Part shown: positions 1-64,000 of the stretch, one piece after another | Layout of the letters: each line of letters opens with the position of its first letter | Numbering within the stretch: the stretch's first letter is position 1 | Made by a program: the position numbers and the translations under genes | Notes under the pieces: model-generated | The model's database searches: none | The model's input: the letters and a program-made list of their open reading frames with translations, nothing else | What the model was told of the DNA's origin: nothing | Source: Escherichia coli | Lineage (GTDB): Bacteria > Pseudomonadota > Gammaproteobacteria > Enterobacterales > Enterobacteriaceae | Assembly (NCBI RefSeq): GCF_003018255.1 | Contig: NZ_CP027440.1 | Length of the DNA stretch: 64,000 nucleotides | Strand: one strand, 5' to 3'

Positions 1-43
1 CACTGGATAGATTATTAGCAGCATAATATGGGGTGAGGATAAT

Positions 44-67
44 GGCCGCTCCGTGCGGCCTTTTGAT
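44..67 (+). terminator. GC-rich hairpin GGCCGC-TCCGT-GCGGCC followed by TTTT; likely intrinsic terminator of the upstream plus-strand gene
   Basis: Inverted repeat plus T-run read directly at 44-64; abuts the yniB stop codon (67-69 on minus strand). Confidence 0.5.
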
Positions 68-603
68 TAAATAAACCCCAGCAGAGAAAAGAACACATAA
101 CCTGCAGCAATACAAATAACCGGCAGGATATACAGCGAGAAAAACTGCAGGAAAATAGTATGGTGCGGCACAACAATACGTGACTCAATTTGTTCACGCG
201 TTAGCCCCTCTTCCCCTTTGGCTTTTTCCAGAATGAGTTGATCTTCAACACCTTCCCGCAAGAAGCGCGCCTGGCGACTCATCCGGGCACCGGAATCCTG
301 CAACGCCAGTCCGACAAAAATCAGGAAGAAAATCACCCAGAACATAACGTTCACGCCACCATTAAAATTGGGCGTCGGGGAGTTATACCAGAACAGATTC
401 AAAAAAGGCGTATTCGCCTGCATCATATCGATCATGACATGAGTAAAGTCGAGCATGACCGCATTAATGCCTTCCTGGTTTTCCTGCCGGGTATTCATAA
501 ATTTAAGCAAAGAAATCAATGTAGAGATCAATGCAGGTATAAAAATCACCCAACCCAAAATCCTTTTCAAAACAGCAATGCGTCCAGCTTGTTGATACGT
601 CAT
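67..603 (-). CDS. yniB: inner membrane protein YniB
   Basis: 178-aa ORF, multiple hydrophobic segments; matches recalled YniB length and position upstream of yniC. Confidence 0.8.
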   Translation of the reverse strand: MTYQQAGRIAVLKRILGWVIFIPALISTLISLLKFMNTRQENQEGINAVMLDFTHVMIDMMQANTPFLNLFWYNSPTPNFNGGVNVMFWVIFFLIFVGLALQDSGARMSRQARFLREGVEDQLILEKAKGEEGLTREQIESRIVVPHHTIFLQFFSLYILPVICIAAGYVFFSLLGFI

Positions 604-749
604 GAGTTCTCCTTGATTAAGACGCGTCGTTTCACTTAGTTTACCTGTAGATATCTGTTTTCGCCCATTCTTTAAAGGCGATATGATAGGCGCTTAATCA
701 TAAGCACGGCTTAATACCTTACATATAATGCTCTAAAGGAGAGGTTGTA

Positions 750-1418
750 ATGTCAACCCCGCGTCAGATTCTTGCTGCAATTTTTGATATGGATGGATTA
801 CTTATCGACTCAGAACCTTTATGGGATCGAGCCGAACTGGATGTGATGGCAAGCCTGGGGGTGGATATCTCCCGTCGTAACGAGCTGCCGGACACCTTAG
901 GTTTACGCATCGATATGGTGGTCGATCTTTGGTACGCCCGGCAACCATGGAATGGGCCAAGCCGTCAGGAAGTAGTAGAACAAGTTATTGCTCGTGCCAT
1001 TTCACTGGTTGAAGAGACGCGTCCATTATTACCAGGTGTGCGTGAAGCCGTTGCGTTATGCAAAGAACAAGGTTTATTGGTGGGGCTGGCCTCCGCGTCA
1101 CCGCTGCATATGCTGGAAAAAGTATTGACCATGTTTGATTTACGCGACAGTTTCGATGCCCTCGCCTCGGCTGAAAAATTGCCTTACAGCAAGCCGCATC
1201 CGCAAGTATATCTCGACTGCGCAGCAAAACTGGGGGTTGACCCTCTGACCTGCGTGGCACTGGAAGATTCGGTAAATGGCATGATCGCCTCTAAAGCAGC
1301 CCGCATGCGTTCCATCGTCGTTCCTGCGCCAGAAGCGCAAAATGATCCACGTTTTGTATTAGCAAACGTCAAACTCTCATCGCTGACAGAACTCACCGCA
1401 AAAGACCTTCTCGGTTAA
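750..1418 (+). CDS. yniC: HAD-superfamily sugar phosphatase (2-deoxyglucose-6-phosphatase HxpB/YniC)
   Basis: 222-aa ORF with N-terminal HAD motif I (FDMDGLLIDSE); RBS aaggagag upstream. Confidence 0.85.
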   Translation: MSTPRQILAAIFDMDGLLIDSEPLWDRAELDVMASLGVDISRRNELPDTLGLRIDMVVDLWYARQPWNGPSRQEVVEQVIARAISLVEETRPLLPGVREAVALCKEQGLLVGLASASPLHMLEKVLTMFDLRDSFDALASAEKLPYSKPHPQVYLDCAAKLGVDPLTCVALEDSVNGMIASKAARMRSIVVPAPEAQNDPRFVLANVKLSSLTELTAKDLLG

Positions 1419-1529
1419 TGACCAGGGGGCAGTGATCACACTGCCCCTGGTTCTTTATCTGAATTTGCATTCAACTGACGGATTAATCGCCAATTTAAGA
1501 GAAAGAGTTACACCGTCACCACTTCCGTG

Positions 1530-1567
1530 CACTGTATAAAAACCCTATACTGTACGTATCGACAGTT
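1530..1567 (+). promoter_or_regulatory. Tandem overlapping LexA (SOS) boxes upstream of ydjM
   Basis: CACTGTATAAAAACCCTATA (1530-1549) and TACTGTACGTATCGACAGTT (1548-1567); second is a perfect CTGT-N8-ACAG box, ends 15 bp before the ydjM ATG. Confidence 0.8.
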
Positions 1568-1581
1568 TAGTGAGTTTTATC

Positions 1582-2172
1582 ATGACGGCGGAAGGTCACC
1601 TTCTCTTTTCTATTGCTTGTGCGGTATTTGCCAAAAATGCCGAGCTGACGCCCGTGCTGGCACAGGGTGACTGGTGGCATATTGTCCCTTCCGCAATCCT
1701 GACGTGTTTGTTACCGGACATCGATCACCCAAAGTCGTTTCTTGGGCAGCGATTAAAGTGGATATCAAAACCAATCGCCCGCGCTTTTGGGCATCGTGGT
1801 TTTACCCACAGTCTGCTGGCGGTATTTGCGCTGCTGGCAACCTTTTACCTTAAGGTTCCTGAAAGCTGGTTCATTCCGGCTGATGCGCTACAAGGAATGG
1901 TGCTGGGTTATTTGAGCCACATACTTGCCGATATGCTGACACCCGCCGGTGTTCCCCTGCTCTGGCCATGCCGCTGGCGTTTCCGCTTGCCTATCCTGGT
2001 TCCCCAAAAGGGCAACCAACTGGAACGTTTTATCTGCATGGCATTATTTGTCTGGTCGGTATGGATGCCCCATTCATTACCCGAAAACAGCGCTGTCCGT
2101 TGGTCATCGCAAATGATCAATACCTTGCAGATCCAGTTTCATCGGCTTATTAAGCATCAGGTTGAATACTAA
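1582..2172 (+). CDS. ydjM: SOS-regulated inner membrane protein YdjM
   Basis: ORF 1570-2172; start placed at ATG 1582 (MTAEGHLLF...); LexA boxes immediately upstream. Confidence 0.85.
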   Translation: MTAEGHLLFSIACAVFAKNAELTPVLAQGDWWHIVPSAILTCLLPDIDHPKSFLGQRLKWISKPIARAFGHRGFTHSLLAVFALLATFYLKVPESWFIPADALQGMVLGYLSHILADMLTPAGVPLLWPCRWRFRLPILVPQKGNQLERFICMALFVWSVWMPHSLPENSAVRWSSQMINTLQIQFHRLIKHQVEY

Positions 2173-2304
2173 AAAGGCAAAAATCACCTTTCTGGAATAA
2201 GCAATTCCATTTGAATATAAGAGCCAGCTCACAGTTCTGTTAATCTTGCGCCAACACTATGACTGCTACGCAGTGATAGAAATAATAAGATCAGGAGAAC
2301 GGGG

Positions 2305-3696
2305 ATGAACTTTCCATTAATTGCGAACATCGTGGTGTTCGTTGTACTGCTGTTTGCGCTGGCTCAGACCCGCCATAAACAGTGGAGTCTGGCGAAAAAA
2401 GTGCTGGTGGGTCTGGTGATGGGTGTGGTTTTTGGCCTCGCCCTGCATACCATTTATGGTTCTGACAGCCAGGTACTTAAAGATTCTGTACAGTGGTTTA
2501 ACATTGTTGGTAACGGCTATGTTCAACTCCTGCAAATGATCGTTATGCCGTTAGTCTTTGCCTCTATTCTGAGCGCGGTTGCCCGTCTGCATAACGCATC
2601 ACAGTTAGGCAAAATCAGTTTTCTGACCATCGGAACGCTTTTGTTTACCACACTGATTGCGGCGCTGGTCGGTGTGCTGGTCACCAACCTGTTTGGTTTG
2701 ACGGCTGAAGGTCTGGTTCAGGGTGGTGCAGAAACTGCACGTTTGAACGCCATCGAAAGTAACTATGTTGGTAAAGTCTCTGACCTGAGCGTTCCGCAGC
2801 TGGTCTTGTCCTTTATCCCGAAAAACCCGTTTGCCGATTTGACCGGAGCCAATCCGACGTCAATTATCAGCGTGGTAATTTTTGCCGCATTCCTCGGCGT
2901 AGCTGCGCTGAAGCTGCTGAAGGATGATGCGCCGAAAGGTGAACGCGTCTTAACCGCTATCGATACCCTGCAAAGCTGGGTGATGAAACTGGTTCGCCTG
3001 GTCATGCAGCTGACCCCTTACGGCGTTCTGGCGCTGATGACCAAAGTGGTTGCAGGTTCTAACCTGCAAGACATCATCAAACTGGGAAGTTTCGTTGTCG
3101 CGTCCTACCTCGGTCTTCTGATTATGTTTGCAGTGCATGGCCTTCTGCTGGGTATTAATGGCGTGAGCCCGCTGAAGTACTTCCGTAAGGTATGGCCAGT
3201 ACTGACGTTTGCCTTTACCAGCCGTTCCAGTGCTGCGTCTATCCCACTGAATGTGGAAGCACAAACGCGTCGACTCGGTGTTCCTGAATCCATCGCCAGT
3301 TTCGCCGCCTCTTTCGGTGCAACCATTGGTCAGAACGGCTGTGCCGGTTTGTATCCGGCGATGCTGGCGGTGATGGTTGCGCCTACGGTTGGCATTAACC
3401 CGATGGACCCGATGTGGATTGCGACGCTGGTCGGTATTGTTACCGTTAGTTCCGCAGGCGTTGCCGGTGTCGGTGGTGGTGCAACTTTCGCCGCACTGAT
3501 TGTGCTGCCTGCGATGGGCCTGCCGGTAACGCTGGTGGCATTGTTAATCTCCGTTGAACCGCTTATCGACATGGGTCGTACGGCGCTAAACGTTAGTGGC
3601 TCGATGACCGCTGGCACGCTGACCAGCCAGTGGCTGAAGCAAACCGATAAAGCTATTCTGGATAGCGAAGACGACGCCGAACTGGCACACCGTTAA
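2305..3696 (+). CDS. tcyP: L-cystine transporter (sodium:dicarboxylate symporter family) TcyP/YdjN
   Basis: 463-aa polytopic membrane ORF; RBS caggagaacgggg upstream. Confidence 0.85.
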
Positions 3697-3718
3697 TCCT
3701 GATTTGTTACGTTAAACG

Positions 3719-3744
3719 CCTGTCATCCCGACAGGTGTTTTTTT
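3719..3744 (+). terminator. Intrinsic terminator of tcyP (CCTGTC-ATCCC-GACAGG + T8)
   Basis: Hairpin plus T-run read directly; T-run overlaps the cedA stop codon on the opposite strand. Confidence 0.75.
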
Positions 3745-3985
3745 ATTCTTCGACCTCATTTTCCTGACGAATCTGATTTGCCCAACGCTGGGCGGATTCA
3801 GGCACAGTAAACGCCGGTGAGCGCAGAAATGACTCTCCCATCAGTACAAACGCAACATATTTGCCACGCAGCATCCAGACATCACGAAACGAATCCATCT
3901 TTATCGCATGTTCTGGCGGCGCGGGTTCCGTGCGTGGGACATAGCTAATAATCTGGCGGTTTTGCTGACGGAGCGGTTTCTTCAT
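3743..3985 (-). CDS. cedA: cell division modulator CedA
   Basis: ORF 3743-4006; start placed at internal ATG 3985 (MKKPLRQQNRQ...) giving 80 aa. Confidence 0.8.
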   Translation of the reverse strand: MKKPLRQQNRQIISYVPRTEPAPPEHAIKMDSFRDVWMLRGKYVAFVLMGESFLRSPAFTVPESAQRWANQIRQENEVEE

Positions 3986-4188
3986 TACTGGCTTCACTAA
4001 ACGCATATTAAAAATCAGAAAAACTGTAGTTTAGCCGATTTAGCCCCTGTACGTCCCGCTTTGCGTGTATTTCATAACACCGTTTCCAGAATAGTTTCCG
4101 AAGCGGGATCTGGCTGGTGGTCTATAGTTAGAGGGTTTTTTGACCAAAACAGCGGCCCTTTCAGTAATAATTTAAGGAGACGAGTTCA

Positions 4189-6450
4189 ATGTCGCAACAT
4201 AACGAAAAGAACCCACATCAGCACCAGTCACCACTACACGATTCCAGCGAAGCGAAACCGGGGATGGACTCACTGGCACCTGAAGACGGATCTCATCGTC
4301 CAGCGGCTGAACCAACACCGCCTGGTGCACAACCTACCGCCCCAGGGAGCCTGAAAGCCCCTGATACGCGTAACGAAAAACTTAATTCTCTGGAAGACGT
4401 ACGCAAAGGCAGTGAAAATTATGCGCTGACCACTAACCAGGGCGTGCGCATCGCCGATGATCAAAACTCACTGCGTGCCGGTAGCCGTGGTCCAACGCTG
4501 CTGGAAGATTTTATTCTGCGCGAGAAAATCACTCACTTTGACCATGAGCGCATCCCGGAACGTATTGTTCATGCACGCGGATCAGCCGCTCACGGTTATT
4601 TCCAGCCATATAAAAGCTTAAGCGATATCACCAAAGCGGATTTCCTCTCAGATCCGAACAAAATCACCCCAGTATTTGTACGTTTCTCTACCGTTCAGGG
4701 TGGTGCTGGCTCTGCCGATACCGTGCGTGATATCCGTGGCTTTGCCACCAAGTTCTATACTGAAGAGGGTATTTTTGACCTCGTTGGCAATAACACGCCA
4801 ATCTTCTTTATCCAGGATGCGCATAAATTCCCCGATTTTGTTCATGCGGTAAAACCAGAACCGCACTGGGCAATTCCACAAGGGCAAAGCGCCCACGATA
4901 CTTTCTGGGATTATGTTTCTCTGCAACCTGAAACTCTGCACAACGTGATGTGGGCGATGTCGGATCGCGGGATCCCGCGCAGTTACCGCACCATGGAAGG
5001 CTTCGGTATTCACACCTTCCGCCTGATTAATGCCGAAGGGAAGGCAACGTTCGTACGTTTCCACTGGAAACCACTGGCAGGTAAAGCCTCACTCGTTTGG
5101 GATGAAGCACAAAAACTAACCGGACGTGACCCGGACTTCCACCGCCGCGAGTTGTGGGAAGCCATCGAAGCAGGCGATTTTCCGGAATACGAACTGGGCT
5201 TCCAGTTGATTCCTGAGGAAGATGAATTTAAGTTCGACTTCGACCTTCTTGATCCAACTAAACTTATCCCGGAAGAACTGGTGCCCGTTCAGCGTGTCGG
5301 CAAAATGGTGCTCAATCGCAATCCGGATAACTTTTTTGCCGAAAACGAACAAGCAGCATTCCATCCAGGTCATATTGTTCCTGGTCTGGACTTCACCAAT
5401 GATCCCCTGTTGCAGGGACGTTTGTTCTCTTATACCGATACACAAATCAGTCGTCTTGGTGGGCCGAATTTCCATGAGATTCCGATTAACCGTCCGACCT
5501 GCCCTTACCATAATTTCCAGCGTGATGGCATGCATCGTATGGGGATCGACACTAACCCGGCGAATTACGAACCGAACTCGATCAACGATAACTGGCCGCG
5601 CGAAACACCGCCGGGGCCGAAACGCGGCGGTTTTGAATCATACCAGGAACGCGTGGAAGGCAATAAAGTTCGCGAGCGCAGCCCATCATTTGGCGAATAT
5701 TATTCTCATCCGCGCCTGTTCTGGTTAAGTCAGACGCCGTTCGAGCAGCGCCATATTGTTGATGGTTTTAGTTTTGAGTTAAGCAAAGTAGTACGCCCGT
5801 ATATTCGTGAGCGCGTTGTTGACCAGTTGGCGCATATCGATCTTAACCTTGCGCAGGCGGTAGCAAAAAATCTCGGTATTGAGCTGACTGACGATCAACT
5901 GAATATTACGCCGCCACCGGACGTCAACGGGCTGAAAAAAGATCCTGCGTTAAGTCTGTACGCCATTCCTGACGGTGATGTGAAAGGTCGCGTGGTAGCG
6001 ATTTTGCTTAATGATGAAGTGAGATCGGCAGACCTTCTGGCCATTCTCAAGGCGCTGAAGGCCAAAGGCGTTCATGCCAAACTGCTCTATTCCCGAATGG
6101 GTGAAGTGACTGCGGATGACGGTACGGTGTTGCCTATAGCCGCTACCTTTGCCGGTGCGCCTTCGCTGACGGTCGATGCGGTCATTGTCCCTTGCGGCAA
6201 TATCGCGGATATCGCTGACAACGGCGATGCCAACTACTATCTGATGGAAGCCTACAAACACCTTAAACCGATTGCGCTGGCAGGAGACGCGCGCAAGTTT
6301 AAAGCAACAATCAAGGTCGCTGACCAGGGTGAAGAAGGGATTGTGGAAGCTGACAGCGCCGACGGTAGTTTTATGGATGAACTGTTAACGCTGATGGCAG
6401 CACACCGCGTGTGGTCACGTATTCCTAAGATTGACAAAATTCCTGCCTGA
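4189..6450 (+). CDS. katE: catalase HPII (large-subunit monofunctional catalase)
   Basis: 753-aa ORF with catalase core sequence; RBS aaggagacgag upstream. Confidence 0.95.
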
Positions 6451-6454
6451 TGGG

Positions 6455-6700
6455 AGGCGGCGCAGTTGCGCCGCCTCAAATGATTTACATAGTGCGCTTT
6501 GTTTATGTCGGATGCGGCGTGAACGCCTTATCCGGCCTACAAAACTGTGCAAATTCAATATATTGCAGGAAAAACGTAGGCCTGATAAGCGAAGCGCATC
6601 AGGCAGTTTTGCGTTTGTCAGCAGTCTCAAGCGGCGCAGTTACGCCGCCTTTGTAGGAATTAATCGCCGGATGCAAGGTTCACGCCGCATCTGGCAAACA
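6455..6700. repeat. BIME/RIP-type cluster of REP palindromes (katE-chbG intergenic)
   Basis: Hairpin GAGGCGGCGC...GCGCCGCCTC at 6455-6478; canonical REP units GGATGCGGCGTGAACGCCTTATCCGGCCTAC (about 6510-6545) and inverted copies at about 6578-6607 and 6663-6697; central segment resembles an IHF-site-containing RIP element. Confidence 0.8.
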
Positions 6701-6707
6701 TCCTCAC

Positions 6708-7478
<771 letters not shown>

Positions 7479-8831
7479 TTAATGTGCTTTTTTAAGCTCT
7501 GCGATGCAGTCGGCAAAATTTGGCAACCATTTCTCGTGCGCCAGAATCATCTCGCGTGCCAGCAGCTCAGCATCGCGATCGGAATGCACCAACGGACTAA
7601 GGTTTAGGGCCAGTAACACATCGTTAAACTCTCCGCTAAGTGCGGCGTTGCTGGCAGCAATCTCGAAGCCTTTAATGGTGTGAATCAGCCCCATCACTTT
7701 ATCATCGAAATGCGTAATGCGCGGATGTGGCGTCGCGCCATCGCGCCCCAGCGTACAGGTCATTTCTACCGCCCAGTCTGCCGGAATATTATCAATATGC
7801 CCATGATGCGGGATATTAACGTAATGTTCAGCTTGCTTGTCGTTGTAGATAGCGTTGATCACTTCGCACGCTGCATCAGAGTAATAAGCCCCACCGCGCT
7901 GTTCCAGTTCTTTCGGCTTAACTTTCAACTCCGGGTTTTTATATAGCTCAAAAAGTTGTTTCTCGACTTTCTGTACTACCTGCGCTCGTGCGCCGCCTTT
8001 GTAGTATTCGCCCATTTCAATAGCCAGCATCTCTTTTTGCTTGAAGTAATAAAGCAAATAAGAACACGGCAACAGATTCATAGAACGAATTAAGCCTTCG
8101 CTAAATGGCAGATCGAAAATATTTTTAACGCCAGATGCTTTTAACTGCCCGGATGCCACACCATCAAGCAATTCGGCAAAGCGTGATTTGCCATTTACCA
8201 GCACATCCTTAATGAACACCATATGGTTGAGGCCGAACAGATCGATAGATAAATCATCGCTGTCTTTCAGCATCAGAACATCGCGAATAAACATCTTCAT
8301 GCCGATCGGAATATTACACACGCCGATAAAGCGTTTAAATCCGGTATGACGATAAACGGCTTCAGTGACCATTCCCGCCGGGTTAGTGAAGTTAATCACC
8401 CATGCATTCGGACATAGTTCTTCGACATCTTTTACGATGTCAAAAATCACCGGAATGGTACGCAGACCTTTAAACAGACCGCCCGCACCGTTAGTTTCCT
8501 GACCAAGATAACCATGACTTAATGGAATACGTTCATCCAGTTCGCGCGCCGGTAATTGGCCAACGCGCAGTTGGGTAGTAACGAAATCAGCATCTTTCAA
8601 TGCTTCGCGGCGATCCAGCGTTTTATAAAGCTTCATCGGGACGCCAGCGTTATCAATCATCCGTTGGCAGAGATCAAAAATAATATCCAGTTTCGCTTTA
8701 CCACCTTCGACATCCACCAGCCATAATTCGCTGACCGGCAATTCGTGATAACGCTTAATAAATCCTTCCAGTAACTCCGGGGTATAGCTGCTCCCGCCAC
8801 CAATAGTGACGACTTTTAATTTCTGGCTCAT
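7479..8831 (-). CDS. chbF: 6-phospho-beta-glucosidase (GH4 family, NAD/Mn-dependent) ChbF
   Basis: ORF 7479-8900; start placed at ATG 8831 (MSQKLKVVTIGGGSSYTPEL, NAD-binding fold) with RBS gggag upstream; 450 aa. Confidence 0.9.
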   Translation of the reverse strand: MSQKLKVVTIGGGSSYTPELLEGFIKRYHELPVSELWLVDVEGGKAKLDIIFDLCQRMIDNAGVPMKLYKTLDRREALKDADFVTTQLRVGQLPARELDERIPLSHGYLGQETNGAGGLFKGLRTIPVIFDIVKDVEELCPNAWVINFTNPAGMVTEAVYRHTGFKRFIGVCNIPIGMKMFIRDVLMLKDSDDLSIDLFGLNHMVFIKDVLVNGKSRFAELLDGVASGQLKASGVKNIFDLPFSEGLIRSMNLLPCSYLLYYFKQKEMLAIEMGEYYKGGARAQVVQKVEKQLFELYKNPELKVKPKELEQRGGAYYSDAACEVINAIYNDKQAEHYVNIPHHGHIDNIPADWAVEMTCTLGRDGATPHPRITHFDDKVMGLIHTIKGFEIAASNAALSGEFNDVLLALNLSPLVHSDRDAELLAREMILAHEKWLPNFADCIAELKKAH

Positions 8832-8934
8832 AATTTCTCCCTTCAGTACAGAATTCTGATATCTGGCATATCTGCCCCCCGGACATAAATAATCCAGCAA
8901 CAGGACAGATATGTGAATTGTCAGGTATAACGAC

Positions 8935-9777
8935 TTACTGATTAAATTCAGTCAATTTCTTACGATAGCTCTTAGGCGTAAAGGATGTTAATTTCTTAAA
9001 CGTTTTAATAAACAAGCTCGGGCTACTATAACCGGCCTCAAACGCAATATCCGTCACTGAATAGTTGGTCATTTCCAGTTGTTTTTTGGCAAAATTAATA
9101 CGGATTTCATTAATAATCTGCATTGGCGTTTTACCATAGTATCGTTGAGTCGCTCGCGTCAAATATTCCTGTGATTTGGCTGACAACGTCACCATATTCT
9201 CCAGCGCCGATTCACTAAACTGCTCTTTATCATGCATCTTTTCTACCGTACTTTTCAGCCACTGCGGTATATCATCAATCACCTGTTCTTCGCGGTAATG
9301 ACGTAAACGGTTAATGACATAAAAAGTAACCATCTCAACAAACTCTTCCAGCCCTGTTTCGCGGAAATTCAATGAAGAAATCACTGTTTCCACATAGGTG
9401 AGAAAAGCGTTATTGGTCCGGTATACCTGCGAAGCGACAAAGCAATAAGGCAACAACGGCAGGTAATGCTGCTCAAAAAAGCGTTTACTGATCCCAACGT
9501 TCAATATACGCGTGGCACCAAATTCATAAAAACTTTGATGGTGCGAACCTAACGGAATAAAAACAAAATCGCCCCGTTCCAGTAACACGCGCTTACCGTT
9601 AATCTCCTGGAAATAACGCCCGGTTAATACCAGAGTAAATTCATAATAGTCGTGCTGATGCAGTCCGCTGATACTCTCAGTTTTATTGTAGATAAACACA
9701 TGGAAATTTTTGCCATTAAACAACTGCTGTTCTCGGGCAGTGGCAATTTCCAGCGCGTTAATCACTGGCTGCATCAT
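8935..9777 (-). CDS. chbR: AraC-family dual regulator of the chb operon ChbR
   Basis: 280-aa ORF with C-terminal AraC-type HTH. Confidence 0.9.
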
Positions 9778-9784
9778 CGACTCC

Positions 9785-10135
9785 TTATGCCTTCAGTTTT
9801 TCATGAAGCTCAATTAATTCAGTAATCAGTTCACGCGCAAGCATGGACGTCATTAAATGATCCTGAGCGTGGACCAGCACCAGACTCACTTTCATCTTAC
9901 CTTCGCCCGCATCGCCTTCAATCAGTTTCGTCTGTACCAGATGCGCTTCATTCAATGCCATCCGTGACTGATCCATCATGGTTTTTGCTGCGGCAAAATC
10001 GCCCTGCTTCGCCTGTTTCAGTGCCGCATACGCCAGGCTGCGCGCTTGTCCGGAGTTGATGATAAGCCCCATCACCACTTCTTCCAGCTCTTCAACTTCC
10101 GTTTGCGTATCGGGAATATTATCGAGATCCATCAT
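9785..10135 (-). CDS. chbA: PTS chitobiose-specific EIIA component
   Basis: 116-aa ORF, lactose/cellobiose-family EIIA. Confidence 0.9.
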
Positions 10136-10185
10136 ACATCGTTCCTCTCTATTCTTACCGGCACGATTACCCGTACCGGCATCGA

Positions 10186-11544
10186 TTAAAATTTCAGGGC
10201 GTTAGCGATATCTTCTTCGCTCTCTTCTTTATCAATCGCGTTTTGTGCTTTGTTAGCCACCACAACAAAGGGCAGATAAATTAACGTTGCGATACCAAGG
10301 TTGAAGAGTGCGACCAGCAATGCGGCGACGCTACCGTTGGTGTTAAAGAAGGCTCCCAGACCGGTTGGCATGGTCCACGGTGCAATATTGGTCACCGGAG
10401 GAATAATGCCCATGTAGTAAGCTGCGAGGGTGATTGCCGCCAGAATCGGTTGTACCAGTACAAACGGAATAAACATCACCGGGTTCATGATAATTGGCAG
10501 ACCAAACAGAATCGGTTCGTTAATCTGGAAGATGCCGGACGGCAGCGCCAGTTTTGCCACCTGACGATAATCAGCACGGCGAGAGGCGATAAAGATAGCC
10601 AGGATCAGACCTAAAGTCGCACCACTGCCCCCAAGGAAAATAAAGGAGTCCAGCATCGGCTTGGCCCAGATATGGAAGGTCTTACCGGCTGCCAGCGCCG
10701 CTTCGACGGAACCATATTGCTGATAGGTCGCGATATTTTCCAGCGCCCACGGCGTCATAATGCCGTTGTCCAGTGCGGTCAGCGCCAGCGCACCATGAAT
10801 ACCGAAGAACCAGAGCAGTGGAACAAAGATCACATAGGCCCAGCCCACCACGCTACCCAACGATGCCAGTGGGGTTGAGATGGTATCCATAATGATCTGA
10901 TGGAAGTTGGTGCCCCAGGTATTCAACGCCCAGGCAATAATCCCCATCACGGAAAGAATAATAAAGCCGGGAATTAAAGCCGAGAAGGAACGCGATACTG
11001 AAGCAGGTACGCTATCGGGCAATTTAATGACCCAATTGCGGTGGACAATAAAGGTAAACATTTCTGCCACCGCCAGGCCAATAATAATCCCGGAGATGAT
11101 ATTCGCCCCACCTAACCAGTTTGCGCCAACCGCATAGGCCTCACCGACACTATATGGGGTGACGGTCATAAATGCTGCAACAGATAACAACCCAGCCGCC
11201 AGCGCATCGACTTTACGCTCTTCTGCCAGCGCCATGCCAATAAAGAACGGTGCCATTAAAGACATTATCCCTAATGTTCCGTTATATACGTTGCCGCCAA
11301 TACCTTTCAGACCATTAAGTGTTTCAATGGTTGAGGCATCCAGGCGAATACCTAAGGAATAAAAAAACGACCCCTCCCCAAAGCTTAGAAAAACGTTGTT
11401 AATTAATACAAACATGGCCCCCGCAAGGGTTAACGGCATTAAGCGAATAAAGCCATTTTTGATTGCATTAACGTGTGGCTGCTTTCCTATTTTAACTGCA
11501 AAAGGGAGGAGTACCTTTTCAAGCGATGCAATAACATTACTCAT
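10186..11544 (-). CDS. chbC: PTS chitobiose-specific EIIC permease
   Basis: 452-aa polytopic membrane ORF. Confidence 0.9.
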
Positions 11545-11628
11545 AGAAAAATACCCTTTAAAACCGCAATTTAAATATTGCGGTATTGATTTATGAAATA
11601 ACTCTTTGACGGGAAAATTTAAAATAAA

Positions 11629-11949
11629 TTAATTTGCTGCGGCTTTTTTAATCGCTGCAACCGCAGCCTTAAGCACGCCTAAACCATCGACTTTGCCATA
11701 AAGCAGCGAGTCAATTACTTCAACCGGTTTGTTGGGTAACAAACGCTGGATTTCGGGCAACATATAAGCAATCTGCGGCCCTAATAACACGACATCGGCA
11801 TTCTGACCTTTTTCACCAGCCAGTGTTTCCGGAAATGCTTCAATAATGACCGGAACTTCATATTTTTCTGCCTGTGCGCGCATTTTTGATACCAGTAAAG
11901 AGGTAGACATGCCCGCAGAACAAAACAGATAAATGTGTTTCTTTTCCAT
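11629..11949 (-). CDS. chbB: PTS chitobiose-specific EIIB component
   Basis: 106-aa ORF with phosphorylatable Cys ([11 protein letters not shown]). Confidence 0.9.
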
Positions 11950-12187
11950 AAAACTGCCCTCATCGACGATTATCTGTCAGCCAGACACTCCGCAAGCCTT
12001 AACCTGCTTCCATGCTCTGGGTAACTTGCGAAACCAACATGACTTTTTTTGTGGCTGAAAGGAGTATACGGTATAGGCCTGAGCAATAGTATTTCTTTGA
12101 CCTTATAAATTGTCTCTCCTTGACCTGTGGTTATGACCCTCTTCACATTTCGGGCAAATAATTCGCGAAGATAATTAAGAACACAGG

Positions 12188-12217
12188 CCAAAAAAAACCG
12201 GCGCAATGGCCGGTTTC
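12188..12217 (-). terminator. Intrinsic terminator downstream of osmE
   Basis: Hairpin AAACCGGCCATTGCGCCGGTTT followed by T-run on the minus strand, about 30 nt past the osmE stop. Confidence 0.7.
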
Positions 12218-12247
12218 CGTTGTTACTCAAGCTTTCAGGCGAAGTGA

Positions 12248-12586
12248 TTACTTCGTAGCCTGTGGATCAGTGTCGTATTCAGCACAGGTCTGATAACCGG
12301 AGTTGATGACATGTCCGGTATCATCTAACGCGACAAAGTAGGTTTCTGCTTTACCATCACGTTGACCCAGGATGTAGGTCTGGCAAGTACCACGAGCATG
12401 GATCATGCTCACTTCAGACGAAGGTTTACCCGCAATTTGTGCAACCTGCGCCCGGCTCATGCCTTTTTTGACGTCTTTCACCACAGGCTGTACAAACTGG
12501 TCTTTGGTACGATCATAAGCCGTACAACCCGCCAGCATGGTTAATACCGCCGCTGCACTCAGAATTCCTGCCATATTCTTGTTCAT
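12248..12586 (-). CDS. osmE: osmotically inducible lipoprotein OsmE
   Basis: 112-aa ORF with lipobox LAGC. Confidence 0.9.
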
Positions 12587-12787
12587 ATTCCGTCCTCTTG
12601 TTTATCAGCGTGTTAGATAAGCCTGGAATACATTGGGCGCTTTTTCAAGCCCGTGAACGAAACGGCTCCGCTTTCAGAGGATTCCTGTATGACGTTTTAA
12701 CCACCATTCAGCCCGCTGTCGCTTGTCGTTTCAGTAGCAACGGGTTAGCTTTAAGGAAGTTTTGTCTTTTCTGTCTGGAGGGGTTCA

Positions 12788-13615
12788 ATGACATTGCAAC
12801 AACAAATAATAAAGGCGCTGGGCGCAAAACCGCAGATTAATGCTGAAGAGGAAATTCGTCGTAGTATCGATTTTCTGAAAAGCTACCTGCAAACTTATCC
12901 GTTCATTAAATCACTGGTGCTCGGGATCAGCGGCGGTCAGGACTCCACACTTGCCGGTAAGCTGTGCCAGATGGCGATTAATGAGCTGCGCCAGGAGACC
13001 GGCAACGAATCACTGCAATTTATTGCCGTACGCCTGCCCTATGGTGTTCAGGCCGACGAACAAGATTGCCAGGATGCCATTGCCTTTATTCAACCGGATC
13101 GCGTATTAACCGTTAATATCAAGGGCGCGGTATTGGCCAGCGAACAGGCGCTGCGCGAAGCGGGTATTGAATTAAGTGATTTTGTCCGTGGCAATGAAAA
13201 AGCGCGTGAGCGGATGAAAGCACAATATAGCATTGCGGGTATGACCAGCGGTGTCGTGGTGGGCACCGATCATGCTGCAGAAGCCATTACCGGATTCTTC
13301 ACTAAATATGGTGACGGCGGTACGGATATTAATCCGCTGTATCGTCTCAACAAACGCCAGGGTAAACAGTTACTGGCGGCATTAGGTTGCCCGGAACACC
13401 TTTATAAGAAAGCCCCAACGGCCGATCTGGAAGATGATCGCCCTTCTCTGCCAGATGAAGTGGCACTCGGCGTGACCTATGACAATATCGACGACTATCT
13501 GGAAGGGAAAAACCTACCTGAACAGGTCGCCAGAACAATAGAGAACTGGTATCTGAAAACCGAACATAAACGCCGTCCGCCAATTACCGTTTTCGATGAT
13601 TTCTGGAAAAAGTAA
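12788..13615 (+). CDS. nadE: NH3-dependent NAD+ synthetase
   Basis: 275-aa ORF with PP-loop SGGQDS motif. Confidence 0.95.
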
Positions 13616-13656
13616 TAATTTGCACATATTGGTTTGTGCGAAAAAGAGTACTTTGT

Positions 13657-13757
13657 TCACGCCGGATGCGGCGTGAACGCCTTACTCGACCTACAAAACT
13701 ATGCAAATTCAATACATTGCAGGAGTCGAATAGGCCTGACAGGCGTAGCACGTCAGA
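13657..13757. repeat. BIME/RIP-type REP cluster (nadE-cho intergenic)
   Basis: REP unit GCCGGATGCGGCGTGAACGCCTTACTCGACCTAC and inverted partner AATAGGCCTGACAGGCGTAGCACGTCAGAC; central segment near-identical to the one at 6540-6580. Confidence 0.8.
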
Positions 13758-13810
13758 CGGTGTAACCTTTGTCATCGACCCGCCTCTTTTTTAATCGCTC
13801 TCCGCCTGTT

Positions 13811-13830
13811 ACACTGGATAGATAACCAGC
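13811..13830 (+). promoter_or_regulatory. LexA (SOS) box upstream of cho
   Basis: ACACTGGATAGATAACCAGC: CTGG-N8-CCAG palindrome, a non-canonical SOS box variant, 15 bp before the cho start. Confidence 0.7.
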
Positions 13831-13844
13831 ATTCGGAGTCAACA

Positions 13845-15345
<1,501 letters not shown>

Positions 15346-15392
15346 TTAGTGGCGATCAGGCTTTTTTTGCATCTGTTTGAGAACAAAAAAGA

Positions 15393-15460
15393 AAACCGCC
15401 GATCCTGTCCACCGCATTACTGCAAGGTAGTGGACAAGACCGGCGGTCTTACGTTTTTTG
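15393..15460 (-). terminator. Long imperfect hairpin flanked by A-run and T-run; bidirectional-type intrinsic terminator downstream of spy
   Basis: CCGCCGATCCTGTCCAC ... GTGGACAAGACCGGCGG with flanking A6/T6 runs. Confidence 0.65.
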
Positions 15461-15469
15461 GCTGAAAGA

Positions 15470-15955
15470 TTATTCAGCAGTTGCAGGCATTTTACCTTTT
15501 GCCGCTGGACGTTCTGTCAGACGCTTCTCAAAATTAGCATTAAATTGCTTTTTCTGTTCCGGCGTCAGGATGTTGTAAATCTTGTTCTGGGTTTCCATGT
15601 GCGCCAGCATGTTAGCTTTGCGCTGTTCTTCCATTTTTGCGATCTGCGCTTCAGCTTTTGCTTTATCGAAGGTATCGCTGGCAATGATGTCATGCATTGC
15701 GCGGCGTTCTTCCAGCGGCGGACGTTTCATCTGGTCACGCTGGCCTTTCATGATTTCGCGGATCTGCTGTTTCTGCGCGTCGGTCAGGTTCAGGTCTTTG
15801 AACATCATGTCCTGATGCGGACCGAACTTGCCTTTGTGGTGCATCATCGGCTTCGCGTCAGCCGGTGCTGAGGTAGTGGTGTCTGCGGCATGGGCCAGGT
15901 TAGCCGCGCCAAGAGCCAGGGTAGAGGCAACAAACAGTGCAGTTAATTTACGCAT
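15470..15955 (-). CDS. spy: periplasmic ATP-independent chaperone Spy
   Basis: 161-aa ORF with signal peptide and Spy/CpxP-family sequence. Confidence 0.95.
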   Translation of the reverse strand: MRKLTALFVASTLALGAANLAHAADTTTSAPADAKPMMHHKGKFGPHQDMMFKDLNLTDAQKQQIREIMKGQRDQMKRPPLEERRAMHDIIASDTFDKAKAEAQIAKMEEQRKANMLAHMETQNKIYNILTPEQKKQFNANFEKRLTERPAAKGKMPATAE

Positions 15956-16092
15956 ATTCTATATCCTTCCTTTCAGTTATTTATTACGGCTTTCTTAAGT
16001 AGCGTGCCGTGTTGACGAGATTAACTTTACTGACTTTAGCGTCAATTAATCAGAGCAACGGTAAAACAATGAAAGTGTAAAAAACACTTTTG

Positions 16093-16110
16093 CGCCAATT
16101 ATGGAGAAAA
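16093..16110 (-). promoter_or_regulatory. BaeR-box-like site upstream of spy
   Basis: Minus strand reads TTTTTCTCCATAATTGGC, matching the recalled BaeR consensus TTTTTCTCCATDATTGGC; a second TCTCCATC copy at about 16121-16129. Confidence 0.6.
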
Positions 16111-16284
16111 AAAGAAAATTTGATGGAGAGTAATGAGAGAATATTACAACACGATGATTTTGCAGAGATTATGAAGAACTATACCGGATGACTGGTGATA
16201 AATAAAGCAAATAACCAGGATTAATCTGTATTAATTTATAAGAAAGTAACTTAATACCCGCAGAATGATTTCTGCGGGTAAGTA

Positions 16285-22348
<6,064 letters not shown>

Positions 22349-22384
22349 TTAATAATAAGTAATGTTAGCGCTGTAAATGTAGAT

Positions 22385-22400
22385 TGCAGGGTTCGTGCCA
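22385..22400 (-). promoter_or_regulatory. sigma-54 (-24/-12) promoter of astCADBE
   Basis: Minus strand reads TGGCACGAACCCTGCA, with GG and GC at the consensus spacing, about 75 bp upstream of astC. Confidence 0.75.
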
Positions 22401-22756
22401 GCCAGTGATAAAAGTGCATAAATCGCGGAGGCTAACTGGAAATCAAGGAGTTATAACCAAACATATGCATTTAAAGTGCATATAAAGTGAATACGTTTGC
22501 GATGTGGGTGAATAAAAAGAATAAAAAACGCAATGTTATGCAGAAGTGAAATATAATTCTGAAATTGTGATCATTGACGAAATTTACTGGAAATTACTGC
22601 GCCATTCTGACGCAACGCGCACCAAAAGCGGGCATTTTTTGCGCCATCGTTGACATCATTAACAACCATCGATCAAATCACTTAACAACAGGCGGTAAGC
22701 AAAGCGAAATTCTGCTACCATCCACGCACTCTTTATCTGAATAAATGGCAGCGACT

Positions 22757-23563
22757 ATGAAATTTGTCTCTTTTAATATCAACGGCCTGCGCGCCAGACC
22801 TCACCAGCTTGAAGCCATCGTCGAAAAGCACCAACCGGATGTGATTGGCCTGCAGGAGACAAAAGTTCATGACGATATGTTTCCGCTCGAAGAGGTGGCG
22901 AAGCTCGGCTACAACGTGTTTTATCACGGGCAGAAAGGCCATTATGGCGTGGCGCTGCTGACCAAAGAGACGCCGATTGCCGTGCGTCGCGGCTTTCCCG
23001 GTGACGACGAAGAGGCGCAACGGCGGATTATTATGGCGGAAATCCCCTCGCCGCTGGGCAATGTCACCGTGATCAACGGTTACTTCCCGCAGGGTGAAAG
23101 CCGCGACCATACGATAAAATTCCCGGCAAAGGCGCAGTTTTATCAGAATCTGCAAAACTATCTGGAAACCGAACTCAAGCGTGAAAATCCGGTGCTGATT
23201 ATGGGCGATATGAATATCAGTCCTGGCGACCTGGATATTGGCATTGGCGAAGAGAACCGTAAGCGCTGGCTGCGTACCGGAAAATGTTCTTTCCTTCCGG
23301 AGGAACGCGAATGGATGGAGAGACTGATGAGCTGGGGATTGGTTGATACCTTCCGCCATGCGAATCCGCAAACAGCCGATCGTTTCTCATGGTTTGATTA
23401 CCGCTCAAAAGGTTTTGACGATAACCGTGGTCTGCGCATCGACCTGCTTCTCGCCAGCCAACCGCTGGCAGAATGTTGCGTAGAAACCGGCATCGACTAT
23501 GAAATCCGCAGCATGGAAAAACCGTCCGATCACGCCCCCGTCTGGGCGACCTTCCGCCGCTAA
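22757..23563 (+). CDS. xthA: exodeoxyribonuclease III
   Basis: ORF 22745-23563; start placed at ATG 22757 ([14 protein letters not shown]...) giving 268 aa. Confidence 0.95.
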
Positions 23564-23729
23564 TTTAGCTGTTCTCCTGGCTCAAACTGGGTCAGGAGAA
23601 TTAACCTTGAGAAAAATCAACAAACTGTCAGTAATGATTTGTTGCCTGCCGTCCTTTGTTATACCGTCACTGCGTTTTTAGTTGTCTGACCACTTCTCTA
23701 TTATCAAGTTTGATATAGGAAACTCCACG

Positions 23730-24440
23730 ATGAACGCTGAGCGTAAATTTCTTTTTGCCTGTCTTATTTTTGCGCTGGTCATTTACGCTTTCCACGCTTT
23801 CGGTTTATTCGAGCTGCTCACCGATTTACCTCACTTACTGACACTCATTCGCCAGAGCGGATTGTTCGGTTATAGCCTCTATATTCTGTTATTCATCATT
23901 GCCACCCTCTTTCTGTTACCAGGAAGCATACTGGTGATCGCTGGAGGGATAGTTTTTGGCCCGCTCTTAGGGACACTACTATCATTAATTGCCGCCACGC
24001 TGGCCTCCTCGTGCTCATTCCTGCTGGCGCGCTGGCTGGGACGTGATTTACTGCTGAAATACGTTGGCCATAGCCATACCTTTCAGGCCATTGAAAAAGG
24101 CATTGCGCGTAACGGTATTGATTTTCTTATTCTGACCCGCTTAATCCCGTTGTTTCCTTACAATATTCAAAATTACGCTTACGGATTAACCACAATCGCC
24201 TTCTGGCCTTATACCCTTATTTCGGCACTCACAACCCTGCCCGGTATTGTTATTTATACCGTGATGGCAAGCGATCTCGCCAATGAAGGCATTACGCTGC
24301 GCTTTATTTTACAACTCTGTCTGGCGGGCCTGGCACTGTTTATTCTCGTCCAGCTCGCAAAACTCTACGCCCGACACAAACATGTGGATCTGTCTGCTTC
24401 GCGCCGCAGCCCACTTTCTCACCCCAAAAATGAAGGATAG
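23730..24440 (+). CDS. ydjX: DedA/TVP38-family inner membrane protein YdjX
   Basis: ORF 23682-24440; start placed at ATG 23730 (MNAERKFLF...) with RBS agga upstream; 236 aa. Confidence 0.8.
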   Translation: MNAERKFLFACLIFALVIYAFHAFGLFELLTDLPHLLTLIRQSGLFGYSLYILLFIIATLFLLPGSILVIAGGIVFGPLLGTLLSLIAATLASSCSFLLARWLGRDLLLKYVGHSHTFQAIEKGIARNGIDFLILTRLIPLFPYNIQNYAYGLTTIAFWPYTLISALTTLPGIVIYTVMASDLANEGITLRFILQLCLAGLALFILVQLAKLYARHKHVDLSASRRSPLSHPKNEG

Positions 24441-24444
24441 AACG

Positions 24445-25122
24445 ATGTTGCAACATTATTCAGTGTCATGGAAAAAAGGACTGGCTGCACTCTGCTTACT
24501 GGCTGTTGCTGGGCTTAGCGGCTGCGATCAAAAAGAGAATGCGGCTGCAAAAGTGGAATACGACGGACTTTCGAACAGCCAACCGCTGCGTGTCGATGCC
24601 AATAACCATACGGTAACCATGCTGGTGCAAATTAATGGTCGTTTCCTCACCGACGACACTCGTCACGGTATTGTGTTTAAAGATGGCTCCAACGGACATA
24701 AATCGCTGTTTATGGGTTATGCGACCCCGAAAGCATTTTATGAAGCCCTGAAAGAGGCAGGTGGTACGCCGGGCGAAAACATGACGATGGATAATAAAGA
24801 AACGACTCATGTCACAGGCAGCAAACTGGATATTTCGGTCAACTGGCAAGGGGCGGCAAAAGCGTATTCCTTCGATGAAGTGATTGTTGACAGTAATGGC
24901 AAGAAACTGGACATGCGCTTTGGCGGTAATTTAACGGCAGCAGAAGAGAAGAAAACGGGTTGCCTGGTGTGTCTGGATAGCTGCCCGGTCGGCATCGTCA
25001 GCAATGCAACATACACTTATGGTGCGGTGGAAAAACGCGGCGAAGTGAAATTCAAAGGCAATGCCTCAGTTCTCCTGGCGGATAACACGCTGGCAACGGT
25101 TACCTTTAAAATCACCGAATAA
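24445..25122 (+). CDS. ydjY: predicted lipoprotein YdjY with C-terminal Cys cluster
   Basis: ORF 24283-25122; start placed at ATG 24445 (MLQHYSVSWKK...); lipobox LSGC; motif CLVCLDSCP. Confidence 0.8.
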   Translation: MLQHYSVSWKKGLAALCLLAVAGLSGCDQKENAAAKVEYDGLSNSQPLRVDANNHTVTMLVQINGRFLTDDTRHGIVFKDGSNGHKSLFMGYATPKAFYEALKEAGGTPGENMTMDNKETTHVTGSKLDISVNWQGAAKAYSFDEVIVDSNGKKLDMRFGGNLTAAEEKKTGCLVCLDSCPVGIVSNATYTYGAVEKRGEVKFKGNASVLLADNTLATVTFKITE

Positions 25123-25135
25123 AGCAGGATAACGG

Positions 25136-25843
25136 ATGATGAAGATGCAATCGCGTAAAATCTGGTACTACCGTATAACCCTCATCATCCTGTTGTTCGC
25201 TGTGCTGCTGGCATGGGCGCTGCTTCCCGGCGTCCATGTGTTTATCAATCGCAGCGTTGCGGCGTTTGCCGCCGTGGACCAACAGGGTATAGAACGCTTT
25301 ATTCAGTCTTACGGCGCACTAGCGGCAGTTGTCTCGTTCTTGTTGATGATTTTACAGGCCATTGCTGCACCGCTACCTGCGTTTTTGATCACCTTTGCCA
25401 ATGCGTCGCTGTTTGGTGCGTTCTGGGGCGGCTTACTGTCGTGGACCAGTTCGATGGCCGGCGCGGCACTGTGCTTTTTTATCGCCAGAGTGATGGGCCG
25501 CGAAGTGGTGGAAAAATTAACCGGCAAAACCGTACTTGACAGTATGGACGGCTTTTTCACTCGCTACGGCAAACACACCATCCTGGTATGTCGGTTATTG
25601 CCTTTTGTCCCTTTCGATCCAATCAGCTATGCTGCCGGTTTGACTTCAATACGTTTTCGCTCGTTTTTTATCGCCACCGGGCTTGGTCAATTACCGGCGA
25701 CTATTGTTTATTCCTGGGCGGGCAGCATGTTAACAGGCGGTACTTTCTGGTTTGTCACCGGACTGTTTATTCTGTTTGCCCTGACCGTGGTGATTTTTAT
25801 GGCGAAGAAAATATGGCTTGAGCGCCAGAAGAGGAATGCCTGA
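25136..25843 (+). CDS. ydjZ: DedA/TVP38-family inner membrane protein YdjZ
   Basis: 235-aa membrane ORF. Confidence 0.8.
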   Translation: MMKMQSRKIWYYRITLIILLFAVLLAWALLPGVHVFINRSVAAFAAVDQQGIERFIQSYGALAAVVSFLLMILQAIAAPLPAFLITFANASLFGAFWGGLLSWTSSMAGAALCFFIARVMGREVVEKLTGKTVLDSMDGFFTRYGKHTILVCRLLPFVPFDPISYAAGLTSIRFRSFFIATGLGQLPATIVYSWAGSMLTGGTFWFVTGLFILFALTVVIFMAKKIWLERQKRNA

Positions 25844-26391
25844 TGGGTTTACCGCCGCTTAGCAAAATTCCTTTCATTTTACGTCCGCAGGCGTGGCTGC
25901 ATCGTCGCCATTACGGCGAGGTGCTAAGCCCGATTCGCTGGTGGGGGCGGATCCCGTTTATCTTTTATCTGGTGTCGATGTTTGTCGGCTGGCTGGAGCG
26001 CAAACGCTCACCGCTCGATCCGGTAGTACGATCGCTTGTCAGCGCGCGCATTGCGCAAATGTGCCTGTGTGAGTTTTGCGTGGATATCACCAGTATGAAA
26101 GTCGCCGAGCGTACCGGCAGCACCGATAAACTGCTGGCAGTGGCTGACTGGCGGCAAAGCCCGCTCTTTAGCGATGAAGAACGGCTGGCGCTGGAGTACG
26201 CCGAAGCCGCAAGCGTAACGCCGCCAACGGTCGATGATGCCCTGCGCGCCCGACTGGCTACGCATTTTGACGCTCAGGCGCTCACCGAACTGACGGCATT
26301 GATAGGCCTGCAAAATCTGTCAGCCCGTTTTAATTCTGCCATGGACATTCCCGCTCAGGGGCTGTGCCGTATTCCTGAAAAACGTTCTTAA
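25843..26391 (+). CDS. ynjA: carboxymuconolactone decarboxylase (AhpD-like) family protein YnjA
   Basis: 182-aa ORF; start overlaps ydjZ stop by 1 nt; CxCxxC-like motif MCLCEFC. Confidence 0.8.
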   Translation: MGLPPLSKIPFILRPQAWLHRRHYGEVLSPIRWWGRIPFIFYLVSMFVGWLERKRSPLDPVVRSLVSARIAQMCLCEFCVDITSMKVAERTGSTDKLLAVADWRQSPLFSDEERLALEYAEAASVTPPTVDDALRARLATHFDAQALTELTALIGLQNLSARFNSAMDIPAQGLCRIPEKRS

Positions 26392-26400
26392 GGAGAGAAG

Positions 26401-27567
26401 ATGCGCCATTGTGGGTGGTTGCTGGGATTGTTATCGCTGTTTTCTTTGGCAACACATGCCAGTGACTGGCAGGAAATAAAAAATGAGGCCAAAGGACAAA
26501 CCGTCTGGTTTAACGCCTGGGGCGGCGATACCGCAATTAACCGCTATCTCGACTGGGTTAGCGGCGAGATGAAAACCCATTACGCTATAAACCTGAAGAT
26601 TGTTCGTCTCGCGGATGCCGCAGACGCGGTGAAGCGCATTCAGACCGAAGCTGCTGCCGGACGCAAAACGGGCGGTTCGGTGGATCTGCTCTGGGTGAAC
26701 GGCGAAAACTTCCGCACCTTAAAAGAGGCCAATTTATTACAAACGGGCTGGGCGGAGACTCTGCCCAACTGGCGCTATGTCGACACACAGCTTCCGGTGC
26801 GGGAAGATTTTTCAGTGCCTACAGAAGGGGCTGAATCGCCCTGGGGCGGCGCACAACTGACATTTATCGCCCGCCGCGATGTTACGCCACAGCCACCACA
26901 AACGCCGCAAACCTTACTGGAGTTTGCTAAAGCCAATCCCGGCACGGTTACCTATCCGCGCCCACCGGACTTTACCGGCACGGCGTTTCTTGAACAGTTG
27001 CTGATTATGCTAACGCCAGATCCCACAGCATTAAAAGAAGCGCCGGACGATGCGACTTTCGCCCGCGTCACTGCGCCCTTGTGGCAATATCTTGATGCAC
27101 TGCATCCGTATTTATGGCGCGAAGGAAAGGATTTCCCGCCTTCGCCCGCGCGGATGGATGCTCTGCTGAAAGCTACCACATTGCGCCTGTCGCTGACCTT
27201 TAACCCTGCACATGCGCAGCAAAAAATCGCCAGCGGCGATTTGCCTGCAAGCAGTTACAGTTTTGGTTTTCGCGAGGGGATGATTGGCAACGTCCATTTC
27301 GTCACCATTCCTGCCAACGCGAATGCCAGTGCTGCGGCGAAGGTAGTTGCCAATTTCCTGCTCTCACCCGATGCACAACTGCGTAAAGCAGATCCCGCTG
27401 TCTGGGGCGATCCTTCTGTTCTCGATCCGCAAAAACTGCCTGACGGGCAGCGCGAAACATTGCAATCGAGAATGCCGCAAGATCTGCCGCCGGTACTGGC
27501 TGAACCGCACGCAGGTTGGGTAAATACGCTGGAACAAGAATGGCTACACCGTTACGGTACGCATTAA
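26401..27567 (+). CDS. ynjB: ABC transporter periplasmic substrate-binding protein YnjB
   Basis: 388-aa ORF with signal peptide (LSLFSLATHA). Confidence 0.8.
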   Translation: MRHCGWLLGLLSLFSLATHASDWQEIKNEAKGQTVWFNAWGGDTAINRYLDWVSGEMKTHYAINLKIVRLADAADAVKRIQTEAAAGRKTGGSVDLLWVNGENFRTLKEANLLQTGWAETLPNWRYVDTQLPVREDFSVPTEGAESPWGGAQLTFIARRDVTPQPPQTPQTLLEFAKANPGTVTYPRPPDFTGTAFLEQLLIMLTPDPTALKEAPDDATFARVTAPLWQYLDALHPYLWREGKDFPPSPARMDALLKATTLRLSLTFNPAHAQQKIASGDLPASSYSFGFREGMIGNVHFVTIPANANASAAAKVVANFLLSPDAQLRKADPAVWGDPSVLDPQKLPDGQRETLQSRMPQDLPPVLAEPHAGWVNTLEQEWLHRYGTH

Positions 27568-29075
27568 TCTTTTTGCTGTGGGCGATGATGGCGGTGATTT
27601 ATGCACCGCAGATCCCGGCAGCTCTCACGCTGATATCGCCTGCTTTGTCGTTGACGCACTGGCAGGCGTTATTTGCCGATCCACAGTTACCGCAGGCATT
27701 ACTGGCGACGCTGGTGTCGACAACCATTGCGGCGGTCGGGGCGTTGTTGATTGCCCTGCTGGTGATTGTGGCGTTGTGGCCAGGGCCGAAATGGCAGCGT
27801 ATGTGCGCCCGGCTGCCGTGGCTGCTCGCCATTCCCCATGTGGCTTTTGCCACCAGCGCCCTTCTGCTCTTTGCTGACGGAGGGCTGCTTTATGACTATT
27901 TCCCGTATTTCACTCCGCCAATGGACCGATTTGGCATCGGTCTGGGCCTCACCCTCGCAGTGAAAGAAAGCGCATTTCTGCTGTGGATCTTAGCGGCAGT
28001 ATTGAGCGAAAAACGGCTGTTGCAGCAAGTTATTGTACTGGATTCGCTGGGCTACAGCCGCTGGCAATGCCTGAACTGGCTGCTGTTGCCCTCTGTCGCG
28101 CCTGCGCTGGCAATGGCGATGCTGGCGATTGTGGCCTGGTCGCTGTCGGTCGTGGATGTGGCGATTATCCTTGGGCCAGGTAATCCCCCGACGCTGGCGG
28201 TAATTAGCTGGCAGTGGTTAACTCAGGGCGACGCCGATCAACAAACGAAAGGTGCACTCGCCAGCCTGCTGCTGATGCTGTTACTCGCCGCCTACGTTTT
28301 GCTGGGCTATCTGCTATGGCGTAGCTGGAGGCGTACTATTCCCCGCGTAGATGGCGTTCGTAAGCCTGCCACGCCTTTATTGCCTGGCATTACTCTGGCG
28401 AGTTTTTTACCCTTGACCGGTGTGCTGTGTGTGGTTCTGTTGGCGATCCTCGCGGATCAGTCGACGATCAATAGTGAAGCGCTCATCAATAGCCTGACGA
28501 TGGGACTTACCGCGACGTTTATCGCTTTAATCCTGATACTGGCGTGGCTGGAATGGGGATCGTCACGTCGGCATTTCTGGCTATGGTTGCCCATTTTATT
28601 ACCCGCTCTGCCACTGGTGGCGGGCCAGTACACGCTGGCGCTATGGCTAAACCTAGATGGAAGCTGGACGGCGGTGGTCTGGGGGTATCTGCTGTGGGTA
28701 ATGCCGTGGATGCTGTTTATCCTGCAACCCGCCTGGCAGCGCATTGATTCACGGTTAATTTTGATTGCGCAAACACTGGGCTGGTCGCGGTCCAAAATCT
28801 TCTTTTACGTGAAATGTCCGCTTATGCTACGCCCTACGCTGATTGCCTTCGCGGTGGGATTTTCAGTCAGTATTGCACAGTATATGCCGACGCTGTGGCT
28901 GGGCGCGGGGCGTTTTCCGACGCTCACCACTGAAGCGGTGGCATTAAGCAGCGGCGGCAGCAACGGCATTCTCGCCGCCCAGGCTTTATGGCAACTGCTA
29001 TTACCGCTTATTATTTTTGCCCTGACCGCGTTAGTCGCAAAATGGGTAGGTTATGTCAGACAAGGACTCCGCTAA
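27540..29075 (+). CDS. ynjC: ABC transporter permease YnjC
   Basis: ORF 27516-29075; start placed at ATG 27540 (MATPLRYAL...); polytopic membrane protein. Confidence 0.75.
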   Translation: MATPLRYALIFLLWAMMAVIYAPQIPAALTLISPALSLTHWQALFADPQLPQALLATLVSTTIAAVGALLIALLVIVALWPGPKWQRMCARLPWLLAIPHVAFATSALLLFADGGLLYDYFPYFTPPMDRFGIGLGLTLAVKESAFLLWILAAVLSEKRLLQQVIVLDSLGYSRWQCLNWLLLPSVAPALAMAMLAIVAWSLSVVDVAIILGPGNPPTLAVISWQWLTQGDADQQTKGALASLLLMLLLAAYVLLGYLLWRSWRRTIPRVDGVRKPATPLLPGITLASFLPLTGVLCVVLLAILADQSTINSEALINSLTMGLTATFIALILILAWLEWGSSRRHFWLWLPILLPALPLVAGQYTLALWLNLDGSWTAVVWGYLLWVMPWMLFILQPAWQRIDSRLILIAQTLGWSRSKIFFYVKCPLMLRPTLIAFAVGFSVSIAQYMPTLWLGAGRFPTLTTEAVALSSGGSNGILAAQALWQLLLPLIIFALTALVAKWVGYVRQGLR

Positions 29076-29728
29076 TGCTCTGCGTGAAAAATGTTTCGCT
29101 ACGTTTACCAGAAAGCCGCTTGCTGACAAACGTTAACTTTACGGTGGATAAAGGTGACATTGTCACGTTAATGGGGCCGTCTGGCTGTGGAAAATCCACT
29201 CTGTTTTCATGGATGATTGGTGGACTGGCCGGACAGTTTTCTTGTACAGGGGAGCTATGGCTCAATGAGCAACGGATTGACATGCTACCCACCGCACAGC
29301 GTCAGATTGGCATTCTTTTCCAGGATGCACTGTTATTTGACCAGTTCAGCGTCGGGCAAAATTTACTGCTGGCGCTACCGGCGACACTTAAAGGGAATGC
29401 CCGACGTAATGCCGTGAATGATGCACTTGAGCGTTCAGGCCTTGACGGAGCTTTCCATCAGGATCCTGCTACTTTGTCTGGCGGTCAGCGAGCGCGCGTT
29501 GCTCTGCTACGCGCCCTTCTCGCCCAGCCAAAAGCGTTACTCCTGGATGAGCCATTCAGCCGTCTAGATGTGGCTCTGCGCGATAATTTTCGCCAGTGGG
29601 TGTTCAGCGAAGTTCGCGCCCAGGCGATCCCCGTCGTTCAGGTAACGCACGATCTCCAGGATGTTCCTGCTGATAGTTCTGTTCTGGATATGGCGCAGTG
29701 GTCAGAAAATTACAACAAACTGCGATAA
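29075..29728 (+). CDS. ynjD: ABC transporter ATP-binding protein YnjD
   Basis: ORF 28988-29728; start placed at ATG 29075 overlapping ynjC stop (TAATG); Walker A GPSGCGKST, signature LSGGQRARV. Confidence 0.85.
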   Translation: MLCVKNVSLRLPESRLLTNVNFTVDKGDIVTLMGPSGCGKSTLFSWMIGGLAGQFSCTGELWLNEQRIDMLPTAQRQIGILFQDALLFDQFSVGQNLLLALPATLKGNARRNAVNDALERSGLDGAFHQDPATLSGGQRARVALLRALLAQPKALLLDEPFSRLDVALRDNFRQWVFSEVRAQAIPVVQVTHDLQDVPADSSVLDMAQWSENYNKLR

Positions 29729-29794
29729 CGCAAAGTTTTTCTCAATGCGTCAGTTCAGAATGGCGCACTCAAAACTACAATGTCGGGATTTTCG

Positions 29795-31102
29795 ATGAAA
29801 CGTGTTTCTCAAATGACCGCGCTGGCAATGGCTTTAGGGCTGGCTTGCGCTTCTTCGTGGGCCGCTGAACTGGCGAAGCCTCTTACACTTGACCAGCTTC
29901 AACAACAAAATGGCAAAGCGATAGATACTCGCCCCAGCGCGTTTTATAACGGCTGGCCACAAACCTTAAATGGCCCTTCTGGTCATGAACCTGCCGCCTT
30001 AAACCTCTCTGCTAACTGGCTCGACAAAATGAGCACCGAACAGCTCAACGAGTGGATCAAGCAACATAACCTGAAAGCCGATGCTCCGGTGGCGCTGTAC
30101 GGTAATGACAAAGATGTCGACGCCGTCAAAAAGCGACTGCAAAAAGCAGGTTTTACGCATATCTCCATTCTGAGTGACGCGCTAAGCGAACCTTCCCGTC
30201 TGCAAAAACTGCCGCATTTTGAGCAGCTGGTTTATCCGCAATGGCTGCACGACCTGCAACAAGGTAAAGAGGTTACGGCGAAACCTGCCGGTGACTGGAA
30301 AGTCATTGAAGCGGCCTGGGGCGCTCCTAAGCTTTACCTTATCAGCCATATTCCCGGCGCTGACTACATCGATACCAACGAAGTGGAAAGCGAACCGCTG
30401 TGGAACAAAGTTTCTGATGAACAACTAAAAGCGATGCTGGCAAAACACGGCATTCGCCATGACACCACGGTCATTCTGTACGGGCGTGACGTATACGCTG
30501 CAGCGCGTGTGGCACAAATTATGCTCTACGCTGGCGTGAAAGATGTCCGCCTGCTGGACGGCGGCTGGCAAACCTGGTCCGACGCGGGACTGCCCGTTGA
30601 GCGCGGAACGCCACCGAAAGTGAAAGCGGAACCGGATTTCGGCGTGAAGATCCCGGCACAACCGCAACTGATGCTTGATATTGAACAAGCGCGTGGACTG
30701 CTGCATCGCCAGGATGCATCGCTGGTGAGCATTCGTTCGTGGCCAGAATTTATCGGTACGACCAGCGGTTACAGCTATATTAAACCAAAAGGTGAAATAG
30801 CCGGAGCACGTTGGGGACACGCTGGTAGCGACTCGACGCATATGGAAGATTTCCATAACCCGGATGGCACCATGCGTAGCGCCGATGATATTACCGCTAT
30901 GTGGAAAGCATGGAATATCAAGCCAGATCAGCAAGTTTCATTCTACTGCGGCACCGGCTGGCGCGCGTCAGAAACCTTTATGTACGCACGCGCAATGGGC
31001 TGGAATAACGTCTCCGTTTATGACGGTGGCTGGTACGAATGGAGCAGCGATCCAAAAAATCCGGTAGCAACCGGTGAACGCGGCCCGGACAGCAGTAAAT
31101 AA
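29795..31102 (+). CDS. ynjE: periplasmic multi-domain rhodanese (thiosulfate sulfurtransferase) YnjE
   Basis: ORF 29780-31102; start placed at ATG 29795; signal peptide; rhodanese active-site loop CGTGWR. Confidence 0.85.
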   Translation: MKRVSQMTALAMALGLACASSWAAELAKPLTLDQLQQQNGKAIDTRPSAFYNGWPQTLNGPSGHEPAALNLSANWLDKMSTEQLNEWIKQHNLKADAPVALYGNDKDVDAVKKRLQKAGFTHISILSDALSEPSRLQKLPHFEQLVYPQWLHDLQQGKEVTAKPAGDWKVIEAAWGAPKLYLISHIPGADYIDTNEVESEPLWNKVSDEQLKAMLAKHGIRHDTTVILYGRDVYAAARVAQIMLYAGVKDVRLLDGGWQTWSDAGLPVERGTPPKVKAEPDFGVKIPAQPQLMLDIEQARGLLHRQDASLVSIRSWPEFIGTTSGYSYIKPKGEIAGARWGHAGSDSTHMEDFHNPDGTMRSADDITAMWKAWNIKPDQQVSFYCGTGWRASETFMYARAMGWNNVSVYDGGWYEWSSDPKNPVATGERGPDSSK

Positions 31103-31110
31103 CATTGCAA

Positions 31111-31737
31111 TTACTGACGCTGGAGCGACTTCAGCGTCAGATACCCACTCCACACCCGCGTAAAGGTCGTCATCCAGCACAACGCACCAAATACCCACGC
31201 AAACCACGGAAAACAGGCCGGAAAGAGGCAACTCAGAACAAACAGCAAAATCGTCTCGCTGCCTTCGGTTAAGCCGCCCAGATAATAAAACGATTTATGC
31301 GCATAACCGGGATTATCAATCTGATGTTTCGCCGCCAGCGCAGCAAAAGCGAGAAAACTGCTGCCCGTGCCGATAAACGCAAACAACAGCCAGCCTCCGG
31401 CCAGCGCGTTTTGTTCTGGTGCGGCGAGAATAAAACCAAACGGCACCAGCGCGTAAAAGAGAAAATCGAGAGAAATATCGAGAAAGCCGCCCGCGTCGGT
31501 AAGTCCTCTGCGCCGCGCCAGCGCACCGTCCAGACCATCAAGCAGCCTGTTCAACAAAATGACGATTAGCGCCGCCAGATACCAGCCCAGCGCCAGAAAC
31601 GGCAGTGCCAGCACGCCGATGGCAAATCCCACTAATGTTAAACCATCTGGCGTGATGCCGGGTTTATCCAGCACCTTCACACACTGATGCAACAAAGGTT
31701 TAATTCGGGGATGAAGATGGCGGTCTAGCACAGGCAC
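31111..31737 (-). CDS. ynjF: CDP-alcohol phosphatidyltransferase family membrane protein YnjF
   Basis: 208-aa ORF with D-G-x2-A-R ... D motif region (DGLDGALARRRG). Confidence 0.8.
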   Translation of the reverse strand: MPVLDRHLHPRIKPLLHQCVKVLDKPGITPDGLTLVGFAIGVLALPFLALGWYLAALIVILLNRLLDGLDGALARRRGLTDAGGFLDISLDFLFYALVPFGFILAAPEQNALAGGWLLFAFIGTGSSFLAFAALAAKHQIDNPGYAHKSFYYLGGLTEGSETILLFVLSCLFPACFPWFAWVFGALCWMTTFTRVWSGYLTLKSLQRQ

Positions 31738-31817
31738 TCCTTAAATATAAAGCCTTTCCGATTGAGCAACAGTGCGGATATTATGGCATTTTTCGCTTAT
31801 CTGCCCGTGTGTAATTT

Positions 31818-32225
31818 ATGAAAATGATTGAAGTTGTTGCCGCCATCATTGAACGTGATGGCAAAATTTTACTCGCGCAACGCCCCGCCCAGAGCGATCA
31901 GGCGGGATTATGGGAGTTTGCCGGTGGTAAAGTCGAGCCGGATGAAAGCCAGCGGCAGGCGCTGGTGCGTGAGTTAAACGAAGAACTGGGCATCGAAGCA
32001 ACTGTTGGTGACTATGTTGCCAGCCATCAGCGAGAAGTTTCGGGGCGGATTATCCATCTTCATGCCTGGCACGTACCCGACTTCCACGGGACGTTACAGG
32101 CACATGAACATCAGGCGCTGGTCTGGTGCTCACCTGAAGAGGCGCTGCAATATCCGCTGGCCCCTGCTGACATTCCATTATTAGAGGCGTTTATGGCTTT
32201 ACGCGCCGCCAGACCAGCGGATTAG
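31818..32225 (+). CDS. nudG: Nudix hydrolase NudG (CTP pyrophosphohydrolase)
   Basis: 135-aa ORF with Nudix box GGKVEPDESQRQALVRELNEELGI. Confidence 0.9.
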   Translation: MKMIEVVAAIIERDGKILLAQRPAQSDQAGLWEFAGGKVEPDESQRQALVRELNEELGIEATVGDYVASHQREVSGRIIHLHAWHVPDFHGTLQAHEHQALVWCSPEEALQYPLAPADIPLLEAFMALRAARPAD

Positions 32226-32463
32226 TGCTAAGGTTTTTGTCATCCTGTTGGCATTGCAGCAGTATTCCTTCGGCTTTAATTACCGCCCCTTCAGAATAAT
32301 TTTGATCCTGATAAACGCAGCACTGAGTACAGGGCTGCGCTGACTGCCCGCCTGAACTGAACACTTCTGGCGGTACGTTTACCTCCACGTCCGGACGATA
32401 ATGCGGGTTAGCCAGTGCAATTATTGGAAATGCTAATACTACGGCGAACAATGCTCGACTCAC
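32191..32463 (-). CDS. ynjH: DUF1496 secreted protein YnjH
   Basis: 90-aa ORF with signal peptide; 3' end overlaps nudG by 35 bp. Confidence 0.75.
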   Translation of the reverse strand: MSRALFAVVLAFPIIALANPHYRPDVEVNVPPEVFSSGGQSAQPCTQCCVYQDQNYSEGAVIKAEGILLQCQQDDKNLSTNPLVWRRVKP

Positions 32464-32698
32464 AGGGAACTCCTTAACGTTATTGTCTCTTCTACAGATA
32501 ACGGTAGCCGGGCGGCAAAACTTTAGCGTCTGAGTTATCGCATTTGGTTATGAGATTACTCTCGTTATTAATTTGCTTTCCTGGGTCATTTTTTTCTTGC
32601 TTACCGTCACATTCTTGATGGTATAGTCGAAAACTGCAAAAGCACATGACATAAACAACATAAGCATAATCGTATTAATATATAAGGGTTTTATATCT

Positions 32699-34042
32699 AT
32701 GGATCAGACATATTCTCTGGAGTCATTCCTCAACCATGTCCAAAAGCGCGACCCGAATCAAACCGAGTTCGCGCAAGCCGTTCGTGAAGTAATGACCACA
32801 CTCTGGCCTTTTCTTGAACAAAATCCAAAATATCGTCAGATGTCATTACTGGAGCGTCTGGTTGAACCGGAGCGCGTGATCCAGTTTCGCGTGGTATGGG
32901 TTGATGATCGCAACCAGGTGCAGGTCAACCGCGCATGGCGCGTGCAATTCAGCTCCGCTATCGGTCCGTACAAAGGCGGTATGCGCTTCCACCCTTCAGT
33001 AAACCTTTCCATTCTCAAATTCCTCGGCTTCGAGCAAACCTTTAAAAATGCCCTGACAACCCTGCCGATGGGCGGTGGTAAAGGCGGCAGCGATTTCGAC
33101 CCGAAAGGGAAAAGCGAAGGCGAAGTTATGCGTTTTTGCCAGGCGCTGATGACTGAACTGTATCGCCACCTGGGCGCGGATACTGACGTTCCGGCAGGTG
33201 ATATCGGCGTTGGTGGTCGTGAAGTCGGCTTTATGGCGGGGATGATGAAAAAGCTCTCCAACAATACCGCCTGCGTCTTCACCGGTAAGGGCCTTTCATT
33301 TGGCGGCAGTCTTATTCGCCCGGAAGCTACCGGCTACGGTCTGGTTTATTTCACCGAAGCAATGCTAAAACGCCACGGTATGGGTTTTGAAGGGATGCGA
33401 GTTTCCGTTTCTGGCTCCGGCAACGTCGCCCAGTACGCTATCGAAAAAGCGATGGAATTTGGTGCTCGTGTGATCACTGCGTCAGACTCCAGCGGCACTG
33501 TAGTTGATGAAAGCGGATTCACGAAAGAGAAACTGGCACGTCTTATCGAAATCAAAGCCAGCCGCGATGGTCGAGTGGCTGATTACGCCAAAGAATTTGG
33601 TCTGGTCTATCTCGAAGGCCAACAACCGTGGTCTGTACCGGTTGATATCGCCCTGCCTTGCGCCACCCAGAACGAACTGGATGTTGACGCCGCGCATCAG
33701 CTTATCGCCAATGGCGTTAAAGCCGTCGCCGAAGGGGCAAATATGCCGACCACCATCGAAGCGACTGAACTGTTCCAGCAGGCAGGCGTACTGTTTGCAC
33801 CGGGTAAAGCGGCTAATGCTGGCGGTGTAGCAACATCGGGCCTGGAAATGGCGCAAAACGCTGCGCGCCTGGGCTGGAAAGCCGAGAAAGTTGACGCACG
33901 TTTGCATCACATCATGCTGGATATCCACCATGCCTGTGTTGAGCATGGTGGTGAAGGTGAGCAAACCAACTACGTGCAGGGGGCGAACATTGCCGGTTTT
34001 GTGAAGGTTGCGGATGCGATGTTAAGCCAGGGCGTGATTTAA
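32699..34042 (+). CDS. gdhA: NADP-specific glutamate dehydrogenase
   Basis: 447-aa ORF with GDH family sequence (GPYKGGMRFHP, catalytic Lys region). Confidence 0.95.
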   Translation: MDQTYSLESFLNHVQKRDPNQTEFAQAVREVMTTLWPFLEQNPKYRQMSLLERLVEPERVIQFRVVWVDDRNQVQVNRAWRVQFSSAIGPYKGGMRFHPSVNLSILKFLGFEQTFKNALTTLPMGGGKGGSDFDPKGKSEGEVMRFCQALMTELYRHLGADTDVPAGDIGVGGREVGFMAGMMKKLSNNTACVFTGKGLSFGGSLIRPEATGYGLVYFTEAMLKRHGMGFEGMRVSVSGSGNVAQYAIEKAMEFGARVITASDSSGTVVDESGFTKEKLARLIEIKASRDGRVADYAKEFGLVYLEGQQPWSVPVDIALPCATQNELDVDAAHQLIANGVKAVAEGANMPTTIEATELFQQAGVLFAPGKAANAGGVATSGLEMAQNAARLGWKAEKVDARLHHIMLDIHHACVEHGGEGEQTNYVQGANIAGFVKVADAMLSQGVI

Positions 34043-34050
34043 GACAATTG

Positions 34051-34082
34051 TGCCGGATACAGCGCAAACGCCTTATCCGGCC
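34051..34082. repeat. REP palindrome (gdhA-topB intergenic)
   Basis: TGCCGGATACAGCGCAAACGCCTTATCCGGCC. Confidence 0.7.
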
Positions 34083-34118
34083 ATAAAAATCTTCAGTATC
34101 AGATGGTTGAAAGAACCT

Positions 34119-36074
34119 TTATATTATCACTCCATTGCCCGCCTCTTCTGATGGCGGGCTTTTTTTCGGCGCTCTCTTGCGTGGCGAATCCTTTTTCTTC
34201 CCTTCTCCACCGCCGGGAGCCATTATTCCCCGAAACTGCCTTACCGACGTGCGCTTTGCCTGATCAATCAACTGGTACAATGTCCCCACCAGCGGCTGCA
34301 TAAAGTCCTGATAGCGACACTGCTTTTCGCTGATTTGCGTCAGCACCGATTCCCAGTGCGCGGTCATGTCCGGTCGCGTCGCCATTTCTGGCAGCGAATG
34401 GAATAGCGCTTTTCCGGCGTCGGTGGAGTGGATATAGCGCCCTTTTTTGGTCAGGAAGCCTCGCTTGAACAGCAGTTCAATAATCCCGGCGCGAGTCGCT
34501 TCTGTCCCCAGACCATCGGTCGCACGAAGGATCTTTTTCAGATCTTTGTCCTGCACAAAACGTGCTATCCCGGTCATCGCTGAAAGCAGTGTTGCATCGG
34601 TAAAATGGCGCGGCGGCTGGGTTTGCCGCTCTACCACTTCACCTTTTTCACACAGCAACTCATCGCCTTTCGCCACCACAGGCAGCGGCGTGCCGTCGTT
34701 TTCTTCATCGCGCTCTTTGCTGCCTAACAGTGTGCGCCAGCCTGCTTCAGCAAGAAAACGGGCTTTAGCGACAAATTTGCCTTTGGCAATGTCCAGTTCG
34801 ATAACACACTTGCGGAACACCGCATCCGGGCAGAACTGCATCAAATACTGACGGGCAATCAGGTTATAGACCTTCGCTTCGTTCTCCGTCAGGTTGATCG
34901 CAGAACTCCGTGCGGTCGGGATGATGGCGTGGTGCGCATCGACTTTTTTGTCATCCCAACAGCGGTTGCGTATATCTGGATCGACCACTGGCTGCGGCAA
35001 CAGATCTGGTGCATGAACGCTGATAGCATTCATCACCGCGTGGCGTCCGGCAAAATGTTCTTCTGGCAAATAGCGGCAATCGGAACGCGGATAAGTGATT
35101 AGCTTGTGCGTTTCGTACAGCTTCTGGCAGATATCAAGCACGTTCTGCGCGCTCAGACCAAAACGTTTAGCCGCTTCAATCTGCAACGCCGAAAGCGAAA
35201 AAGGCAGCGGCGCGGATTCTGATTCCCGTTTATCGTTATAGCTGGTGACAATAGCTGGTTGACCACTAATGCGGTTAACCACATGCTCCGCCAGTGGACG
35301 ATGTAATAAGCGCCCTTCTTCATCCTGGTACGGTTCACACGCTTCGCTCGGTTGCCAGATAGCGGTAAACCGCTCATCGGCAGGTGTCACGATATGTGCT
35401 TTGACTTCAAAGAAGTCTTTCGCCACGAAGTTTTCAATCTCTTCGTCGCGGCGCACCACCAGTCCGAGTACGGGCGTCTGCACGCGTCCCACGGAAAGCA
35501 CGCCCTGATAACCGGCATTGCGACCGAGAATGGTATACGCACGGGTCATATTAATGCCGTACAGCCAGTCAGCTCGCGCACGCGCCAGTGCAGAAACGCA
35601 CAGCGGTACAAACTCGCTATTGGAGCGAAGACGATCGATCGCCCGCTCAACCGCCTGCGGGTTCAGGTCGTTTATCAAACAACGCTGTACCTGCTGGCGC
35701 TTTTCCGGTGCCAGTTGCAGGTAGTCCAGCACTTCATCCACCAGCAGTTGCCCTTCGCGATCCGGGTCTCCGGCGTGAACGATTTCGCTGGCTTCATGCA
35801 GGAAGCGTTTGATGACATTAAGTTGTTTAGTCACGGAGGGTCGGGGCTGTAATTGCCACTTTTCCGGGACAATCGGCAAATCCGCAAGATTCCAGCGCGC
35901 ATAGCGGCTGTCGTAGGCGTCTGGCTGCGCCTGCTCAAGCAGGTGACCGATACACCAGGTCACCACCTGACCATTACCGCACTCGATAAAGCCATCGCCT
36001 TTCCGGTGCGGTTTAGGCAGGACATCAGCAATGGCGCGCGCCAGACTCGGTTTTTCGGCAATAAACAACCGCAT
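34119..36074 (-). CDS. topB: DNA topoisomerase III
   Basis: ORF 34119-36131; start placed at ATG 36074 ([16 protein letters not shown]...); Toprim/type IA topoisomerase. Confidence 0.9.
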
Positions 36075-36078
36075 TGAA

Positions 36079-37122
36079 TTAACGGATCTCAACCATGGCA
36101 CGACCGCCGCGCGCTGGCACCAGTTCGCCAATCGCCGTCAGTTCAATGCCAAACTCGGCGGCTGTAGCTTTGACCTCATTTTCTGCTTCCGGCATGACCG
36201 CCAGCAGCAAACCGCCAGAAGTTTGCGGATCGCACAGCAGTTCGCGCACTTCACGCGGCATTTCACCCATCAGATGACCGTAGCTGGCAAAGTTACGTTC
36301 GGTGCCGCCAGGCACTGCGCCCAACTTAATGTACTCTTCAACCCCCGGCAATTTCGGGATCGCGTCATAGTCGACGCGCGCCTGCACACCTGCGCCCTGA
36401 CACATTTCGCTTAAATGCCCCAGTAAACCAAAACCCGTAACGTCGGTCATCGCTTTTACGCCTTCGATGTTGGCAAAGGACGCGCCTGCGATGTTCATCC
36501 GGCACATCACTTCCGTCGCCAGTCCCTGATGTTCTGGTTTCAGCAGTGATTTTTTCTCAGCCGTGGTAAGAACGCCAATCCCCAGAGGTTTCGTCAGGAA
36601 CAGTTTGCATCCGGCTTGTGCGGTACTGTTTTTCTTCACCCGCTCGGTAGGTACGATCCCCGTTACCGCCAGACCAAAAATCGGCTCCGGCGCATCGATG
36701 GAGTGACCGCCAGCCAGCGCAATACCCGCCTGACGGCATGCATGGCGTCCACCTTCGGTCACTTCGCGGGCAATTTCCGGGGAAAGTTTGTTAATCGGCC
36801 AGCCGAGGATCGCAATCGCCATAATCGGTTTGCCGCCCATTGCGAAGATATCGCTGATGGCGTTAGTCGCCGCAATGCGGCCAAAATCGAAAGGATTATC
36901 AACGATCGGCATAAAGAAGTCGGTGGTGCTGATAACGCTGGTGCCATTGCCCAGATCGTACACCGCCGCATCGTCGCGGGTTTCATTACCCACAAGCAAA
37001 TTCGGATCAACAAACTTCGCCTGCTCACTGTGCAGGATGGTTTCCAACACTTTTGGGGAAATTTTACAGCCGCAACCAGCGCCGTGGCTGTATTGGGTCA
37101 AACGAATCGAGTTCTCGCTCAT
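36079..37122 (-). CDS. selD: selenide, water dikinase (selenophosphate synthetase)
   Basis: ORF 36079-37128; start at ATG 37122 ([23 protein letters not shown]); 347 aa. Confidence 0.95.
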
Positions 37123-37238
37123 GGACATCTCCTGTCAATGCAATCCGGGTATGGTAACCCTCATTCCGTGAAGTGATAAGTGAGAGTGTCTGAATTCCTG
37201 CGCCTTTGCTCACAATCCAGACAGTTTCGCGACAATTA

Positions 37239-37790
37239 TCAGAAATAAGTCACAAACGGCGTCGGGTCCGGGACGTTTATCGACGTAGATGCTTTCAACT
37301 GCGGCGTACCGAGGTAGAGAAAACCGACAATTTTATCCTGCTCACGGCAACCGAATGCTTCACGCACTACCGGACTTTCAGTTAATGCACCACTGCGCCA
37401 GATGCCGCCAAACCCCTGGGCAACTGCTGCCATTTGCATCGCCATGACCGCGCATCCCGCAGACATTTCCTGTTCCCAGCGCGGGACTTTATGATTTTCT
37501 TCGCATTTCGCCACCACCGTTATGATGAGCGGTGCGCGGAACGGCGCATTACGCGCTTTGTCGATGGCTTTGTTATCACTACCGGCAGCAATCGCCCCCT
37601 GCTCCAGTACGGCGCTGAAACGCTCGCGCCCTTCCCCTTCAATCACAAAGAAATGCCACGGTTGCATGGACTTATGGTCCGGCGCACGCATAGCCGCACG
37701 CAGGATGTTTTGCAGTTGTTCACCCGTTGGCGCAGGTTCAGCCAGGCGGGAGGCGCTACGGCGATTGATCAATAGTTCGAGTGCATCCAT
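37239..37790 (-). CDS. ydjA: NAD(P)H nitroreductase-family protein YdjA
   Basis: ORF 37239-37808; start at ATG 37790 ([14 protein letters not shown]...); 183 aa. Confidence 0.9.
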
Positions 37791-37950
37791 TTGATTAACT
37801 CCTGTCATGATATTTATTCACAAAATTAACACGAGAGTGGATTTTGTTACAGCCCAGTCCGCAATTCCTGCTGACAAGTGCCGGTTGGGTCATTACGATA
37901 ACCACATCTATTGCGCCTGAAACAGGTGTGACCTTAAGTTGGGAGAATAC

Positions 37951-39807
37951 ATGCGAACCCTTTGGCGATTTATTGCCGGATTTTTTAAATGGACGTGGCG
38001 TCTGCTGAATTTCGTCCGTGAAATGGTACTTAACCTGTTCTTTATTTTTCTCGTGCTGGTTGGTGTGGGGATCTGGATGCAGGTCAGTGGTGGTGATTCG
38101 AAAGAAACGGCCAGTCGTGGCGCACTGCTGCTGGACATTTCTGGTGTGATCGTCGATAAACCCGACAGTTCTCAGCGGTTTAGTAAATTAAGCCGCCAGC
38201 TGCTTGGTGCCAGTTCCGATCGTCTGCAGGAAAACTCACTGTTTGATATCGTCAACACCATTCGCCAGGCGAAGGACGACCGCAATATCACCGGTATTGT
38301 GATGGATCTGAAAAACTTCGCAGGCGGCGACCAGCCGTCTATGCAGTACATCGGCAAAGCTCTGAAAGAGTTTCGTGATAGCGGGAAACCGGTTTATGCC
38401 GTTGGCGAGAACTACAGCCAGGGGCAATATTATCTCGCCAGTTTCGCCAATAAAATTTGGCTGTCTCCGCAAGGCGTGGTTGATCTGCACGGCTTTGCCA
38501 CCAACGGTCTGTACTACAAATCATTACTGGATAAGCTGAAAGTTTCCACCCATGTGTTCCGCGTGGGTACGTATAAATCTGCCGTTGAACCGTTTATTCG
38601 TGATGATATGTCGCCGGCAGCCCGCGAAGCTGACAGCCGCTGGATTGGTGAGCTGTGGCAAAACTATCTGAATACTGTTGCCGCTAACCGGCAGATCCCT
38701 GCTCAGCAGGTATTCCCTGGCGCGCAAGGGTTGCTTGAGGGTTTAACCAAAACCGGTGGCGATACCGCGAAATATGCGCTGGAAAACAAGCTGGTCGATG
38801 CACTGGCATCGAGTGCCGAAATCGAAAAAACTCTGACCAAAGAGTTCGGCTGGAGCAAGACTGATAAAAATTATCGCGCCATCAGTTATTACGATTACGC
38901 ATTGAAAACGCCGGCAGATACCGGTGACAGCATCGGAGTCGTCTTCGCTAATGGCGCAATTATGGATGGCGAGGAAACTCAGGGGAATGTTGGCGGTGAT
39001 ACCACTGCGGCACAAATCCGCGACGCTCGCCTTGACCCGAAAGTGAAAGCGATTGTCCTGCGTGTTAATAGCCCAGGCGGCAGCGTTACCGCGTCTGAAG
39101 TGATTCGCGCTGAACTGGCAGCAGCCCGGGCAGCGGGTAAGCCTGTGGTTGTATCGATGGGCGGCATGGCGGCATCTGGTGGTTACTGGATTTCCACACC
39201 AGCTAATTACATTGTGGCTAACCCCAGCACCCTGACCGGTTCTATCGGTATCTTCGGCGTGATCACCACCGTAGAAAATAGTCTGGATTCGATTGGTGTT
39301 CATACTGATGGTGTCTCAACTTCACCGCTGGCGGATGTTTCTATCACCAGAGCACTGCCGCCGGAAGCGCAGCAGATGATGCAGTTAAGCATTGAGAATG
39401 GCTATAAACGCTTTATCACGCTGGTTGCTGATGCGCGTCATTCAACGCCAGAGCAGATTGATAAAATCGCCCAGGGCCATGTCTGGACCGGTCAGGATGC
39501 AAAAGCTAACGGGCTGGTCGATAGTCTCGGGGATTTCGATGATGCGGTCGCCAAAGCAGCAGAGCTGGCAAAAGTGAAACAGTGGCATCTGGAATACTAC
39601 GTTGATGAACCGACCTTCTTCGACAAAGTGATGGACAACATGTCTGGTTCTGTCCGGGCAATGTTGCCAGATGCGTTCCAGGCCATGTTACCTGCACCGC
39701 TGGCCTCGGTAGCCTCTACCGTTAAAAGTGAAAGCGACAAGCTGGCAGCGTTTAACGACCCACAAAACCGTTATGCGTTTTGCCTGACCTGCGCCAACGT
39801 GCGTTAA
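37951..39807 (+). CDS. sppA: signal peptide peptidase A (protease IV)
   Basis: ORF 37939-39807; start at ATG 37951 with RBS gggaga; 618 aa tandem ClpP/crotonase-fold. Confidence 0.95.
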
Positions 39808-39971
39808 GTCTTGTACTGAGTGGCCGACAGATCGTCGGCCACATTTTTTTACCTCGACGAATCCTCTTCCCGCTGTCTCGCCCCATATTTCCTTATCCGC
39901 ATAGTATCAGGTGCGCTCCCCCTTCCTCACGTATATACTTTTGCTCTTTCGATATCATTCATATCAATATC

Positions 39972-40988
39972 ATGCAAAAGAAATCAATTTACGTCGCCTA
40001 CACGGGCGGGACCATCGGGATGCAGCGTTCCGAGCAGGGTTATATTCCGGTGTCAGGTCATCTACAGCGCCAACTGGCGCTGATGCCGGAATTCCATCGC
40101 CCGGAGATGCCAGATTTCACTATTCATGAATATACGCCATTGATGGATTCTTCTGATATGACGCCAGAAGACTGGCAGCATATTGCTGAAGATATTAAAG
40201 CGCACTATGACGACTATGATGGTTTTGTCATTCTGCACGGCACAGACACGATGGCGTATACCGCCTCTGCACTGTCGTTCATGCTCGAGAATCTCGGTAA
40301 ACCGGTCATTGTGACAGGGTCACAAATCCCGCTGGCTGAGTTACGCTCTGACGGACAAATTAATCTGCTGAATGCGTTGTACGTTGCGGCGAATTATCCT
40401 ATCAACGAAGTAACTCTCTTTTTTAATAATCGACTGTATCGTGGCAACAGAACCACCAAAGCCCATGCCGATGGTTTTGATGCGTTTGCCTCTCCAAACC
40501 TTCCTCCGTTACTGGAAGCAGGTATCCATATTCGCCGTTTGAATACGCCACCCGCCCCGCACGGTGAAGGGGAATTGATCGTTCATCCAATCACGCCGCA
40601 ACCAATTGGCGTAGTGACGATTTATCCGGGGATTTCTGCTGACGTCGTGCGCAATTTTCTGCGCCAACCTGTGAAAGCATTGATTCTGCGCTCATATGGC
40701 GTGGGTAATGCGCCACAAAACAAAGCCTTCCTGCAGGAATTACAAGAAGCCAGCGATCGCGGTATTGTGGTGGTCAACCTGACACAATGTATGTCCGGTA
40801 AAGTGAACATGGGTGGTTATGCCACCGGTAACGCCCTCGCCCATGCCGGCGTTATTGGCGGTGCAGATATGACTGTAGAAGCCACGCTAACCAAACTGCA
40901 TTACCTGCTTAGCCAGGAACTTGATACTGAAACCATTCGCAAGGCCATGAGCCAAAACCTGCGTGGCGAACTGACGCCGGATGATTAA
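39972..40988 (+). CDS. ansA: cytoplasmic L-asparaginase I
   Basis: ORF 39780-40988; start at ATG 39972 (MQKKSIYVAYTGGTIGM, asparaginase signature); 338 aa. Confidence 0.95.
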   Translation: MQKKSIYVAYTGGTIGMQRSEQGYIPVSGHLQRQLALMPEFHRPEMPDFTIHEYTPLMDSSDMTPEDWQHIAEDIKAHYDDYDGFVILHGTDTMAYTASALSFMLENLGKPVIVTGSQIPLAELRSDGQINLLNALYVAANYPINEVTLFFNNRLYRGNRTTKAHADGFDAFASPNLPPLLEAGIHIRRLNTPPAPHGEGELIVHPITPQPIGVVTIYPGISADVVRNFLRQPVKALILRSYGVGNAPQNKAFLQELQEASDRGIVVVNLTQCMSGKVNMGGYATGNALAHAGVIGGADMTVEATLTKLHYLLSQELDTETIRKAMSQNLRGELTPDD

Positions 40989-40998
40989 GGAGACTGCA

Positions 40999-41640
40999 AT
41001 GCACCCTCGCGCCCTGTTACTGGTCGATTTACAAAATGATTTCTGTGCTGGTGGCGCGCTCGCCGTGCCGGAAGGTGACAGTACGGTGGATGTCGCTAAC
41101 CGCCTGATTGACTGGTGCCAGTCGCGCGGTGAAGCGGTTATCGCCAGTCAGGACTGGCACCCGGCGAATCACGGCAGTTTTGCCAGTCAGCACGGTGTAG
41201 AGCCTTATACGCCAGGCCAACTCGACGGTTTGCCACAAACCTTCTGGCCAGATCACTGTGTGCAGAACAGTGAAGGCGCACAATTACATCCGTTACTGAA
41301 CCAAAAAGCGATCGCAGCGGTGTTCCATAAAGGCGAAAATCCTTTAGTTGACAGTTACAGTGCCTTTTTTGATAACGGCCGTCGGCAGAAAACCACGCTC
41401 GATGACTGGTTACGCGATCATGAAATCGATGAATTGATCATTATGGGTCTGGCTACTGACTATTGCGTGAAGTTTACCGTGCTGGACGCGTTACAGTTAG
41501 GTTATAAGGTTAATGTGATTACCGATGGTTGTCGTGGCGTGAATATCCAGCCACAGGACAGTGCGCACGCGTTTATGGAGATGTCAGCAGCTGGGGCAAC
41601 GCTATATACGCTGGCAGATTGGGAAGAGACGCAGGAGTAA
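40999..41640 (+). CDS. pncA: nicotinamidase/pyrazinamidase
   Basis: ORF 40981-41640; start at ATG 40999 with RBS aaggaga; isochorismatase-fold, 213 aa. Confidence 0.9.
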   Translation: MHPRALLLVDLQNDFCAGGALAVPEGDSTVDVANRLIDWCQSRGEAVIASQDWHPANHGSFASQHGVEPYTPGQLDGLPQTFWPDHCVQNSEGAQLHPLLNQKAIAAVFHKGENPLVDSYSAFFDNGRRQKTTLDDWLRDHEIDELIIMGLATDYCVKFTVLDALQLGYKVNVITDGCRGVNIQPQDSAHAFMEMSAAGATLYTLADWEETQE

Positions 41641-41800
41641 TATTAGTTGGATTCATCTCTGGCCTACATTTCCTCAATGACATTGTAGGCCAGGTAATAC
41701 TTGTTAGTGTTGCATTTAACCTACTCGCAGCTAAAACACGACATCCGAACAAGTCTATTTGCCCTCCCTTAATAACAGGCTTAAATACTAGACAACTCAT

Positions 41801-42073
41801 TCACTTAAACATGGCAATAGGCTTTGCTGAGATACCAAAATCTTCTTTTAACTGTTGTTTGCTCTTCATGACCATCTGACCATTTGTGTCAATTGTCATA
41901 TGCTGTGCTTCGGTATTATTACGGGCTTGCCACAGCATCACCAGTTGCAGGCAGTTCTCTTTTTGTTCCTCGGTCAACGCAACGCCATCAGGCCATTTCC
42001 CCAGTTCAACGGCGGTCGACAAACGCTGGTATACCTCAGGCGTCATGCTGTTGATAATGTCATCAAGATTCAT
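41801..42073 (-). CDS. yeaC: DUF1315 protein YeaC
   Basis: ORF 41801-42118; start at ATG 42073 (MNLDDIINSMTPEV...); 90 aa. Confidence 0.8.
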   Translation of the reverse strand: MNLDDIINSMTPEVYQRLSTAVELGKWPDGVALTEEQKENCLQLVMLWQARNNTEAQHMTIDTNGQMVMKSKQQLKEDFGISAKPIAMFK

Positions 42074-42114
42074 AATTTTTCCGCTCCTGTGGAATAAGTT
42101 GCTGAATCGTTTTT

Positions 42115-42528
42115 TCAACCGTTGATTTCTTCGCCGTTTTCGCCATCGGTAAAGCGTAAAGAGGCAGAGTTAACACAATAACGTTCGCCCGTTGGCTGCG
42201 GCCCGTCGGGGAAGACATGCCCCAGATGGGCATCACAGTTACCGCAACGAATTTCTATGCGCTGCATTCCATGTGACAAGTCTTTGATATAACAAATAGA
42301 TTCTTCACTCACCGGTTCGTAGAAACTGGGCCAGCCACAGCCGGAATCATACTTGGTTTGGGAATGAAACAGCGGGGCATCGCAGATCAAACAGTGATAT
42401 ACGCCGTCACGCTTGTTATGCAGTAAACGACCCGTAAATGGCGGTTCTGTCCCATGATTCTGCGTCACGTAGAACTGCATCTCGGACAAATTTTTTTTCA
42501 GTTCTTCTGCCGAAGGTTTATTAGCCAT
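42115..42528 (-). CDS. msrB: peptide methionine-(R)-S-oxide reductase MsrB
   Basis: ORF 42115-42558; start at ATG 42528; zinc-binding CxxC pairs and SelR catalytic region; 137 aa. Confidence 0.95.
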
Positions 42529-42857
42529 TTGCTCACATCTCACTTTAATCGTGCTCACATTACGTGACTGATTCTAACAAAACATTAACACCAACTGGCA
42601 AAATTTTGTCCTAAACTTGATCTCGACGAAATGGCTGCACCTAAATCGTGATGAAAATCACATTTTTATCGTAATTGCCCTTTAAAATTCGGGGCGCCGA
42701 CCCCATGTGGTCTCAAGCCCAAAGGAAGAGTGAGGCGAGTCAGTCGCGTAATGCTTAGGCACAGGATTGATTTGTCGCAATGATTGACACGATTCCGCTT
42801 GACGCTGCGTAAGGTTTTTGTAATTTTACAGGCAACCTTTTATTCACTAACAAATAG

Positions 42858-43865
<1,008 letters not shown>

Positions 43866-43886
43866 GTTGAGATGACACTGTGATCT

Positions 43887-43917
43887 AAAAAGAGCGACTT
43901 CGGTCGCTCTTTTTTTT
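43887..43917 (+). terminator. Strong intrinsic terminator of gapA
   Basis: AAAAAGAGCGACTTCGGTCGCTCTTTTTTTT: perfect hairpin with flanking A and T runs. Confidence 0.9.
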
Positions 43918-43948
43918 ACCTGATAAAATGAAGTTAAAGGACTGCGTC

Positions 43949-44833
43949 ATGATTAAGAAAATTTTTGCCCTTCCGGTCATCGAACAAATCTCCCCTGTCC
44001 TCTCCCGTCGTAAACTGGATGAACTGGACCTCATTGTGGTCGATCATCCCCAGGTAAAAGCCTCTTTTGCATTACAGGGCGCACACCTTCTCTCATGGAA
44101 ACCTGCGGGTGAAGAAGAAGTTCTGTGGTTGAGCAATAACACACCGTTCAAAAATGGCGTCGCTATTCGCGGTGGCGTACCGGTTTGCTGGCCGTGGTTT
44201 GGTCCGGCTGCACAACAAGGTCTGCCTGCGCACGGTTTTGCCCGCAACCTGCCGTGGACGCTGAAATCACATCGTGAAGATGCTGATGGCGTAGCGCTGA
44301 CTTTTGAATTGACACAAAGCGAAGAGACGAAAAAATTCTGGCCACACGACTTTAAGCTATTAGCGCATTTCCGCGTGGGTAAAGCCTGTGAAATCGATCT
44401 TGAAGCACACGGCGAATTTGAAACCACCTCTGCCCTGCATACCTACTTTAACGTGGGTGATATCACTAAGGTAAGCGTCAGTGGACTGGGCGATCGCTTC
44501 ATTGATAAAGTGAATGACGCGAAAGAAGATGTACTGACCGACGGTATTCAGACCTTCCCTGACCGTACCGATCGCGTGTATCTGAATCCGCAAGATTGCA
44601 GCGTGATTAATGACGAAGCGCTGAATCGTATTATCGCCGTAGGCCACCAGCATCATCTGAACGTTGTAGGCTGGAACCCAGGACCGGCGCTTTCAGTTAG
44701 CATGGGCGATATGCCGGATGATGGCTACAAGACCTTTGTTTGTGTAGAAACAGCTTACGCCTCAGAAACGCAAAAAGTCACCAAAGAGAAACCTGCACAT
44801 CTGGCGCAATCCATTCGCGTTGCGAAACGTTAA
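43949..44833 (+). CDS. yeaD: glucose-6-phosphate 1-epimerase-like protein YeaD
   Basis: ORF 43928-44833; start at ATG 43949; aldose-1-epimerase fold, 294 aa. Confidence 0.9.
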   Translation: MIKKIFALPVIEQISPVLSRRKLDELDLIVVDHPQVKASFALQGAHLLSWKPAGEEEVLWLSNNTPFKNGVAIRGGVPVCWPWFGPAAQQGLPAHGFARNLPWTLKSHREDADGVALTFELTQSEETKKFWPHDFKLLAHFRVGKACEIDLEAHGEFETTSALHTYFNVGDITKVSVSGLGDRFIDKVNDAKEDVLTDGIQTFPDRTDRVYLNPQDCSVINDEALNRIIAVGHQHHLNVVGWNPGPALSVSMGDMPDDGYKTFVCVETAYASETQKVTKEKPAHLAQSIRVAKR

Positions 44834-44849
44834 TTTGCGTTAATGTTGT

Positions 44850-44874
44850 GTGCCGGGTGCGATGCATCCGGCAC
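44850..44874. repeat. REP-like hairpin between convergent yeaD and yeaE
   Basis: GTGCCGG-gtgcgatgcat-CCGGCAC. Confidence 0.6.
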
Positions 44875-44883
44875 GTATCAACA

Positions 44884-45782
44884 TCACACCATATCCAGCG
44901 CAGTTTTTCCTTTTGGTGCCGGATATGCCTTATCCAGCATAGCTAATTCCGCTGATGAAAGTTCGACCTCAAGCACAGCCGCATTTTGTTGGACATGGGT
45001 AATCGTGGCCGCTTTTGGAATCGCCATCACACCCTGATGGCTGATTACCCACGCCAACAATACTTGTGCCGCGCTGATATTGTGAGCATGTGCAATTTCG
45101 TTGACTACCGCGTTTTTTAACAGCCCATTGCGCAACCGCCCGGCCTGGGCTAACGGACTGTAAGCCATCACCGGCATCTGCTGTTTCTGGCACCAGGGAA
45201 GTAGATCGTACTCAATCCCTCGTGAACCGAGATGGTAAAGCACCTGATTAGTGGCACACTGATTCCCCCCGGCAGCTGCCAGAGTTCCTGCATATCGGCA
45301 TAATCAAGGTTAGAAACGCCCCAGCGGCGGATTTTTCCCTGGGCGATCAATTTTTCCATCGCTGCGACAGTCTCTTCAAAAGCGAAACTGCCAGACCAGT
45401 GTAATAAGTAGAGATCGAGATAATCAGTATTGAGACGGCGTAAACTGGCTTCGCATGCATTTATCGCTTTTTGCCCGCCAGCATTCCACGGATAGACTTT
45501 AGAGACGAGAAAGACGTTCTCACGCAGGCCGGTTAATGCTTCCCCAACCACCATTTCGGCACCGCCATCGGCATACATTTCGGCGGTATCAATGAGGGTT
45601 AAACCGAGTTCAATGCCCGCGCGTAGTGCAGCAACTTCTGTTTTACGCTGACTGGCATCTTCGCCCATATACCATGTTCCCTGCCCTATGGCTGGCAGTG
45701 AGACATCGCCACTAAATTGAATCATTTTTTGTTGCATTGCTTCCTCCCAGGTATTGCACCACCGTAATGCAAAACAGGGCAT
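44884..45782 (-). pseudogene. yeaE: aldo-keto reductase YeaE disrupted by -1 frameshift in a G6 (plus-strand C6) homopolymer
   Basis: Two consecutive minus-strand ORFs (45168-45782 and 44884-45243) each carry one half of an AKR; reading frame switches at plus-strand CCCCCC 45265-45270; adding one G restores ...QLPGGNQCATNQVLYHLG... Confidence 0.7.
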
Positions 45783-45826
45783 GACGCCCTGTTTTTATGC
45801 ACAAAATGCCCTGGAAAAATGCATTA

Positions 45827-46573
45827 TCAGAATTTGTAGGTGATCCCGGTAGAAATCAGGCCAGTCCAGGATTTATCCACCATTGGGCTGTCAGTAACTT
45901 CATCAGACAGACGGGTGTAGCGCGCGGTACCGTAAACACTCCAGTCACCGAGGAAGTTGTAGCTGGCGCTCAGCTCCAGGTAAGGGCTCCAGCTGTCGTT
46001 CGGGTTATAGCCACGCAGACCGCTGCGAGCGGACTCTTTGCGCGATACGCCATAATAGTATTCGTTCTGGTTTTCGCTGTTCCACTGCACACCAATACCC
46101 GGAGTCACGGTCAGGCCACCGTTGGTGTAACGATACAACCAGGCCATATCCCAGACGATGCCGTTGCTGTTATCCAGGGTATCGCCAGCCAGGGTGGTAC
46201 GCAGGTAACCGTACTGGGTAAAGTGAGCATAAGACAGACCAGCCATCATGGTGCTCTTACGGTCATCCAGGTGACGCATTTGGTGATCGCCACTGTCTTT
46301 AGCTTTGAAGTAAAGCGGCGACCAGTAAGCGGTAATTGAAAGTTTGTCCGTTGCGTCATTCCACAGGTAGTAACCACCACCTAAGCCACGGAACCAGAAG
46401 TTATCGCCGTCATAGTTGATTACCGGTACTGGGTAAACATCGGTATCGTAATCTTTATATGGGTGTTCAACGACACCTACGCCTGCGCCCAGGGAAAATT
46501 TACCTTCAGCGTGCGCTACGCCTGCAGACGTTGCGATAAGCACTCCAAGTGCCAGAAGTTTGAGTTTGGTCAC
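45827..46573 (-). CDS. mipA: MltA-interacting outer membrane scaffold protein MipA
   Basis: 248-aa ORF with signal peptide and C-terminal aromatic residue (ITYKF). Confidence 0.9.
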   Translation of the reverse strand: MTKLKLLALGVLIATSAGVAHAEGKFSLGAGVGVVEHPYKDYDTDVYPVPVINYDGDNFWFRGLGGGYYLWNDATDKLSITAYWSPLYFKAKDSGDHQMRHLDDRKSTMMAGLSYAHFTQYGYLRTTLAGDTLDNSNGIVWDMAWLYRYTNGGLTVTPGIGVQWNSENQNEYYYGVSRKESARSGLRGYNPNDSWSPYLELSASYNFLGDWSVYGTARYTRLSDEVTDSPMVDKSWTGLISTGITYKF

Positions 46574-46889
46574 AATTAATCATTCCTTAAACAAATGTTT
46601 AGCGGGCGACAAAGTTTACCCGTCAATACATCGAAACCCAACCTTTTTACGTTTTCATTTTTTATAGTAACTGTTTAATTTTCCTGACGCAGATGACACC
46701 ACTCTTACAGCCAAATGAATTTAGCGTTACTGGCGACCCTGGTCTTTACATTAATTATGCAAAATTTATGGATGAGTTGTTGATATGCCATTGAAATTAA
46801 GAAAGCCGTGCAGGCAAGTTTTCCATTTGCCATCTACGCTTAATTTTGAAGGTGTATCACCGGGCACGTTGTTCTCATCGTCGATAAAA

Positions 46890-46905
46890 TGGCATGAGAG
46901 TTGCT
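46890..46905 (+). promoter_or_regulatory. sigma-54 (-24/-12) promoter-like element upstream of yeaG
   Basis: TGGCATGAGAGTTGCT: GG and GC at the consensus spacing, about 100 bp upstream of the yeaG ATG. Confidence 0.6.
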
Positions 46906-47008
46906 GTGTTTTAGCAAGAGACGTCGTTCAGTTTACCTCTTCCGGGAGCCTCTACTATTCATATGAACGGCTCTTAACCTGTGCTAAAAAACGAAAGGAC
47001 GGCATACC

Positions 47009-48943
47009 ATGAATATATTCGATCACTATCGCCAGCGATATGAAGCTGCCAAGGACGAAGAGTTCACACTGCAGGAGTTTCTTACCACTTGTCGGCAAGA
47101 TCGCAGTGCTTATGCCAACGCGGCTGAGCGGCTATTGATGGCTATCGGTGAGCCTGTCATGGTCGATACAGCCCTGGAACCCAGACTTTCTCGACTCTTT
47201 TCTAACCGGGTCATTGCACGTTATCCGGCGTTTGAAGAGTTTTACGGCATGGAAGACGCGATTGAACAGATTGTCTCTTATCTGAAACACGCGGCTCAGG
47301 GGCTGGAAGAGAAGAAACAAATTCTGTATCTGCTGGGGCCTGTGGGTGGGGGTAAATCATCGCTTGCTGAGCGACTGAAATCATTAATGCAGCTCGTACC
47401 GATTTATGTATTGAGCGCCAACGGTGAGCGTAGCCCGGTCAACGATCATCCGTTCTGTCTTTTCAATCCGCAGGAAGATGCGCAGATTCTGGAAAAAGAG
47501 TATGGCATTCCTCGCCGTTATCTCGGCACCATCATGTCGCCGTGGGCGGCAAAACGCCTGCATGAATTTGGTGGCGATATCACTAAGTTCCGGGTAGTGA
47601 AGGTCTGGCCGTCAATTCTGCAACAAATTGCTATCGCCAAAACGGAACCCGGTGATGAGAACAACCAGGACATCTCCGCGCTGGTTGGGAAAGTCGATAT
47701 TCGTAAACTCGAACACTACGCGCAGAATGACCCGGACGCCTACGGCTATTCCGGTGCATTGTGCCGCGCCAACCAGGGGATCATGGAATTCGTTGAGATG
47801 TTTAAAGCACCGATTAAAGTGCTGCATCCCTTGCTAACCGCCACTCAGGAAGGTAACTACAACGGGACGGAAGGTATCTCCGCCCTGCCGTTCAACGGGA
47901 TTATTCTCGCCCACTCGAACGAATCCGAATGGGTCACTTTCCGTAATAACAAAAACAACGAAGCCTTCCTCGATCGTGTTTACATCGTGAAGGTGCCGTA
48001 TTGCTTGCGCATTTCCGAAGAGATCAAAATCTACGAGAAATTGCTTAATCACAGTGAATTGACTCACGCCCCCTGCGCCCCTGGCACGCTGGAAACGCTG
48101 TCACGTTTTTCCATTCTTTCGCGCCTTAAAGAGCCAGAAAACTCCAGCATTTATTCAAAGATGCGGGTTTATGATGGCGAAAGTCTGAAAGACACAGATC
48201 CCAAAGCCAAGTCGTATCAGGAATATCGTGACTACGCCGGTGTCGATGAAGGGATGAACGGTCTGTCGACGCGTTTTGCGTTTAAGATCCTCTCCCGCGT
48301 GTTCAACTTCGATCATGTAGAAGTGGCGGCAAACCCGGTTCATCTGTTCTACGTCCTGGAACAGCAGATCGAGCGCGAGCAGTTCCCGCAAGAACAGGCA
48401 GAACGCTATCTGGAGTTCCTGAAAGGTTATCTGATCCCGAAATATGCCGAGTTTATCGGCAAAGAGATCCAGACGGCCTACCTTGAATCCTATTCCGAAT
48501 ATGGGCAAAACATTTTCGACCGTTATGTTACCTACGCGGATTTCTGGATTCAGGATCAGGAGTATCGCGATCCTGATACCGGGCAGTTGTTTGACCGCGA
48601 GTCTCTTAACGCCGAGCTGGAGAAAATCGAGAAACCGGCGGGGATCAGTAATCCAAAAGATTTCCGCAACGAGATTGTTAACTTCGTACTGCGCGCCAGA
48701 GCGAATAACAGCGGACGCAATCCGAACTGGACCAGCTATGAAAAACTGCGCACGGTTATTGAGAAGAAAATGTTCTCCAATACCGAGGAGCTGTTGCCGG
48801 TTATTTCGTTTAACGCCAAAACGTCAACCGACGAGCAGAAGAAACATGACGACTTTGTCGACCGTATGATGGAAAAAGGCTACACCCGTAAACAGGTGCG
48901 TTTACTGTGCGAATGGTATTTGCGCGTACGTAAATCGTCTTAA
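47009..48943 (+). CDS. yeaG: PrkA-family serine protein kinase YeaG
   Basis: 644-aa ORF with Walker A (GPVGGGKSS) and PrkA family sequence. Confidence 0.9.
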   Translation: MNIFDHYRQRYEAAKDEEFTLQEFLTTCRQDRSAYANAAERLLMAIGEPVMVDTALEPRLSRLFSNRVIARYPAFEEFYGMEDAIEQIVSYLKHAAQGLEEKKQILYLLGPVGGGKSSLAERLKSLMQLVPIYVLSANGERSPVNDHPFCLFNPQEDAQILEKEYGIPRRYLGTIMSPWAAKRLHEFGGDITKFRVVKVWPSILQQIAIAKTEPGDENNQDISALVGKVDIRKLEHYAQNDPDAYGYSGALCRANQGIMEFVEMFKAPIKVLHPLLTATQEGNYNGTEGISALPFNGIILAHSNESEWVTFRNNKNNEAFLDRVYIVKVPYCLRISEEIKIYEKLLNHSELTHAPCAPGTLETLSRFSILSRLKEPENSSIYSKMRVYDGESLKDTDPKAKSYQEYRDYAGVDEGMNGLSTRFAFKILSRVFNFDHVEVAANPVHLFYVLEQQIEREQFPQEQAERYLEFLKGYLIPKYAEFIGKEIQTAYLESYSEYGQNIFDRYVTYADFWIQDQEYRDPDTGQLFDRESLNAELEKIEKPAGISNPKDFRNEIVNFVLRARANNSGRNPNWTSYEKLRTVIEKKMFSNTEELLPVISFNAKTSTDEQKKHDDFVDRMMEKGYTRKQVRLLCEWYLRVRKSS

Positions 48944-49043
48944 CAACCCTGGCCCGGTACACATGCTACCGGGCCTACAACGACAGCGAACCGTGGGCCA
49001 GAGAAGCGGCAACACAGGCGTAGCATAAAGTTGGCAAATGTAG

Positions 49044-50339
<1,296 letters not shown>

Positions 50340-50485
50340 AACTGTCAGCCGGGTCATTATCGCCTGGCTGATTTTTAGTTCACTGTAAATTATCTCATTT
50401 ATTACATACATTAGCTTACAATCGCTTTAAATATGACAGCATAACCTTTACACAATTTAGTTCCAGAAAACAATCATTCGGAAAA

Positions 50486-51961
50486 ATGATTCGGTCAACA
50501 CGTATTTCCCTGGGGTTATTCTTTAATTATTTTTTATCGTTAACGAAAATTGATCCTGGTCAAAACTATATATCTCTGCCATCAATAAAATCCAGCACTC
50601 ACATTGCTCTCCTTTTTATGGCTTCTATGGGTACACAAAAATTAAAAGCTCAAGGCTTTTTTATTTTCAGCTTATTGCTGACGTTAATTTTATTTTGCAT
50701 TACTACCTTATATAACGAAAACACGAATGTAAAACTCATCCCACAGATGAATTACCTGATGGTTGTTGTGGCTTTGTTTTTCCTTAACGCCGTCATTTTC
50801 CTTTTCATGTTAATGAAGTATTTCACTAACAAACAAATTTTACCAACACTCATTTTAAGCCTTGCATTTTTAAGTGGCCTTATCTATTTAGTTGAAACCA
50901 TTGTAATTATCCATAAACCAATCAACGGCAGTACACTGATCCAGACAAAGTCGAATGATGTTTCTATTTTCTATATTTTCCGCCAACTCAGTTTCATTTG
51001 TTTAACCTCGCTGGCGCTCTTTTGTTATGGGAAAGACAACATCCTTGACAACAATAAGAAGAAAACTGGCATTCTGTTGCTGGCGCTGATTCCTTTTTTA
51101 GTTTTTCCCCTTCTGGCACACAATCTGAGCAGTTATAACGCTGACTATTCTTTGTATGTCGTCGATTACTGTCCGGACAACCATACTGCGACCTGGGGAA
51201 TCAACTATACAAAAATATTGGTTTGTTTGTGGGCATTTTTACTGTTCTTTATTATCATGCGTACACGATTAGCCAGCGAACTATGGCCGTTAATAGCATT
51301 ATTATGTCTGGCATCGCTATGCTGCAACTTACTTCTACTGACTCTGGATGAGTATAATTACACCATCTGGTATATCAGTCGCGGGATTGAAGTTTCCAGT
51401 AAACTGTTTGTTGTGTCTTTTCTGATTTATAACATTTTTCAGGAACTGCAACTCTCCAGCAAACTGGCAGTTCATGATGTACTGACCAATATTTATAATC
51501 GGCGCTACTTTTTCAACAGCGTAGAGTCATTATTGTCGCGACCTGTTGTTAAGGACTTTTGTGTCATGCTGGTTGATATTAATCAGTTCAAACGCATCAA
51601 TGCCCAATGGGGACATCGTGTGGGTGATAAAGTGCTGGTATCAATTGTCGATATTATCCAGCAAAGCATCCGCCCCGATGATATTTTAGCGCGACTGGAG
51701 GGTGAGGTGTTTGGCTTGCTATTTACCGAACTCAATAGTGCCCAGGCAAAAATCATTGCGGAACGTATGCGTAAAAATGTCGAACTCCTGACCGGCTTTA
51801 GTAACAGATATGATGTTCCTGAGCAAATGACCATCAGTATTGGCACGGTTTTTTCAACGGGTGACACACGTAATATCTCGCTTGTCATGACGGAAGCAGA
51901 TCAAGCCTTACGCGAAGCGAAAAGCGAGGGGGGCAACAAAGTGATTATTCATCATATTTAA
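50486..51961 (+). CDS. yeaI: membrane-bound degenerate GGDEF protein (EGEVF variant) YeaI/CdgI
   Basis: 491-aa ORF; N-terminal multi-TM domain, C-terminal GGDEF fold with RLEGEVFGL in place of GGDEF; AT-rich. Confidence 0.85.
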   Translation: MIRSTRISLGLFFNYFLSLTKIDPGQNYISLPSIKSSTHIALLFMASMGTQKLKAQGFFIFSLLLTLILFCITTLYNENTNVKLIPQMNYLMVVVALFFLNAVIFLFMLMKYFTNKQILPTLILSLAFLSGLIYLVETIVIIHKPINGSTLIQTKSNDVSIFYIFRQLSFICLTSLALFCYGKDNILDNNKKKTGILLLALIPFLVFPLLAHNLSSYNADYSLYVVDYCPDNHTATWGINYTKILVCLWAFLLFFIIMRTRLASELWPLIALLCLASLCCNLLLLTLDEYNYTIWYISRGIEVSSKLFVVSFLIYNIFQELQLSSKLAVHDVLTNIYNRRYFFNSVESLLSRPVVKDFCVMLVDINQFKRINAQWGHRVGDKVLVSIVDIIQQSIRPDDILARLEGEVFGLLFTELNSAQAKIIAERMRKNVELLTGFSNRYDVPEQMTISIGTVFSTGDTRNISLVMTEADQALREAKSEGGNKVIIHHI

Positions 51962-52141
51962 GTGCAAAAATATTCAGAGCCATGCTTTTTGCGTGGCTTT
52001 TGCATACAATTTATTACTATTACCCCTAAATTTCCCCTCCCCAGCGGCGCAGAGATGAGTATAATTAGCGCCCCTGTGCCAGGCCGCAATCGAACTTTAT
52101 CTGGTTTTCTCGTTTCACTAACCGAAGGAGTGCCATTTATC

Positions 52142-53632
52142 ATGAAATTGCACCATAGAATGCTCCGGCATTTTATCGCCGCAAGTGTCATTGTGCTGAC
52201 ATCTTCCTTCCTTATTTTTGAACTTGTCGCCAGCGACAGAGCAATGAGTGCCTATCTGCGCTATATCGTGCAGAGAGCAGACTCCTCCTTTCTTTATGAT
52301 AAGTATCAGAATCAGAGTATTGCCGCGCATGTGATGCGCGCTCTCGCTGCTGAGCAGTCGGAAGTGTCGCCAGAACAGCGGCGCGCCATCTGCGAGGCTT
52401 TTGAGTCTGCCAATAATACCCATGGCTTAAACCTGACTGCCCATAAATACCCGGACTTACGCGGCACACTACAAACCGCATCCACTGACTGCGACACAAT
52501 TGTGGAAGCTGCAGCACTATTACCCGCTTTTGATCAGGCAGTGGAAAGCAACCGCCACCAGGATGATTACGGTTCAGGTCTTGGGATGGCCGAAGAGAAA
52601 TTTCACTATTATCTCGATCTCAATGACCGCTATGTCTATTTTTATGAGCCGGTTAATGTTGAGTACTTTGCGATGAATAACTGGTCTTTCCTGCAGTCAG
52701 GAAGTATTGGCATCGATCGCAAAGATATTGAAAAGGTATTTACCGGGCGTACCGTTTTATCGAGCATTTACCAGGATCAGCGTACTAAACAGAACGTGAT
52801 GAGTTTGCTGACGCCGGTATATGTCGCAGGGCAGCTAAAAGGGATTGTGCTGCTGGATATTAACAAAAACAATCTGCGGAATATCTTTTACACTCATGAC
52901 CGCCCTCTCCTCTGGCGTTTTCTCAATGTCACGCTAACCGATACCGATTCGGGGCGCGACATTATCATCAACCAGAGCGAAGATAATCTGTTCCAGTATG
53001 TCAGTTACGTCCATGACTTACCGGGCGGCATTCGTGTCTCGTTATCCATTGATATTCTTTACTTTATCACGTCTTCGTGGAAAAGCGTTCTGTTCTGGAT
53101 TTTGACGGCGTTAATTTTGCTGAATATGGTGCGGATGCACTTCCGTTTATACCAAAACGTGTCGCGAGAAAATATTAGTGATGCGATGACTGGACTGTAT
53201 AATCGCAAAATTTTAACCCCTGAACTGGAGCAGCGGTTGCAGAAGCTGGTGCAATCCGGTTCTTCGGTGATGTTTATTGCAATTGACATGGACAAGTTAA
53301 AGCAAATAAATGACACCCTCGGTCATCAGGAGGGGGATTTAGCGATTACGTTATTAGCTCAGGCGATTAAACAATCGATTCGTAAAAGTGATTATGCCAT
53401 CCGACTCGGTGGCGATGAATTCTGCATCATTCTTGTCGATTCGACGCCGCAAATTGCAGCACAACTGCCTGAACGTATCGAAAAACGTCTGCAACATATC
53501 GCGCCGCAGAAAGAGATCGGCTTCTCTTCCGGTATTTACGCGATGAAAGAAAACGATACGTTACATGATGCGTATAAAGCTTCCGATGAGCGTTTATATG
53601 TCAATAAGCAGAACAAAAACAGCCGTTCATGA
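52142..53632 (+). CDS. yeaJ: membrane-anchored diguanylate cyclase YeaJ/DgcJ
   Basis: ORF 51962-53632; start at ATG 52142 with RBS aaggag; intact RLGGDEF motif; 496 aa. Confidence 0.85.
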   Translation: MKLHHRMLRHFIAASVIVLTSSFLIFELVASDRAMSAYLRYIVQRADSSFLYDKYQNQSIAAHVMRALAAEQSEVSPEQRRAICEAFESANNTHGLNLTAHKYPDLRGTLQTASTDCDTIVEAAALLPAFDQAVESNRHQDDYGSGLGMAEEKFHYYLDLNDRYVYFYEPVNVEYFAMNNWSFLQSGSIGIDRKDIEKVFTGRTVLSSIYQDQRTKQNVMSLLTPVYVAGQLKGIVLLDINKNNLRNIFYTHDRPLLWRFLNVTLTDTDSGRDIIINQSEDNLFQYVSYVHDLPGGIRVSLSIDILYFITSSWKSVLFWILTALILLNMVRMHFRLYQNVSRENISDAMTGLYNRKILTPELEQRLQKLVQSGSSVMFIAIDMDKLKQINDTLGHQEGDLAITLLAQAIKQSIRKSDYAIRLGGDEFCIILVDSTPQIAAQLPERIEKRLQHIAPQKEIGFSSGIYAMKENDTLHDAYKASDERLYVNKQNKNSRS

Positions 53633-53674
53633 TAACCTTCTGTGGTTGTTTGCTTGTAATCTCAGGAGCATGAA

Positions 53675-54178
53675 ATGACTGAAATGGCTAAAGGAAGCGT
53701 GACGCATCAGCGGTTAATCGCTTTATTATCACAAGAAGGTGCTGACTTCCGCGTCGTTACCCATGAAGCGGTAGGTAAATGTGAAGCGGTGTCAGAAATT
53801 CGTGGCACCGCTTTAGGCCAGGGGGCTAAGGCACTGGTATGTAAAGTCAAAGGCAATGGTGTAAATCAACATGTTCTGGCGATCCTCGCGGCCGATCAAC
53901 AGGCCGATCTGAGCCAACTCGCCAGCCATATAGGCGGATTACGCGCTTCGTTGGCCAGCCCGGCGGAAGTCGATGAACTCACAGGCTGTGTCTTCGGCGC
54001 GATCCCCCCTTTCAGCTTCCATCCAAAACTCAAACTGGTTGCCGATCCCCTACTCTTCGAACGATTTGATGAAATCGCCTTCAATGCAGGCATGCTGGAT
54101 AAATCCGTTATTTTGAAAACCGCGGATTATTTGCGCATTGCGCAACCAGAACTGGTCAATTTCCGCCGCACTGCGTAA
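53675..54178 (+). CDS. yeaK: YbaK/ProX-family aminoacyl-tRNA deacylase YeaK
   Basis: 167-aa ORF. Confidence 0.8.
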   Translation: MTEMAKGSVTHQRLIALLSQEGADFRVVTHEAVGKCEAVSEIRGTALGQGAKALVCKVKGNGVNQHVLAILAADQQADLSQLASHIGGLRASLASPAEVDELTGCVFGAIPPFSFHPKLKLVADPLLFERFDEIAFNAGMLDKSVILKTADYLRIAQPELVNFRRTA

Positions 54179-54283
54179 CTAGCCTGTCCGTTCGATAAGA
54201 AGAACGGACAAAACCAGCACAACAGCAATGGCAAAAAACGATGACGTGATAATCAGTGTCTCGACGAACATTTGATCGTTCAT
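54179..54283 (-). CDS. yoaI: 34-aa small membrane protein YoaI
   Basis: Read by hand on minus strand: ATG AAC GAT CAA ATG TTC GTC GAG ... TAG = [34 protein letters not shown]; not in ORF track (below 60 aa). Confidence 0.75.
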
Positions 54284-54452
54284 AGTATGCCCCCGGGAGA
54301 TAGTTGTTTTCACGTTATTGTTAGCGTGCGCAAATGGCAGTTTGATGACAGTTCGCCTGATTTTTTATGCAAAAAACGTAAAGATTTTCTACTTCCTTCC
54401 TGCAGCAAGCGTAAAGTAAGCAGGCTTATTATTCTTTGGCAAGGAAACCACG

Positions 54453-54899
54453 ATGTTTGATGTCACTTTGCTGATCCTGCTCGGGTTAGCTGCGCTGGGC
54501 TTTATCAGTCATAACACCACTGTCGCCGTTTCAATTCTGGTGTTAATCATTGTCCGCGTCACACCGTTAAGCACCTTTTTCCCGTGGATTGAAAAACAGG
54601 GGCTAAGTATCGGGATAATCATTCTGACGATTGGCGTTATGGCTCCCATCGCCAGCGGGACGCTACCGCCCTCAACCCTGATTCACTCGTTTCTGAACTG
54701 GAAATCGCTGGTGGCAATTGCAGTCGGCGTTATTGTCTCCTGGCTGGGGGGGCGCGGCGTGACGTTAATGGGCAGCCAGCCGCAACTGGTCGCCGGGCTG
54801 CTGGTGGGCACTGTTTTGGGCGTGGCGCTGTTTCGCGGCGTACCGGTTGGCCCGCTTATTGCCGCGGGTCTGGTTTCGCTGATTGTGGGGAAACAGTAG
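54453..54899 (+). CDS. yeaL: DUF441 inner membrane protein YeaL
   Basis: 148-aa hydrophobic ORF. Confidence 0.8.
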
Positions 54900-55677
54900 T
54901 TAATCCCGCAATATATCGGCCTGGCGTTTGCCCCAGGCCTTTCTTAAACATAGTAATAAAGGCCGTTGTTGAATCATACCCCAGCGTATGAGCAACTTTC
55001 TGTACAGTATCGCCTTTCACTAATCCCTGAAGCGCCATAATCAGCTGTAACTGCTGACGCCACTGGCGAAAACTCACCCCCGTCTCTTTCACTATCAGTC
55101 GGGCAAGATTGCGTTCACTCATCGCAAAAAAGCGAGCCCATTGCCCCAATGACCCCCACTCGACGGGCTCTTTCGCCATCATCTCCACCATCGCGCGGAT
55201 TTTAGGATGAGAAGAAACGGGTAGGTGCAGCTGTTGTTGTGGCTGCTGAGGGAGTTCATCAAACAGGACCTGAATTAATCTGCGGGTCATCGGCTCAGCA
55301 CGCTGAGTCGTCGTCCTGTTTGCCAGGGTTAAAATTAATTCCCGGCATAAGGGCGATATTTTCAATGTGCAACAGGTTGTCGGCATTGTCACTGCGCTGG
55401 GTTCGATAAACAGAAAACAGAGTTCAGCGTTAGCTGTCACTTGATTGCTATGTTCCACCCCTCCCGGTATCCAAACCGCATATTGTGGCGGCACCATCCA
55501 CAAAGCATTTTCCACCGTACAGGTAATTGCACCATGTAGTGCCAGTATCAACTGTCCTTTGCGGTGCTGATGTACAGGACTGGTTAACTCATCCGTTCCG
55601 GCGTGAATACAAAATGCGACCGCGGCTTCATGGTGTCGGTCGGGTTCATAGCCATTGAGATTCAACCTGTGCATCAT
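54856..55677 (-). CDS. yeaM: AraC-family transcriptional regulator YeaM/NimR
   Basis: 273-aa ORF with cupin N-domain and AraC HTH; 3' end overlaps yeaL by 44 bp. Confidence 0.85.
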
Positions 55678-55773
55678 TTTGTCCGAATTTAGCGATAATT
55701 TGTCATTTTAGCTTGATTCAACATAACAATAAAAACGGTAAGGTACAGCCTCGTTTGTAACAATGAGAAGCAT

Positions 55774-56955
55774 ATGACCTGTTCAACTTCATTAAGCGGC
55801 AAAAACAGGATTGTCCTTATCGCTGGCATTCTGATGATTGCCACAACATTACGCGTCACCTTTACCGGCGCAGCACCGTTACTGGATACGATTCGTTCCG
55901 CTTACTCGCTGACGACGGCGCAAACCGGCTTATTGACCACCCTGCCATTATTAGCCTTTGCGCTAATCTCACCTTTGGCTGCCCCGGTGGCGCGACGTTT
56001 TGGTATGGAACGTAGCCTGTTTGCCGCGTTACTTTTGATCTGTGCTGGTATCGCAATTCGCTCTCTCCCTTCGCCTTACTTATTATTTGGCGGTACAGCG
56101 GTCATTGGCGGTGGGATTGCATTAGGCAATGTCTTACTGCCAGGATTAATTAAACGCGATTTCCCTCATTCCGTCGCCAGACTTACCGGCGCATATTCCC
56201 TGACAATGGGAGCTGCAGCGGCACTGGGATCGACTATGGTCGTGCCGCTGGCTTTGAACGGTTTTGGCTGGCAAGGCGCGTTGCTCATGCTGATGTCTTT
56301 TCCTCTGCTGGCTCTTTTTTTATGGCTGCCACAGTGGCGAAGTCAACAACATGCAAATTTGAGTACCTCACGCGCCTTACATACTCGGGGTATCTGGCGT
56401 TCGCCGCTTGCCTGGCAGGTAACATTGTTTCTTGGGATCAACTCACTGGTCTATTACGTGATTATTGGCTGGCTTCCGGCGATTCTCATCAGTCACGGCT
56501 ATAGCGAAGCACAGGCGGGTTCACTGCATGGTTTGCTGCAACTAGCCACAGCAGCTCCCGGTTTGCTGATCCCACTTTTCTTACATCATGTGAAAGATCA
56601 GCGTGGTATTGCAGCGTTCGTTGCCTTGATGTGCGCAGTGGCCGCGGTTGGGCTCTGCTTTATGCCAGCACACGCGATCACCTGGACTCTGCTTTTCGGT
56701 TTTGGTTCCGGCGCAACAATGATACTGGGGTTGACGTTCATTGGTCTGCGGGCAAGTTCTGCGCATCAGGCGGCGGCACTCTCGGGGATGGCACAATCCG
56801 TCGGGTATTTGCTGGCAGCCTGTGGGCCGCCGCTGATGGGTAAAATACACGATGCTAACGGTGACTGGTCCGTACCACTGATGGGTGTTGCAATACTTTC
56901 ACTACTGATGGCGATTTTCGGACTTTGCGCCGGGAGAGACAAAGAAATTCGCTAA
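55774..56955 (+). CDS. yeaN: MFS transporter YeaN/NimT
   Basis: 393-aa 12-TM-like ORF divergent from yeaM. Confidence 0.85.
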   Translation: MTCSTSLSGKNRIVLIAGILMIATTLRVTFTGAAPLLDTIRSAYSLTTAQTGLLTTLPLLAFALISPLAAPVARRFGMERSLFAALLLICAGIAIRSLPSPYLLFGGTAVIGGGIALGNVLLPGLIKRDFPHSVARLTGAYSLTMGAAAALGSTMVVPLALNGFGWQGALLMLMSFPLLALFLWLPQWRSQQHANLSTSRALHTRGIWRSPLAWQVTLFLGINSLVYYVIIGWLPAILISHGYSEAQAGSLHGLLQLATAAPGLLIPLFLHHVKDQRGIAAFVALMCAVAAVGLCFMPAHAITWTLLFGFGSGATMILGLTFIGLRASSAHQAAALSGMAQSVGYLLAACGPPLMGKIHDANGDWSVPLMGVAILSLLMAIFGLCAGRDKEIR

Positions 56956-57009
56956 TATCCGGTGCTATAGTGACGTGGCAAATCATGCGTGAAAGGGAGA
57001 ACAAATACG

Positions 57010-57357
57010 ATGAATATTCAGTGCAAACGCGTTTATGATCCGGCTGAACAGAGCGATGGTTATCGCGTACTGGTCGACCGCCTCTGGCCACGCGGTATCA
57101 AAAAAACCGATTTAGCCCTTGATGAATGGGATAAAGAAATCACGCCGTCAACGGAACTGCGCAAAGCCTTTCACGGCGAAGTCGTCGATTTTGCAACCTT
57201 TCGCGAGCAATATCTTGCAGAACTGGCGCAACACGAGCAAGAAGGAAAGCGGCTGGCGAACATCGCCAAAAAACAGCCGCTGACCCTGCTCTACTCAGCA
57301 AAAAACACCACGCAGAACCATGCGCTGGTGCTGGCAGACTGGCTACGTAGCTTGTGA
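57010..57357 (+). CDS. yeaO: DUF488 protein YeaO
   Basis: ORF 56989-57357; start at ATG 57010 with RBS gggaga; 115 aa. Confidence 0.8.
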   Translation: MNIQCKRVYDPAEQSDGYRVLVDRLWPRGIKKTDLALDEWDKEITPSTELRKAFHGEVVDFATFREQYLAELAQHEQEGKRLANIAKKQPLTLLYSAKNTTQNHALVLADWLRSL

Positions 57358-57378
57358 TTTTAGTACGCCATCCGGCAG

Positions 57379-57633
57379 TTATTTTTCACCAGCCGGATGG
57401 TCCCGTCGCCACAATGCCCATTCATCAATCGTTTCACCGCCCGGTAATTTGCAATTGTTGCTGACCCCTTGCGCTGTCTGCACAGGAATGAGCGTCCCGC
57501 CCTTCTGCTGGCAATAGACCGACGCCGGATTTGCCATACCAATCTGCGGCGGTTTAGGTGCTTCTGGCTGAGAAGGGGTTGAACAACCAGCCAGGACCAG
57601 CAAGCAAGGCAGAACAAAACTGATAATTTTCAT
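57379..57633 (-). CDS. yoaF: DUF333 lipoprotein YoaF
   Basis: 84-aa ORF with lipobox LAGC. Confidence 0.8.
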   Translation of the reverse strand: MKIISFVLPCLLVLAGCSTPSQPEAPKPPQIGMANPASVYCQQKGGTLIPVQTAQGVSNNCKLPGGETIDEWALWRRDHPAGEK

Positions 57634-57815
57634 TTATTGATCTCACATATTTATCCAGACTTAGAGTATCGCGGTATCGTTTTGTTTTGCAGCACTATTT
57701 TTATTACATTCACTCAAATCATATTACGCCTTGTTTCATCTTTGTTGATGATGTTTTATCATGCCTGCAAAGATTAAATAATCAGCATTTACCCGCCGTA
57801 TCCTGGAGTTGTTTC

Positions 57816-58841
57816 GTGTCAGATCAGATTATCGCCCGCGTCTCGCAATCCCTTGCCAAAGAACAGTCACTGGAAAGCCTGGTCCGACAGCTTCTGGAGA
57901 TGCTGGAAATGGTCACTGATATGGAATCAACCTACCTGACCAAAGTGGATGTCGAAGCGCGCCTGCAGCATATAATGTTTGCCCGTAACAGCCAGAAAAT
58001 GCACATCCCGGAGAATTTTACCGTCTCGTGGGATTACTCGTTATGCAAACGCGCCATTGATGAAAACTGCTTTTTCAGCGATGAAGTCCCTGACCGTTGG
58101 GGCGACTGTATTGCGGCACGCAATCTTGGCATCACCACATTTCTGAGCACGCCAATTCACTTACCGGATGGATCATTCTATGGCACGCTTTGCGCCGCCA
58201 GCAGTGAGAAGCGCCAGTGGAGTGAACGCGCGGAACAGGTTTTACAGTTATTCGCCGGACTGATTGCACAATATATTCAAAAAGAGGCACTGGTTGAGCA
58301 GCTGCGCGAAGCCAATGCTGCGCTGATTGCGCAATCGTATACCGACTCGTTAACCGGGCTACCGAATCGGCGGGCGATTTTTGAAAATCTGACGACGCTG
58401 TTTTCTCTCGCCCGACATCTTAACCATAAGATAATGATCGCGTTTATCGATCTGGATAACTTCAAATTAATCAACGATCGTTTTGGTCATAATAGTGGTG
58501 ATTTGTTCCTCATTCAGGTTGGCGAGCGCCTTAATACGCTCCAGCAAAATGGCGAAGTTATTGGTCGTCTCGGCGGTGATGAGTTTTTGGTTGTTTCACT
58601 GAACAACGAGAATGCGGATATTTCGTCTCTGCGAGAACGTATTCAACAGCAAATACGTGGAGAATATCACTTAGGTGACGTTGATTTGTATTATCCCGGT
58701 GCCAGTCTTGGCATAGTAGAAGTCGATCCTGAAACGACCGATGCAGACAGTGCCCTGCATGCTGCCGATATCGCGATGTATCAGGAGAAAAAACACAAAC
58801 AGAAAACACCTTTTGTCGCGCATCCAGCGCTACATTCCTGA
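57816..58841 (+). CDS. yeaP: GAF-GGDEF diguanylate cyclase YeaP/DgcP
   Basis: ORF 57687-58841; start placed at GTG 57816 (VSDQIIARV...) with RBS ggag 8 nt upstream; intact RLGGDEF; 341 aa. Confidence 0.8.
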   Translation: MSDQIIARVSQSLAKEQSLESLVRQLLEMLEMVTDMESTYLTKVDVEARLQHIMFARNSQKMHIPENFTVSWDYSLCKRAIDENCFFSDEVPDRWGDCIAARNLGITTFLSTPIHLPDGSFYGTLCAASSEKRQWSERAEQVLQLFAGLIAQYIQKEALVEQLREANAALIAQSYTDSLTGLPNRRAIFENLTTLFSLARHLNHKIMIAFIDLDNFKLINDRFGHNSGDLFLIQVGERLNTLQQNGEVIGRLGGDEFLVVSLNNENADISSLRERIQQQIRGEYHLGDVDLYYPGASLGIVEVDPETTDADSALHAADIAMYQEKKHKQKTPFVAHPALHS

Positions 58842-58873
58842 GGCGTATTCACATCCTTTTGATTGGTGATAAC

Positions 58874-58972
58874 ATGCGAATCGGTATTATTTTTCCGGTT
58901 GTAATCTTTATTACAGCGGTCGTATTTTTAGCATGGTTTTTTATTGGCGGCTATGCTGCCCCGGGAGCATAA
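58874..58972 (+). CDS. yoaK: 32-aa small membrane protein YoaK
   Basis: Read by hand: MRIGIIFPVVIFITAVVFLAWFFIGGYAAPGA; not in ORF track. Confidence 0.7.
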   Translation: MRIGIIFPVVIFITAVVFLAWFFIGGYAAPGA

Positions 58973-58974
58973 AG

Positions 58975-59049
58975 ATGAAAAAAACAACGATTATTATGAT
59001 GGGTGTGGCGATTATTGTCGTACTCGGCACTGAGCTGGGATGGTGGTAA
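58975..59049 (+). CDS. yoaJ: 24-aa small membrane protein YoaJ
   Basis: Read by hand: MKKTTIIMMGVAIIVVLGTELGWW; starts 2 nt after the yoaK stop. Confidence 0.7.
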   Translation: MKKTTIIMMGVAIIVVLGTELGWW

Positions 59050-59107
59050 CGTCACATCTAGAAAATAGCAAAGGCTGCCTGTGTGCAGCCTTTGTGCAAT
59101 TTACGCG

Positions 59108-59356
59108 TTAACTTTTAATCTTTCTGTAGATAAACAGCACGACAATCGCGCCAATAACGGCAACCACGAAGCTGCCAAAATTGAAGCCATCGACTTTACC
59201 AAAGCCAAACAGCGTGCTGATCCATCCGCCGACTACGGCACCGACTATCCCCAGCAGGATAGTCATAAAGAATCCACCACCATCTTTACCTGGCATGATC
59301 CACTTCGCCAGAATACCGGCAATAAGCCCAAAAATAATCCATGACAGAATGCCCAT
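59108..59356 (-). CDS. yeaQ: GlsB/YeaQ/YmgE-family stress membrane protein
   Basis: 82-aa Gly-rich two-TM ORF. Confidence 0.85.
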   Translation of the reverse strand: MGILSWIIFGLIAGILAKWIMPGKDGGGFFMTILLGIVGAVVGGWISTLFGFGKVDGFNFGSFVVAVIGAIVVLFIYRKIKS

Positions 59357-59503
59357 TGTTTCCTCACTTATCTGTTTTGCATTAGCGGGTTAGTCGCTGA
59401 TAAAAAGCATAGCACAACATCGTGAGGGCAAGATTTGTGACGAGCATCACGGAGGATTTTTTTGCGATGGCGCAGAAATTGCGCCATCAACGATCAGTGA
59501 TAA

Positions 59504-59686
59504 TTACCAACCACAAACATCATGTTCGTTTTCCGTGTCATAAGAACGCACGGTATTCACCAGATCTTTTATCACTTCAGCCGCCACTTCTGGCACCAGC
59601 AAAGTCATCGGCGTCTCTGTTTCATAATCGACAGAAACGCCATTGCTGTTATTGGTGACGGTCACGGTATACGTTGCTTTGCCCAT
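59504..59686 (-). CDS. yoaG: DUF1869 protein YoaG
   Basis: 60-aa ORF immediately downstream of yeaR (4-bp gap). Confidence 0.8.
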   Translation of the reverse strand: MGKATYTVTVTNNSNGVSVDYETETPMTLLVPEVAAEVIKDLVNTVRSYDTENEHDVCGW

Positions 59687-59689
59687 GAT

Positions 59690-60049
59690 TCATTTCCCGT
59701 TATGAATGACTTTCCGTTGTTGCGCACCTTCCATCAGGACTTCAGGAGCAACGAAGAAGTCAATGTTGAAATAAGTGTCGTCAGTCATGGCTTCAATGTT
59801 GTGCCACTTTTCTGGAGGGAACACAGCAAACTGCCCCGCTTCGATAAGGATCACTTGATCAGGCTCTGTACTGTGTTCATCAGCGTAGCCGAGATATTTG
59901 ACCGCCCCATGCATAACGGAAAGGCGTGGGTAAACCCCCGGGCGCGTTCCTTTATCAAGATGACGTTCGAATATTCCGGCAGGCGCAGTTTGTTTATTCC
60001 AGAAAGGCGTTGAGCGCGTATGAATATAATTCTGTGGGATTTGCAGCAT
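59690..60049 (-). CDS. yeaR: DUF1971 protein YeaR
   Basis: 119-aa ORF. Confidence 0.8.
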   Translation of the reverse strand: MLQIPQNYIHTRSTPFWNKQTAPAGIFERHLDKGTRPGVYPRLSVMHGAVKYLGYADEHSTEPDQVILIEAGQFAVFPPEKWHNIEAMTDDTYFNIDFFVAPEVLMEGAQQRKVIHNGK

Positions 60050-60221
60050 CCTTTTCCCTCCTTCGGTGAATGCGCTGAAAACGGTTTATTTCAGCCGTTT
60101 CAGGGTACGCCTGATAATTTGCATTTTAAATACCATTTATTGGTTACTATTTAGCACCGTATCAGAGAAGAATCAGGGAGGATTACAGGTGGGAAGCCCG
60201 CGACAACGCGGGCTGAATGCA

Positions 60222-60929
<708 letters not shown>

Positions 60930-60986
60930 TTAGAAAGGAGAAAATCAGGTTTTAACCTGATATCAACCCGATAATTGAATCATTAA

Positions 60987-61910
60987 TCAGGCATGCTCCA
61001 GTGAAAAATTCGGGTAGTGCTCGGCAAAATACTGGCGTAAAAATTCTACCGTTATCCGTACTTTCGCTGACGTCGCCAGCCTTGAAACATAAACGGCCCA
61101 GACATTCGCTGGCTGGTAATATTCCGGTAGCACTTGTACTAAATGACCACTGGCAATGTTTTCGCTAACATCCCACCAGGAGCGCAGAGCAATCCCCTGC
61201 CCATCGAGACACCACTGATGGACAATTTCTCCATGATTAGACGACAGTGGGCCGGTAACTTTAATCGCATGGTGGCCTTCTTTATTGCGTAATTGCCAGA
61301 CACCAAAAGGATGATCGCGCTCTTTAATGACCAGGCACGGCAATGCAGAAAGATCGGTTAAATGTTTCGGCGCGCCATGTTGCGCAATAAATTCCGGTGA
61401 CGCGCAGAGAATGCGATAATTGGTCGCCAGTTTGCGGGCGATTAAATTAGGGGCGATGTCATCGCCAATGCGAATATCGAGATCGACACCTTCATTGACC
61501 AAATCGACCAACCGGTCTTCCACATCAAAACGTAATTCCAGTTGCGGATACGCCTTCGCCAGCGCTGATAACGCCGGGGCCACCACCTGTCGTCCAAAAC
61601 CAAAGCTGCTGATAATACGCAGCATCCCCTGTGGCACCTGACGCACGTCAGAAAGTTCGTCCATCATCTGACCGACATCCTGCAAAATCCGCTGCGCCCA
61701 TTCATAAATCCGCTCTCCTTCTTCGGTAATGGTGACGCGGCGGGTGGTGCGGTGTAACAACACCACGTTTAGCGTTTGCTCCAGCAAGGCGATGCGCTTG
61801 CTGACGAACGCCGGAGAAACGCCCAGTTCTTCCGCCACGGCGGCAAAACCAGCCCGGCGAGCCACCAGCATAAAGACGCGCAAATCGTTCAGCAGCGGTA
61901 AATTATTCAT
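60987..61910 (-). CDS. dmlR: LysR-family transcriptional regulator DmlR
   Basis: ORF 60987-61931; start placed at ATG 61910 (MNNLPLLNDLRVF...); N-terminal LysR HTH; divergent from dmlA. Confidence 0.8.
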   Translation of the reverse strand: MNNLPLLNDLRVFMLVARRAGFAAVAEELGVSPAFVSKRIALLEQTLNVVLLHRTTRRVTITEEGERIYEWAQRILQDVGQMMDELSDVRQVPQGMLRIISSFGFGRQVVAPALSALAKAYPQLELRFDVEDRLVDLVNEGVDLDIRIGDDIAPNLIARKLATNYRILCASPEFIAQHGAPKHLTDLSALPCLVIKERDHPFGVWQLRNKEGHHAIKVTGPLSSNHGEIVHQWCLDGQGIALRSWWDVSENIASGHLVQVLPEYYQPANVWAVYVSRLATSAKVRITVEFLRQYFAEHYPNFSLEHA

Positions 61911-62012
61911 GATTCGTGTTTTATGTTTCACCAGTTACAGGGATTAATTCCTTTTCAGTCAATTATAGGATGGTGATGTTGTCAATTTTGATGGTCAGGA
62001 AGTGAGAACCCA

Positions 62013-63098
62013 ATGATGAAAACGATGCGTATTGCTGCGATCCCGGGAGACGGGATTGGCAAAGAAGTCCTTCCTGAAGGGATTCGCGTGTTACAGGCTG
62101 CCGCTGAGCGCTGGGGCTTCGCCTTGAGTTTTGAGCAAATGGAGTGGGCGAGCTGCGAGTATTACAGCCATCACGGTAAAATGATGCCGGACGACTGGCA
62201 TGAGCAACTTAGCCGTTTCGACGCCATCTATTTTGGTGCCGTCGGCTGGCCGGACACCGTTCCGGACCATATTTCGTTGTGGGGTTCGCTGCTGAAATTT
62301 CGTCGTGAATTCGACCAGTACGTCAACCTGCGCCCGGTTCGTCTCTTTCCTGGCGTTCCCTGCCCGCTGGCGGGAAAACAGCCTGGCGACATCGATTTTT
62401 ACGTGGTCAGGGAAAACACCGAAGGCGAATATTCCTCGCTCGGCGGCAGAGTGAATGAAGGTACAGTGCATGAAGTCGTCATTCAGGAATCGGTATTTAC
62501 TCGTCGTGGTGTCGATCGTATTTTGCGCTATGCCTTTGAACTTGCGCAAAGCCGCCCACGTAAGACGCTAACTTCTGCCACTAAATCGAACGGTTTAGCC
62601 ATCAGCATGCCGTACTGGGATGAGCGAGTGGAAGCAATGGCTGAGAATTACCCGGAGATCCGCTGGGACAAGCAGCATATTGACATTCTCTGCGCACGTT
62701 TTGTGATGCAACCGGAACGCTTCGATGTGGTAGTGGCGTCCAATTTGTTTGGCGATATCCTTTCCGATCTTGGCCCGGCCTGCACCGGCACCATTGGCAT
62801 TGCCCCATCCGCCAACCTGAATCCGGAACGCACTTTCCCGTCGCTCTTCGAGCCTGTCCACGGTTCCGCGCCGGATATCTACGGGAAAAAAATTGCTAAC
62901 CCTATCGCCACAATTTGGGCCGGTGCAATGATGCTCGATTTTCTCGGCAATGGAGATGAGCGTTTCCAGCAAGCGCATAACGGTATTCTGGCCGCGATTG
63001 AAGAAGTGATTGATCACGGGCCGAAAACACCTGATATGAAAGGCAATGCCACCACGCCACAGGTTGCCGACGCGATTTGCAAAATTATTTTGCGTTAA
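62013..63098 (+). CDS. dmlA: D-malate / 3-isopropylmalate dehydrogenase-family enzyme DmlA
   Basis: 361-aa ORF, isocitrate/isopropylmalate dehydrogenase family. Confidence 0.85.
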   Translation: MMKTMRIAAIPGDGIGKEVLPEGIRVLQAAAERWGFALSFEQMEWASCEYYSHHGKMMPDDWHEQLSRFDAIYFGAVGWPDTVPDHISLWGSLLKFRREFDQYVNLRPVRLFPGVPCPLAGKQPGDIDFYVVRENTEGEYSSLGGRVNEGTVHEVVIQESVFTRRGVDRILRYAFELAQSRPRKTLTSATKSNGLAISMPYWDERVEAMAENYPEIRWDKQHIDILCARFVMQPERFDVVVASNLFGDILSDLGPACTGTIGIAPSANLNPERTFPSLFEPVHGSAPDIYGKKIANPIATIWAGAMMLDFLGNGDERFQQAHNGILAAIEEVIDHGPKTPDMKGNATTPQVADAICKIILR

Positions 63099-63117
63099 GG
63101 TCAAACCAGTTTATTTG

Positions 63118-63145
63118 AACCGCGTCACTGACGCGGTTTTTTTAT
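63118..63145 (+). terminator. Intrinsic terminator of dmlA
   Basis: CCGCGTCACTGACGCGG hairpin followed by TTTTTTTATT. Confidence 0.85.
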
Positions 63146-63348
63146 TCGTTCTTTGCAGTAAATAACCTGCGTCATTTCACCTTTTATTGTTTCCGTTTCG
63201 TGTTTTATGGCTTTCCGTATTCTTAATTGTTTAATTTATGTAACATGCAAATAATCAATTTGTTAATCACGACATACAACTCATTACCCTGCAAATAATT
63301 ACAACTGGCAAAAGCCAGAGACGGGCTTTTATGCCCAGGAGATGACTC

Positions 63349-64000
63349 ATGATGAGCAATGTTAAGAAAAAAGATGTGCCGCTGATAAGCATCAGCCTGG
63401 TGGCCATTCTTTTCATCGCAGCTGCATTAAGCCTTTTCCCACAACAATCGGCCGACGCGGCCAACGCAATATACACTTTTGTTACGCGTACGTTAGGTTC
63501 CGCCGTACAGGTATTGGTTTTGCTGGCAATGGGACTGGTGATTTATTTAGCCACCAGTAAATACGGCAATATTCGTCTTGGCGAAGGAAAACCGGAATAC
63601 AGCACGCTCTCATGGCTGTTTATGTTTATTTGTGCCGGTTTAGGTTCTTCTACGCTTTATTGGGGGGTTGCTGAATGGGCCTATTATTATCAAACGCCTG
63701 GATTAAATATCGCACCGCGTTCACAACAGGCACTCGAATTTAGCGTTCCCTACTCCTTCTTCCACTGGGGCATCAGCGCCTGGGCAACTTATACGCTGGC
63801 CTCATTAATCATGGCTTATCACTTTCATGTGCGGAAAAATAAAGGGCTGAGCCTTTCCGGCATTATTGCTGCTATTACCGGCGTTCGCCCGCAAGGCCCG
63901 TGGGGAAAACTGGTCGATTTGATGTTCCTGATCGCCACTGTCGGCGCACTGACCATTTCCCTTGTTGTCACCGCAGCAACCTTTACCCGTGGGCTTTCCG
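63349..64000 (+). CDS. yeaV: BCCT-family transporter YeaV (5' partial, runs off window end)
   Basis: Open frame from ATG 63349 ([15 protein letters not shown]...) with RBS aggag 8 nt upstream; hydrophobic TM segments; no stop before 64000. Confidence 0.75.

Follow-up and report, generated by a model that had tools for sequence, protein, structure and literature searches.

Convergent gdhA and topB genes in the window (the whole 64-kb stretch of Escherichia coli DNA analyzed here, 64,000 nucleotides) are separated by a 76-bp spacer that very likely represents the ancestral, unoccupied allele of this junction, into which ynjI was never inserted, with the ynjI of K-12 being an acquired cassette. 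The empty state is the one found in the outgroups, and both ynjI and a second cargo, an Hsp70 island, look derived, so that no additional event has to be assumed for the empty state. The K-12 gene would then be accessory cargo at a conserved convergent-gene junction. The arrangement seen in the window is that of ST131 and UTI89-type strains, which is nothing new in kind and matters little beyond bookkeeping. The comparison also shows that the alleles of the site differ in the C-terminal tail of TopB, and it points to a hairpin within the topB coding sequence that probably terminates gdhA transcription.

The gdhA–topB junction in the window

The gene for the NADP-specific glutamate dehydrogenase, gdhA (447 aa), occupies 32699..34042 on the plus strand, as placed by the list of open reading frames and by tblastn, and ends with a TAA codon at 34040–34042. 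The annotated gdhA of strain JNE23-011 has the same sequence (100% identity). Facing it on the minus strand is topB (DNA topoisomerase III, 651 aa), which extends over 34119..36074 and has its stop codon at 34119–34121. The gene ends at 34042 and 34119 bear out an earlier note on this DNA, which had described a 76-bp spacer with a REP. The spacer (34043..34118) is the unoccupied form of a site for which we find three alleles, and one REP, or palindromic unit, is its sole structured feature. A promoter and terminator scan of the 76 bp gave no match. In the literature, we found no paper that deals with gdhA and topB together.

At the same chromosomal site, MG1655 (NC_000913.3) carries ynjI (b1762; 346 aa, DUF1266, minus strand) between gdhA (b1761) and topB (b1763), and EC600 also has ynjI between the two genes. 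The K-12 gene order given in the earlier note is thus correct. The reported absence of ynjI from the window is also borne out, as tblastn of the K-12 YnjI protein against the 64 kb returned no match. The possibility that K-12 has the same 76-bp spacer was checked and is not so; the MG1655 spacer is 1,284 bp long. The junction had been labeled a site of deletion or non-acquisition relative to K-12. That label is correct, and of its two halves the evidence from outgroup synteny and spacer homology favors non-acquisition over deletion.

Three linked alleles among complete genomes

The site was surveyed in 5,426 complete E. coli genomes, where any match was counted unless a coverage is given. The ynjI cassette is the most frequent form, with matches in 3,506 genomes (~65%; 3,457 at ≥80% coverage), among them K-12, 55989, and O157. 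The empty allele with a REP, which is the window type, was queried with 106 nt across the junction (34030–34135) and is matched in 1,530 genomes (about 28%; 1,494 at ≥80% coverage), including O25b:H4-ST131 and UTI89; 1,181 of the 5,426 match at ≥99% identity, and 36 of the 1,530 have an interrupted junction. The third allele carries an island of ~4.7 kb that encodes a 266-aa protein, an Hsp70, and a J-domain/Sel1 protein (L006:10999-15682, EcPF5/CFT073-type), and it has a third topB tail that is unrelated to the other two. It is represented by CFT073, 536, and ATCC 25922. Its 369 matches include partial ones, with only 96 covering ≥80% of the 4.7-kb query and one being a 64-nt fragment. In place of the REP, the island allele has an AT-rich hairpin and a T-run after gdhA.

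Each form of cargo is linked to its own topB tail. The K-12-type tail is present in 3,522 of the 5,426 genomes and is linked to ynjI, with at most 16 of the 3,522 lacking any ynjI match. The window-type tail is found in exactly 1,530 genomes and is linked to the empty junction. When the two tail counts (3,522 and 1,530) are added to the 369 island matches, about 5,421 of the 5,426 genomes are accounted for. The gdhA–topB site is an ordinary gene-content polymorphism with three linked alleles.

The differences between alleles extend beyond the spacer into both neighboring genes. The allele-specific 3′ segment of topB (34119..34300, minus strand) encodes a K/R-rich C-terminal tail that comprises about the last 45–60 codons. 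Identity to K-12 is 75% over the last 182 nt of topB and 96% over the next 400 nt; in the protein, residues 1–608 are identical between the window and K-12, and the last ~45 diverge. The window tail is closer to that of E. albertii (84.6%) than to that of K-12 (75%). On the opposite side, the last ~20 nt of gdhA contain a cluster of differences between the window and K-12. Because of the differences at the topB tail and the gdhA end, the polymorphism is evidently a block replacement that is bounded inside both flanking genes, and not a clean indel. Since the C-terminal tail of TopB, and not just the cargo, varies between alleles, strain comparisons should not treat this tail as orthologous.

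Origin of the empty allele

We scanned one genome per species with TopB as the anchor, which yielded 80 loci. In about 50 of the 80, gdhA is directly convergent on topB, with spacers that range from −4 bp (an overlap) to ~450 bp and are mostly <150 bp. This arrangement is seen in Salmonella, many Citrobacter, Enterobacter, Lelliottia, Kosakonia, Kluyvera, Raoultella, Pseudocitrobacter, E. albertii, and two divergent Escherichia lineages. Among the 80 loci, only those of K-12-type E. coli and of Escherichia sp. MOD1-EC7003 have ynjI. Over its whole length, the spacer of the window can be aligned with the ynjI-less spacers of E. albertii, Escherichia sp. E1V33, and L007, in which the REP has the same place and orientation as in the window. 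The 1,284-bp spacer of K-12 and that of the window have nothing in common beyond 9-mers.

The composition of the cargo can be set beside these alignments. The ynjI gene has 41.3% GC and its promoter spacer 35.4%, the Hsp70 island has 41.8%, and the gdhA and topB flanks have 53–55%. The ynjI promoter is activated by BglJ-RcsB, and expression is moderately up in an hns stpA mutant (PMC3950696). The low GC content and this regulation fit foreign DNA. We therefore favor, as stated at the outset, an ancestral unoccupied allele in the window, and ynjI would be a horizontally acquired, low-GC cassette that inserted into an allele whose topB tail was of another type. Escherichia sp. E1V33 has a K-12-like topB tail and yet its site is empty, so the tail dimorphism would be older than the ynjI insertion. 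A finding that speaks against the ancestral-empty reading is that a divergent Escherichia lineage (L010) carries ynjI. It follows that the ynjI insertion is old or that it has moved between lineages.

Cargo at this junction is not limited to Escherichia. Loci from other genera (L032, L049, L053, L061, and L071) have unrelated cargo of 3.5–7 kb downstream of topB, at the same place, and this cargo includes a T6SS Hcp; a porin/PTS/beta-lactamase-family set; a TRAP transporter; and an MFS transporter with an enolase-superfamily enzyme. The L032 junction also carries an Hsp70/J pair. Since the cargo in these genera is unrelated, the junction is, by all appearances, a recurrent insertion point across Enterobacteriaceae.

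An empty junction could also have been regained. In that case, an ancestor of the window strain had ynjI or the Hsp70 island, and homologous recombination replaced the stretch from the gdhA 3′ end to ~180 nt into topB with an imported empty allele. We consider this unlikely, though several observations agree with it. The flanks are mosaic with respect to K-12 and the island strain EcPF5, with 90–94% patches inside gdhA, and the window is 99–100% identical to EcPF5 over topB-selD-ydjA, yet EcPF5 has the island. Island alleles (CFT073, 536, and ATCC 25922) and empty alleles (ST131 and UTI89) coexist in one phylogroup, B2, to which all of these strains belong. Moreover, the allele boundaries fall inside conserved flanking genes, as an exchange by recombination would give. 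What tells against an imported allele is that the empty allele is the outgroup state, that the spacers of the window and of the outgroups are orthologous, and that the island and ynjI, with 41.8% and 41.3% GC, look like derived insertions.

Finally, ynjI could simply have been deleted from a K-12-like allele, perhaps by recombination at REPs that left one REP as a scar. This is highly improbable and can be regarded as effectively excluded. REPs are documented at recombination junctions, as in lambda bio phages and in the F′128 amplification (PMC1525189), and in K-12 two REPs separate gdhA from ynjI, but the window REP is unlike those two in sequence and is orthologous to the outgroup REP, the window has neither a K-12-type topB tail nor any remnant of the K-12 spacer at the junction, its tail being nearer to E. 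albertii, and the type of tail is almost perfectly linked to the cargo across the 3,522 genomes with a K-12-type tail.

The REP element

The REP lies at 34052..34081, with no strand assigned. Its two arms, 34052–34064 (GCCGGATACAGCG) and 34069–34081 (CGCCTTATCCGGC), are 13 nt each and 85% complementary, and they provide a GCCGGAT...ATCCGGC stem. The palindrome had been placed at 34051–34082, which is right to within 1 nt, and the predicted hairpin reaches about 34048–34085. As RNA, the element folds with −21.1 kcal/mol (z = −5.0), and 0 of 200 shuffles are equally stable; the hairpin forms as well in the minus-strand fold of 34036–34125, which has −25.7 kcal/mol. The REP core GCCGGATAAGGCGTTTRCGC is present in the spacer with 0 mismatches, and read on the minus strand the core is GCCGGATAAGGCGTTTGCGC, a canonical REP sequence. 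A second copy of the core (20 nt, 1 mismatch) is located at 6517–6536 on the minus strand of the window, for which the chance expectation is 0.01. Rfam gave no match in 31000–38000 at gathering thresholds. A permissive scan placed naRNA4, a family that we take to be REP-derived, at 34036–34082 on the minus strand with a sub-threshold score (32.8 bits, E 3e-4), and besides this returned only a chance-level ncS54 match.

These properties are those of a REP. The element is an imperfect, GC-rich palindrome of the ~30–40 bp class that has GCC(G/T)GAT...ATC(C/A)GGC arms and a stable hairpin; it is extragenic, between the stop codons of gdhA and topB; with the second core at 6517–6536, it belongs to a dispersed multicopy family; and it is a target of the REP-specific IS1397. 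In strain ETEC4079, IS1397 interrupts the loop of the REP after 34067 and is accompanied by a duplication of GCAA (34064–34067), and in the blood isolate AF22 it is inserted in the same loop in the opposite orientation. IS1397 has hit the loop of this spacer REP at least twice, independently. Because IS1397 is documented as REP-specific (PMC1525189), its insertions in the loop identify the window element as a real member of the REP family.

The window element resembles E. coli REPs (PUs) in being a GC-rich imperfect palindrome of ~30–35 bp that is located between convergent genes, just 3′ of a stop codon. It differs from the E. coli REP clusters, or BIMEs, which have at least two alternating units with a linker; the 76-bp spacer holds a single unit, and alternating units are absent. 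In addition, the usual CCTAC tail is degenerate (CCATA) in the window unit. By the REP consensus, the unit is presumably Y-type. Related Escherichia have 1.5 to 3 REP units at the same site, as compared with one in the window, and the number is two or three in K-12, E. albertii, and Citrobacter. The single REP of the window is ordinary REP copy-number variation.

In K-12, the REP stem starts at the same place as in the window, 9 nt after the gdhA stop, and the position is occupied in the outgroups as well as by the two-REP cluster of K-12. The K-12 cluster differs in that its two units are inversely oriented and unlike the window unit in sequence, and in that ynjI comes next in K-12 and topB in the window. 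The first K-12 unit is presumably Z-like by the same consensus, which would make it a PU type different from that of the window. The earlier note had read the REP as the mark of an indel junction. This does not hold, since K-12 and the outgroups have REPs in the same position, and the window REP is an ordinary resident element and not an indel scar. It would have been inherited from the Escherichia ancestor as a reduced form of a REP cluster that varies between lineages.

The K-12 gdhA REPs have been studied experimentally, although the window unit is of a different sequence type. When a REP that follows K-12 gdhA is deleted, the stability of the mRNA is affected (Merino et al. 1987, Gene 58:305, as cited in PMC12306157). 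The REP of the window is expected to be transcribed at the beginning of the gdhA 3′ UTR, and by the K-12 precedent its hairpin would shield gdhA mRNA from 3′-to-5′ decay. A rule quoted in PMC12306157 holds that REPs located ≤15 nt after a stop codon stall terminating ribosomes and lower translation. The distance from the gdhA TAA (34040–34042) to the start of the REP stem at 34052 is 9 nt, which is within this limit, and the REP may slightly damp GdhA translation. As the K-12 spacing is also 9 nt, no difference between alleles in translational damping is predicted. Passages in PMC1525189 and PMC12306157 provide literature precedent for stabilization of upstream mRNA by REPs and for their binding of gyrase or DNA polymerase I. 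By analogy, we infer that the window REP may function in mRNA stabilization and translational damping. The palindrome could also fold in topB read-through transcripts and cap them.

A terminator-like hairpin within topB

Downstream of gdhA, a hairpin of the form GCCCGCC-N9-GGCGGGC followed by T7 is found at 34137..34166 on the plus strand, that is, in the sense of gdhA and inside topB codons. It is 95 nt past the gdhA stop and has a folding energy of −17.5 kcal/mol (z = −3.0). The 7-bp GC stem and the T7 run that follows it are the form of an intrinsic terminator. The built-in terminator scanner missed this hairpin because its loop is 9 nt and the limit of the scanner is 8. The hairpin is probably the intrinsic terminator of gdhA, and transcription of gdhA probably ends there. 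Compared with intrinsic terminators between convergent genes, the one in the window is distinguished by its location, which is in the opposing topB coding sequence and not in the spacer, and by its 9-nt loop.

The same hairpin and T-run are found in Citrobacter, Kosakonia, Pseudocitrobacter faecalis, Intestinirhabdus, L007, and E1V33, with energies of −12 to −19 kcal/mol. Across the lineages that share it, the loop varies freely, and changes in the stem are mostly C-to-T and keep the pairing. In Pluralibacter, this position is taken by a hairpin of other sequence. Both alleles with ynjI have a weak form of the shared hairpin, with −7.2 kcal/mol in K-12 and −7.9 kcal/mol in L010. The forms in Salmonella diarizonae (−8.1 kcal/mol) and E. 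albertii (−9.0 kcal/mol) are weak too, and the link to ynjI is therefore imperfect. A covariation pair-count shows 89% of cells paired, as compared with 29–56% for slid controls, with 0 double-sided changes and with the shuffles not exceeded. Conservation of the topB hairpin that is driven by structure is plausible; on the other hand, the 3′ arm could be conserved for its SPP codons alone.

Tentatively and with some doubt, we put forward the possibility that the junction is a cassette site with three alleles, that each of them has its own TopB tail, and that the gdhA terminator is written into the last ~16 codons of topB (KKSPPxxEAG) as dual-use sequence. On this reading, the terminator is kept from Escherichia to Citrobacter and Kosakonia and has decayed in the two alleles in which ynjI comes between gdhA and topB. 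If it is true, part of the conserved motif in a TopB tail that otherwise evolves fast is kept for the RNA structure of the neighboring gene and not for the function of TopB. The embedded terminator would be a small, testable case of overlapping coding and RNA-structure constraints.

Observations at individual loci

Several loci show features of their own. In E. albertii NBRC 107761 (L009, about 6151–6234), topB has an in-frame premature stop 27 codons early, and the codons past it can still be translated; this suggests that the TopB tail is dispensable or that the stop is a sequencing error. At the EC600 locus (L001:3299-3440), gdhA is annotated as a 123-nt hypothetical CDS and a shortened gdhA, which suggests a nonsense mutation or frameshift near the gdhA 5′ end in this K-12 derivative. 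Within the gdhA of the window, positions 32900–33100 are 90–94% identical to K-12 and 91–92% identical to EcPF5, as compared with 98–100% for the rest of the gene, and this patch looks like a small recombination tract.

HH97 was considered as a true ynjI deletion and rejected. Its spacer (L090:5000-5543) is 544 bp of C/A-rich, low-complexity, homopolymer-laden sequence on a K-12-type allele. The 544 bp are 78% similar to part of ynjI, and the spacer is probably an assembly error and not a real deletion. In E. coli ECE170 (L005, 1391-2806), an IS1 abuts a truncated J-domain gene, with spy/ves alongside; gdhA and its upstream neighbors appear to be deleted at this locus.

A reading of the gdhA–topB site as a defense island was dropped after PADLOC, which gave no meaningful defense-system match for YnjI and the three island proteins. 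Homology between YnjI and the 266-aa protein of the island, both of which adjoin topB, was likewise rejected, as the alignment spans only 49 aa at 33% (E 5e-4 in a single comparison). The YnjI (DUF1266) family and the Hsp70 and J/Sel1 families co-occur in the ybeR-djlB-ybeU-djlC-hscC cluster of K-12 (ybeQ-hscC, NC_000913.3 675570-683393), which hints that the ynjI and island cassettes may come from one HscC-like chaperone module family.

Follow-up and report, generated by a model that had tools for sequence, protein, structure and literature searches.

The window, as we call the 64,000-nucleotide stretch of Escherichia coli DNA analysed here, very probably has the island-free allele at pncA-yeaC, a locus with an old two-state polymorphism, and the inverted repeat at this junction is, with the same confidence, independent of the indel and derived from a REP element. 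One state of the locus has the ydjLKJIHGFE operon and the other, found here, a short spacer only. From the linkage and divergence patterns we infer that this spacer is a distinct ancient haplotype, which may have been inherited or gained by homologous recombination through the flanking core genes.

Two states of the pncA-yeaC interval in E. coli

In the window, pncA and yeaC are adjacent, convergent and both intact, with no ydj gene between them (Table 1). The gene name pncA is the one used in the matching E. coli genomes, with a nucleotide identity to K-12 of 97-98%, and the stop codon of yeaC is TGA in the window and TAA in K-12 at the same position. Downstream of yeaC, the usual order of msrB, gapA, yeaD, yeaE and mipA follows. 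An earlier reading of the sequence alone had given a distance of 160 bp between the two genes, in agreement with the end of pncA at 41640 and a yeaC stop codon from 41801; in this spacer the convergent ansA-pncA and msrB-yeaC transcripts end. The same reading had placed the genes ydjE to ydjL between pncA and yeaC in K-12, and the annotation bears this out (pncA b1768, ydjE-ydjL b1769-b1776, yeaC b1777). The distance between pncA and yeaC in MG1655 is 9,173 bp instead of 160 bp, and compared to K-12 the eight-gene ydjE-ydjL block of ~9 kb is indeed missing here.

Table 1. Features at the pncA-yeaC junction of the window
Feature	Coordinates	Strand	Remarks
pncA (nicotinamidase/pyrazinamidase)	40999..41640	+	intact, 213 codons + stop; ORF list and translation
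pncA-yeaC spacer, island-free ('alpha') allele of the ydj locus	41641..41800	.	160 bp
Left arm of inverted repeat, CTGGCCTACA	41659..41668	.	repeat search; core GGCCTACA invariant in nine Escherichia sequences
Right arm of inverted repeat, TGTAGGCCAG, also putative head of REP relic	41684..41693	.	repeat search, alignment
Putative decayed Z2-type REP	41685..41721	- (REP consensus)	in-register ungapped comparison with a genuine REP (L092:2224)
Inferred site of the ~9.03-kb ydjE-ydjL segment	41741..41766	.	two-piece anchored alignment to the K-12 flanks; approximate
yeaC-proximal 55 bp	41746..41800	.	weak homology to the 55 bp that precede yeaC in island-bearing genomes
yeaC (DUF1315)	41801..42073	-	intact, 90 codons + TGA stop
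msrB	42115..42528	-	next gene of conserved order

The ydjLKJIHGFE operon is a sugar-acid catabolic cluster, a function that we take from the K-12 annotation and from the literature (PMC9602453). According to the K-12 annotation, it encodes two MFS transporters, a DeoR regulator, a PfkB kinase, an aldolase, two Zn-dehydrogenases and an aldo-keto reductase, and the island consists of these eight metabolic, transport and regulatory genes only, with no integrase, transposase or other mobility gene annotated. Its GC content is 46.4%, compared to 51.6% and 48.5% in the flanks. At the ends of the K-12 island, no direct repeats beyond chance were found: the shared words are only 8-9-mers, and ~0.24 shared 9-mers are expected by chance between the two junction regions. 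In some lineages (E. coli genome matches H103, H104, H105 and H122) the island has been struck by IS elements. In O157:H7 strains the insertion belongs to the IS3 family, and one MFS transporter gene lacks the name ydjE in the annotation; one strain carries an IS30 insertion, and in strain KTa005 only 8% of the island is left, adjoining IS1.

The spacer of the window had been described as free of any coding remnant, and this holds: a tblastn search with YdjE, YdjL and the GH18 chitinase described below yielded noise, with a best E-value of 0.07 over 13 aa. No ydj orthologues were found elsewhere in the 64-kb window, the sole similarity being the paralogue yeaE, and an Rfam search of the spacer returned only a sub-threshold, meaningless match to a miRNA hairpin. 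Within the 64 kb of its genome that were read, the window strain is without the ydj pathway.

To determine the frequency of both states, we surveyed 5,426 complete E. coli genomes with a 1.5-kb query spanning the junction. The query matched 5,425 of them, as a contiguous hit in 1,089 and split in two in the rest. The 160-bp spacer alone was present in exactly the same 1,089 of 5,426 genomes (20%), with an identity to the window of at least 99% in 79 genomes and of 95-99% in 959, and the K-12 island was found in the other 4,336 at an identity of 97.7-100%. Island and spacer are mutually exclusive and, since the two sets together cover 5,425 of the 5,426 genomes, the locus is strictly two-state in E. 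coli. JNE23-011, the best-matching complete genome (99.0% over 21.6 kb), is island-free too.

In a study of 700 meat-plant E. coli, ydj was handled as an accessory operon, and the prevalence of ydjI was 96.6% in phylogroup A, 29.9% in B1, 100% in B2, 50% in C, 100% in D and 100% in E (PMC9602453). Locus, flanking genes and eight-gene block are the same as those missing here, the window representing the allele without the operon, and the 20% of island-free genomes in our survey agree with this phylogroup-dependent prevalence (PMC9602453); phylogroup labels in the present analysis come from strain names and this one paper. The island-free ydj allele is a common, already documented variant of a known accessory-operon dimorphism. 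The junction detail reported below, namely the two flank haplotypes, the insertion point between hairpins and the short recombination tracts, stems from the present analysis and not from that study.

Three further differences from K-12 were observed in the window. yeaE (minus strand, 44884-45738) shows a 1-bp deletion in a T/C run at 45255-45270 (GATTCCCCCCGG versus GATTTCCCCCCGG in K-12), resulting in two overlapping ORFs at 44884-45243 and 45168-45782. Because this indel is missing in the three relatives compared (JNE23-011, strain 104 and O111:H8), it marks either a pseudogene specific to this strain or a sequencing error in a homopolymer. ydjO (K-12 b1730) is missing at 3697-3761, where ~1.1 kb of K-12 (L085 6327-7440) correspond to 64 bp. 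The third gene, ynjI (K-12 b1762), is missing between gdhA and topB at 34043-34144, where ~1.3 kb of K-12 are represented by ~100 bp; it is also missing in the JNE23-011 and E. albertii loci.

The inverted repeat behind pncA

A 9-bp inverted repeat had been noticed at 41660-41693 by the sequence-only reading. The repeat is real, but its arms measure 10 bp; they are 100% complementary, enclose a loop of 15 nt and start 18 nt past the pncA stop codon. The 64-kb window has seven distinct perfect repeats with arms of 10 bp or more and loops of 3-20 nt, versus ~1.4 per shuffled 64 kb, and with ~0.004 expected per 160-bp spacer the repeat is more than a chance occurrence. Folding of the RNA of 41641-41720 resulted in a minimum free energy of -26.2 kcal/mol (z=-4.4), with a stable hairpin on either strand. 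In nine sequences from three Escherichia species (E. coli with and without the island, and two others), the arms GGCCTACA/GTAGGCCA are unchanged, whereas loop and flanks vary.

The same repeat was detected in K-12, O104:H4 and in L003 and L006, two lineages known only as 'E. coli'-labelled, with flanking genes 5-11% diverged from E. coli. In K-12 (TGGCCTACAAT...ATTGTAGGCCA, L001 4539-4572) it directly follows pncA and lies beyond the island, on one side of it only. The position of the whole repeat beside pncA speaks against the earlier proposal that it could be a footprint of the indel event, and the other end of the K-12 island has neither the same inverted repeat nor direct repeats, save for a chance 9-mer. 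An excision footprint was also rejected as an origin of the repeat, as both arms lie on the pncA side in K-12 and the island is without mobility genes. The hairpin belongs to the pncA side of the spacer, whether the island is present or not.

On its sequence, the inverted repeat is probably a decayed REP-element hairpin, with a match to the Z2 type only. The right arm would be the GTAG-GCC head of the decayed REP and the left arm a complementary copy of this motif, and both would pair to the stable 10-bp hairpin just past the pncA stop codon. As Z2 reference we used a genuine REP from an E. albertii locus (L092:2224, GTAGGCCTGATAAGACGCGCAAGCGTCGCATCAGGCA). Over the 30 nt after the shared GTAGGCC, the window is identical to this REP at 16/30 positions, with 8 transitions (p=0.0002), and K-12 at 20/30 (p<0.0002); the comparison was also significant for L003, L006 and one B1 strain. 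Y- and Z1-type REPs drawn from the data showed no significant similarity to the REP body in local alignment. The relic is decayed and AT-enriched, the GC-rich REP stem is largely gone, and the remains form a second weak hairpin at 41694-41714 in the fold. Behind the left arm, no REP body was detectable by local alignment to Y and Z1 REPs (p=0.5-1.0), and a count by hand gave 8/29 matches to the REP consensus in the 29 nt concerned. The repeat does not amount to a complete BIME of two inverse REPs, since its left side consists of a ~10-nt tail motif only.

Several traits connect the relic with REP elements and BIMEs (Z2-type REP, GCCTGATGCGACGCTGGCGCGTCTTATCAGGCCTACG): it is likewise extragenic, lies between convergent genes and has the GTAGGCC head, its two motifs GGCCTACA/TGTAGGCC are arranged tail to tail as in real BIMEs, and a close variant of it is likewise an IS621 target. 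The same tail-to-tail layout of GGCCTACA, linker and GTAGGCC was found in the BIMEs at 6527-6610 of the window and downstream of gdhA in K-12. In contrast to these, the relic is heavily decayed, its linker has 15 nt versus ~33 nt in the BIMEs seen here, and it carries no feature annotation in the K-12 record used. The BIME at 6527-6610, which lies downstream of katE, is a canonical one in which a Y-type REP and a Z1-type REP lie tail to tail, joined by a ~34-nt linker; it served as the reference for REP architecture within the window.

IS621 targets REP elements at ATCAGGCCTAC with the core CT (PMC11208160). In strain 2011C-3911, which has a B1-type empty spacer, an IS621 copy interrupts the right arm (TGTAG^GCCAG) at the CT/AG core of ATCTGGCCTAC, and this target has one mismatch to the canonical ATCAGGCCTAC. 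The element itself is ~1.28 kb long, belongs to the IS110 family and lies at L099 2724-4000 (NZ_CP015240.1) in an otherwise island-free spacer. The corresponding minus-strand sequence of the window, ACCTGGCCTAC, has two mismatches to the IS621/REP target and is without an IS.

REP elements act as 3'-end or attenuator hairpins, and judged by this general function the hairpin behind pncA most likely serves as one as well. The alternative offered by the sequence-only reading, a terminator, stands as far as a stable hairpin at the 3' end of pncA is concerned, but with its 15-nt loop and without a T-run this hairpin fails the canonical intrinsic-terminator test. A promoter and terminator consensus scan of the spacer found neither, and the intrinsic-terminator scan of 40900-42700 yielded 0 sites versus 2.1 expected in shuffles. 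With Rho-independent terminators the hairpin shares the stable stem-loop directly past a stop codon and the convergent intergenic region; unlike them, it has no U-tract, a long loop and goes unseen by the consensus scan.

It is unlikely that the repeat is a dedicated and conserved bidirectional intrinsic terminator for pncA and yeaC (ydjE in K-12) whose likeness to a REP is incidental. The position right after the pncA stop between convergent genes, the stability of the hairpin and the invariant arms around a varying loop would fit this function, as would the unrelated GC-rich hairpins that other genera have at the same place after pncA. However, there is no T/U tract on either strand, the loop is long, the scan was negative, and the arms are merely invariant, with no compensatory changes. 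Moreover, the arm runs in register into the REP body and serves the REP-specific IS621 as target. The repeat is better described as a decayed REP than as a terminator, and it provides a worked example of a decayed REP that persists as a conserved stem and still attracts IS621.

Flank haplotypes and the site of the island

Over the first ~88 bp downstream of pncA, two haplotype classes can be distinguished: alpha, found in the window, JNE23-011, O111:H8 and the L006-type species, and beta, found in K-12, O104:H4 and the L003-type species. In E. coli, the two classes share 64-69% identity and differ by an 11-bp indel over these ~88 bp, compared to 81-83% identity between alpha and L006 and 82-84% between beta and L003. 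The difference between the classes (~35% plus the 11-bp indel) is far above the 5-11% that separate the Escherichia species in the flanking genes, and each class is common to E. coli and a different non-coli Escherichia lineage. The spacer of the window is homologous to that of L006, a divergent Escherichia species, over the full length. Both L003 and L006 lineages were island-free in all 24 contigs read for each. In E. coli, the beta class goes strictly with the ydj operon: of the 4,329 genomes with the beta left flank, all have it interrupted and none has it in an island-free spacer, and all 1,089 island-free genomes carry alpha, which corresponds to complete linkage.

The sequence-only reading had left the choice between an island never acquired and one precisely lost. 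This choice is too simple for an old haplotype that is shared across Escherichia species and moved by recombination, and a recent in-situ deletion is effectively excluded because a deletion from a K-12-like locus would leave a beta-type empty site, found in 0 of 5,426 genomes. We give hardly any credence to a recent precise deletion from a K-12-like, island-bearing ancestor in which the repeat was the scar or the substrate. The spacer contains no coding stub, and its 160 bp come close to the sum of the pieces retained in K-12 (92 bp on the left and ~50 bp on the right), two points in favour of such an event. But the spacer differs from the K-12 flanks by the 11-bp indel and at ~35% of the positions, the 1,089 island-free genomes include none with K-12-type flanks, the repeat is intact beside pncA in K-12 and missing at the other end of the island, and the same spacer exists in another species (L006).

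The reading as an old haplotype is further supported by the split of alpha into a window subtype and a B1 subtype, which are 5% apart in the spacer and 2.3-2.4% in the adjacent kilobase; this divergence indicates that the island-free allele itself is old. Comparison of two B1 strains, O111:H8 (empty) and O104:H4 (with island), revealed a divergence of 0.03-0.17% in the outer flanks; next to the junction it rises to 1.2% over ~1.1 kb on the left and 1.9% over ~0.65 kb on the right. For this one genome pair, the pattern points to homologous recombination having replaced the allele through short tracts that lie in pncA and yeaC-msrB.

The ydj locus fits the general pattern of islets that are exchanged via flanking core genes, with no integrase, tRNA or IS involved, and shows no distinguishing trait among them. 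The K-12 island has neither mobility genes nor non-chance flanking repeats, the ydj state has been swapped within B1 with tracts of ~1 kb, and the same site is used across genera. Elsewhere, the site takes other cargo, a GH18 chitinase gene or, in E. albertii, small ORFs and IS elements.

In the alignment of the window with K-12, the left part extends from pncA through the repeat to ~41709 and the right part from the yeaC stop codon onwards. Homology of the remaining spacer to K-12 is weak and was seen by positional (anchored or global) tests only; when the post-repeat spacer was aligned locally to both K-12 flanks, no match reached significance (p=0.16-0.58). Global alignment in which a long gap was nearly free produced tiny matches scattered through the island and was discarded as uninformative. 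Two-piece anchored alignments reached totals of 5-11 sd above shuffles (~5 sd for the window), with the best split after spacer position 125 and near-equal splits at 101-126. On the K-12 side, the left piece ends at L001 ~4632 (range ~4625-4646; ydjE stop codon 4622-4624) and the right piece begins at ~13668 (range ~13654-13668). The block of ~9.03 kb begins at the ydjE stop codon, ends ~320 bp upstream of ydjL and includes a conserved ~130-bp ydjL regulatory region.

For the 55 bp next to yeaC, global alignment against shuffles resulted in z=2.6 (p=0.012) for the window versus K-12, z=4.4 versus L003 and z=5.6 versus L006; island-bearing genomes compared to island-free spacers ranged from z=2.2 to 5.1. 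A yeaC-proximal hairpin (TCCCCT...AGGGGA) is present in K-12 and E. albertii and degenerate in the window. Because K-12 keeps both spacer halves, we place the ~9.03-kb block between the pncA-proximal REP hairpin and this yeaC-proximal hairpin.

The interval in other Enterobacterales and the ancestral state

Among the matches listed, many Enterobacterales have pncA and yeaC side by side, including Serratia, Rahnella, Mixta, Kosakonia and Phytobacter; E. fergusonii and named cryptic-clade representatives are not among the matches listed in this genus survey. Citrobacter, Klebsiella and Raoultella carry the island, and their islands are 84-90% identical to one another versus 77-79% for the flanks, which indicates an exchange of the island between genera at this site. 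The K-12 island is ~78% identical to those of other genera and thereby about as diverged as the core flanks (75-79%), as expected for a long vertical residence. The pncA-yeaC interval is a multi-cargo hot spot. In many genera it holds a gene of ~430 aa for a secreted GH18 chitinase-like protein with the motif DGIDLDWEFP (L009 10775-12067, with equivalents in Enterobacter, Klebsiella, Citrobacter and Leclercia), and in island-bearing Citrobacter, Klebsiella and Yokenella this gene is located between ydjL and, presumably, yeaC.

E. albertii is polymorphic for the ydj block. Where present, the island occupies the same site with the same left-junction sequence and is 92.7% identical to K-12, versus 88-93% for the flanks; the sequence beside ydjE resembles the REP relic of K-12 in a reading by eye. 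Island-free E. albertii have other end-points and 245 bp of unrelated DNA, and these losses or replacements are on that account independent. No ydj stubs were found when looked for in island-free E. albertii. Small ORFs of 181, 148 and 112 aa without Pfam match and IS elements were seen right after pncA in this species (L092-L097, L100-L107), as well as a SIMPL-domain gene between sppA and ansA.

In Salmonella enterica subsp. diarizonae (L035 10689-10750), the 'empty' spacer contains a 3' stub of ydjE of ~19 codons (…FCFGIETRRVSLETLSCLR*), followed by a REP and adjoining an alpha-like pncA flank. This stub indicates an independent and untidy loss of ydj in that lineage. Escherichia spacers contain no remnants of the chitinase gene, ydjE or ydjL; the ydjE stub is confined to the Salmonella spacer.

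Two histories of the old island-free haplotype have to be weighed. In the first, the island was present in the Escherichia ancestor, and one old, clean deletion gave rise to the empty allele, which was then passed among lineages; we regard this as a serious possibility that stays somewhat below an even chance. It is consistent with an old island that is syntenic in E. albertii, Salmonella (as the stub), Citrobacter, Klebsiella, Raoultella and Yokenella, and with the one junction architecture of all Escherichia empty spacers, as from a single event. It would, however, demand a deletion that started at the ydjE stop codon, reached ~320 bp upstream of ydjL and left no stub, when the Salmonella deletion left one. 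Furthermore, the beta-type empty spacer of L003 would need a crossover within ~60 bp or a parallel 11-bp indel, and the island-free form of E. albertii, with its own end-points and unrelated DNA, arose independently.

In the second, which we consider tentative, the site was never occupied in the Escherichia ancestor, and ydj was inserted once into a beta spacer and spread from there by homologous recombination, including to E. albertii. The adjacency of pncA and yeaC in many Enterobacterales (among the matches listed) fits this history, as do the two spacer halves that K-12 keeps around the island, the empty spacer without a stub, the GC content of the island below that of its flanks and the evident transfer between genera. 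Of the four possible combinations of indel and island, only three were seen in E. coli and the cryptic lineages, which fits a succession from alpha-empty to beta-empty to beta-island with no homoplasy. This history is challenged by the island of E. albertii, which is no less diverged than its flanks and has the same left junction, by the 19-codon ydjE stub of S. diarizonae, and by the divergence of the K-12 island from other genera, which resembles that of the core flanks.

For the annotation of the strain, these results mean that it should be recorded as ydj-negative, presumably without the YdjH kinase/YdjI aldolase pathway for long-chain sugar acids, and that the 160-bp spacer is to be taken neither for a deletion scar nor for the footprint of a mobile element. 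Beyond annotation the finding has little consequence. The depth and the cross-species sharing of the two flank haplotypes are the only aspect of the junction that is, mildly, unusual. Since the locus is two-state and each state is tagged by its own flank haplotype, it is handy for typing and for the study of recombination tracts. We consider it quite improbable that the polymorphism across species reflects long-term balancing selection on ydj sugar-acid catabolism and not REP turnover and occasional introgression; if it did, the pncA-yeaC interval would be a clear natural case of the presence and absence of a metabolic operon being maintained across species.

Follow-up and report, generated by a model that had tools for sequence, protein, structure and literature searches.

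The yeaE gene in the stretch of Escherichia coli DNA analyzed here (64,000 nucleotides, hereafter the window) is one base shorter than the intact gene, and its coding sequence is divided between two reading frames. Comparison with intact and broken copies of the gene indicates that it was very probably inactivated by a genuine loss of one G from a run of seven (G7 to G6), which would leave a pseudogene of the usual sort. The split is a deterministic feature of the sequence and not a statistical one. As in other frameshifted pseudogenes, the length differs from that of the intact gene by a number of bases not divisible by three (854 against 855 nt), a stop follows after 189 codons and the gene continues in a second frame. 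By these features the locus is an ordinary pseudogene, not novel in kind, and the identical allele has already been annotated as frameshifted by RefSeq in five genomes.

The split yeaE frame and its identity

Around the frameshift site the plus strand reads ...GATT CCCCCC GGCAG..., with TT at 45263-45264 and G at 45271, and the frame breaks at the six C, at exactly the positions given in an earlier note on this DNA (45265-45270; all features are listed in Table 1). That note had also proposed that a 204-aa ORF (45168-45782) and a 119-aa ORF (44884-45243), both on the minus strand, belong to one aldo-keto reductase (AKR) and that insertion of a single G would restore a continuous reading. Both ORFs are present, and the one-G repair yields a 284-aa protein that aligns end to end and is identical to YeaE of E. 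coli IAI39 at 283 of 284 residues (99.6%). The 204-aa ORF begins 15 codons upstream of the real yeaE ATG, a mechanical extension; the start signals of the gene itself (GGAGG, ATG) appear intact. The 119-aa ORF likewise has a mechanical start, a GTG, the original yeaE frame picking up at 45264 (Asn159). The native part of the 189-aa product ends in ...ELWQLPGG (Gly158) and is followed by 31 wrong codons; coordinate arithmetic places the 3' part, which runs to the normal yeaE stop at 44884, in the -1 frame relative to the 5' part.

Table 1. Features of the yeaE locus, in window positions.
Feature	Position	Strand	Remark
yeaE pseudogene	44884..45737	-	854 nt, compared with 855 nt / 284 aa in the intact gene
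Shine-Dalgarno GGAGG	45743..45747	-	5 nt 5' of the yeaE ATG; read from sequence
yeaE ATG start	45737-45735	-	true start, with GGAGG ahead of it
yeaE 5' ORF, truncated 189-aa product	45168..45737	-	158 native residues + 31 out-of-frame + TGA
G6 homopolymer, frameshift site	45265..45270	-	C6 on the plus strand; contracted G7 (probable)
G_GGG_GGA heptamer	45264..45270	-	formal X_XXY_YYZ in the 0 frame; theoretical leak site only
31 out-of-frame codons	45171..45263	-	translation: ISVPLIRCFTISVHEGLSTIYFPGARNSRCR
Premature TGA of the shifted frame	45168..45170	-	overlaps an original-frame ATG (TGATG)
yeaE 3' remnant, original frame	44884..45264	-	Asn159-Val284 + stop; -1 relative to the 5' ORF
Mechanical ORFs inside the 3' remnant	44884-45243 (119 aa), 44884-45168 (94 aa)	-	ORF list / gene callers

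The name yeaE, given in the earlier note, is borne out by the protein identity to IAI39 and by gene order, mipA-yeaE-yeaD-gapA being the arrangement in the window as well as in IAI39 and JNE23-011. An 857-bp region spanning the gene matches annotated yeaE ('methylglyoxal reductase YeaE') in 5,420 of 5,426 complete E. coli genomes. Since NCBIfam has no YeaE-specific model, only models of paralogous AKRs against which scores stayed below the cut-offs, the assignment to YeaE was made by identity to annotated YeaE together with synteny. Both fragments have a precomputed match to Pfam PF00248 (Aldo_ket_red). The repaired protein matches AKR profiles in a single stretch (for example residues 13-268 against DkgB), and its residues 2-284 align with the solved aldo-keto reductase structures 6cia and 4wgh; each fragment alone gives a partial AKR profile match, the 3' fragment covering the C-terminal third only. 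Judged by these similarities, the pseudogene is a member of the YeaE orthologs within the aldo-keto reductase superfamily. Like intact E. coli YeaE (PF00248, e.g., WP_001330282.1 of IAI39) it is located between mipA and yeaD, but in the window the frame breaks after Gly158 and the final 126 residues are not translated in frame.

The missing base

The same sequence would result from the loss of one A from a tract of six G and three A (A3 to A2 of G6A3) or of one G from a tract of seven G and two A (G7 to G6 of G7A2). The first of these readings, a deletion in the A run, came from alignment with the nearest genome. JNE23-011, the complete genome most similar to the window in the flanking regions (99.1-99.35% identity), carries G6A3 (GGGGGGAAAT), which is also the majority allele (4,981/5,426 genomes), and its pairwise alignment with the window puts the gap in the A/T run. 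This reading was dropped once haplotype analysis gave an IAI39-like G7A2 gene. The window gene differs from the JNE23-011 G6A3 allele by 18 SNPs and from the IAI39 G7A2 allele by only three (nt 694, 700 and 740), all more than 200 nt downstream of the tract, with nt 1-693 identical save one G; IAI39 is thereby the nearest haplotype in the comparison with yeaE from other E. coli that the earlier note had recommended. Two further haplotypes that carry the same broken tract, when repaired to G7A2, each have at least 25 intact twins of the G7A2 type, 100% identical over 855 nt, and slippage is far likelier in a run of seven than in a run of three (PMC8510543). A deletion in the A run is thus highly improbable. 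Since the tract lies in an IAI39-like G7A2 segment, the deletion would be G7 to G6, in agreement with the earlier note. The position of a homopolymer indel can evidently be mis-assigned when the reference is the majority allele and not the nearest haplotype.

A binned comparison over 5 kb delimited the IAI39-like patch to about -100 to +690 relative to the yeaE ATG (window 45050-45840). On either side of it, the flanks are almost identical to those of JNE23-011 and of a clade of the GCA_974490455.1 type. This mosaic suggests a recombination tract of ~0.8-1 kb that would take in the frameshift site together with the 5' part of yeaE.

The earlier note had left it at either a real pseudogene or an assembly artefact. 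In the latter case the isolate would have G7 and an intact 284-aa yeaE, one G having been dropped in the consensus. An under-called G7 homopolymer would look exactly alike, G/C runs of six to eight bases being classic under-calling sites in long-read, 454 and Ion Torrent data, and the window's exact haplotype was in none of the loci retrieved. A further point in favor of an error is NCTC10537, a genome with a tract frameshift in which yeaD is frameshifted as well and mipA truncated, all within 1.4 kb. However, no other homopolymer discrepancy was found in the 64 kb when compared with the nearest complete relative: only three indels separate the window from JNE23-011, and none of the ~20 other runs of 7-8 bases in the window (including a G7 at 54746) is discordant between the two. 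When the annotated CDSs of the relative were mapped onto the window, 64 of 65 were intact and yeaE was the sole disrupted one. The identical contraction is, moreover, genuine elsewhere, in dozens of independently assembled sequencing runs. A base dropped in the consensus is therefore unlikely, and the evidence leans to a real pseudogene. The window is ~99% identical to E. coli, whose species representative has an intact yeaE, and no IS elements or rearrangements interrupting the 64 kb were found.

The two other indels relative to JNE23-011 lie outside yeaE. At window position 22462, in the intergenic region between astC and xthA, lies the sole other single-base indel (CCAAA-CAT in the window, CCAAACCAT in JNE23-011). 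At 44201, within yeaD, an 18-bp in-frame tandem repeat (GGTCCGGCTGCACAACAA) is present in an extra copy in JNE23-011 (L002 24102-24119), giving a YeaD of 300 aa there, compared with the usual 294 aa in the window. Among complete RefSeq E. coli genomes none is nearer to the window than about 99.1-99.6%, and the source lineage is therefore not represented in that set. The pattern in NCTC10537 suggests an error-prone assembly, and counts of homopolymer frameshifts in databases include such artefacts.

The tract in other E. coli genomes

Tract alleles were counted by allele-specific queries over 5,426 complete E. coli genomes, those for G7A2 and G8A2 being 80/81-bp queries for which only matches of 100% identity were taken (Table 2). 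The tract is in frame in at least 5,330 of the 5,426 genomes, and the two contraction alleles G5A3 and G6A2 together occur in 28. The earlier note was right that seven G give the intact 284-aa ORF, G7A2 being an in-frame allele; the common allele in E. coli is G6A3. A silent GGA to GGG change extends the G run of yeaE from six to seven. The in-frame G5A4 variant was found in E. coli D8 and 16 other complete genomes, in which yeaE is annotated as intact. Further truncated products in the protein cluster, from draft or short-read assemblies, show the tract in +1 and -2 versions.

Table 2. Alleles of the yeaE tract in 5,426 complete E. coli genomes.
Allele	Effect	Genomes
G6A3 (GGG GGA AAT)	in frame	4,981
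G7A2 (GGG GGG AAT)	in frame, synonymous to G6A3	at least 349 (exact 80-bp allele)
G5A4 (GGG GAA AAT)	in frame, Gly158 to Glu	17
G5A3	frameshift	23
G6A2	frameshift	5
G8A2	frameshift	1
G6A4, G5A2, G4A3	frameshift	0

The five complete genomes with the identical 77-bp G6A2 allele are E686, CLSC36, 98210, UID2309220007 and GMF054. In all five yeaE is marked 'frameshifted' by RefSeq/PGAP and the neighboring genes are intact. As in the window, the shifted frame stops at the same place and encodes a 189-aa product, but the yeaE haplotypes are 9-13 SNPs away within the gene and the flanks are others; these are therefore separate events or transfers and not the window's lineage. The five form two haplotype groups and a variant one SNP from one of the groups. 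In a public assembly collection, truncated 189-aa products were found in 32, 49 and 54 blocks, which stem from many separate sequencing runs, and the exact 189-aa sequence of the window is present in public assemblies. The combination of SNPs in the window (IAI39-like 5' part and three 3' SNPs) was in none of the loci retrieved: among these, carriers of the window's 189-aa product lack its three 3' SNPs, and carriers of its 94-aa product differ from it in both 5' haplotype and frameshift. From this distribution, the G7 to G6 allele of yeaE appears to have arisen on several haplotypes and in several E. coli lineages.

Relatives that share the 3' yeaE SNPs and the flanks of the window carry other yeaE frameshifts. 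One of them (L018) has a G5 to G4 contraction in GCCGGGGGAAAAA (position 4828 of the locus, yeaE nt ~397), and three others (L020, L021, L022) have a tract change from G6A3 to G5A3, so that three different inactivating yeaE alleles occur within one background, that of the window and its close relatives. Another locus, L019, has several extra indels, which may stem from noisy data.

On G7, yeaE is frameshifted about three times as often as on G6A3 (5/354 genomes against 23/~5,000), figures that are genome counts and not independent events and are partly confounded by assembly errors. Indel rates climb exponentially as homopolymers lengthen, and G:C runs of 7 bp are hot spots in E. coli (PMC8510543); the higher breakage of the G7 version fits this length-dependent rule. 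On the allele counts, the yeaE tract is a mild indel 'warm spot'. It belongs to the same class as the homopolymer-slippage hot spots of E. coli, as a single-base contraction of a 7-bp G:C run, with no difference in kind. A literature search on yeaE as a pseudogene returned nothing relevant, and this site was not found pointed out. Recurrent, allele-dependent breakage of the tract across E. coli lineages is an only mildly interesting by-product of the analysis.

Phase variation, which the earlier note had mentioned for homopolymer slippage, found no support here. As a contingency switch, the G7 tract would toggle yeaE reversibly as an adaptive strategy. G7 is indeed contracted to G6 in five genomes and expanded to G8 in one, and the contraction has arisen on several haplotypes. 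However, six to seven bases make a short tract for a contingency locus, the complete genomes comprise 349 ON and 6 OFF variants, and YeaE is a redundant reductase of the cytoplasm with no surface or restriction role. The majority G6A3 allele, which interrupts the run, also shows a similarly low level of frameshifts (23/~5,000). Such a switch is extremely improbable. A further proposal, that G7 makes yeaE a recurrent-loss locus in which loss of YeaE is selectively favored in some niches, in place of neutral decay, and the G run acts as a crude on/off switch, could be built on independent G7 to G6 contractions spreading in several lineages and on two further, different frameshifts in the clade closely related to the window; we would rate it as very unlikely.

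Recoding and the consequence of the loss

The break could in principle be compensated during expression, and the earlier note had suggested a +1 ribosomal slip or transcriptional slippage. Frame arithmetic shows that the direction required is -1, not +1. A low-level -1 ribosomal frameshift on G_GGG_GGA (site context: CCGGGGGGAATC), or transcriptional slippage on the G run, would keep YeaE partly functional: the heptamer is correctly framed, slipping by -1 would yield the exact wild-type sequence (GGN...), and the yeaE start signals are intact. Against this, the 113 nt downstream contain no stimulatory structure, their fold being no better than that of shuffled sequences (z = 0.13), and G_GG.G_GG.N heptamers in E. 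coli are at background without stimulators (PMC4066793). In the same study G_GG.G_GG.U slips at 0.018%, and the motifs that exceed 0.1% do not include G_GG.G_GG.A (PMC4066793). Furthermore, the two-frame arrangement is not conserved; with over 99% of orthologs encoded in one ORF, there is no selection for recoding. Programmed -1 sites of the dnaX, IS911 and IS3 type share with yeaE an in-frame X_XXY_YYZ heptamer and a downstream ORF in the -1 frame, but the yeaE heptamer is inefficient, no stimulatory element accompanies it and the split is not conserved, which leaves a formal resemblance only. We would give recoding virtually no chance.

At window 45166-45170 the sequence TGATG leads gene callers to predict an abutting 94-aa C-terminal ORF that starts from the last base of the TGA. 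Termination-reinitiation at this TGATG could make a separate C-terminal piece, and nothing in the sequence suggests that such a piece would be functional. In the absence of a stimulatory signal or conservation, -1 frameshifting, transcriptional slippage and re-initiation at TGATG were all rejected as significant.

The genuine G7 to G6 loss thus stays the preferred reading, and its most likely cause would be replication strand slippage in the G7 run with loss of one G:C pair. Translation would proceed normally to Gly158 and then through the 31 wrong codons to the stop, giving the 189-aa fragment. The 5' fragment contains the motifs LID50, EMY55, VSK80 and LLH113, all of them conserved in the alignment with 6cia; Asp50, Tyr55, Lys80 and His113, which we take from family knowledge to be the catalytic tetrad, would be retained in the 189-aa product. 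The 126 lost C-terminal residues are presumably part of the (alpha/beta)8 barrel, including the region of the conserved IPK motif. The fragment would thus lack much of the cofactor-binding part of the barrel, and because of this C-terminal loss, general knowledge of the AKR family leads us to expect an inactive product and hence, for the window allele, loss of reductase activity. The event appears to be recent, since the rest of the gene, including its promoter-proximal signals and its 3' part, is undecayed.

YeaE is one of nine AKRs in E. coli, five of which, YeaE included, reduce methylglyoxal/glyoxal, and the K-12 enzyme has a reported NADPH-dependent methylglyoxal/glyoxal reductase activity (PMC5297802). 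Most of the detoxification load is borne by the glyoxalases and YqhD (PMC5297802). Since other E. coli enzymes reduce the same aldehydes, the loss of yeaE would plausibly be near neutral and its cost small. A frameshifted yeaE pseudogene is the proper annotation for the locus, which carries little meaning beyond that.

Follow-up and report, generated by a model that had tools for sequence, protein, structure and literature searches.

Upstream of yeaG, in a 64,000-nt stretch of Escherichia coli DNA (the window), lies a short motif that resembles a sigma-54 promoter, and it raises the question of whether the yeaG-yeaH kinase module is tied through it to nitrogen-starvation control by NtrC, as a first-pass annotation of the sequence had proposed. 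Our results indicate that the motif is very probably the known sigma-54-dependent promoter of the yeaGH operon. The promoter and the place of yeaGH in the NtrC regulon are already documented (EcoCyc and several ChIP and expression papers), and for that reason the result carries little weight as a discovery. The biology of YeaG and YeaH in nitrogen starvation is actively studied, and the points of interest at this locus are how NtrC is recruited without a recognizable enhancer and whether the tandem promoters described below interfere with each other; either answer would refine, not overturn, the present picture.

The argument starts from two genes, one promoter element, and one predicted transcription start:

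47009-48943, plus strand: yeaG, an open reading frame encoding a PrkA-family AAA+/Ser-Thr kinase, named yeaG in E. coli genome annotations
49056-50339, plus strand: yeaH, an open reading frame with a Pfam DUF444 match (3e-191)
46890-46905, plus strand: TGGCATGAGAGTTGCT, sigma-54 -24/-12 promoter element, assigned from a consensus match, published ChIP, and conservation
46916, plus strand: predicted sigma-54 transcription start (A), from geometry (12 nt past the C of the -12 GC), giving a 93-nt 5' UTR

Identity of the window to the best complete E. coli genomes is 99.1 to 99.4%, and 5425 of 5426 such genomes have matches to it. Pfam matches bear out the assignment of YeaG as PrkA-like (AAA_PrkA, 7e-187; PrkA, 9e-71) and of YeaH as a DUF444 protein, and in published accounts the two genes form one cotranscribed operon (including PMC10954441 and PMC6299236). 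The mipA gene (45827-46573, minus strand) adjoins the yeaG promoter region, and the intergenic region between mipA and yeaG (46574-47008) has a GC content of 39.8%, compared with 50.1% across the window, so that its earlier description as AT rich holds. The "436-bp leader" of the first-pass annotation exists as a spacer, although of 435 bp, and not as a leader: transcription would cover no more than about 93 nt of it if begun at the sigma-54 start, and about 160 nt if begun at a sigma-S start. A 75-codon open reading frame at 46785-47012 (plus strand) spans the leader and ends within the yeaG start region; we read it as noncoding because its orthologs show indels.

The element itself shows the GG-N10-GC spacing of sigma-54 promoters, its GG being at 46891-46892 and its GC at 46903-46904, and it lies 119 bp 5' of the yeaG ATG, oriented toward yeaG. 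It matches TGGCAYG-N4-TTGCW with no mismatch, is the sole exact match to this consensus on either strand of the 64-kb window, and is the only plus-strand GG-N10-GC of the mipA-yeaG intergenic region; the exact spacing claimed for it from the letters alone is thus confirmed. The predicted start at 46916 is at -93 relative to the AUG, in agreement with the distance of 93 nt given by Bonocora (PMC4591121) and with the boundary of the yeaG 5'-UTR fusion of McQuail 2023, which runs from -93 to +63 (PMC10954441); the 93-nt distance and the 93-nt UTR are themselves predictions. The literature available for the search contained no rpoN- or glnG-dependent 5'-end mapping at 46916.

Published occupancy data cover exactly this site. 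In E. coli, sigma-54 ChIP-Seq peak OS18 carries the motif ATGGCATGAGAGTTGCT on the plus strand, with a predicted start-to-yeaG distance of 93 nt (Bonocora 2015, PMC4591121); its fold-above-threshold value is 6 and its PSSM score is 10.57, and EcoCyc lists the promoter as predicted (PMC4591121). Sigma-54 ChIP-chip in Salmonella identified the identical 16-mer upstream of STM1285/yeaG, with a ratio of 4.1 and a PSSM score of 21.5 (Samuels 2013, PMC3844500). The K-12 and Salmonella STM1285 promoter yeaGp is therefore the same locus with the same 16-mer and the same 93-nt distance, and the window is 99.4% identical over the region; compared with K-12, it differs in a few flanking single-nucleotide polymorphisms and one base of the hairpin loop discussed below, and in nothing of substance. 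yeaGH is also among the 21 NtrC ChIP-Seq targets in nitrogen-starved cells (Brown 2014, PMC4066584). The NtrC peak (1864821-1864901, 12.1-fold) coincides with the yeaG sigma-54 motif, an enrichment comparable to that of sites for which the gel-shift assays of that study were negative, and for Ntr control of yeaGH the table of the same paper points to an earlier expression analysis (PMC4066584). The yeaG mRNA rises 36-fold 20 min past ammonium run-out (Figueira 2015, PMC4664914), and at nitrogen run-out NtrC and RNA polymerase are both present on the yeaGH region. A 2018 review describes adjacent E-sigma54 and E-sigma38 promoters at yeaGH (PMC6299236), and the operon is handled as NtrC activated across several papers (including PMC4066584 and PMC10954441). 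The proposed tie of YeaG and YeaH to sigma-54 and NtrC is thus supported by ChIP in two species, the NtrC peak, the 36-fold induction, the review, and the conservation footprint.

Conservation was assessed in 80 yeaG loci, one per species, by use of the pattern TGGCA-N6-NTGCN upstream of yeaG. The motif was found in 24 of 32 Enterobacterales loci, 94 to 242 bp 5' of the yeaG ATG, in genera that include Escherichia, Citrobacter, Enterobacter, Kosakonia, Erwinia, and Pantoea as well as Serratia, Rahnella, Brenneria, Dickeya, and Tatumella. All 25 sequences, drawn from 24 species, have TGGCA and GTTGCT without a single change, while the spacer between them occurs in 9 variants and the flanks show 30 to 50% identity, and we read such invariant -24/-12 blocks amid drifting spacer and flanks as the signature of a selected element. 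Of 5424 E. coli genomes, 4327 share the 50 bp surrounding the motif without any difference. The motif was missing from 7 other Enterobacterales loci compared; among the loci without it are those of Edwardsiella, two species of Yersinia, one Pseudocitrobacter genome, and two genomes labeled "Enterobacter"; one further Enterobacterales locus (L016), which came without upstream sequence, was left unscored. It was also absent from all 49 loci of Vibrionaceae, Shewanella, Aeromonas, Alteromonas, Pseudoalteromonas, and Rheinheimera, and a relaxed sigma-54 motif search in these 49 non-Enterobacterales loci gave no credible site. In two Pantoea insect symbionts, L030 and L031, the motif is visibly decayed (TGGCATAAGGGTTTCT and TGGCCTAAGGAGTTTG) with yeaG intact, a pattern consistent with relaxed selection for nitrogen-starvation control in symbionts restricted to a host.

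Further upstream, two conserved features suggest that the sigma-54 promoter does not act alone:

46833-46843, plus strand: TCTACGCTTAA, sigma-S-type extended -10, from a consensus match (C-13, T-12, A-11, T-7, and a TAA discriminator)
46771-46798, plus strand: GATGAGTTGTTGATATGCCATTGAAATT, conserved upstream block, from an anchored comparison, at -145 to -118 relative to the sigma-54 start

The putative sigma-S promoter is placed here from consensus and conservation. Its -10 hexamer is TACGCT at 46835-46840, with a start expected near 46847; TCTACGCTTAA fits the type KCTAYRCTTAA and sits 56 bp upstream of the sigma-54 element. Of the 24 orthologs with the sigma-54 motif, 22 also have a CTAnnnT-type -10 in the corresponding place, 47 to 109 bp before the -24 element; it is lost in P. 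stewartii, and the scan did not include Pseudocitrobacter. The spacing between the two is 47 to 61 bp in Enterobacteriaceae, about 80 bp in Erwinia, Pantoea, Serratia, Brenneria, Dickeya, and Tatumella, and 109 bp in Rahnella. Edwardsiella and "Ca. Pantoea persica," which are without an intact sigma-54 motif, still have a similar -10. The conserved block at 46771-46798 is palindromic in Serratia (AGTCATTGATATGACT) and bears no resemblance to an NtrC site in a comparison with the consensus; its distribution follows that of the sigma-S promoter rather than that of the sigma-54 element, since Edwardsiella has the block without the motif and Pantoea stewartii the reverse. The conserved sigma-S-type -10 fits the published RpoS dependence of yeaG in Salmonella, where 5730 reads in the wild type compare with 26 in a delta-rpoS strain and the 5' noncoding region is likewise RpoS dependent. 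As expression of the operon in stationary phase is about 220-fold RpoS dependent, part of the induction seen in nitrogen starvation could be due to sigma-S. The conserved tandem of sigma-S and sigma-54 promoters therefore suggests that the operon responds to both RpoS and NtrC.

A sigma-54 closed complex cannot start transcription by itself. At yeaGH, sigma-54 RNA polymerase, whose binding has been shown by published ChIP, would recognize the -24 GG and -12 GC at 46890-46905 and wait there in a closed complex, unable to initiate alone. On nitrogen starvation, phosphorylated NtrC would open the complex by using ATP, as the published occupancy and induction suggest, and transcription would begin at about 46916, a position derived from promoter geometry that agrees with the published 93-nt UTR; we infer that this start depends directly on NtrC and RpoN. 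The resulting transcript would carry a 93-nt leader bearing a conserved stem-loop and the published SdsR pairing site and would run through yeaG, across a REP-like stem-loop without a U-tract, and into yeaH. The sigma-54 promoter would be the downstream member of a conserved tandem pair in which the sigma-S-type promoter, with its -10 at 46835-46840 and 56 bp upstream, would provide general-stress and stationary-phase expression.

That the motif is a chance match without function deserves negligible probability. An exact match to the consensus did occur at least once in 9 of 100 shuffles of the window (0.09 expected), but the element has the correct orientation and distance to yeaG, its -24/-12 blocks are invariant across 24 species while the flanks diverge, and occupancy by ChIP in two species, together with this conservation pattern, refutes the idea. 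A different reading accepts binding and doubts that initiation is its main consequence: closed E-sigma54 at about 46882-46911, or +35 to +64 of the sigma-S start, might act as a brake that impedes sigma-S transcription when NtrC is inactive, with initiation being secondary. The sigma-54 element does lie inside the conserved sigma-S transcribed region, and the distance between the two promoters is conserved (47 to 61 bp in Enteropbacteriaceae, about 80 bp for most of the other families). A Salmonella yeaG promoter-lacZ fusion showed no rpoN dependence, a result that speaks against the main reading and that its authors attributed to the other promoter; consistent with a brake, reporter activity in delta-rpoN was "as high as or higher" than in the wild type (PMC3844500). 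There is also a precedent in relA, where E-sigma54 at P4 antagonizes the adjacent sigma-70 promoter P2 (PMC4066584), and Bonocora et al. emphasize that initiation may never occur at many sigma-54 sites (PMC4591121). However, with the constitutive, promiscuous activator DctD250, yeaGH expression was 2.5-fold higher in wild-type Salmonella than in delta-rpoN, so that the promoter can fire (PMC3844500), and at nitrogen run-out the region is bound by both NtrC and RNA polymerase while yeaG mRNA rises 36-fold. We consider a role mainly as a brake improbable, and braking and initiation are not mutually exclusive in any case.

How NtrC reaches the promoter bears on a further alternative, namely, that yeaGH is sigma-54 dependent without a dedicated NtrC enhancer and is activated by phosphorylated NtrC from solution or from weak sites, possibly with Lrp, or by another enhancer-binding protein. 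In favor of this, neither E. coli nor any conserved position in the 24 orthologs yielded a canonical NtrC site, the NtrC ChIP signal is weak (PMC4066584), and DctD250, although without a DNA-binding domain, drives yeaGH (PMC3844500). Likewise, yeaG appears in a published list of direct targets common to Lrp and sigma-54, with Lrp binding being condition dependent. On the other side, consensus scans miss degenerate sites, as the astC sites with their 4 mismatches each illustrate; NtrC ChIP-Seq gave a called peak at yeaGH, and several papers regard the operon as NtrC activated; and we found no evidence for any other activator. An arrangement without a dedicated enhancer seems doubtful. NtrC may reach yeaG through weak sites, act on it from solution, or be helped by Lrp. 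Combining the two ideas, the locus might be a two-way switch in which closed E-sigma54 damps sigma-S expression and fires without an enhancer on starvation, through phosphorylated NtrC from solution or noncanonical sites and possibly Lrp, with the tandem being conserved in most Enterobacterales and absent from other gammaproteobacteria that have yeaGH; we regard this as quite unlikely. The preferred reading is that of an NtrC-responsive sigma-54 promoter.

The enhancer search itself used the NtrC consensus TGCACC-W4-TGGTGCA, taken from PMC4987338, after an earlier scan with TGCACYN5RGTGCA at up to 3 mismatches, and was gauged against a promoter within the window:

22385-22400, minus strand: CTGGCACGAACCCTGCA, astC sigma-54 promoter, Bonocora OS17 (PMC4591121), a known NtrC/sigma-54 promoter

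No canonical NtrC site was present in the 316 bp upstream or the approximately 400 bp downstream of the yeaG motif. The best NtrC-like 17-mer upstream has 5 mismatches in 17 positions, no better than chance would give (0.36 expected per 300 positions), the downstream stretch held no better one, and TGCACCN5GGTGCA at 3 mismatches or fewer gave nothing at a conserved position in the 24 orthologous upstream regions. The same scan found two adjacent NtrC-like sites at 22598-22634, about 200 to 235 bp upstream of the astC promoter, with 4 mismatches each, and the recovery of this enhancer pair indicates that the method works. The check that the first-pass annotation had proposed, for enhancer sites 80 to 150 bp upstream of the yeaG element, was thus negative for canonical sites. 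The peak coordinates of Brown cannot locate an enhancer, since the peaks coincide with sigma-54 motifs (glnK, gltI, glnH, ddpX, and argT), and we rejected them as enhancer positions because they are low-resolution promoter marks (PMC4066584). A dyad close to the NtrC consensus, TGCACCACCGTAATGCA, lies between yeaE and mipA (45755-45771), 1.1 kb upstream and beside the mipA terminator; it was dismissed as coincidental, with 0.69 such matches expected and at least one in 48 of 100 shuffles.

Among the closest known systems, glnAp2 resembles yeaG in its -24/-12 element (TTGGCACAGATTTCGCT), NtrC occupancy by ChIP, and induction under nitrogen limitation; strong NtrC dyads lie near -140 and -108 of glnAp2. 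The ast operon is reportedly also sigma-S dependent, a result credited to Kiupakis and Reitzer in 2002, and has the same dual nitrogen and stationary-phase logic. In contrast to glnAp2, yeaG is without recognizable dyads, and its ChIP signal is 6-fold weaker (12 versus 71, PMC4066584). astCADBE shares with yeaG a sigma-54 motif and the status of an NtrC target (PMC4591121, PMC4066584) and differs from it in the recognizable NtrC-like pair about 200 to 235 bp upstream. At relA P4/P2, as at yeaGH, a sigma-54 promoter stands beside a promoter for another sigma factor, with proposed interference (Brown 2014, PMC4066584); the NtrC site of relA was confirmed by gel shift (PMC4066584), whereas both the NtrC site and the interference at yeaG are putative.

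The predicted leader of the sigma-54 transcript contains two further features:

46944-46975, plus strand: conserved 5'-UTR stem-loop, in which GGGAGCC (46944-46950) pairs with GGCTCTT (46969-46975)
46978-46987, plus strand: CCTGTGCTAA, SdsR sRNA pairing site, -31 to -22 from the AUG (McQuail 2023, PMC10954441), with coordinates converted from the ATG at 47009

In single-sequence folds with an anchor-based count, the stem keeps 4 to 7 of its 7 pairs in 23 of 23 orthologs and at least 5 in 22 of them. The loops, of 7 to 34 nt, are nonhomologous between families, and two-sided changes occur in the stem in Dickeya and Tatumella. Alignment of the 5' UTRs by MAFFT, followed by RNAalifold, yielded no common structure, with the variable loops misaligned, and an Rfam scan of the whole window gave no match within the yeaG leader or the yeaG-yeaH spacer. 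The stem terminates 5 to 9 nt 5' of the SdsR pairing site, and the sequence block of that site is kept in nearly all Enterobacterales orthologs.

Between the two genes of the operon, the first-pass annotation had placed a hairpin that may set their expression ratio:

48951-48975, plus strand: stem-loop GGCCCGGTA-cacatgc-TACCGGGCC, 9-bp stem, REP-like

The hairpin is present exactly there, with a folding energy of -16.8 kcal/mol, and begins 7 nt past the yeaG stop codon. The energy of the whole yeaG-yeaH spacer is not unusual (z = -0.9); the local stem alone is strong. We rejected it as an intrinsic terminator, since it is without a U-tract (the stem is followed by TACAACGACAGC), and no terminator-like site was called on the plus strand in 48944-49055. 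Its tail, TACCGGGCCTACAA, is of the GGCCTAC type of REP tails and lies 2 mismatches from the REP tail TATCCGGCCTACAA at 6529. At the same place, other Enterobacteriaceae have longer REP-like palindromes, such as GCCCGGTGGCGCATGCGCTTACCGGGC, and across genera the stem shows a compensatory change from GGT/ACC to GGC/GCC (U-A to C-G). A canonical inverted REP (GTAGGCCGGATAAGCG...GCATCCGGC) comes next in several relatives and is decayed in the window and in K-12; beyond Enterobacteriaceae, the intergenic sequences are unrelated. Within E. coli, the stem is kept in 5424 of 5426 genomes.

Intercistronic stems can protect the upstream mRNA or affect translation near a stop codon; intercistronic REPs stabilize the upstream mRNA, and within about 15 nt of a stop codon they can reduce upstream expression. 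The likeness of the yeaGH hairpin to REP/BIME elements such as that of malE-malF consists in a GC-rich imperfect palindrome within an operon, the ...GGCCTACAA tail, and the inverted REP partner in relatives; in contrast to these elements, it is single copy in E. coli by BLAST, shorter, and not annotated as a REP in the MG1655 RefSeq. A multicopy REP was rejected because each of 5424 E. coli genomes had a single matching site, even with E values up to 10 allowed, in a BLAST search of limited sensitivity (a 40-mer against a 28-Gb database) that could miss divergent copies. Pattern searches of the fetched loci likewise placed the hairpin at the yeaG-yeaH site only. Owing to its single copy by BLAST, we call it REP-like and not a REP family member.

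Whether this hairpin matters for expression is evenly balanced, with about an even chance that it is a decayed REP/BIME relic without a regulatory role. A relic is suggested by the second REP of the pair, intact in some relatives and decayed in the window and K-12, and by the unrelated intergenic sequences outside Enterobacteriaceae. The near-universal retention of the stem in E. coli, the compensatory change across genera, and its position only 7 nt after the stop codon argue instead for a function, for example, as a barrier at the mRNA 3' end or as a ribosome-proximal structure that would lower YeaH relative to YeaG. In a delta-sdsR strain, YeaG rises about 1.8-fold and YeaH about 2.1-fold, together (PMC10954441), which indicates that the hairpin does not uncouple the two. 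For a stem of this sort, an effect on the YeaG:YeaH ratio, as the first-pass annotation had suggested, is a plausible proposal.

Several observations elsewhere in the window may be of use to others. At 51841-51856 (plus strand), inside the 3' end of cdgI (yeaI) and about 120 nt before the next gene, TGGCACGGTTTTTTCA is one spacer base from the confirmed sigma-54 motif of glnHp2, TGGCACGATTTTTTCA; it is absent from the sigma-54 site tables in the main text of Bonocora (PMC4591121). The yeaE gene (44883-45737, minus strand) has a 1-nt deletion compared with the closest E. coli genome, a T missing before a C-run at about 45263 (plus strand), and its split into two open reading frames reflects either a pseudogene or a sequencing error. 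The distance from astC to yeaG is about 10 kb shorter than in K-12, with the centers of the sigma-54 motifs 24.5 kb apart here and 34.7 kb apart in U00096.2. The pncA-yeaC junction lies at about 41600-41800, and the closest complete genome has pncA followed directly by yeaC; K-12 carries the ydjE-ydjL cluster between these two genes. Two Rfam matches to ES036 (CssrF sRNA), at 6541-6583 and 13695-13737 (plus strand), each directly follow a canonical REP, GCCGGATGCGGCGTGAACGCCTTATCCGGCCTACAA, and are probably REP/BIME-associated sequence and not independent sRNA genes.

Follow-up and report, generated by a model that had tools for sequence, protein, structure and literature searches.

CdgI of Escherichia coli as a likely c-di-GMP receptor: probable loss of the GGDEF catalytic motif in place and a candidate FNR promoter inside the annotated 5' end

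PopA of Caulobacter and PelD of Pseudomonas have lost the A-site and bind c-di-GMP at a retained RxxD I-site. Among the MASE4-GGDEF proteins of Escherichia coli, DgcT (YcdT) and DgcX are active cyclases, and CdgI (YeaI, b1785 in strain K-12), which has the same architecture, has been called a catalytically inactive member of this family (PMC10459773). The purified GGDEF domain of CdgI binds c-di-GMP in vitro (Sarenko 2017, Fig. S4B); in the same study, expression of CdgI was undetectable in laboratory culture, its overexpression was toxic, and contacts between GGDEF domains were reported.

We analyzed a window of 64,000 nucleotides from an E. coli chromosome; at 100% identity, this window matches the chromosome of a strain with RefSeq-annotated cdgI, dgcJ, and dgcP, and the coordinates of the three open reading frames agree with those of RefSeq (Table 1). 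The region consists of three previously characterized E. coli c-di-GMP genes. An earlier note on this DNA had singled out positions 50486 to 53632, which span two of them, cdgI and dgcJ, and hence include the 180-bp spacer in between; this spacer probably carries a separate promoter for dgcJ, and a sigma70 ChIP-seq peak (1869996; Myers 2013) falls within it, at approximately window position 52073. The hairpin of the yeaGH terminator ahead of cdgI is at -18.3 kcal/mol (z = -4.6), with a stem that is kept in 12 orthologous loci. K-12 CdgI is the product of the same gene, as judged by the same neighbors, the EGEVF and RPDD motifs, and the sequence of the FNR box. CdgI of the window shares 98% identity with the main E. 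coli cluster across all 491 aa and is approximately 99% identical to K-12 CdgI over residues 45 to 491; only strain-level substitutions separate it from the latter, 4 in the 47 N-terminal residues and about 3 in the other 444. Three of the approximately 19 GGDEF genes lie inside 8.4 kb, a clustering to which simulation assigns a chance probability of about 0.009. A local tandem duplication of the three was considered and rejected, as their GGDEF domains share 28 to 31% identity, a level no higher than the 34 to 40% seen with unrelated bacterial GGDEF domains. The same identities speak against the sub-functionalization among neighbors that the earlier note had proposed, and the closest paralog of CdgI is DgcT, encoded at a distant locus. 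Overall, we regard it as very probable that, of these three known genes, cdgI has lost catalysis in place, that its product is likely a receptor, and that an FNR promoter most likely lies inside its annotated 5' end.

Table 1. Features of the cdgI-dgcJ-dgcP region, in window coordinates
Feature	Position	Strand	Basis or remark
Intrinsic terminator of the yeaGH operon; parts yeaH from cdgI	50344..50372	+	Terminator scan
First 47 annotated cdgI codons; most likely promoter and leader, not coding	50486..50626	+	
FNR box (putative), TTGATCCTGGTCAA	50550..50563	+	9/10 positions of TTGAT-N4-ATCAA
-10 hexamer (putative), TAAAAT	50586..50591	+	TAGAAT in other species
cdgI (yeaI) CDS from conserved start, 444 aa	50627..51961	+	Annotated CDS is 50486-51961, 491 aa
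MASE4 integral-membrane sensor domain, CdgI	50747..51442	+	PF17158, E = 1.6e-48, aa 88-319 (491-aa numbering)
Degenerate GGDEF domain, CdgI	51467..51940	+	PF00990; full-length alignment to solved GGDEF (cyclase) domains
CdgI I-site RPDD (51671-51682), then degenerate A-site EGEVF (51698-51712)	51671..51712	+	
cdgI-dgcJ spacer	51962..52141	+	Promoter-like match 52114-52143
dgcJ (yeaJ), periplasmic GAPES1 sensor and GGDEF domain	52142..53632	+	Annotation, Pfam, motifs
dgcP (yeaP), GAF and GGDEF domains	57816..58841	+	Annotation, Pfam, motifs

The earlier note described yeaI as AT-rich compared with its neighbors, and the composition is indeed atypical: cdgI has a GC of 0.39 and a GC3 of 0.44 versus window ORF means of 0.511 and 0.542, the lowest values of both among the 47 long ORFs of the window (z = -3.1 for GC, -2.1 for GC3), and the GC profile drops to 0.33 at 50500 to 51000. 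Approximately two-thirds of this AT-richness lies in the amino acid composition and one-third in synonymous choice. The H-NS ChIP signal proposed as a check is already on record and positive over cdgI; H-NS ChIP-chip regions of Myers 2013 (Table S3) correspond to approximately window positions 49693 to 52513 (anaerobic) and 49018 to 56099 (aerobic), and the cdgI site is H-NS bound in all of the ChIP studies compared by Panyukov & Ozoline (2013).

With such a composition, synonymous AT bias included, and such H-NS occupancy, cdgI could be xenogeneic, an AT-rich MASE4-GGDEF gene inserted between yeaH and dgcJ and silenced by H-NS since, although we hold this to be possible rather than probable, and the event would necessarily be ancient. 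The composition methods of Nakamura and of Lawrence and Ochman predict cdgI to be foreign, whereas the phylogeny-based set of Price does not flag it. The paralog dgcT, as AT-rich as cdgI, adjoins an IS3; at the cdgI site, however, no mobility gene, integrase, tRNA, or IS is annotated anywhere between mipA and dmlA. The yeaH/dgcJ junction is variable across the Enterobacteriaceae, being empty in Citrobacter amalonaticus, C. sedlakii, and Kluyvera genomosp. 1, filled with other cargo in C. koseri, the Klebsiella oxytoca group, and other Kluyvera, and represented by an AT-rich 661-bp gap in Salmonella arizonae; yet cdgI is a core gene of E. coli, found in 5,389 of 5,426 complete genomes, and the order yeaG-yeaH-[MASE4-GGDEF]-dgcJ-yeaK is kept across all Escherichia examined and three Citrobacter-like genomes. 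Synonymous divergence of cdgI (dS, 0.56 to 1.03) is the same as that of the flanking genes (0.57 to 1.10), and the identity of CdgI to its Citrobacter counterparts is comparable to that of the adjacent DgcJ (63%). The low GC is common to all cdgI orthologs and to dgcT (GC, 0.386), and since it drifts toward the host value in no lineage, it looks maintained rather than like the fading signal of an import. When the yeaH-dgcJ gaps of Salmonella, C. koseri, Klebsiella, and Kluyvera were searched for cdgI remnants, tblastn with 11 family proteins gave no match (E <= 1), and blastn of the Salmonella gap returned chance-level matches only.

Among the features of a recent genomic island, atypical composition was thus found, and patchy presence, discordant divergence, and border mobility genes were not. 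Recent horizontal acquisition of yeaI, as the earlier note suggested, does not fit a core, syntenic gene with the dS of its flanks and no annotated mobility genes nearby, and the overall proposal of horizontal acquisition and sub-functionalization is mostly not supported. We favor the reading in which the catalytic motif of cdgI decayed where the gene stands; the AT-richness of the gene is a stable family trait that goes along with its being covered by H-NS and silent in laboratory culture.

All three proteins contain a GGDEF domain (PF00990; E = 4.8e-45 for CdgI, 3.3e-40 for DgcJ, and 5.6e-41 for DgcP), which is combined with MASE4 in CdgI, with GAPES1 in DgcJ, and with GAF in DgcP; the MASE4 match (PF17158) scores 165.7 bits against a curated cutoff of 28.4. 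An intact GG(D/E)EF A-site is present in DgcJ and DgcP and absent from CdgI. The RLGGDEF that the earlier note had read in yeaJ is located in the DgcJ stretch RKSDYAIRLGGDEF (aa 414 to 427, nt 53381 to 53422), where RxxD and GGDEF are both intact; the motif is found also in DgcP, which was correctly named as a third intact GGDEF protein, with ORF, Pfam, and motif in agreement, and whose GGDEF (aa 253 to 257, nt 58572 to 58586) is without RxxD. Judged by domain content and intact motifs, dgcJ and dgcP appear to encode diguanylate cyclases of the ordinary sensor type. In CdgI, the A-site position of the GGDEF domain is taken by the degenerate RLEGEVF, as noted earlier, and the motif stretch RPDDILARLEGEVF (aa 396 to 409) places RxxD five residues ahead of the A-site (RPDD-ILARL-EGEVF, with EGEVF at aa 405 to 409); R396 and D399 are invariant among the 17 family members aligned. 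The K-N-D-H-D-R signature of CdgI is also incomplete, with Ala in RINAQWGH replacing the Asp of active family members, and the table of Spurbeck gives the same KNAHDR. In the family alignment, this change from Asp to Ala or Asn is restricted to the degenerate clade, in which the A-site reads EGEVF, EGEEF, DGEVF, EGDVF, EGNVF, or EGKRF; GGEEF is found outside this Escherichia-side clade. Because the A-site is lost, through the change from GGEEF to EGEVF together with Asp-to-Ala in the K-N-D signature, CdgI most likely makes no c-di-GMP. The suggestion that yeaI encodes a sensor or effector instead of a cyclase agrees with the degenerate A-site, the intact RxxD, and the c-di-GMP binding already published for the purified domain (Sarenko 2017), although the reading is not new; a literature search for the string "EGEVF" returned no match.

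It is very improbable that CdgI remains a functional diguanylate cyclase in spite of EGEVF. Secondary citations credit YeaI with an increase of c-di-GMP in BW25113 in vivo (Sanchez-Torres 2011) and name it among "verified" DGCs, whereas Sarenko 2017 and PMC10459773 regard it as catalytically inactive, and no in vitro cyclase assay of CdgI was found in the literature. In CFT073, the cyclase WspR complemented the biofilm defect of a yeaI mutant when the medium was no-salt LB but failed to do so in glycerol medium. Most GTP-binding residues are retained in CdgI, including D364, K369, N372, and D381, but one more conserved Asp is missing, every Escherichia-side ortholog has another residue in place of the first motif Gly, and motif positions 3 and 4 drift freely among these orthologs, which is unexpected for an active site.

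An ortholog with an intact GGEEF occupies the same site in some Citrobacter, which argues that the catalytic motif of CdgI decayed in place. The ancestor would have been an active-type MASE4-GGEEF gene, which some Citrobacter still carry at the yeaH-dgcJ junction; its catalytic motif was probably lost in situ within the Escherichia lineage, after which cdgI would have been vertically inherited and maintained by purifying selection. In comparisons with three other Escherichia species or clades, dN/dS is 0.07 to 0.11 in the GGDEF part, and it is 0.07 to 0.10 when both domains are considered; as judged from these sequence comparisons, the degenerate GGDEF domain is held by purifying selection. 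That cdgI is a silent, decaying pseudogene is extremely improbable and is rejected on this dN/dS, sustained in both domains across approximately 0.6 to 1.0 synonymous substitutions per site; its silence in laboratory culture, truncated alleles, of which the protein database has many (345 aa, n = 639; 295 aa, n = 249; 281 aa, n = 934 members), and a spontaneous cdgI-dgcJ' deletion on record in the literature stand against an invariant I-site, conserved promoter elements, and a full-length cluster of 10,877 members.

The true start of cdgI is probably ATG 50627, which is kept unchanged in 12 of 12 orthologs, unlike ATG 50618 and ATG 50486. Beyond the main E. coli clade, CdgI homologs have lengths of 443 to 448 aa. 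In the 47-codon extension, substitutions are even over the codon positions and dN/dS is approximately 1, versus 0.09 to 0.10 in the gene body. E69-type E. coli and E. albertii have this frame closed, as do two metagenomic orthologs and the Citrobacter-like loci. Counting against this start, no obvious Shine-Dalgarno sequence precedes ATG 50627. In several Escherichia clades, the upstream frame is open for 85 codons, and a further sigma70 peak lies near window position 50406 (Myers 2013), so that a long CdgI isoform could arise from an upstream promoter. The short leader (50598 to 50626) contains no GGA motif as a CsrA site; the sole nearby GGA, at 50480 to 50482, is directly ahead of the nonconserved ATG 50486.

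The extension contains a candidate FNR-type promoter. Of the 14 columns of the FNR box, 10 show no variation among the 12 orthologs, and the consensus is perfect in the Citrobacter-like loci and in P0018; around the -10 element (50580 to 50591), 9 of 12 columns are invariant. Together, the two elements have 19 invariant columns out of 26, whereas the rest of the upstream region has 16 out of 228 (p = 8e-14). The box center is 29.5 bp from the first base of the -10 element, which fits class II geometry, and we infer a transcription start near 50598. The window holds six FNR-box matches where 3.0 are expected, so a match in a single window is not above chance, and the case for the box therefore relies on conservation and on published ChIP: Myers 2013 (Tables S5/S6) lists an FNR peak in both ChIP-seq and ChIP-chip at exactly this box sequence, labeled "within yeaI," and an anaerobic sigma70 ChIP-seq peak of the same study (1868507) corresponds to approximately window position 50584. 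The yeaI peak was grouped there with those lacking an FNR-dependent expression change in glucose minimal medium (Table S9), and the site was marked free of nucleoid proteins (Table S6), yet the H-NS region of Table S3 spans it. Within cdgI, AppY and sigma70 peaks also fall close to window positions 51330 to 51374.

Transcription of cdgI would thus most likely begin within the annotated 5' end of the ORF, at a conserved class II promoter of the FNR type, yielding a 444-aa protein whose expression may require anaerobiosis as well as H-NS and CsrA derepression. The more specific account, comprising a buried class II FNR promoter, a 444-aa CdgI that acts as an anaerobic-specific receptor, a wrong database start, a motif lost once, and Citrobacter orthologs that are cyclases, is plausible, but as a whole it falls a little short of what we would call probable. 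If true, an anaerobic FNR promoter would explain why CdgI has gone unseen in aerobic laboratory culture.

The observation of an AT-rich yeaI with a degenerate GGDEF is correct but concerns already known textbook E. coli K-12 genes, and it adds little by itself because the degenerate motif, the c-di-GMP binding, the H-NS coverage, and the "foreign" composition flag are all published. Three by-products may be of modest use: a probable start codon misannotation in a reference genome gene; the pairing of a deeply conserved promoter with an FNR ChIP peak that had been published but left uninterpreted, which hints at the condition under which CdgI is expressed; and syntenic Citrobacter GGEEF orthologs that date the loss of catalysis and give a clean experimental comparison. 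If this holds, the natural pair of active and inactive orthologs could show what a GGDEF enzyme becomes once it is no longer an enzyme.

Considered as a whole, CdgI is an inner membrane MASE4 sensor joined to a GGDEF domain from which the catalytic A-site is gone and in which the RxxD inhibitory site is kept; it more likely binds c-di-GMP, as the published in vitro data show, and probably serves as a receptor or regulator, with pairing to the GGDEF domains of other proteins as one route put forward in the literature. CdgI and DgcT are 37% identical over their full length and 46% identical in the GGDEF domain, and both have the RPDD I-site and are AT-rich; DgcT, however, keeps GGEEF intact along with the conserved Asp, and its locus is elsewhere, beside pgaABCD. 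The MASE4-GGEEF gene of Citrobacter sp. Awk 4 and NCU1 is a positional ortholog with the same flanking genes (57 to 61% identical), and resembles cdgI in its GC (0.37 to 0.38) and in the FNR box and -10 element upstream. Unlike CdgI, its product retains both GGEEF and the conserved Asp and, on these residues, is presumably still a cyclase. With PopA and PelD, CdgI shares the working principle, its own c-di-GMP binding being that of Sarenko 2017, whereas their partner domains (receiver domains or GAF) are unrelated to MASE4, and common descent is evident for the GGDEF fold only.

Over 50300-53700, the window matches E. coli strain JNE23-011 at 100% identity and K-12-type genomes at 98.6%, and the RefSeq gene order of the neighborhood is yeaG-yeaH-cdgI-dgcJ-yeaK-yoaI-yeaL-nimR-nimT-yeaO-yoaF-dgcP. 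An earlier note had described a degenerate EGEVF motif in yeaI (cdgI) and intact GGDEF motifs in yeaJ (dgcJ) and yeaP (dgcP). An ORF check reproduced its coordinates for all three genes and the motifs read as described, the sole correction to its range being the dgcJ start at 52142, which leaves a 180-bp spacer after cdgI. Upon alignment to solved cyclase domains, EGEVF of CdgI superposes exactly on the catalytic GGEEF (A-site), and RPDD on the inhibitory RxxD (I-site). In E. albertii loci (L005/L006; compare window 54856-56955), nimR-nimT is absent between yeaL and yeaO, and the Citrobacter-like loci (Citrobacter sp. Awk 4, Citrobacter sp. NCU1, and a third contig) carry an additional GATase gene after nimT.

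Features of the cdgI-dgcP region in window coordinates
Feature	Position	Description
sigma70 peak	near 50406	
Promoter-like match	50447-50474	
ATCATTCGGAAAAA block	50473-50486	
cdgI (yeaI)	50486-51961	MASE4 + GGDEF (Pfam)
FNR box TTGATC-N3-(A/G)TCAA	50550-50563	conserved, 12 orthologs
CAT(C/T)AATA(A/G)AAT block	TAAAAT (-10) at 50586-50591	conserved, 12 orthologs
ATG	50627	invariant, 12 orthologs
Promoter-like match, minus strand	51378-51351	
FNR-like match TTGATATTAATCAG	51573-51586	1 mismatch; VDINQ codons of GGDEF domain
RPDD-ILARL-EGEVF	51671-51712	CdgI motif
dgcJ (yeaJ)	52142-53632	GAPES1 + GGDEF (Pfam)
RKSD-YAIRL-GGDEF	53381-53422	DgcJ motif
dgcP (yeaP)	57816-58841	GAF + GGDEF (Pfam)
GGDEF	58572-58586	DgcP motif

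The AT-richness of yeaI relative to its neighbors was borne out. Among the 47 non-overlapping ORFs of the window (at least 150 aa), cdgI has both the lowest GC (0.39; mean, 0.511; z = -3.1) and the lowest GC3 (0.44; mean, 0.542; z = -2.1), with a GC minimum of 0.33 at 50500-51000, and dgcJ is mildly low (GC 0.46). Re-coding the CdgI amino acids with the usual codon usage of the window gave a predicted GC of 0.433 and GC3 of 0.543, indicating that about two-thirds of the GC deficit comes from a Phe/Ile/Leu/Asn/Lys-rich composition and one-third from a genuine synonymous AT preference. Orthologs in E. albertii and the Citrobacter-like loci (GC 0.37-0.38, GC3 0.42-0.45; their neighbors, 0.50-0.68) and the distant MASE4-GGDEF paralog dgcT (GC 0.386) are equally AT-rich, so this is an old, stable trait. 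The ORFs next lowest in GC lie at 7479-9777 on the minus strand; their products are an AraC-type regulator (GC 0.41) and a glycosyl hydrolase of family 4, and the genes are probably chbR and chbF.

Horizontal acquisition of yeaI, as proposed in the earlier note, is largely unsupported. Of 5426 complete E. coli genomes, 5424 contain the region and 5389 contain at least 80% of it. All Escherichia examined, the two metagenomic forms, and the three Citrobacter-like loci, whose motif is GGEEF, share the order yeaG-yeaH-[MASE4-GGDEF]-dgcJ-yeaK. Synonymous divergence of cdgI (0.56-1.03) matches that of its flanks (0.57-1.10), protein identity to Citrobacter is close for CdgI (57-61%) and DgcJ (63%), and the annotation holds no mobility genes near cdgI; together, these observations exclude a recent import and indicate that the motif was lost in place. 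Composition-based methods have long flagged yeaI as foreign, but a phylogeny-based set does not. An ancient insertion at the yeaH-dgcJ junction is possible, because a gap survey (loci L012-L030) showed that junction content varies across Enterobacteriaceae genera and species: C. amalonaticus, C. sedlakii, and Kluyvera genomosp. 1 have nothing there, C. koseri has a methyltransferase, the Klebsiella oxytoca group a glycosyltransferase-like gene, and other Kluyvera either LysR plus LysE genes or an ABC transporter, and in Salmonella arizonae the junction is an AT-rich gap of 661 bp, in which tblastn with family proteins and blastn detected no cdgI remnant. Locus L025, a 429-bp contig of the Clostridia assembly Terrisporobacter mayombei DSM 6539 with 99% identity to E. 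coli dgcJ, is almost certainly contamination. Three GGDEF genes within 8.4 kb are unlikely by chance (p ~0.009, simulation), but the GGDEF domains of CdgI, DgcJ, and DgcP share only 28-31% identity and that of CdgI is nearer DgcT (46%); the cluster thus does not consist of local duplicates, and the proposed sub-functionalisation likewise finds little support.

CdgI has few full-length relatives. They comprise E. coli (98% identity), E. albertii together with the cryptic Escherichia clades (86-89%), two metagenomic forms (77% and 64%), the Citrobacter-like proteins (57-61%), and a further set (39-46%), past which only generic GGDEF-domain matches were found. R396 and D399 of the I-site (R396xxD399) do not vary among the 17 aligned relatives. 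The A-site is GGEEF in Citrobacter-like and more distant relatives and degenerate in all eight Escherichia-side sequences (EGEVF, EGEEF, DGEVF, EGDVF, EGNVF, and EGKRF), seven of which also lack the second conserved Asp (RIND to RINA/N; homolog P0009 retains RIND), a loss seen in no GGEEF-bearing sequence. Such a combination would be expected if catalysis had been abandoned while the I-site was still needed. Comparison of cdgI with E. albertii, E. whittamii, and Escherichia sp. E1V33 gave dN/dS values of 0.07-0.10, with no difference between the membrane and GGDEF halves, which rules out decay of the gene. Truncated alleles of 281-345 aa occur in many E. coli genomes, in clusters with hundreds of members, and there are also rare CdgI-DgcJ fusions (both among P0013, P0019, P0023, P0026, and P0034), suggesting recurrent disruption or deletion of the locus.

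The first 47 annotated codons (50486-50626) have substitutions spread evenly over codon positions (e.g., 6/8/4) and a dN/dS of ~1, compared with 37/19/112 and 0.09 in the gene body. Their frame does not stay open in E69-type E. coli, E. albertii, the two metagenomic forms, or the Citrobacter-like loci. By these substitution patterns, this segment evolves like non-coding DNA, and, given the conserved ATG, the reference 491-aa model is probably ~47 residues too long. A long isoform made from an upstream promoter is possible in view of the sigma70 peak near 50406 and promoter-like match (50447-50474).

The same segment contains a conserved putative FNR promoter. In the yeaH-cdgI spacers of 12 orthologs, nearly nothing between the conserved yeaH terminator hairpin and cdgI is invariant beyond the FNR box, the -10 block, and the ATG (19 of 26 columns in the two promoter blocks versus 16 of 228 elsewhere upstream; p = 8e-14). 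The FNR box is a perfect consensus in the Citrobacter-like loci and homolog P0018, and 29.5 bp separate its center from the first base of the hexamer at -10, a class II geometry that would place the transcription start near 50598; both elements fall inside the annotated ORF. With K-12 coordinates anchored at the FNR box (1868473 = window 50550), an FNR ChIP peak (1868480), higher in an hns/stpA mutant, and an anaerobic sigma70 peak (1868507, ~50584) coincide with these elements, and the box sequence is tabulated among the predicted sites with bound FNR, labeled "within yeaI" (Myers 2013). These peaks were published in supplementary tables only and never tied to cdgI function. As no FNR-dependent expression change was recorded in glucose minimal medium (Myers 2013 Table S9), promoter function stays inferred. 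The second FNR-like match is probably coincidental. The ATCATTCGGAAAAA block may serve as a site for a regulator or for CsrA; it is largely kept across the Escherichia and Citrobacter-like loci, unlike the ATG after it.

H-NS ChIP signal at yeaI, also raised in the earlier note, is already positive in print: bound regions map to ~49693-52513 anaerobically and ~49018-56099 aerobically (Myers 2013 Table S3), and a "promoter island" within yeaI (~50611-50915) was bound in all ChIP studies compared (Panyukov and Ozoline). Other reported inputs are CsrA, RstA, AppY, and SrsR. At ~51330-51380, within cdgI, lie a sigma70 peak that is strongly anaerobic (1869297; occupancy 15.6 to 408), an AppY ChIP summit (1871229 in U00096.3), and the minus-strand promoter-like match; they could mark an internal or antisense promoter.

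Against the published reading, second-hand citations attribute a c-di-GMP increase in vivo to YeaI; WspR rescued a CFT073 yeaI mutant in no-salt LB and failed to do so in glycerol medium. The view of yeaI as a c-di-GMP sensor or effector rather than a cyclase is right and already published, and with the observation itself confirmed, what is new comes down to the probably misplaced start codon, the conserved FNR promoter, and the Citrobacter orthologs with an intact motif. [quoted passage not shown] 2017), in line with its description as a catalytically inactive member of the YcdT/DgcX/YeaI MASE4 family (2023 paper, PMC10459773).

Follow-up and report, generated by a model that had tools for sequence, protein, structure and literature searches.

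The DNA analysed here, referred to below as the window, is a 64,000-nt stretch of an Escherichia coli genome (contig NZ_CP027440.1 of RefSeq assembly GCF_003018255.1). On its minus strand lies yoaI, a gene of 34 codons followed by TAG, which runs tail to tail into yeaK on one side and diverges from yeaL on the other; the coordinates of the features at this locus are collected in Table 1. The plus strand reads ACTGCGTAAC TAGCCTGTCC across 54170-54189, and the junction of the two convergent genes within it is ...GCG TAA|CTA GCC..., in which the TAA at 54176-54178 closes the 167-codon ORF of yeaK and the CTA at 54179-54181 is the reverse complement of the TAG that closes yoaI. These two stop codons adjoin, and the stop-to-stop gap is therefore 0 nt. 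The product of yeaK matches the Pfam model PF04073 (tRNA_edit) with 95.5 bits and is named 'mischarged aminoacyl-tRNA deacylase' in RefSeq; that of yeaL matches PF04284 with 151 bits. The spacer between yoaI and yeaL is 169 nt long and holds the yoaI promoter and a Pho box. The next convergent pair along the window, yeaL/nimR, is tighter than yeaK/yoaI, the 3' ends of its coding sequences overlapping by 44 nt (54856-54899), and is also found in the ExcludonFinder core list.

When 53600-54500 was compared by megablast with 5,426 complete E. coli genomes, 5411 of them proved to have the region, and the features annotated beneath the match are dgcJ, yeaK, yoaI ('small membrane protein YoaI') and yeaL ('DUF441 domain-containing protein'). 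The RefSeq name of the yoaI product is the same in all records listed (protein WP_000999630.1). The RefSeq-annotated yoaI CDS (3580-3684, minus strand) directly follows yeaK (3076-3579), which gives the same relative coordinates as in the window, and the gene order of the syntenic slot yeaK / yoaI / yeaL, with yoaI convergent with yeaK, is likewise identical. Searched against curated families, the YoaI peptide matches the NCBIfam equivalog NF041475 with 79.8 bits (E = 1.1e-22; curated cut-off 45 bits), its residues 1-34 falling on positions 1-34 of the 34-position profile; a Pfam scan of the same peptide matched no model. The feature at 54179-54283 is bona fide yoaI, a gene that is already annotated and experimentally characterised, and is not new. 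An earlier note on this DNA, made from the letters alone, had called the gene yoaI, and the RefSeq annotation and the family match bear the name out; the peptide that it gave is an exact match to the minus-strand translation, the zero-gap tail-to-tail layout with yeaK that it described is confirmed by the two stop codons, and the ORF that it had found missing from a 60-aa ORF track is a real gene whose 34 aa lie under the 60-aa floor.

Table 1. Features of the yoaI locus in the window
Feature	Position	Strand	Description
Pho-box-like match GTGTCATTGTGCTGACAT	52185-52202	+	2 mismatches; within the 5' part of the dgcJ ORF
yeaK	53675..54178	+	167 aa, free-standing aminoacyl-tRNA trans-editing domain protein; convergent with yoaI
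221-nt core	54140-54360		Segment compared among E. coli genomes
yoaI	54179..54283	-	34 codons + TAG
Perfect 9-bp inverted repeat TGTCCGTTC-N8-GAACGGACA	54185..54210	both	Found by repeat finding; yoaI codons 25-33
Shine-Dalgarno-like purine run CGGGGGC (coding strand)	54288..54294	-	8-12 nt 5' of the ATG
AACAAT, probable -10 element	~54317-54322	-	10 bases 3' of the Pho box
Published PhoB motif TGTCATCAAACTGCCATT	54333-54350	-	Assigned to yoaI/yeaL
Pho box CTGTCATCAAACTGCCAT	54334..54351	-	50 nt 5' of the ATG, where a -35 element would be; 1 mismatch
yeaL	54453..54899	+	DUF441 membrane protein (RefSeq annotation); divergent from yoaI
nimR	54856-55677	-	Convergent with yeaL

Start codon and promoter of yoaI

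The ORF lister extends the yoaI frame to a GTG at 54313, which would yield a 44-aa form. We place the start at the ATG at 54283 because of the spacing of the Shine-Dalgarno-like run, the conservation across genera from Met-Asn-Asp onwards and a probable transcription start that lies at about the GTG itself. The 44-aa form was rejected, as its extension has no conservation outside Escherichia, and it is further disfavoured by the GGGGG Shine-Dalgarno that serves the ATG. A GGGG, GAGG or GGAG run occupies the equivalent position in most yoaI orthologues.

The Pho box was scored against the consensus CTGTCAT-N4-CTGTCAT, two 7-bp repeats with an 11-bp periodicity, for which 0.30 matches with at most two mismatches are expected by chance in the window. 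The motif that Fitzgerald et al. assign to yoaI/yeaL from PhoB ChIP-seq (PMC10294691) is present in the window in nearly the same place (Table 1). From its spacing, the AACAAT that follows the Pho box is the probable -10 element, and the 5' UTR of yoaI would then be about 25 nt long. A consensus scan returned no sigma-70-like promoter relevant to yoaI or yeaK, which is expected for yoaI because a PhoB-dependent promoter lacks a -35 element. Across the 42 yoaI loci compared (the window and the 41 orthologues described below), a Pho box with at most two mismatches is located 43-57 nt 5' of the start in 27, and one with at most four mismatches 43-61 nt 5' of the start in all 42; the background rate of the former is 26 in 4100 random 120-nt windows taken from the yoaI comparison loci. 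Its sequence agrees with membership of yoaI in the Pho regulon, with a Pho box that replaces the -35 element and keeps its position in the orthologues.

The second Pho-box-like match in the window, within dgcJ, is at the level expected by chance for a window of this length and is absent from the PhoB ChIP-seq results in the available part of PMC10294691.

Conservation and loss of yoaI in the Enterobacteriaceae

The comparison set consists of 80 loci from different GTDB species, all of the Enterobacteriaceae, and was anchored on YeaK rather than on YoaI because this avoids a bias towards loci that already carry the ORF. A profile search of all small ORFs recovered a YoaI orthologue in 41 of the 80 loci. 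Together with the window these give 42 sequences, the ORF being 34 aa long in 31 of them, 35 aa in five, 33 aa in three, 31 aa in two and 32 aa in one. Over 31 distinct 105-nt coding sequences, the yoaI frame has a pooled Nei-Gojobori dN/dS of 0.19; the two alternative sense frames give 1.03 and 2.49, and the three antisense frames 0.67, 0.37 and 2.62. Pairs of these sequences differ on average by 0.31, 0.14 and 0.51 per site at codon positions 1, 2 and 3. Selection acts on the YoaI protein and not on the nucleotide sequence alone. Conservation of the ORF across related genomes, which had been named beforehand as the test on which the gene could fail, is a test that it passes.

YoaI has a single transmembrane helix at about residues 10-30, over which the Kyte-Doolittle mean is 2.85, in line with the single-pass protein first proposed. 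The helix is preceded by an acidic N-terminus (D3, E8) and followed by the C-terminal tail E31-R32-T33-G34, in which R32 is the sole basic residue of the protein. This charge distribution, together with the published tagging strategy, suggests an orientation with the N-terminus outside and the C-terminus inside. S26 never varies among the 31 orthologues of 34 aa, and V27, E31 and R32 hardly do; the published alignment gives Ser26, Val27 and Glu31 as invariant (bioRxiv 10.1101/2024.09.13.612970).

Of the 5,411 E. coli genomes with this region, 5,405 share at least 95% identity with the window over the 221-nt core. A K-12-like strain differs from the window at six positions of the core, three of them synonymous in yoaI and three upstream, and its YoaI and YeaK proteins are identical to those of the window; strain Esc1 carries V21A and two synonymous changes in the loop of the hairpin formed by the inverted repeat of Table 1. 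Over the three E. coli alleles compared, four of the five substitutions within yoaI are synonymous. In strain A30 (NZ_CP092500.1; L082 1498-2583) an IS5 transposase element is inserted in the same loop, and the annotated YoaI is 31 aa long and ends ...SVLRLC, L29-G34 having been replaced by RLC with the loss of Glu31. The yoaI of this strain is predicted to be a natural loss-of-function allele. The window itself carries a minority allele: 156 of the 5,411 genomes are at least 99% identical to it over the 221 nt, and most are 95-99% identical, with no change in the YoaI protein.

About half of the sampled species lack yoaI, including Klebsiella, Raoultella, Kluyvera, the Citrobacter freundii group, Atlantibacter and Pseudocitrobacter; the gene is therefore dispensable and has been lost repeatedly. 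The spacer between yeaK and yeaL measures 60-190 bp without yoaI and 250-330 bp with it. Four loci, in three Kluyvera species and strain LSJC7, have spacers of 246-324 bp in which a six-frame inspection found no YoaI-like ORF, and a divergent yoaI hidden in these long spacers was rejected on that ground. Enterobacter quasihormaechei (L052 3022-3162) retains a remnant of yoaI with an internal deletion, which has kept half a Pho box and the last nine codons (ASVLLLENG*) but lost the start codon and most of the transmembrane segment.

One locus (L036, CACSKA010000011.1), labelled Chryseobacterium sp. 18061, carries an Enterobacteriaceae-type yeaK (80% identity) with an adjacent yoaI; this assembly is probably contaminated or mislabelled.

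The convergent junction of yoaI and yeaK

In 39 of the 41 yoaI-bearing species yoaI is convergent with yeaK and directly beside it, with gaps that range from -4 to +30 nt. All seven Escherichia lineages share the zero gap with Cedecea davisae, and at eight loci (Salmonella enterica subsp. arizonae and diarizonae, three Trabulsiella, Yokenella, Pluralibacter and Enterobacter sp. BIGb0383) the two stop codons overlap by 4 nt, a gap of -4 nt; the remaining loci have gaps of +1 to +30 nt, with 20-21 nt as the usual value in Enterobacter and Lelliottia. Escherichia thus shows one state, the zero gap, of an old and tightly packed convergent layout. In Huaxiibacter chinensis and one Enterobacter asburiae genome, a gene for a TonB-dependent receptor of 680-689 aa (L028 3020-5359 and L030 3018-5338; Pfam Plug and beta-barrel domains) separates yoaI from yeaK; it has the orientation of yoaI and lies 3' of it. 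The separated yoaI still has its ORF and Pho box in both, and the receptor gene may be co-transcribed with yoaI from the Pho-box promoter. As yoaI persists apart from yeaK, its retention is independent of an abutting yeaK. We infer that the tight layout is mainly a matter of genome compaction, with at most weak interference on yeaK.

With a gap of 0 nt, an mRNA of either gene that continues past its stop codon is antisense to the neighbouring gene. Overlapping convergent 3' ends, which had been predicted from the abutting stop codons, follow in practice from this geometry and are reported by ExcludonFinder, which counts yeaK-yoaI as one of 165 convergent pairs with such an overlap in at least 50% of 58 MG1655 transcriptomes (PMC12288877). 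A consensus scan of both strands, between the genes and just beyond them, found no intrinsic terminator for yoaI or yeaK, and no C-rich, G-poor stretch that could serve as a Rho-loading (rut) signal was seen 3' of either stop codon.

This arrangement raises the question of an excludon, in which PhoB-driven antisense transcription from yoaI would lower yeaK mRNA through polymerase collision or RNase III cleavage of the duplex, so that phosphate starvation would turn down the YeaK trans-editing deacylase. The zero gap without an intrinsic terminator on either strand, the place of the pair in the core E. coli 'excludome' and the tight packing kept in 39 of 41 species all speak for such an effect. 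In the published low-phosphate table, yeaK RNA stands at 389/413 in the wild type and 709/655 in a phoB deletion (log2 -0.8, q = 0.0115), a 1.7-fold shift that misses both limits set in the source study (q < 0.01, at least 2-fold) and does not isolate an effect in cis (PMC10294691). The direction is the one that a roughly 400-fold induced yoaI would predict, yeaK being lower where yoaI is at about 12,000 (wild type) than where it is at about 28 (phoB deletion), but hundreds of unrelated genes, ribosomal protein genes among them, move similarly in the same table. Furthermore, about half of the sampled species have yeaK without yoaI and the receptor gene splits the pair in two others; adjacency is therefore not required for either gene, and among close relatives it is expected from vertical descent alone. 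We consider an excludon at this junction unlikely, and a regulatory effect of the overlap on yeaK, at most modest and unproven, no more probable than that.

The inverted repeat in the 3' end of yoaI forms a hairpin that begins 7 nt 3' of the yeaK stop codon, with six unpaired bases between. The plus-strand (yeaK) RNA folds with -16.6 kcal/mol (z = -3.6), and the minus-strand (yoaI) RNA with -25.8 kcal/mol (z = -4.4) into a longer stem, of some 15 bp, with the stop codon inside it. As a functional RNA element, the hairpin would act as a bidirectional transcript end or a 3'-protecting stem for both yeaK and yoaI, and the codons for S26-V27-L28 and E31-R32-T33 would then be under an additional constraint. 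Such a role would accord with a fold that is strong and unusual on both strands, with its placement just past the stop codon of yeaK and over that of yoaI, and with the two changes in strain Esc1 that sit in the loop and not in the arms. The Enterobacter-type loci, with gaps of 20-21 nt, have a different short hairpin of their own within the gap, and junction windows are somewhat more structured than controls from the interior of yeaK (mean z -0.87/-0.77 against +0.12/+0.28), with a Wilcoxon p of ~0.001-0.002 that ignores phylogenetic relatedness. We do not claim a general junction hairpin from this weak tendency, given the kinship of the sequences behind the p value.

Several observations argue against a function of the hairpin. 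Its strong form is confined to E. coli, E. albertii and Escherichia sp. MOD1-EC7003; other Escherichia lineages have a weaker one and loci outside the genus lack it, and its outermost pair is already lost in the K-12-like allele. The alignment of 31 orthologues shows no covariation: the share of paired cells is 58.4%, close to the 57.8% of shuffles, and a covariation score as high as the observed one is reached by 172 of 500 shuffles. No U-tract follows the hairpin on either strand, nor does a C-rich rut-like stretch. The arms fall for the most part on the conserved S-V-L and E-R codons and largely follow from these residues; the complementarity may largely be a by-product of protein conservation and Escherichia codon choice. 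A family-wide conserved RNA structure is rejected, pairing being no different from that in shuffles, and the hairpin is retained as a feature of part of Escherichia, for which a functional role is distinctly unlikely. The two ideas can be joined into a single one, in which PhoB-driven yoaI is a cis antisense brake on yeaK and the 3' hairpin defines or protects both transcript ends, with the consequence that phosphate starvation would lower the aminoacyl-tRNA trans-editing factor YeaK; we hold this combination to be very doubtful.

YoaI, PhoB and the sensor kinase EnvZ

Published work places yoaI under the control of PhoB. In RNA-seq data the gene stands at 11,755/12,778 in the wild type and 32/23 in a phoB deletion (log2 8.8), a ChIP-seq peak lies at yoaI/yeaL, and the occupancy of this site by RNA polymerase and sigma-70 is PhoB-dependent; yeaL RNA is without PhoB dependence in the published table (PMC10294691). 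A yoaI promoter reporter is PhoB-dependent and PhoQ-independent (Vellappan et al., bioRxiv 10.1101/2024.09.13.612970; journal version Sci Signal 2025;18:eadu7253). The same study reports a Ribo-RET initiation peak at the yoaI start that rises ~12-fold in low Mg2+, detects YoaI-SPA in membrane fractions in low Mg2+, and recounts earlier tagging studies, in rich medium and under several stresses, in which YoaI was undetected (bioRxiv 10.1101/2024.09.13.612970). Ribosome profiling and epitope tagging, the two checks suggested in the earlier note, are both positive in these data.

In two-hybrid assays YoaI binds EnvZ and shows no interaction with PhoQ or PhoR, the contact with EnvZ being based on two-hybrid and reporter assays and not on a structure or an in-vitro kinase assay (bioRxiv 10.1101/2024.09.13.612970). 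Deletion of yoaI lowers an OmpR-dependent omrB reporter by just ~1.4-2-fold, and overexpression raises it more than 7-fold in a manner that requires envZ; the changes in omrB, ompC and ompF reporters are envZ-dependent and are lost in E31A and E31Q, variants that no longer interact with or activate EnvZ although the protein is still in the membrane (bioRxiv 10.1101/2024.09.13.612970). These findings agree with the expectation, voiced in the earlier note, that a small membrane protein of this kind would regulate a larger one. Overexpression also causes a growth lag that is independent of EnvZ and dependent on PhoQ (bioRxiv 10.1101/2024.09.13.612970), and this lag therefore points to a second target of YoaI that is not explained by EnvZ.

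In Table S1 of PMC10294691, ompF RNA in low phosphate is 44.6k/51.7k in the wild type and 118k/98k in the phoB deletion (log2 -1.2), or 2.3-fold lower in the wild type. This is an independent dataset, and the direction is the one expected if PhoB-induced YoaI activates EnvZ-OmpR, a connection that the available part of that paper does not draw.

That the ORF is a chance or non-functional one, and the conserved element merely DNA or RNA such as the 3' UTR of yeaK, could draw on its shortness, its absence from about half of the related species and the failure of the earlier tagging studies to detect its product, but this reading is refuted by the codon-position pattern and the dN/dS of 0.19 that are specific to the yoaI frame, by a length held at 31-35 aa over 41 species, by the full-length match to a curated family, and by the protein seen in membranes, the Ribo-RET start peak and the loss of function in E31A and E31Q with the protein present (bioRxiv 10.1101/2024.09.13.612970).

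The structure of the locus, coupled with the published data, gives a coherent account of the activity of YoaI. Under phosphate limitation, PhoB binds the Pho box 50 nt 5' of the ATG and drives the transcription of yoaI, whereas low Mg2+ acts post-transcriptionally and increases translation from the ATG at 54283. In the inner membrane, probably with its N-terminus out and its C-terminus in, the protein binds the sensor kinase EnvZ through its short cytoplasmic tail, in which Glu31 is essential, and raises the output of EnvZ-OmpR. The promoter site, the PhoB-dependent transcription, the translation, the membrane location and the activation of EnvZ are the findings of others; the ORF geometry, the family membership, the purifying selection and the conserved position of the Pho box come from the present analysis. 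We assign a probability of roughly 0.95 to the reading as a whole, in which yoaI is a PhoB-driven 34-aa inner-membrane activator of EnvZ and the zero gap to yeaK is mainly compaction.

The value of these results is confirmatory, yoaI being already annotated, assigned to a curated family, placed in the Pho regulon and published as an activator of EnvZ. The comparative data give independent support for selection on the YoaI protein and present the zero gap as a variable state (-4 to +30 nt). The yeaK-yoaI pair shares its short intergenic distance with the convergent pairs of ExcludonFinder as a class; the sole hint of reciprocal repression in it is the sub-threshold 1.7-fold shift of yeaK in the phoB deletion.

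The closest counterpart is the YoaI of E. coli K-12 (NF041475; WP_000999630.1), which has the same protein, Pho box and 0-nt gap, and in the K-12-like strain the neighbours dgcJ-yeaK / yoaI / yeaL-nimR-nimT are the same as in the window. MzrA links CpxAR to EnvZ-OmpR. Like YoaI, this 127-aa inner-membrane activator binds EnvZ, raises OmpR-P and connects another two-component system to it, and it is mentioned as a stimulator of EnvZ in the study of YoaI (bioRxiv 10.1101/2024.09.13.612970). The two sequences are unrelated, MzrA is four times larger, and YoaI stands outside the MzrA family; its proposed action is through a 4-residue cytoplasmic tail with Glu31, and it is controlled by PhoB, whereas MzrA is controlled by CpxR. 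MgrB and SafA/B1500 resemble YoaI in being single-pass proteins of fewer than 70 aa that are transcribed by a two-component system and modulate a membrane histidine kinase. MgrB inhibits PhoQ, the kinase of its own system, and thus provides negative feedback, whereas YoaI activates the kinase of a different system.

Follow-up and report, generated by a model that had tools for sequence, protein, structure and literature searches.

We propose that three tail-to-tail gene pairs of Escherichia coli, yeaL-nimR, cho-ves and nudG-ynjH, are in all likelihood ordinary convergent overlaps of coding sequences in phase 1, by-products of stop codon drift that are accompanied by asymmetric read-through. 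The pairs lie in a window of 64,000 nt, the whole stretch of E. coli DNA that was analysed (Table 1). According to ORF calls and RefSeq annotation, the ends of yeaL and nimR (=yeaM) have 44 bp in common, those of cho and ves 41 bp and those of nudG and ynjH 35 bp. The values are identical in E. coli K-12 (coordinates from Huang 2020 Table S1), and the PGAP annotation of strain JNE23-011 (100% identical) contains the same three overlaps. The original prediction of three convergent overlaps of these lengths is borne out by ORF lists, PGAP and K-12 coordinates, and coordinates and sequence agree that both stop codons of each pair lie inside the partner gene. All six genes are genuine and conserved, each with a Pfam or NCBIfam family match, and Ves, YnjH and YeaL have hundreds of homologues. 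The mechanically called ves ORF extends past the PGAP ATG to a TTG at 15330. Real genes, stops within the partner, overlap of the orthologues in two genomes or more (a criterion that guards against artefacts) and a length of 35-44 bp, under the limit of ~60 bp beyond which most overlaps stem from misannotation (PMC2478687), are found for all three pairs and qualify them as convergent overlapping genes. They are members of the set of conserved prokaryotic convergent overlaps described earlier (Rogozin 2002 via PMC2478687; Huvet & Stumpf 2014, PMC4161906), with which they share a length below 60 bp, stop codon movement, phase 1 and occurrence in more than one genome, and from which nothing substantive sets them apart. 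The overlaps are real, ordinary and already known, and the exact pairs have been catalogued.

Table 1. Positions in the window of the overlapping genes, the overlaps, the bases that set overlap length, the yeaL-side hairpin and published RNA duplexes
Feature	Position	Strand	Basis
cho CDS, excinuclease Cho, 295 aa	13845..14732	+	ORF + annotation
published p19-captured RNase III duplex inside cho	14505..14525	.	Huang 2020 Table S3, mapped with 3 mismatches
cho/ves CDS overlap, 41 bp, phase 1	14692..14732	.	ORF, sequence, annotation
ves CDS, HutD family, 191 aa	14692..15267	-	PGAP ATG start
published p19-captured RNase III duplex inside ves	14834..14854	.	Huang 2020 Table S3, mapped with 1 mismatch
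nudG CDS, CTP pyrophosphohydrolase, 135 aa	31818..32225	+	ORF + annotation
nudG/ynjH CDS overlap, 35 bp, phase 1	32191..32225	.	ORF, sequence, annotation
ynjH CDS, DUF1496, 90 aa	32191..32463	-	ORF + annotation
base cutting nudG/ynjH overlap from 41 to 35 bp	32224	.	sequence, junction comparison
yeaL CDS, DUF441 membrane protein, 148 aa	54453..54899	+	ORF + PGAP
yeaL/nimR CDS overlap, 44 bp, phase 1	54856..54899	.	ORF, sequence, PGAP
nimR (=yeaM) CDS, AraC-family regulator, 273 aa	54856..55677	-	ORF + PGAP
base setting yeaL/nimR overlap length	54885	.	sequence, tail table, alignment
intrinsic-terminator-like hairpin GGCCTGG-N8-CCAGGCC + T-tract	54918..54947	+	scan

How might such overlaps arise? 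Where facing genes are packed without a spacer, drift of a stop codon would suffice: a short, weakly constrained C-terminal tail on one protein of the pair (NimR; NudG; both Ves and Cho) would extend into the partner gene and end where the antisense strand of that gene first offers a stop in frame. The protein ends are consistent with this scheme. The Pfam domain DUF441 spans residues 7-145 of the 148 residues of YeaL, so that the overlapped C-terminus belongs to the conserved domain, and the last 12 residues are conserved in 80 species. The HTH_18 domain of NimR (Pfam) ends at residue 255 of 273; beyond it lies a variable tail of ~18 residues, and most genera have a NimR of 264 aa. In the second pair the NCBIfam equivalog NF007833 spans residues 1-287 of the 295 of Cho, whose tail is variable beyond ..YEI[TI]EL, and Pfam HutD stops at residue 175 of the 191 of Ves; the Ves proteins of Enterobacter and Lelliottia are shorter (185 aa) and that of Scandinavium is longer (200 aa). 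The NUDIX domain of NudG stops at residue 125 of 135; in the facing YnjH, DUF1496 occupies residues 33-89 of 90 and the C-terminal STNPLVWRRV is invariant across 6 genera. A shorter conserved C-terminus in one partner had been named beforehand as the finding that would count against the overlaps. The NimR, Ves, NudG and Cho tails do lie outside or at the edge of their domains and vary in length between genera, but the overlaps are real in E. coli.

Conservation had been put forward as a check on the overlaps, and length comparisons at all three junctions give a divided answer: the overlaps are fixed within E. coli and labile between genera. This is because single base changes move the stop codon. 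Of 5426 E. coli genomes, 5408 carry a yeaL/nimR junction with at least 95% identity. Across the 58 species in which nimR is adjacent, an in-frame walk to the first stop yields an overlap of 17 bp in 27, 44 bp in 13, 20-21 bp in 4, 45 bp in 1 and 6 bp in 2, which makes 47 overlapping pairs; in 8 species the value is 0 to -5 bp and in 3 a gap of more than 120 bp separates the genes. The form of most Enterobacteriaceae is the 17-bp one, and a single position toggles between the two main states. With G at 54885 YeaL has V145, NimR reads Q265 (CAA) and the overlap is 44 bp; with A, YeaL has I145, NimR meets a TAA stop and the overlap is 17 bp. Loci in which YeaL ends in ..LIIGK. or ..FIGK. mostly carry the 17-bp form. 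We considered this form as a polymorphism within E. coli and rejected it: the junction of ‘E. coli E69’ is only 90% identical to that of any RefSeq E. coli and belongs to a divergent lineage. Twenty-two species, E. albertii and E. whittamii among them, lack the nimR-nimT cassette altogether.

The other two junctions behave similarly, in cross-genus samples that are small (7 genomes for cho/ves, 6 for nudG/ynjH). E. fergusonii has the 41-bp cho/ves overlap, which divergent E. coli alleles also retain; in Lelliottia the two genes share 23 bp and in an Enterobacter-type genome 4 bp. Salmonella, C. koseri and Scandinavium lack cho, and Ves keeps its 191-aa tail where cho is absent. For nudG/ynjH the 35 bp are likewise retained in divergent E. 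coli alleles, and Salmonella, Citrobacter, Enterobacter, E. fergusonii and Scandinavium have 41 bp. The difference is again one base: A at 32224 gives nudG a TAG stop where other genera have TCG (Ser), is synonymous in ynjH (ACG to ACT, a Thr codon), and leaves the stop at the ancestral position still present at 32229-32231. The same 41 bp in five genera is a point against the by-product view, as it could reflect selection for overlap; we attribute the constancy to the invariant C-terminus of YnjH, which fixes the stop on the opposite strand. We interpret the overlaps, with their single-base toggles at 54885 and 32224, as by-products of stop codon drift and not as conserved regulatory devices.

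Neither the lengths nor the phase of the overlaps is unusual. When opposite-strand read-in was followed in the same phase for the 66 coding sequences of the region, the first stop was encountered at a median of 45.5 nt, and in 65% of cases the read-in ran for at least 35 nt, so overlaps of 35-44 bp have the lengths expected from random stop spacing. All three are phase 1 (length equal to 2 modulo 3), the commonest phase: among natural convergent overlaps of more than 4 nt, almost one in two belongs to it. We rejected the idea that the phase is shared because its antisense frame is unusually open, since of the three frames this one is the richest in stops (1 per 20.7 codons). By annotation the window holds 13 convergent pairs, 3 of which overlap. 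With 75 convergent overlapping pairs counted in the E. coli reference genome (PMC4161906), about 1 overlap is expected per 64 kb and the Poisson probability of at least 3 is ~0.09. A local enrichment is not significant, and the window was picked after the fact.

What are the consequences for transcription? That full-length transcripts must be mutually antisense at their 3' ends follows from logic, since an mRNA that includes its own stop codon must complement the partner mRNA over 35-44 nt. This interpretation is right and is not new. ExcludonFinder (NAR 2025, PMC12288877 Table 1) lists cho-ves, nudG-ynjH and yeaL-nimR among 165 ‘convergent excludons’ of MG1655, called in at least 50% of 58 RNA-seq samples; ynjE-ynjF, yeaK-yoaI and yeaO-yoaF of the same window are in the catalogue too. 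That study covers the same pairs and proposes the same mechanisms (transcriptional interference, RNase III). It differs from the present analysis in resting on RNA-seq coverage, in containing no discussion of coding-sequence overlap, evolution or single pairs, and in naming the three pairs only in a table. Nor are antisense 3' ends created by the overlap of coding sequences: complementary 3' ends, with a mean overlap of 286 nt, have been found in 276 of 370 (~75%) convergent E. coli operons (Conway 2014, PMC4161252), and the three pairs resemble these inefficiently terminated operons in their complementary transcript ends. The expression consequence would then be the same as in most convergent E. 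coli operons, with transcript overlap that in these pairs would be both obligatory and asymmetric.

The asymmetry is apparent in published strand-specific data (Huang 2020 Table S1c, PMC7373196). Wild-type sense/antisense values, which are per-gene totals in RPM from single libraries and carry no positional map of 3' ends, are 7.9/19.2 for cho and 157/4.7 for ves, 9.0/45.4 for nudG and 80/2.7 for ynjH, 4.5/2.9 for yeaL and 17.6/0.84 for yeaM (nimR). Antisense RNA exceeds sense RNA for cho and nudG. Strand-specific RNA-seq and mapping of 3' ends had been suggested as the means to verify the antisense relationship. At the level of per-gene totals the antisense signal is heavy over cho and nudG and appreciable over yeaL, and together with the ExcludonFinder listing it documents transcript overlap of the opposite-strand neighbours in all three pairs. 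As to 3' ends, the entries of the Adams 2021 Term-seq tables hold none for yeaL, nimR, nudG or ynjH; the sole nearby site, 123 nt upstream of ves, fits the spy terminator. The published RNA-seq indicates that the stronger partner (ves, ynjH, nimR) reads into the weaker one (cho, nudG, yeaL). The listing in the excludon catalogue and the antisense excess at cho and nudG are also what would be expected of a selected excludon, and in this respect they speak against the by-product view.

We envisage that the stronger partners, which would have no intrinsic terminator near their stops, read hundreds of nucleotides into the weaker gene. Our scan detected no terminator-like site on the minus strand near any of the three junctions, and the ves, ynjH and nimR transcripts probably end by Rho action or RNA polymerase collision. 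Collision-driven bidirectional terminators such as ynaJ-uspE (Ju 2019; Wang 2022, 10.1101/2022.10.23.513370) also involve convergent genes with complementary 3' ends, where termination may use head-on collision of polymerases plus a hairpin. They are found in intergenic spacers with mapped overlapping 3' ends, whereas the three pairs have no spacer and no conserved hairpin inside the overlaps, the region where that hairpin would have to lie. An Rfam scan of the whole window gave no match at any junction, only two ES036/CssrF matches elsewhere.

The yeaL transcript may be treated differently. A hairpin begins 18 nt past the yeaL stop, within nimR codons 245-253 (KKGLGQTPG), with a 7-bp stem containing 6 G-C pairs, an 8-nt loop and then TTTCTTAA; the T-tract reads TTTTTT in Citrobacter and Salmonella. 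The fold has a predicted energy of -14.1 kcal/mol (z -1.97). With a GC-rich stem-loop, a U-rich tract and a position 3' of the stop, the element has the sequence features of an intrinsic terminator, and by its appearance it is one-directional, unlike the collision-driven class. Its loop varies, but the hairpin is retained in ~22 Escherichia, Citrobacter and Salmonella loci; elsewhere it is absent. Among 20 species the third-position entropy of the four stem codons is at most 0.29 bits, compared with 0.75-1.86 bits at 16 other conserved 4- or 6-fold sites. These sequence comparisons indicate that selection on synonymous sites maintains the hairpin beyond coding constraint, only within Escherichia, Citrobacter and Salmonella, and it would offer a modest case of a coding sequence that harbours a selectively retained terminator. 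The predicted terminator probably stops the yeaL transcript ~48 nt past the stop codon; the low antisense level over nimR (0.84 against 17.6 sense RPM) is compatible with such an activity without being specific to it. A second, strong hairpin closely follows the stop codon of cho (14751-14779, -21.7 kcal/mol, z -2.98). It was rejected as a conserved terminator or pause site, as it has already decayed in E. fergusonii and other genera lack it. Apart from this E. coli-specific structure and the hairpin on the yeaL side, itself outside the overlap, no significant structure was found in or beside the overlaps.

A stronger version of the same asymmetry would make the pairs one-directional (‘dominant/recessive’) excludons, in which terminator-less ves, ynjH and nimR suppress cho, nudG and yeaL by read-through and the hairpin embedded in nimR bars yeaL transcription from nimR. 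We regard this version as unlikely. If it is true, the hairpin, placed in synonymous sites of codons for the NimR DNA-binding domain, would count as a dual-coding element on which selection acts in Escherichia, Citrobacter and Salmonella. Somewhat more doubtful still is that the pairs are selected convergent excludons, in which one gene, through its transcription, represses the gene opposite by collision, duplex formation or both and expression becomes mutually exclusive, for instance stress gene ves against SOS nuclease cho, or nimR against yeaL. Such selection would accord with the cataloguing of all three pairs in at least half of the samples, the antisense excess at cho and nudG, the fixation of the overlaps across thousands of E. 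coli genomes, the 41 bp shared by five other genera at nudG/ynjH, and a p19 dsRNA signal above average for cho and ves (66-117 RPM, E and S sets). However, the listing is nearly automatic because overlapping coding sequences that are both expressed force a coverage-based overlap call, the overlap lengths are labile, the partners are dispensable, with cho missing in three genera and nimR-nimT in 22 species, and the papers found, PMC12288877 included, report no reciprocal expression for these pairs.

Coupling by RNase III, which the original prediction had raised beside transcriptional interference, finds no clear support. Here the complementary 3' ends would pair, the duplex would be cleaved and both mRNAs would be co-degraded or co-stabilized. 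Perfect p19-captured duplexes of ~21 nt do exist inside cho and ves on either side of the junction (the two in Table 1 and a third at 15121-15142), and the antisense RNA of cho, 19 RPM in the wild type, reaches 22 and 35 RPM in rnc mutants. The duplex in cho is ~170-190 nt beyond the ves stop and that at 14834-14854 ~100-120 nt beyond the cho stop; among the Huang 2020 entries listed, perfect RNase III duplexes occur at cho/ves only, 100-400 nt from the junction, and there is none within the overlaps nor any for nudG/ynjH or yeaL/nimR. Sense RNA shows no consistent rise in the two mutants (rnc-14 and rnc-38, respectively): cho goes from 7.9 to 6.4 and 5.7 RPM, nudG from 9.0 to 3.8 and 5.6, yeaL from 4.5 to 4.6 and 3.5, and nimR from 17.6 to 11.4 and 6.9. 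Genome-wide, p19 dsRNA density is 37.9-fold lower at 3' convergent than at 5' divergent overlaps, and some p19 signal is present in 87% of all genes, so that the presence of a duplex is not specific (Huang 2020, PMC7373196). The convergent neighbours fre-fadA, whose 3' regions form RNase III-processed dsRNA, are a comparable arrangement in the same study; they constitute a top 20 coding-gene dsRNA cluster, whereas the six genes considered here are unnamed in its main text and have an ordinary dsRNA signal, only cho and ves being moderately high. We judge this coupling very improbable. Least credible of all is that one partner of each pair is truly shorter owing to a sequencing error or a mis-called gene: the overlapped NimR, Ves, NudG and Cho tails do lie beyond or at the edge of domain models and long convergent overlaps in databases are often 3'-extension artefacts (PMC2478687), but the stop codons are unambiguous and recur in thousands of independent E. 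coli assemblies and K-12, the YeaL and YnjH domains run through the overlap, and, with the sub-60-bp lengths and the orthologous overlaps in other genera, this reading is already largely refuted.

Under the by-product explanation that we prefer, any regulatory effect would most likely be a mild, one-directional transcriptional interference on the weak partner, not a selected RNase III switch. As convergent coding-sequence overlaps and complementary 3' ends are well described in E. coli, the significance of the three pairs beyond bookkeeping is small. The asymmetric read-through matters when expression of cho, nudG or yeaL is measured or engineered, or when ves, ynjH or nimR is deleted.

Based on gene coordinates, comparisons across genomes and published transcript data, we regard the three pairs as very probably ordinary phase-1 convergent overlaps (tail to tail, with a length of 2 mod 3), arising from stop-codon drift in tightly packed genes, with complementary 3' ends and asymmetric read-through. 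The original prediction placed overlaps of 44 bp at yeaL/nimR, 41 bp at cho/ves and 35 bp at nudG/ynjH; ORF lists and PGAP ends match these sizes exactly, and the stop codons of all three pairs can be read in the sequence itself at the places claimed. K-12 coordinates give the same three lengths (Huang et al. 2020, Table S1). Region 53600-56000 is 100% identical to the chromosome of E. coli JNE23-011, with matches in 5413 of 5426 complete E. coli genomes; the RefSeq/PGAP annotation of the JNE23-011 record spans the entire window and is the basis for the gene-pair counts.

Coordinates of the overlapping genes, of near-abutting convergent junctions and of related features (positions in L loci, from related genomes, are locus-internal)
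Feature	Position	Strand	Source or remark
yeaL	54453-54899	+	mechanical ORF list and PGAP
nimR (formerly yeaM)	54856-55677	-	mechanical ORF list and PGAP
cho	13845-14732	+	mechanical ORF list and PGAP
ves	end at 14692	-	mechanical ORF list and PGAP
nudG	31818-32225	+	mechanical ORF list and PGAP
ynjH	32191-32463	-	mechanical ORF list and PGAP
yeaK stop / yoaI stop	54178/54179	convergent	gap 0
ynjE/ynjF junction	~31103-31112	convergent	gap 8 nt
yeaO/yoaF junction	~57357-57379	convergent	gap 21 nt
predicted yeaL terminator hairpin, GGCCTGG-N8-CCAGGCC then T-tract	54918-54947	+	within nimR codons 245-253
yeaL in loci without nimR-nimT	L005 807-1250; L006 3001-3444; L007 3001-3444; L008 1725-2168
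ves in loci without cho	L083 2001-2576; L084 2001-2576; L086 2001-2603

Are three such overlaps unusual? The annotation holds 13 convergent pairs in the window, of which three overlap and three more nearly abut (yeaK/yoaI, ynjE/ynjF and yeaO/yoaF). For the whole E. coli reference genome Huvet & Stumpf give a count of 75 overlapping convergent pairs (PMC4161906), so that about one is expected per 64 kb and three correspond to a Poisson P of ~0.09 before allowing for post-hoc selection. The three overlaps are not more than chance. Convergent overlaps make up 7% of well-characterised overlaps in 338 genomes and are suspect only when >60 bp (PMC2478687), and among natural ones exceeding 4 nt close to half are in phase 1. 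For the 66 coding sequences of this region, on reading into a neighbour's 3' end in phase 1, the first stop comes at a median of 45.5 nt, and at 35 nt or more in 65% of read-ins; 35-44 bp is thus a typical distance to the next stop. In YeaL (DUF441, residues 7-145 of 148) and YnjH (DUF1496, 33-89 of 90) the Pfam domain extends to the C-terminus, so that the overlapping residues of these two are under protein constraint. The other models stop short (Pfam: NimR helix-turn-helix at 255 of 273, Ves HutD at 175 of 191, NudG NUDIX at 125 of 135; NCBIfam: Cho equivalog at 287 of 295), and the overlaps are therefore built from short tails past or at the domain edge.

Conservation of the overlaps, a check called for in the original prediction, holds within E. 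coli, where they are fixed, but their lengths are not maintained between genera. The yeaL/nimR junction is at least 95% identical in 5408 of 5426 E. coli genomes. With each species represented by a single genome, the scan covered 80 Enterobacteriaceae yeaL loci; nimR is convergent to yeaL in 58 and not next to it in 22. Of these 58, 27 have a 17-bp overlap (Klebsiella, Enterobacter, Raoultella, Kluyvera, Leclercia and others; NimR of 264 aa), 13 have 44 bp (Escherichia type and Citrobacter freundii group), four 20-21 bp, one 45 bp, two 6 bp and eight 0 to -5 bp, and three have a gap of >120 bp. Base 54885 alone sets the main forms apart: G gives YeaL V145, NimR Q265 (CAA) and 44 bp, and A gives YeaL I145, a TAA stop in nimR and 17 bp. 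The 17-bp form was rejected as an E. coli variant, since strain E69 belongs to a divergent lineage with a junction only 90% identical. E. albertii, E. whittamii and two cryptic Escherichia lineages lack the entire nimR-nimT cassette at this site, with yeaO following yeaL, and in Escherichia sp. MOD1-EC7003 (locus L003, 2432-2616) nimR survives only as fragments of residues 2-42 and 250-273.

Salmonella, Citrobacter, Enterobacter, E. fergusonii and Scandinavium all have a nudG/ynjH overlap of 41 bp. The E. coli value of 35 bp is due to base 32224, through which nudG codon 136 reads TAG in place of TCG (Ser), a change silent in ynjH (threonine, ACG to ACT); the former nudG stop position persists at 32229-32231. 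The YnjH residues facing the NudG tail (STNPLVWRRV) are invariant, and differences in that tail such as A/D match silent ynjH changes (CGG/CGT), which suggests that NudG's tail changes as a passenger of YnjH. For cho/ves the DNA context shows E. fergusonii sharing the 41-bp overlap, with 23 bp for Lelliottia and 4 bp for an Enterobacter-type genome. Ves length also varies, from 185 aa (Enterobacter, Lelliottia) through 191 aa (Escherichia, Citrobacter, Salmonella) to 200 aa (Scandinavium). No cho lies between nadE and ves in one Salmonella enterica, one C. koseri and one Scandinavium genome; the Ves C-terminal tail is full-length even there and is therefore independent of the overlap. Both overlaps keep their E. 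coli lengths in divergent E. coli alleles. At these junctions (14682-14742 and 32178-32238) the strain carries minority alleles, with 61-bp identity in 226 and 78 of ~5400 E. coli genomes, and the sizes are unchanged in the common alleles and in the most divergent ones.

A selected excludon, in which overlapping transcription makes expression mutually exclusive, is rather improbable. In its favour, nudG/ynjH is steady at 41 bp, antisense exceeds sense, and ExcludonFinder places all three pairs among 165 convergent excludons found in at least 50% of 58 MG1655 RNA-seq samples (PMC12288877); against it, overlap lengths are labile and partner genes dispensable. The excludon call is almost automatic for pairs with overlapping coding sequences; the three near-abutting pairs are likewise listed, and 146 of the 165 have overlapping predicted terminators (PMC12288877). 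Conway et al. found complementary 3' ends in 276 of 370 convergent operons, with a mean overlap of 286 nt (PMC4161252), so antisense 3' ends are the rule with or without coding overlap. Wild-type sense/antisense RPM are 7.9/19.2 for cho, 156.7/4.7 for ves, 9.0/45.4 for nudG, 80.0/2.7 for ynjH, 4.5/2.9 for yeaL and 17.6/0.84 for yeaM (Huang 2020, Table S1c); evidently the stronger partner reads well into the weaker gene. yoaI has 2.35 sense against 13.4 antisense RPM (Huang 2020) and a p19 duplex at 54276-54297.

The original prediction also raised RNase III-mediated coupling, which the data do not support as a specific effect and which we consider very unlikely, although a small effect might go unseen in single libraries. 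Sense RPM show no consistent rise from wild type to two rnc mutants (cho 7.9 to 6.4 and 5.7; nudG 9.0 to 3.8 and 5.6; yeaL 4.5 to 4.6 and 3.5; nimR 17.6 to 11.4 and 6.9; Huang 2020). Perfect duplexes captured by p19 map in cho (14505-14525) and ves (14834-14854, 15121-15142), outside the overlap, and none among the duplexes listed belongs to nudG/ynjH or yeaL/nimR. At 3' convergent overlaps p19 dsRNA is genome-wide 37.9-fold scarcer than at 5' divergent ones (Huang 2020), and some p19 signal occurs in 87% of genes. An annotation artefact is scarcely credible; all six genes are genuine and conserved (Pfam, NCBIfam, homologues).

On the favoured reading, stop-codon drift in tightly packed facing genes generated phase-1 overlaps which common descent keeps fixed in E. 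coli and which are not preserved for their own sake from genus to genus. At the transcript level the 3' ends of partners are bound to be complementary, and the read-through is asymmetric, coming from the stronger gene. Rho suppresses antisense transcription, and from this and the collision model we infer that read-through probably ends by Rho or polymerase collision; regulation, if any, would most likely be mild one-directional interference. All three pairs belong to a class already described, that of conserved convergent overlapping genes, and differ, on the hairpin criterion as tested, from collision-type bidirectional terminators. No minus-strand terminator turned up in consensus scans around the three junctions, and folding of 55-60 nt 3' of each stop was no better than shuffled controls in four of six cases. 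A hairpin after the cho stop, in ves codons (14751-14779; 12 bp, -21.7 kcal/mol, z -2.98), was set aside as E. coli-specific, being already lost in E. fergusonii and not conserved in other genera.

The pairs themselves are already known from the published excludon catalogue (PMC12288877); modest novelty lies only in the one-base switches between overlap lengths and in a predicted yeaL terminator inside nimR whose synonymous sites are constrained. This hairpin begins 18 nt past the yeaL stop, in nimR helix-turn-helix codons. About 22 loci from Escherichia, Citrobacter and Salmonella retain it, with loops that vary; it is missing from other genera and from species without nimR. Across 20 species of this group, the four stem codons (G247 GGC, L248 CTG, P252 CCA, G253 GGC) have a third-position entropy of at most 0.29 bits, against 0.99-1.86 bits in loop codons and 0.75-1.86 bits at 16 other conserved 4- or 6-fold sites (low-entropy sites 4/4 versus 0/16; exact test ~2e-4). 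The codon comparison is good evidence for nucleotide-level selection on a predicted intrinsic terminator of yeaL embedded in nimR. The little antisense over nimR fits such a terminator, or simply low yeaL expression.

Elsewhere in the window, Rfam ES036 (CssrF) matches above the gathering score at 6541-6583 (+, katE-chbG) and 13695-13737 (+, nadE-cho); as 43-nt repeats at two intergenic sites, these are more suggestive of a repeated extragenic element than of unique sRNA genes. ynjI (b1762), which lies between gdhA and topB in K-12 (Huang 2020, Table S1), appears to be absent here, since the gdhA-topB spacing (~34043-34120) is only 76 bp in the matching strain's annotation.
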